A stretch of DNA of 12,789 nucleotides from Pseudomonadota bacterium (GCA_043718025.1 JAYSWN010000064.1:1-12789), one strand, 5' to 3'. Shown: positions 1 to 12,789, numbered from the stretch's first letter. The notes: generated by a model not told the origin, from the sequence alone. Translations and numbers: made by a program.

Positions 1-1
1 T

Positions 2-463
2 TCGGTAAATATTTTTATGCAGATAAAAGGATTTCCCTTTGCCAATCTCAGAACTAGCGCAATGGGTGCTGGTCCAAACCAGGGTGTCTTGGTAAGCGTT
101 GATGAATCGTTGTTTGACTCAAGTCTCAATTTCCAATTGAACGAACTGCAGAAAAAAAACCGAACTTTAGTTTCTTTTCCACCCGACTCACTAGATTACC
201 TTCACTCAAATCTTCTCCCCCTAACCCCCACGGTTCTTTCTGCCGCAAAAATTCTTTATCCCTATCTTCTCCAATCCCATTTAGCCAATATTGAAAAAAT
301 AGATGTCGTGGTGAGGAGAAGTGATGAGTATTGCGACCTAGGGGACGCCTCCTGCGCCAAGCAGAGTGAACTTCAAATTAAGTTCGACCAAGAACTTGCC
401 CGCAGTTTTAACCTGGTAGCTGCCCACGCCTGGGCAAAGATTTTTGAGAGAAAAAAGAGATGA
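2..463 (+). CDS. 5'-truncated CDS; C-terminal soluble domain of unknown protein, possibly the periplasmic tail of a GT-C (ArnT/PMT-like) membrane glycosyltransferase
   Basis: The frame is open from position 2 (SVNIF-MQIKG...) to TGA at 461-463, so the ATG at 17 is probably internal. Alpha/beta pattern ending ...ELARSFNLVAAHAWAKIFERKKR, a close Cys pair (YCDLGDASC), and glycan-locus context. The family call is pattern recognition only. Confidence 0.55.
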   Translation, partial: SVNIFMQIKGFPFANLRTSAMGAGPNQGVLVSVDESLFDSSLNFQLNELQKKNRTLVSFPPDSLDYLHSNLLPLTPTVLSAAKILYPYLLQSHLANIEKIDVVVRRSDEYCDLGDASCAKQSELQIKFDQELARSFNLVAAHAWAKIFERKKR

Positions 464-464
464 G

Positions 465-1178
465 CTAGAGCGAGCCGGAATCTACGTGAATTGTGGTTCC
501 GGTTATGGAGTTGGCTTCGTCGCCCAACAAGAATCTTACCGTATTGGCCGTAGCTTCTAAAGTAGGGAGTTTTTTCAAGCTGGTACGCTTGGCAATTTTT
601 TCCACCTGGTCCACGCCCAGCTTTTCGGTCATTTTTGTTTTCATAAAACCGGGCGACACACAATTGCTGCGAATGCCGCGCGCACCATATTCACGAGCCA
701 CTCCCCTCGAAAAAGATTCCATGGCACCTTTGGTGGCGCCGTACATCGCAAGCCCCTTGTAGCCGGTGTGCGCGGCCAACGAGGTGATGTTTACGATCGA
801 GCCCGCCGTTTCATGCAGCAACATATCGCGCAACACCTGTTTGGTCAGTAGCATGGGAGACAAAACATTGACCATAAACATGTCGTTCAGTCTTTCGAAA
901 CTTGCATTGGTCACCAGGTCGTCATAGGCGTCGGCCGCGTTATTCACTAAACCAAAAACGGGGCCTTTACTTGCCACCTGCTCTTTAAACACCTCCGAAA
1001 CCGCACTAGCGTTGCGCATATCACAAGGTAGGAATTCAAATCTTTTTGAATAACTATTAGGAATAAGCGGTGCCGTTCTACCCATCCCCACCACTCTGTA
1101 TTCAGTACCATCCAACAGATTCTTCACGATCTCATATCCTAGTCCGCCCGAAACGCCGGTAACGAGTATTATGCGCAT
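465..1178 (-). CDS. SDR family oxidoreductase, FabG-like 3-oxoacyl-ACP reductase
   Basis: TGVSGGLG (TGxxxGxG), VNNAA, catalytic Ser (NITS) and YGATK (YxxxK), SPGFMKT, C-terminal ITGTTIHVDSG. Overlaps the upstream ligase by 10 nt. Confidence 0.93.
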   Translation of the reverse strand: MRIILVTGVSGGLGYEIVKNLLDGTEYRVVGMGRTAPLIPNSYSKRFEFLPCDMRNASAVSEVFKEQVASKGPVFGLVNNAADAYDDLVTNASFERLNDMFMVNVLSPMLLTKQVLRDMLLHETAGSIVNITSLAAHTGYKGLAMYGATKGAMESFSRGVAREYGARGIRSNCVSPGFMKTKMTEKLGVDQVEKIAKRTSLKKLPTLEATANTVRFLLGDEANSITGTTIHVDSGSL

Positions 1179-2398
1179 TTTCTTTCCCTTTTCCCGGTTC
1201 TTCCCAGCTGAATCGAATCAACTGATGTAATCTTTCGGGGAATCATCCATCGTGGTAGCGACTGGGCCAACAACTTTGTCAACGCCAGCTCAAAGTTTGC
1301 CGGAGCCAATTCTTTTTTCACAATCACTTGCGCCTCGAGAACATATCCGGTCACAGAGTTTTCTCGCGGTACCACTACCGCGTCGTGAATCCAGGGAACT
1401 CTCAAGATCGCACTTTCAACTTCATGGGGATTGGCGAGGTAGCCGCCGATATTCACCAGGTCGTGCCGTCGTCCCAAAATTTCAAATGACCCGTCCGTAT
1501 TCAAGTTCACTAGATCGCCAGTGGAATACCACTGATCGGAATTACTCTGGTCGGAAACTTCCGCCACAAGTTCACGCTTAAAAAGCAATTCACCAGATTC
1601 AGAAACTCTAACCTTTGACTTGAGCTCTTCGTTAAGCGTGAAGCGGAATCCGTCCGAAACCAAAACTGTCTCTATCTCGGTAGCCGCAAAAATATTCCGA
1701 ATTCTGGCCGAGGGGAACCTCCGCTTGGCTTCCCGCCACGTCTCTTCGTTCAAGCGTTCGCCACCAAAGGTTACCTGTTTCACCGTAGGCAATGGCGCTT
1801 CCAATTTTGTAAAGAGCAGCCGATAGAATGAAGGTGTTGCGGATAGTGCTGAAACAGATTCAGAAATCAGGGTTTTTGCGATCATCTCTGGACTTGCTCC
1901 AAATAGATTGACCAAAGAACCCTGGTTTAAAAGCGTTTGAAAGAAGACGCGCAGGCCCGCAATATGGGTGGGGTTGTAACAAAGCCCCCACGTTGCGTTT
2001 CGGTACCGCGCGCCGGTTCGTACCTCAGAAAGAAGGGTACTTGCGGAATGAACACTTTTCTTAGGAATACCCGTTGTTCCGCTGGAATAGAGATCAATGG
2101 TCCAGTCGGAACGGCTAATGCGCTCCACAAGACTGTCTATAGATTCTGGTCTCCAGACGACCGGCTCGCTCACGGCTTCGTTTGAGTTTTGCAAACTCTT
2201 AAGGTCGGGGTCGGTCAAGGCAATGTGCCGATGGTTCGCTAATGCCGCCAGAAGCCGAACGTACATTTCATACGGGGGTTCGGTACCCAGCTGACTAGAA
2301 GTAGAGTCAACTCGCCTAATATCGTGAATTAGGTCAGCGTAAGTGCGACGCTGATTCCCGGATGGAGAGTGCCAAAAAATTATTTTTTTTGGGGTCAT
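1169..2398 (-). CDS. AMP-binding (ANL superfamily) acyl-CoA/acyl-ACP ligase, short form
   Basis: P-loop YSSGTTGIPK, FGGE, NIFAATE (A5-like), YSTGDL (A7), GRRHDLVNIGG hinge (A8), PHEVES, and GRTGK with the catalytic Lys (A10). ATGA overlap with the ACP gene at 2395-2398. Confidence 0.9.
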   Translation of the reverse strand: MTPKKIIFWHSPSGNQRRTYADLIHDIRRVDSTSSQLGTEPPYEMYVRLLAALANHRHIALTDPDLKSLQNSNEAVSEPVVWRPESIDSLVERISRSDWTIDLYSSGTTGIPKKSVHSASTLLSEVRTGARYRNATWGLCYNPTHIAGLRVFFQTLLNQGSLVNLFGASPEMIAKTLISESVSALSATPSFYRLLFTKLEAPLPTVKQVTFGGERLNEETWREAKRRFPSARIRNIFAATEIETVLVSDGFRFTLNEELKSKVRVSESGELLFKRELVAEVSDQSNSDQWYSTGDLVNLNTDGSFEILGRRHDLVNIGGYLANPHEVESAILRVPWIHDAVVVPRENSVTGYVLEAQVIVKKELAPANFELALTKLLAQSLPRWMIPRKITSVDSIQLGRTGKRERKCA

Positions 2399-2640
2399 GG
2401 CGTCGATGGGCTTTCCAACGCGGCCAACAGTTCACCAATCGTCTTAACAATACCGTTTTGAAAAACATCAATCCCGCTCCGGTCTTCGAGCCGAACGGTT
2501 AACTCAGCCAGATCAAGGGAATCTAGACCAAGATCACCAGAAAGCGTCAGCGAGGCTTCAAATTGATTTCTCAGCGGTAAACCCTTCTTCTCTAAAATGA
2601 AATTTAAAATTTTTTTCACGTCGTCATGGGGCTTAGGCAT
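2395..2640 (-). CDS. Acyl carrier protein (phosphopantetheine-binding)
   Basis: 81 aa with DLGLDSLDLAEL (Ser41 attachment site) and C-terminal KTIGEL. A GGAGG Shine-Dalgarno lies inside the end of the GNAT gene, with an 8-nt overlap. Confidence 0.93.
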   Translation of the reverse strand: MPKPHDDVKKILNFILEKKGLPLRNQFEASLTLSGDLGLDSLDLAELTVRLEDRSGIDVFQNGIVKTIGELLAALESPSTP

Positions 2641-3361
2641 TGTTAGTCCTCCGAAGAAGGTAACGGGCTTCCACTATTTTAAAGCCAAAGGCTTGGTATA
2701 GCCTCCAGATTCCAACGTTATTCGAAGAAATTTCGGTCTTTACCCGATTAAGCCCCTTAATTTTCGCCATCTGTATTGGATGGTAAATCAGGAGCGCCCC
2801 GTAGCCGCGGCCGTCGTAGCTTGTAAAAATACCGCCTAATTTAATTTGAAGATGATTGTTTTCTGCCTCGGTAAAAATGAACCCAACTGATTTTTCACGA
2901 TAGAGAATGGAGTCAATCGGACTACTTTCTAAACCATAACTATTGCGCAGCCAGTTTATGTAGCGGGCAGCGGAGGTTTGAATGCCAAATTTCGGATCTA
3001 AAGCGATACGATCGGTCTGAAAAATACCCGCCTGAATTTGTTGCAGGAGTAGCTCAAACGCATTGATACTGTTGATACGTTCCAGTCTCGATCGCCGCGC
3101 CAACAACTTCACCTCTTCGGGTATTTCCGGACTGGCGATGAGATCCAGGTCTAAAGAGAACTTTGTCTCCACAAAGCGAAAGCCCTGGTCTTCGAGAGAA
3201 TGGATCAACTCCAAATTACCCATCGGAAGGCTGGCCGCAACGTATCGATGACGGCTCCATATTTCTGGATTGATTTCAGGGAGTTTCTCGCTGCCGTCGA
3301 ATCGTAACTCAACGGAGGTGCCCAAAGTTTCAAGATTCCAAGGAGTATCAAAAAGTACCAC
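2633..3361 (-). CDS. GNAT family N-acyltransferase, WecD/RffC-like (nucleotide-aminosugar N-acyltransferase)
   Basis: Motif A YDGRGYG and motif B SSNNVGIWRLYQAFGF. N-terminal PWN..LG, LEDQGFRFVE and central FQTDRIALDPKF...RYINWL resemble the WecD architecture. GTG start with AAGGAG 9 nt upstream. Confidence 0.8.
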   Translation of the reverse strand: MVLFDTPWNLETLGTSVELRFDGSEKLPEINPEIWSRHRYVAASLPMGNLELIHSLEDQGFRFVETKFSLDLDLIASPEIPEEVKLLARRSRLERINSINAFELLLQQIQAGIFQTDRIALDPKFGIQTSAARYINWLRNSYGLESSPIDSILYREKSVGFIFTEAENNHLQIKLGGIFTSYDGRGYGALLIYHPIQMAKIKGLNRVKTEISSNNVGIWRLYQAFGFKIVEARYLLRRTNNA

Positions 3362-3436
3362 TGCGTCATTCTCCTTTATGGGAGGGGCAAAGGGGCGACC
3401 GCGACTTCCAGCGATAAAAAAGAGGAGCCGCCATCA

Positions 3437-3445
3437 TGATAAGAT
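3437..3445 (+). promoter_or_regulatory. Putative extended -10 element (TGaTAAGAT) for the GT2 gene
   Basis: TGn followed by a TAnnnT hexamer about 40 nt upstream of ATG 3487, in a divergent intergenic region. No clear -35. Confidence 0.35.
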
Positions 3446-3486
3446 CAAAAGCTAATCATATGGAGTAATTGTGCCGAAAAAAGGAT

Positions 3487-4485
3487 ATGGCCACCACATT
3501 TTTTCCATCGCCTAAGGTGAACCAGTTGCCCACCGTGTCAGTCGTGGTGCCCGTGTTCCGAAGTGCGACAACTCTTGCAGAGTTGGTTTCACGCTTAAAG
3601 GCCGCACTCCCGGCATGCAGTTCGAAGTTTGAGGTAGTTCTTGTTGTCGATGGAAGTCCCGATGAAAGCTGGGAGATCATTAAAAAATTGAGCGCGCGTC
3701 ATCCCGAAATTGTGGGACTAAAGCTAATGCGCAACTTCGGCCAACACAGCGCGCTACTGGCTGGAATTCGCCGAGCAAAATACGACTACGTGGTTACCCT
3801 AGATGACGACCTACAAACTCCGCCGGAAGAAATTCATAAACTACTGAGCGTCTCTTGTAAAAACGGGGGAGTCGTTTACGGTGTGCCGCGACAAAAAAAA
3901 CATATCTTTTGGAAAAACTGGGGCAGTTCAGTCTTGAGATTAGCCCTTACGGCCACCCTCGGGGCCACCAACGCCCGCAACGCCAGCTCATTCCGCGCTT
4001 TTCCGACAGTTTTGCGAAAGGCCTTCGACCATTACGATGGGGATTTTGTGTATATCGATGTGCTTTTGAATTGGGGGGCAACCCTTTTTCAGGCCGTTCA
4101 AGTTGAGCACGCCCCACGAAAAGCCGGAGAATCAAACTACTCATTCTTTTCGTTGGCTAGACATGCCATCAACATGGTTACCGGATTCAGTTCGCTACCG
4201 CTTCGGGGAGCAACGGCGCTTGGGTTAAGTACCACGTTTCTCGGGGTGGCGATTCTTGCCTGGGTACTGGGACGCTACTGGGTTGAAGGTGGATCAGTTC
4301 CTGGATTTCCCTTCTTGGCTTCAAGCATTGCTATTTTTTCGGGAGTGCAATTATTTGCCCTCGGTGTAATCGGTGAATATATTGCACGCATTCACTTCAG
4401 GGTCATGAAGCGACCTCCGTACGTAGTTTCAGAACAGGTTACAAAAGAAGATGAGATTACTTTTGTAGCCAAAAAACAGGGGTAA
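3487..4485 (+). CDS. GT2 polyprenyl-phosphate glycosyltransferase (GtrB/ArnC/DPM1-like)
   Basis: SVVVPVF, VVDGSPDES, RNFGQHSALLAG, TLDDDLQTPPEEI, RKAGESNYS, two C-terminal hydrophobic helices and GEYIARI...RPPY. The start could instead be TTG 3469. Confidence 0.93.
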   Translation: MATTFFPSPKVNQLPTVSVVVPVFRSATTLAELVSRLKAALPACSSKFEVVLVVDGSPDESWEIIKKLSARHPEIVGLKLMRNFGQHSALLAGIRRAKYDYVVTLDDDLQTPPEEIHKLLSVSCKNGGVVYGVPRQKKHIFWKNWGSSVLRLALTATLGATNARNASSFRAFPTVLRKAFDHYDGDFVYIDVLLNWGATLFQAVQVEHAPRKAGESNYSFFSLARHAINMVTGFSSLPLRGATALGLSTTFLGVAILAWVLGRYWVEGGSVPGFPFLASSIAIFSGVQLFALGVIGEYIARIHFRVMKRPPYVVSEQVTKEDEITFVAKKQG

Positions 4486-4499
4486 GTTCTTCCCAACTC

Positions 4500-6982
<2,483 letters not shown>

Positions 6983-6990
6983 GGAAGGTC

Positions 6991-7019
6991 TATATATTCG
7001 TCGTTGGGTAAGGTTTCAA
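6991..7019 (-). promoter_or_regulatory. Putative sigma70-type promoter for kdsB-pyrG
   Basis: Minus strand TTGAAA (7019-7014), 17-nt spacer, TATATA (6996-6991), then 8 nt to the ATG. The -10 lacks the conserved final T. Confidence 0.45.
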
Positions 7020-7020
7020 T

Positions 7021-7066
7021 CAAAGAAGAAGGCCGGTCGCCTGGGTGCGGGCAAAGCGACCGGCCT
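7021..7066 (-). terminator. Intrinsic terminator downstream of the 98-aa orphan gene
   Basis: Perfect 11-bp inverted repeat aggccggtcgc (7030-7040) / gcgaccggcct (7056-7066) with a 15-nt loop, followed on the minus strand by TCTTCTTTG. Confidence 0.7.
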
Positions 7067-7111
7067 AACACTCTTTTTTAGGGACAGGGGAACTGAAATG
7101 GTATCAAACCA

Positions 7112-7408
7112 TCAAAAAGCAACTCCTAGATTGATGCCGCGACACTGATCGCGAAGAAGCCGAAGTTTGCTTAACTCAAAAGTATCCCGCCGCGTAACGC
7201 AGCTAGAAAATTTAGCGCCGTGAATCTCCTCAAAAAGGGCAAGCGCTTCACTAAGCTCATCAAAATAGGCGGCCAGCTCACGCGAAATCTGGTTTCGACC
7301 GCCGATAGTGCCCTCGTTTTCCAAGGTGTCGATGACGCTCTGCAGCCAGGCCTCTTGTTCGGCATTGGCTGGCGCCAGCGTTTCCAAAACTTGTTCCCAG
7401 TAATTCAT
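7112..7408 (-). CDS. Hypothetical protein, about 98 aa, acidic and helical
   Basis: Protein-like amphipathic sequence from ATG 7408 (MNYWEQVLETL...), followed by a terminator hairpin. The upstream 45 codons of the tracked ORF (to 7543) look like non-coding leader. Confidence 0.65.
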   Translation of the reverse strand: MNYWEQVLETLAPANAEQEAWLQSVIDTLENEGTIGGRNQISRELAAYFDELSEALALFEEIHGAKFSSCVTRRDTFELSKLRLLRDQCRGINLGVAF

Positions 7409-7542
7409 GATTTTTTTTGAATCGGTACGTAGGTGGGCTTTAAAAATCGAGAAGATGCCGTAGATATTACGAAAAGCTCGGCCATGCCACCAACGTACTG
7501 CTTCGAGCCTCTGTAGGATGATCATGACATAGACCAAATACA

Positions 7543-7559
7543 CTTAACAAGATGTTAAG
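7543..7559. promoter_or_regulatory. Palindromic operator-like site CTTAACA-aga-TGTTAAG
   Basis: Perfect 7-3-7 inverted repeat near the middle of the divergent intergenic region. ATGTTAAGA recurs at 7598-7606. Confidence 0.5.
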
Positions 7560-7718
7560 ATTCCTACACTTTTCACCCAATCTCCATTGCTTCCGCTATG
7601 TTAAGACTTTGTGAAGAAATCTTCAAAATGTGAGTGTCACCAGCGCCTACATCCTCAAGTATGGGGCTTCAGTGGGAGAGCTGAAAAGGGTTTACTAGGG
7701 CCGGTTAGGGGGAAGTTG

Positions 7719-8300
7719 ATGATTAAGAATGCACTAATCTTTGGGGTAGGGATTTTAAGTTTGGGTTCGGGTCACAGCGCCTACGCTGGGCTCTGTTCTA
7801 TGGACAAAACCGTTCCAGGTTTGCCTAAAGCCAGCTGCCAAATGCCCTCTTGTCCGCAGGGCATCGATTGCCAGGCGCCCGAAATCACGCGGGAAGCTTC
7901 TAGAATTGATTACAAAGAGCCGCTCATCCGCTGGCAAGACATCTGCTCAGAACCCGCTTTAGCGTCGGGACCCTGTTGGGAGGTATTCTTGGATTTTAAG
8001 GTGATGTTCGATGCGAAAGACGCTTCGGGCATCGCCTCCATCGGCGTTAATTTGGCCCAAGAAGTTTCGGCCCGCCGCTTATTTAAAAAATTTATGGCCT
8101 CGGTCTCGACCAAAGGCGCCTCGGGAAAATGGGAAATGCAGGGAACGATGACCGCCCACGTTCCACCCGGTCAGCGTTTGGACATTGATGTGTACGAGCT
8201 GTGCGCTCGTGACACTAACGGTAACGAAGCTTGTGCCCTTCCCTTTCGCCGACAAGAGCTTGGGTTTTCAACCGGTAACCTTGACGAAAATCGGTTTTAA
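7719..8300 (+). CDS. Secreted Cys-rich hypothetical protein (193 aa), possible Ig-like beta-sandwich
   Basis: ATG 7719 follows a G-rich SD. Sec signal MIKNALIFGVGILSLGSGHSAYA (AxA), 8 Cys, and APEI...AKDASGIASI...ARDTNGN pattern reminiscent of bacterial Ig-like repeats. Confidence 0.75.
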   Translation: MIKNALIFGVGILSLGSGHSAYAGLCSMDKTVPGLPKASCQMPSCPQGIDCQAPEITREASRIDYKEPLIRWQDICSEPALASGPCWEVFLDFKVMFDAKDASGIASIGVNLAQEVSARRLFKKFMASVSTKGASGKWEMQGTMTAHVPPGQRLDIDVYELCARDTNGNEACALPFRRQELGFSTGNLDENRF

Positions 8301-8330
8301 AAGCGATCCGACGAAATGATCGTTTTTTTT
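8299..8330 (+). terminator. Intrinsic terminator between convergent genes
   Basis: Stem gcgatc (8303-8308) / gatcgt (8318-8323) with a 9-nt loop and T8 (8323-8330). A4 on the left side could allow weak bidirectional use. Confidence 0.6.
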
Positions 8331-9226
8331 CAACAAGCTTTTATTTTACAGCTTTTGTTCCAGTAATTTGCCATCAGCTGGTTCAATTCTTTTTCATTTT
8401 TCGCAAAAACCAGGTTTACGTCTTTTCCATCGTGAATCAATTCATAGCTCTCGGCAGAAAGCGCCGGAAATACGCGGTGAGGATGAATTTCCCACCCCTT
8501 AAAACCCAACGCTTGTAGGTTAAGAACCAATTCGGTTGCCGAGTGGCCACTTTCCCGCAACGCCGCCGGAAACACCTCGATCAGTAAAAGCACCTCTGGA
8601 TTTCGGCGAATGGTTTCTTTCATTCCCGCCAGCACCGCCACCTCGTGGCCCTGCACATCAATCTTGATCAGTTTTATTTTGCCCTCAGCAATGGAAGTCA
8701 GCGCATCATCGAGCCGAACGATTTCAACGCTCTGAATTGCGGCTTGGCCATTGGCTTCGCTCACCGTTCGGTGATCTCCAAAATTGACTCGGTCAATTTG
8801 GAGGTGGGCGATTCCCGCCTGGTCTCCAACTGCCTTTTGGTGAGCCACGACATTGGCACACTGGTTCTGTTTTAGATTTTGAGTAAGAAGATCAAAGTTG
8901 TGGCTTTCGGGTTCAAAAGCAACGACTGCCCCCTGTTCACCGACGCGGCCACTTAGAAAAACGGAATGCAATCCAAGATTAGCCCCCACATCCACGCAAA
9001 CCGAACCCTTTAGGTCAACCTGCTCAATAAAATTTAAAACCTCCTGCTCATAGGTGTGTTCAAGGTACAGCAATCTCGCCACGATTTGGTCGCGCAGATC
9101 TACGTTGAGCGAACCAAATTTTGTCTGCACGAGCTGATGGGGGGCTAATCGCTGAAGTAGCGGTAAAAAAATTCGGCGCGACGCAAATCTTCGAATTCGT
9201 GCTGCCGACACAGGTAGTAGACCCAA
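8330..9226 (-). CDS. FkbM family SAM-dependent methyltransferase
   Basis: VDVGANLG, VVAFEP, HQKAVGD, VRLDD, LIKIDVQGHEVAVLAGM. TTG start preceded by AGGAGG. Confidence 0.93.
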   Translation of the reverse strand: MGLLPVSAARIRRFASRRIFLPLLQRLAPHQLVQTKFGSLNVDLRDQIVARLLYLEHTYEQEVLNFIEQVDLKGSVCVDVGANLGLHSVFLSGRVGEQGAVVAFEPESHNFDLLTQNLKQNQCANVVAHQKAVGDQAGIAHLQIDRVNFGDHRTVSEANGQAAIQSVEIVRLDDALTSIAEGKIKLIKIDVQGHEVAVLAGMKETIRRNPEVLLLIEVFPAALRESGHSATELVLNLQALGFKGWEIHPHRVFPALSAESYELIHDGKDVNLVFAKNEKELNQLMANYWNKSCKIKAC

Positions 9227-9258
9227 AATAAGCCTCCTAAACGAAAAACTTTTTTTTG

Positions 9259-9267
9259 ATTATAGCA
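9259..9267 (-). promoter_or_regulatory. Consensus extended -10 promoter TGcTATAAT for the FkbM gene
   Basis: Reverse complement of attatagca is TGCTATAAT, lying about 32 nt upstream of the TTG start, with AGGAGG between them. Confidence 0.7.
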
Positions 9268-9317
9268 TTGAACCATGGCCTTAAGCGCGTCACGTCCGCG
9301 ACACTCGGCAACGCGAA

Positions 9318-10214
9318 TCAGGCGCGTCGGTCTTTCAGCAGAGTCGGCAGTCGAATTAGAACTTCAAACATCACCGACAAACTGATGAGTATAGCTTCGG
9401 GTCGGATGAAGAGCTGCTTAAGCGGAGAAAGGAGTAAGTTTCTAATAAAAAAAGGGAGAAGACTTCCTGATTTTCCGTGCAAAAAGTATAGCTGAACTAA
9501 ATTTCTTAACTTCATTCGCTTAAGCCAAAGAAGCTCAACGCCGGGTGCCGGATCGACGTGAACGGCTGTCACCTCCCCCAAAACCACCAGCGCCCCCTGT
9601 TTTTTTCGTAGCCTTTGACAAATTTCATCATCTTCAAAATACATGAAAAAGTCTTCGCGAAACCCATTCAACAGTTTCCAAGTCTCGCTTCGTCCAAACA
9701 GCAGCGCACCAGAAAGATAGCTTACCTCGCGAAGTCTAGGTACTTGCGTCCCCAAAACCTCGCCGGCATGGTGCATTTTCTTTAGATAACCATTAGAAAG
9801 ATCTACATCCCCTCCGGCCGAGCGAATCAAATTATCGCTTCGATTCAAAATTACTGGGCTCACCAACAATGGCCGCGCACTACTATTTAAATATTCAGCC
9901 ATTTTGGAAATGCAATTTGCGGAGAGAATGATGTCGTCTTCGGTAAGCAATATAAATTTTCGTTTCGCCCATTTCAGACCGCGATTCATGCCACCGGTAA
10001 AGCCAGAATTATTGGGCACCGCTAGCAGATTGACCTGATCGTAAGCAGCAACCATGTCCCTTATTTCCGCGGACCGGCCACTCAAATTGTCGACCACCAA
10101 AACCTGCAGATCGACGCCCTTCGACGCCAGAACCGACTCAATGGCCAGTTTTAGTTCGGTGGGCCGGTTATAGCTAAGAATGACTACTGATACTTCGTGC
10201 TTAATTTCCGGCAT
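9318..10214 (-). CDS. GT2 family glycosyltransferase (WbbL/rhamnosyltransferase-like subgroup)
   Basis: VSVVILSYN, VLVVDNLS, NSGFTGGMNRG, LLTEDD, YLSGA, GFREDFFMYFEDDEICQR. 14-nt overlap with the flippase gene. Confidence 0.92.
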   Translation of the reverse strand: MPEIKHEVSVVILSYNRPTELKLAIESVLASKGVDLQVLVVDNLSGRSAEIRDMVAAYDQVNLLAVPNNSGFTGGMNRGLKWAKRKFILLTEDDIILSANCISKMAEYLNSSARPLLVSPVILNRSDNLIRSAGGDVDLSNGYLKKMHHAGEVLGTQVPRLREVSYLSGALLFGRSETWKLLNGFREDFFMYFEDDEICQRLRKKQGALVVLGEVTAVHVDPAPGVELLWLKRMKLRNLVQLYFLHGKSGSLLPFFIRNLLLSPLKQLFIRPEAILISLSVMFEVLIRLPTLLKDRRA

Positions 10215-11856
10215 TGGCCTTCCCGGATTTCACTGCGACGTCTGGGTTGAGATCGCTAACGGTGGAAGAGAGTTTTTTCCAAAAGCTAATTTTTTTGAAT
10301 CGCGGAATTACATATTCACCAAGCAAGCTGCCAAAAAGAATCGGTTTCATCATAAACAGATACAAGATGGTGACGAAGAGAGCTTTAGCGATCATGCCAA
10401 AAAGCCCAAATTGCGACGGCACCATAGAAAAGCCGAAAGAGACGATCAGAACAAATAACGTGCGCCATGCCCACGCCAAGTGGGGCTGCATAACTTCTGC
10501 GAGCGAAACATCAAGGGCTAAGCATAAGCGGTACAATGACCAAGGAAGTGAAACCAAAATGATGGTGGCCGTGCTGGCCCAGACCGTTCCGAGACTCCCG
10601 GCATATTTAGTTAGCGGGATAGCGAGTAGCACCGTGAAGATTCCGGCCAACAGTGGGGCCACTACCGAATCACGATGGTAGCCAAGCCATAAACAGCCAA
10701 AGGCGGAACAAGCGGCTAACTGCCGAATTATAAGATTGATTCCCAGGGCGATGGTTAGCGCGTTACCGCCGTAGAACTCCCCTCCGACCCACCAGGGAAT
10801 AAACTGGGAATTTACCGATAGGATGGCCGCGACCAAAAAACCACTCAAAATTAAAGTGATTTGTACGATTCCTGAAAAAATTCGGAGGAAATTTTTCTTT
10901 CTATCCTCGGACACGATCTGAAACATGGTCGGAGTTGCCACACCGACAATTTGATTCGGTAAGTTGCTGGCAATGCCAAACAGCTTGTTCGTCATGGAAT
11001 AGACCGAAACCTGAGTTGGACCGGCCACCTTGCCAATAATTGTCAGATCGTTGGAGCTGGTTAGGATGTGGGTGAAATTTCCGATCATCAACCATTTTCC
11101 TTTTTCCCAATAACTACGAAATGGAATTTTGCCCAAATTGAAGTGAACCGCCCTAAAAACGAAGGGGAACTGACTCCAAATTCTAAAGCCAGCGCATAGG
11201 GGCACCACCAATTCTGCAACAGCCCAGCCAATGGCGAGCGATTTGATGCCGTAGCCGTTGGTGGCGAGAAGGTAGGTTATCGAAGTGCTGATCGTCCACG
11301 CAACCAATTGAAAGCGGGCTACTTGAATTTGGTCCTGAAGTCCCATCAAAACGTTGGTCAGGTATTTGAGAAAGAAAGTGCAAACGAGAACGCCAAGAAC
11401 GAAAAAGCAAATGCCGGTGTGCCTCTGCATCTCGGCTGGAAGCAGTATCCACGCTATCCCGCAACCGCCTAGCAGAACGGGGAGCTGAATGAGGCTGACT
11501 AGAGTAAAATTTCCAATGATTGCGCCGAAGCCAGCGTCTCGTTTTGCAGAAGCCACTTGCCCGGAGAGGGCGGCCACTTCCCGAACGAAAAGGATGCTCA
11601 TGCCAAAATCAAATATTCCGATTATCCCAATTATTTGGCCAGTGCCTAACCAGCTGCCGATCGCCGAGGCCCCCACTTCACGCACGAGAATGGGCGTAAC
11701 CGCGAGTCCGCTCATCAACATGACAATTTGGTTGAAGTACCCCATGCCAATTGCGAATAGAAAATTTTTGCTTCGCGAGGGCTGTTTTGATCCGGATTGC
11801 TTCAAAAGAGTAAATCCCTTTATGGCCGAAGGTTGCTTAAGAAATCTGTTGTTCAA
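10201..11856 (-). CDS. Wzx-like oligosaccharide flippase (MOP superfamily)
   Basis: About 12-14 hydrophobic segments, with TPILVREVG..G, DFGMS...R and D..IIGKVAGP.QV.VYS patterns typical of Wzx/PST exporters. The start is uncertain (TTG 11856 or TTG 11805). Confidence 0.88.
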   Translation of the reverse strand: MNNRFLKQPSAIKGFTLLKQSGSKQPSRSKNFLFAIGMGYFNQIVMLMSGLAVTPILVREVGASAIGSWLGTGQIIGIIGIFDFGMSILFVREVAALSGQVASAKRDAGFGAIIGNFTLVSLIQLPVLLGGCGIAWILLPAEMQRHTGICFFVLGVLVCTFFLKYLTNVLMGLQDQIQVARFQLVAWTISTSITYLLATNGYGIKSLAIGWAVAELVVPLCAGFRIWSQFPFVFRAVHFNLGKIPFRSYWEKGKWLMIGNFTHILTSSNDLTIIGKVAGPTQVSVYSMTNKLFGIASNLPNQIVGVATPTMFQIVSEDRKKNFLRIFSGIVQITLILSGFLVAAILSVNSQFIPWWVGGEFYGGNALTIALGINLIIRQLAACSAFGCLWLGYHRDSVVAPLLAGIFTVLLAIPLTKYAGSLGTVWASTATIILVSLPWSLYRLCLALDVSLAEVMQPHLAWAWRTLFVLIVSFGFSMVPSQFGLFGMIAKALFVTILYLFMMKPILFGSLLGEYVIPRFKKISFWKKLSSTVSDLNPDVAVKSGKANAGN

Positions 11857-11950
11857 TCGCGGGACCAGTTAGACTTAATATCTTAAAGTGAGTTGAAGCC
11901 GAAAGAGGCACTTAAGTTATCGGCAGTGGAGCATCTCCCCTTTAGAATAT

Positions 11951-12298
11951 ATGAAACACTTTCTCTTAATCTACTTGTTTGTTTTCATGGTCTTAGGCTG
12001 CGCAAGCTCGCCCTTAAAAAGGTTAGAGGAGTCAATGGATCCCATGGTCGGCGTCAAAAAACGCGGCGAGGTTGAGCGCCTCATTGGTGAACCCGTAAAA
12101 TGTGCGACGCAAGGCAACTTAACGCGATGCGAATACCGCACTCTGATTGGCCGTAACGATCCGGCGCCCGCCACCAGTAAGAAAGAGCCAGGTTTCGGGC
12201 CTGACCTTTCGCCGTACGAGTTTTTTGACGTCATTGAAATTTTTTATAATGAAACCGGCCTCATGACCGATTGGCGCGCCTTGTCGATTAGACACTAA
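11951..12298 (+). CDS. Small lipoprotein, possibly SmpA/OmlA(BamE)-like fold
   Basis: MKH, hydrophobic stretch and lipobox VLG-C17. G..K.EV..LIGEP...EY...IFYN..G pattern and two further Cys. Confidence 0.8.
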   Translation: MKHFLLIYLFVFMVLGCASSPLKRLEESMDPMVGVKKRGEVERLIGEPVKCATQGNLTRCEYRTLIGRNDPAPATSKKEPGFGPDLSPYEFFDVIEIFYNETGLMTDWRALSIRH

Positions 12299-12341
12299 GG
12301 GCTTCCCTTCCGAACACCGATAAGTCTTACAGAAATAAACT

Positions 12342-12789
12342 ATGGCCAAAAGCACGCCTATAATATTTTCTCCGATTGATCTGGTGGTAGCTCACTCGCT
12401 GGTCCCTGATCTTGGCGAAGTAAACTCGCCTTTTCGCCTATCGTCTTTTGCCAAACCCGATGAACTGAATCGCATTTTAGACGGGCGCACCAAAGAGGTG
12501 AACCCGTGGATTCTCATTCTCACTGACTCTGACTTAGAACTCTATAGCGCTTCGGGCGGCTGGCGCGAAGACATTCTGTCCACCGATCGCGGCGGCGTAA
12601 TCTTGCTGAGCAAAAACCTTGAATCGGCACTGATGCGTTGGGGAAAAAGACTTTCTATACTCGATGTCACCACCGAACTTGATTTTAAAAAAAACCATTC
12701 TTCAGTGCTGGCCCAGGCGGTTTCGCAACTAGATCGCTGGAGAAAAATCCGCACAAATTCAACCAGCCCCTACTCGCTAAAAAGATTAA
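12342..12789 (+). CDS. 3'-truncated CDS with N-terminal receiver-like domain (probable signalling protein)
   Basis: Manual translation from ATG 12342 is open for 149 codons to the window end (MAKSTPIIFSPIDLVVAH...WILILTDSD...GGVILLSK...SLKRL). It is absent from the ORF track because there is no stop in the window. Confidence 0.75.
   Translation, partial: MAKSTPIIFSPIDLVVAHSLVPDLGEVNSPFRLSSFAKPDELNRILDGRTKEVNPWILILTDSDLELYSASGGWREDILSTDRGGVILLSKNLESALMRWGKRLSILDVTTELDFKKNHSSVLAQAVSQLDRWRKIRTNSTSPYSLKRL

Follow-up and report, generated by a model that had tools for sequence, protein, structure and literature searches.

Our results show that the five genes examined here belong to two modules, an ACP-ligase-SDR trio and a WecE-acyltransferase-GT2 group, that are joined at the GNAT. 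We propose, with a probability of roughly 0.4 for the reading as a whole, that the trio likely makes an omega-hydroxyacyl-ACP, that the GNAT would acylate dTDP-4-amino-4,6-dideoxygalactose, and that the GT2 would load the product on undecaprenyl phosphate (Und-P).

The locus lies in a window of 12,789 nt (the whole stretch of DNA analysed), which is an entire contig, C195. Four genes follow one another on the minus strand: the GNAT (2633-3361, 242 aa), a WecD-fold N-acyltransferase of an unnamed subfamily that starts with GTG, with an AGGAG 9 nt upstream; the stand-alone acyl carrier protein (ACP; 2395-2640, 81 aa); the ligase (1169-2398, 409 aa), a short adenylating enzyme of the ANL family; and the SDR reductase (465-1178, 237 aa), of the MupS/TmlS clade. 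They overlap by 8 nt (GNAT/ACP, 2633-2640), 4 nt (ACP/ligase, 2395-2398) and 10 nt (ligase/SDR, 1169-1178), in agreement with the initial annotation, which had also placed them back to back with a GT2. This ArnC/GtrB-type GT2 (3469-4485, plus strand, 338 aa), a predicted polyprenyl-phosphate glycosyltransferase, starts with TTG at 3469 (or possibly with an ATG at 3487) and is divergent from the GNAT, whose start is 107 nt away, and is hence outside the GNAT-ACP-ligase-SDR transcript; the intergenic region (3362-3468) presumably holds the promoters of both genes. All five products exceed a Pfam cut-off for the family assigned (Acetyltransf_1, 26.7 bits, for the GNAT; PP-binding, 26.8 bits, for the ACP; AMP-binding and AMP-binding_C for the ligase; adh_short_C2 for the SDR). 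Among the 15 ORFs of the contig scanned with Pfam we found no aminotransferase, GtrA, GT-C or ketosynthase. The contig also carries a flippase operon, wzx-GT2-FkbM (11856-8330), some 5 kb away from the cassette. Logan contigs from two runs, from which the DNA of the window may itself derive and which are thus not independent, span 662/663-6500 with one letter different, and nothing points to a misassembly where GNAT and GT2 adjoin.

The ACP lies directly 5′ and the SDR directly 3′ of the ligase in 69/70 homologous loci (counting those with at least 300 nt on each side), so that the gene order exceeds chance. The supposed rarity of this module is not supported, ligase homologues numbering 1,266 (E≤1e-20). 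In 27 of the 45 loci left after dereplication, the slot directly upstream of the ACP holds an acyltransferase (19 LbH, 7 GNAT and 1 AAC(3)-type) and in 8 further ones a KAS III, against a background of 21/357 for other same-strand genes, which is possibly understated because unannotated singletons were scored as 'other'. The trio sits mostly within glycan clusters: when flanks reached at least 2 kb, a glycan gene was present in 33/42 trio loci and a DegT aminotransferase in 24/42. KAS III was found at 13/42 homologous trio loci. The ketosynthase-free acyl supply in glycan loci proposed by the initial annotation is supported in so far as the trio travels with amino-sugar acyltransferases and 28/42 loci have one without a KAS III in the fetched flanks. 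It is very probable that the trio supplies the acyl group for an amino sugar. On the other hand, that such cassettes are generally linked to GtrB-like genes is not supported: a full-length, distant ArnC-like GT2 occurs at 1/97 ligase loci and the GNAT family of the window at 0/97 other ligase loci, and the link runs via the GNAT.

Because the SDR groups with TmlS and shares motifs with MupS, and because the ligase groups with TmlQ, reduction of a dicarboxylyl-CoA is suggested. The trio would be a MupQ/MupS/MacpD-type cassette, in which malonyl- or succinyl-CoA is reduced to 3-hydroxypropionyl- or 4-hydroxybutyryl-ACP, and we consider chemistry of the MupQ/MupS type probable. The SDR (predicted catalytic residues N104, S133, Y146 and K150) carries GYKGLxMY and IAKRTSL where FabG has GNxGQxxY; MupS (4yxf) is its fourth PDB match. 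The family profile gives TmlS 167.3 bits, more than every PDB chain (best FabG, 162.4; MupS, 160.1), the Tml names on pTML1 genes being assigned here from gene order and annotation. In the SDR tree, the window, trio and TmlS sequences form a clade with support of 97/97, and housekeeping FabG falls outside. Residue R34 of the SDR, by an established rule for enzymes of this family, suggests NADPH as the cofactor.

The motifs of the ligase are intact (SGTTGxPK 106-113, NPTH 142-145, E241, TGD 293-295, R310 and K403, in invariant alignment columns) and its predicted structure has a pLDDT of 90.3. With its family profile TmlQ scores 187.7 bits, whereas no ANL enzyme in the PDB exceeds 121.8, and a quick tree unites the window, trio and TmlQ ligases in one clade (SH-aLRT 98), outside of which branch the ligases of Fe-ADH/LuxE/LuxC-type modules (L147 and L182). 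TmlQ finds the window ligase as its best match in the genome (1e-24 versus 6e-6). The comparison is with TmlQ, not MupQ, and at 23% identity the window ligase belongs to a sister subfamily within the larger clade. The ligases nearest TmlQ (35-40%) pair with another SDR clade, and the substrate of the ligase is thus not readable from kinship. The predicted phosphopantetheine site of the ACP is Ser41 (DSL, codon 2520-2518), invariant in 41/41 aligned trio ACPs. MacpD comes at rank 60 among its PDB matches (E 1e-4) and, judged by its sequence, the window ACP is not specifically MacpD-like.

The WecD-type GNAT named in the initial annotation is borne out by its model (pLDDT 94.6), whose top Foldseek match is WecD 2fs5 (TM 0.73/0.79, E 4.8e-15). 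It is the sole full-length WecD-like match in the genome and remains under the WecD equivalog cut-offs (41.3 versus 219 bits for NF008212; 28.6 versus 195.1 for TIGR02382). Its subfamily, with 173 homologues at E≤1e-12, bears the motifs FxTDRIALDPxFG..RYxNW and ISSNN. An ACP and ligase module, a GNAT and an ArnC-like GT2 are joined in two other genomes (L147 and L182, the former with LuxE and LuxC and the latter with Fe-ADH, LuxE and LuxC). Furthermore, for the closest GNAT (P0156, 36%) as for a close ligase (P0003, 45%) the source is a single contig of 16,829 nt, which suggests a second copy. It is reasonably likely that this GNAT is the ACP-using acceptor of the acyl group made by the trio.

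The GT2 has a DDD motif (112-114), two hydrophobic C-terminal helices by hydropathy (250-268 and 283-301) and full-length PDB matches to ArnC (E 3e-44) and to GtrB sll0501 (E 2.5e-35), so that its ArnC/GtrB type is confirmed; it is under the NCBIfam ArnC equivalog cut-off (165 versus 529 bits). WecE lies, above cut-off, beside its 46-52% orthologues at 9/10 loci tested. Since these orthologues travel with WecE, the donor of the GT2 is likely a dTDP-Fuc4N derivative. WecE (C76, above cut-off) and RmlB (C42) are present in the genome, the former unlinked to the cassette and 54-60% identical to the WecE beside GT2 orthologues; on C76 it is flanked by multi-TM proteins. GtrA (PF04138) was not found in the genome, which is 92% complete. 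It is likely that the acylated product goes through this GT2.

Three other readings have to be weighed against the proposed pathway. The GNAT could be an ordinary acetyl-CoA WecD whose product, dTDP-Fuc4NAc, goes to the GT2, with the trio serving another acyltransferase and another sugar, or being a passenger. Loci with WecE, a WecD-like enzyme and an ArnC-like GT2 but free of ACP do exist (L148, L149, L168-L170); indeed, at 5/6 GNAT and GT2 loci neither ACP nor ligase is present within 20 kb, and more distant WecD-like enzymes hence function with no ACP dedicated to them. In the GNAT family, the GxG loop that serves the CoA pyrophosphate is conserved (G186 in 73/79, G188 in 76/79), and together with Asp183 at the usual Gln/Arg position this fits CoA or ACP; the genome holds nine genes with near full-length matches to the DegT family as well as other sugar-acylation loci, and the GNAT family is missing from the 97 other trio loci. 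However, the 8-nt overlap with the ACP puts the GNAT in the slot occupied by an acyltransferase or KAS III at 35/45 loci, and the ORF family scan of the contig found no further acyltransferase. Its nearest genomic homologue (L147, E 5e-56) is again within an ACP and ligase operon, whereas the examples that have no ACP are more remote (60-95 versus 222-256 bits with the A3 profile). We hold the acetyl-CoA reading to be unlikely.

Loading of an oxo-acid such as acetoacetate or pyruvate in free form by the ligase, its reduction by a FabG-like SDR to 3-hydroxybutyryl or lactyl and transfer by the GNAT, in line with the initial annotation, would agree with the His-type (non-amino-acid) NPTH motif, with an Acinetobacter FabG as the single best PDB match of the SDR and with NCBIfam matches that are best for FabG models, all of them under cut-off; 3-hydroxybutyryl amides are reported on glycans (PMC9912281). 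This is unlikely, as the SDR has no GNxGQ and shows GYKGL in 48/48 sequences of the family, like GHSGL in MupS, its grouping with FabG instead of TmlS is rejected by an AU test (p=0.026, a modest value), and the ligase groups with TmlQ. Nor is it probable that the sugar acylated by the trio and GNAT is built into a Wzx/Wzy repeat unit by ordinary glycosyltransferases, such as those of the wzx-GT2-FkbM operon, leaving the divergent GT2 to another sugar. Most trio loci are of the Wzx/Wzy type without an ArnC-like GT2, that flippase operon is close by, the GT2 is on the opposite strand and GtrA was not found; but the closest GT2 orthologues adjoin WecE and an acyltransferase, and an ArnC-like GT2 lies within two genes at 6/9 loci found via the GNAT family.

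In the pathway that we propose, RmlB and WecE, both encoded in the genome, would make dTDP-Fuc4N, and it is their tie to this locus that we infer. The ligase, as its TmlQ kinship suggests, would adenylate malonyl-CoA (or succinyl-CoA) at its free carboxylate and load it on Ser41 of the ACP, a bis-thioester step being reportedly described by Walker et al. in 2020. The SDR, in view of its MupS/TmlS kinship, would use NADPH to reduce the CoA end to 3-hydroxypropionyl- (or 4-hydroxybutyryl-) ACP, and ligase and SDR would form this hydroxyacyl-ACP with no ketosynthase required. The fold of the GNAT, and its place in the slot of the acyl consumer in most trio loci, suggest that it would form the amide. 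The GT2 would then make Und-P-Fuc4N(acyl), which, once flipped, a GT-C-type enzyme of the membrane would transfer to a glycan or protein at the surface.

4-Hydroxybutyryl amides are reported on bacterial glycans (PMC3210612, PMC9912281), and the acyl groups of 4-amino-6-deoxy sugars help determine serotype and phage recognition (PMC6519341, PMC3441752), their supply being assigned solely by homology in the glycan studies cited. If our reading is true, a type of cassette whose characterised members all come from antibiotic polyketide clusters would serve surface sugars. MupQ/MupS kinship predicts malonyl- or succinyl-CoA in and omega-hydroxyacyl-ACP out for more than 1,000 ACP-ligase-SDR loci, currently annotated 'AMP-binding protein' and '3-oxoacyl-ACP reductase'. 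More tentatively, the cassette could be the general source, and a very widespread one, of 3-hydroxypropionyl or 4-hydroxybutyryl amides on bacterial surface sugars, serving acyltransferases of unrelated folds (LbH, several GNATs, AAC(3)-type) and here feeding an ACP-using WecD-fold enzyme whose product goes via Und-P to a GT-C acceptor. The parts and general logic of the locus are known, and it is a rewiring of a widespread module, not a new kind of system.

The GT2 resembles ArnC and GtrB in its full-length homology, DxD-type motif and two C-terminal helices, but it is under the ArnC cut-off and contig C195 has no arn genes and no Gtr partners (GtrA flippase, GT-C transferase) linked to it. 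WecD uses acetyl-CoA as donor. The GNAT shares the two-domain fold of E. coli WecD (RffC), which acts with WecE, an enzyme also present in this genome; unlike WecD, to which it is 17% identical, it is not part of an ECA cluster and is coupled to an ACP module. The Pseudomonas viosamine island is comparable to the R-group genes wfpC-G of Flavobacterium psychrophilum. In wfpC-G, as here, a dedicated ACP is predicted to feed an amino-sugar acyltransferase, there a PglD-like enzyme that would place an uncommon acyl group on a UDP-amino sugar (PMC6519341). Unlike in the window, where no dedicated KAS III was found beside the ACP on the contig, the acyl chain of wfpC-G and viosamine is built by KAS III enzymes together with a ketoreductase, and the acyltransferase is of the LbH type; the cited account of wfpC-G names no adenylating ligase (PMC6519341), and the window has one.

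The tetronate branch of Vibrio cholerae O1, a five-gene group (VC0248-VC0252, wbeK-O; WbeL, 471 aa) (PMC3441752), is proposed to act similarly, providing without a ketosynthase the omega-hydroxy acyl group with which a 4-amino-4,6-dideoxyhexose is N-acylated. The window differs in having an SDR instead of Fe-ADH, LuxC and LuxE, all absent from the contig in the Pfam ORF scan, and in its WecD-fold GNAT. We take the wbeK-O products to be ACP, ligase, Fe-ADH and LuxC/E. A parallel in gene content comes from priming cassettes, MupQ/MupS/MacpD of mupirocin and TmlQ/TmlS/TacpD of thiomarinol, where an ANL ligase, an SDR and a stand-alone ACP are likewise adjacent; TmlQ and TmlS convert succinyl to 4-hydroxybutyryl. 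The window SDR falls in the TmlS clade with MupS-like motifs, and its ligase in the TmlQ clade at the low identity given above; its ACP is shorter than TacpD (81 versus 111 aa) and misses the C-terminal extension. MupQ/MupS/MacpD make 3-hydroxypropionate from malonyl-CoA (PMC10098928). Unlike these starter cassettes, the contig has no PKS or MmpF-type KS, and the partner is a sugar N-acyltransferase: the window trio may work like a Mup/Tml cassette, but we do not class it as a PKS starter cassette.

The four genes of the cassette, all on the minus strand, encode a GNAT (3361-2633), an ACP (2640-2395), an AMP-binding ligase (2398-1169) and an SDR (1178-465), and a GT2 gene on the plus strand (3469-4485) starts 107 nt from the GNAT gene. 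The ORF coordinates bear out the overlaps of 8, 4 and 10 nt that the initial annotation had claimed along the GNAT, ACP, ligase and SDR genes. Each of the five products passed its Pfam cut-off, and none (0/5) reached a curated NCBIfam cut-off. The window is the entire contig C195 of a 4.14-Mb genome that is 92% complete. Among the 15 ORFs scanned on it we found no aminotransferase, GtrA, GT-C or ketosynthase, and the remaining genes include, in the Pfam scan, pyrG, kdsB and a wzx-GT2-FkbM operon. The kdsB-pyrG genes (4500-6982, minus strand) are convergent with GT2, the stop codons being 14 nt apart, which places GT2 and the cassette at the end of a pair of housekeeping genes for LPS and CTP. 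Close matches to the ligase, GNAT and GT2 were absent from the three genomes of the same genus that were searched. An open frame of 153 aa (2-463, plus strand) runs off the left edge of the contig and stops 1 nt from the SDR stop; its GC content is lower (0.435) and it has no match in Pfam or NCBIfam. Misassembly was rejected on Logan contig coverage: contigs from two runs, which may be the source DNA of the window, span 662/663-6500 with one letter different, and a further Logan contig reaches 8.5 kb beyond the left end. Logan runs X3 and X5 yielded short pieces only, and no RNA run was listed as containing this DNA.

Our results show that the ACP-ligase-SDR trio is a common, fixed module. 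A word-index search that scored only about 8,000 candidates (7,997) returned 1,266 ligase homologues at E≤1e-20, with Bacteroidota, Bacillota and Thermotogota among the taxa; searching named genomes with the ligase alone gave one locus. The 97 other ligase loci comprise 1 from a named genome, 79 from metagenomes (the best 79 of 565 confirmed), 16 from genomes of the same phylum and 1 from an Azospirillum plasmid. With the metagenome part being these best 79 of 565, 82 of the 97 loci reach 300 bits or more against the ligase family profile, and in this set the ACP gene lies directly upstream of the ligase in 71 of the 72 loci with enough flank, the SDR gene directly downstream in 78/78, and both together in 69/70. 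Surroundings were counted in the 42 loci flanked by 2 kb or more at both ends (metagenome part again the best 79 of 565; values after 90% dereplication in brackets): a glycan gene is present in 33/42 (23/30), a DegT aminotransferase in 24/42 (16/30), an acyltransferase at most 3.5 kb away in 33/42 (23/30), KAS III in 13/42 (10/30) and an acyltransferase without KAS III in 28/42 (19/30). Of the linkages that the initial annotation proposed to check in homologous cassettes, that to glycan loci is supported (33/42), and that to GtrB-like genes is not supported as a general feature, a full-length ArnC-like GT2, itself distant, being found in 1 of the 97 ligase loci (best 79 of 565 for metagenomes). 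A blastn search of E. coli genomes with a homologous ligase gene gave no match, and hence no O-antigen of known structure could be tied to the trio. Outside obvious glycan clusters, one trio (L063) follows rho and pyruvate:ferredoxin oxidoreductase, and another (L068) follows genes for a GNAT and a GINT1-like protein.

The slot upstream of the ACP was scored in 45 dereplicated loci, leaving out the window and the single ACP-less locus. It holds an acyltransferase in 27/45 (19 LbH, 7 GNAT and 1 AAC(3)-type) and KAS III in 8/45, against a background of 21/357 for these kinds among other same-strand genes, which may be too low because unannotated singletons were scored as 'other'. Within one group of ligases at 90% identity, the partners are AAC(3), GNAT or LbH enzymes. 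This occupancy, together with the variety of partners, indicates that the trio serves as a portable acyl donor; the window GNAT occupies the acceptor slot.

The link between cassette and GT2 runs via the GNAT. Its family counts 173 members at E≤1e-12 (word-index search, about 8,000 candidates scored), and a GNAT-based search gave nine loci (5 from 400 genomes, 3 from 301 and one from two plasmids), six of which have an ArnC-like GT2 at most two genes away. In the 97 ligase loci, many of them short and the metagenome part being the best 79 of 565, profile A2 of this family (E<1e-3) matched none, and a deeper profile gave one marginal 19-bit match. Over its entire length, the GT2 is similar to ArnC (E 3e-44) and GtrB (E 2.5e-35); it carries the DDD triplet at positions 112-114 and has two helices in its C-terminal part. 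Its orthologues at 46-52% identity occupy eleven loci, none of which (0/11) contains the trio; the neighbouring aminotransferase exceeds the WecE cut-off in 9 of the 10 tested, and the neighbours often include large membrane proteins, of which some match PMT or DUF2142. In five genomes with close GT2 orthologues the A3 profile of the GNAT family found no match, and an LbH acyltransferase lies beside GT2 in loci of three of these and of two further genomes.

Elsewhere in the genome, one DegT gene was scored, a WecE on contig C76 (541 bits, cut-off 375) that is 54-60% identical to the WecEs beside GT2 orthologues. The membrane proteins of 7 to 13 helices that flank it have no Pfam match and are candidates for acceptor enzymes of the Und-P sugar. 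At this locus (L159, 1986-12849) WecE has no adjacent WecD, and its neighbours are an Acyl_transf_3 protein, a flavoprotein and helix-rich proteins. The window GNAT is the genome's one full-length WecD-like gene. RmlB and two phosphopantetheinyl transferases are present; GtrA was not found in the 92% complete genome. Its large glycan locus (L154 on C102, 9966-14636) holds a second ACP-like ORF of 85 aa, next to a 160-aa ORF, a 634-aa ORF that we guess to be FkbH-like, a methyltransferase and a DegT gene.

Two further loci show the same logic with different parts. The closest genomic homologue of the window GNAT lies in L147 (G301:C12, 7727-17154), which reads DegT...ACP-ligase-LuxE-LuxC-GNAT-FabZ-ArnC-like GT2, and L182 (G095:C104, 4443-11855) reads ArnC-like GT2-ligase-ACP-Fe-ADH-LuxE-LuxC-GNAT, with WecE facing; both ACPs were labelled by BLAST similarity and a DS motif, without a Pfam match. 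For the nearest GNAT protein (P0156) and for a ligase of 45% identity (P0003), the source in each case is a single contig of 16,829 nt, a hint that the window arrangement exists in a second copy.

The kinship of ligase and SDR points to the priming cassettes of mupirocin (MupQ, MupS, MacpD) and thiomarinol, whose ligase-SDR-ACP genes on plasmid pTML1 were labelled TmlQ, TmlS and TacpD by order and annotation. The SDR family profile scores MupS at 160.1 bits, a near tie with the top PDB match (a FabG, 162.4 bits), and TmlS at 167.3 bits. On the ligase family profile TmlQ reaches 187.7 bits and the best ANL enzyme of the PDB 121.8, and in a quick tree TmlQ and the ligases form a clade (SH-aLRT 98, without bootstrap). 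Walker et al. (2020) reportedly described a bis-thioester mechanism and a TmlQ/S route from succinyl to 4-hydroxybutyryl. Against a MupQ/S reading count the identity of only 23% between the window ligase and TmlQ, the pairing of the ligases nearest TmlQ with another SDR clade, and the window ACP, which is short and not specifically MacpD-like. Fold searches with the ligase returned generic ANL enzymes only, and the ESM Atlas generic names only. An amino-acid adenylation domain was rejected for the ligase (His-type NPTH motif, Asp absent), as was housekeeping FabG for the SDR, that gene being on contig C185 behind fabH/fabD-like ORFs. In the same phylum, L130-L140 hold a second, mosaic type of cassette: the ligases share 30-40% identity with TmlQ, the gene order is mostly ACP-SDR-ligase, and the partner SDRs belong to a clade that is not related to TmlS. 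On a Bacillus mycoides plasmid (L186, 5237-6945), an ACP and a ligase of the TmlQ clade stand with no SDR among the adjacent genes listed, and many plasmids of the Bacillus cereus group carry similar ligases.

From these genes, motifs, folds, kinships and neighbourhoods we infer the catalytic steps. The ligase would adenylate malonyl- or succinyl-CoA and load ACP Ser41, and the SDR would then reduce the loaded group to an omega-hydroxyacyl-ACP, whose acyl group may be 3-hydroxypropionyl, 4-hydroxybutyryl or another. The GNAT would move the omega-hydroxyacyl group to dTDP-Fuc4N, GT2 would put the acylated sugar on Und-P, for onward transfer by a GT-C enzyme. To the whole chain, from dicarboxylyl-CoA through omega-hydroxyacyl-ACP, dTDP-Fuc4N and Und-P to the GT-C acceptor, we give a tentative probability of about 0.4. 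3-Hydroxypropionyl-perosamine is a constituent of Vibrio O-antigens. MupQ, MupS and MacpD take malonyl-CoA to 3-hydroxypropionate (PMC10098928), and 4-hydroxybutyryl amides occur on bacterial glycans (PMC3210612, PMC9912281).

It is unlikely that the GNAT uses acetyl-CoA and that the trio is unrelated to it. WecD is the best fold match of its predicted structure (TM 0.73/0.79), and its place in the acceptor slot speaks for the trio as donor. A complex prediction of GNAT with ACP gave 0.27 versus a mark of 0.32 and was counted neither in favour of binding nor against it. The GxG loop of the GNAT is retained, and Asp stands where Gln or Arg is usual, which does not decide between CoA and ACP. 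More doubtful still is a chemistry close to that of the initial annotation, an oxo-acid loaded on the ACP and reduced in FabG-like fashion. Among PDB matches of the SDR, MupS comes fourth, an Acinetobacter FabG ranking higher and E. coli FabG lower. In trees, the window SDR groups with the trio SDRs and TmlS (clade support 97/97, 34 rows after exclusion of an over-long paralogue), and an AU test rejected a topology that forces the trio SDRs together with FabG (p=0.026, with 28 rows left after removal of six on long branches). GYKGLxMY is present in 48/48 sequences of the SDR family, with GHSGLTVY in MupS, whereas the genome's FabG-type SDRs have GNAGQ. We consider least probable that the product enters a Wzx/Wzy unit without the window GT2: a second glycan operon on the contig (8330-11856, minus strand; Pfam) does encode a wzx-type flippase, a GT2 and an FkbM-type methyltransferase, and the recurrence of ArnC-like GT2 genes near the GNAT family favours transfer to Und-P by the window GT2.

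The acyl-supply module is common and its five-gene coupling with GNAT and GT2 is rare, the functional coupling being putative. No paper on the trio in glycan loci was found in the open-access literature and bioRxiv. Acyl transfer from ACP to an amino sugar is predicted for F. psychrophilum wfpC-G (PMC6519341; also the FlavoTyper preprint). On plasmid p3 of Azospirillum brasilense Sp 7 (L124, 6554-14946), a related trio with an alpha/beta hydrolase and KAS III lies between pseI and flagellin, its SDR being 45% identical to TmlS; this carrier offers a cultured test case. Compared with known systems, the window GNAT is WecD-like, yet not WecD, and GT2 is ArnC-type, yet not ArnC. The modules of L147 and L182 resemble a version, routed to Und-P, of the Vibrio tetronate branch, which in V. 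cholerae O1 has five genes including WbeL (PMC3441752). The window cassette is not a PKS starter cassette, and it likely works like the MupQ/S priming cassette.
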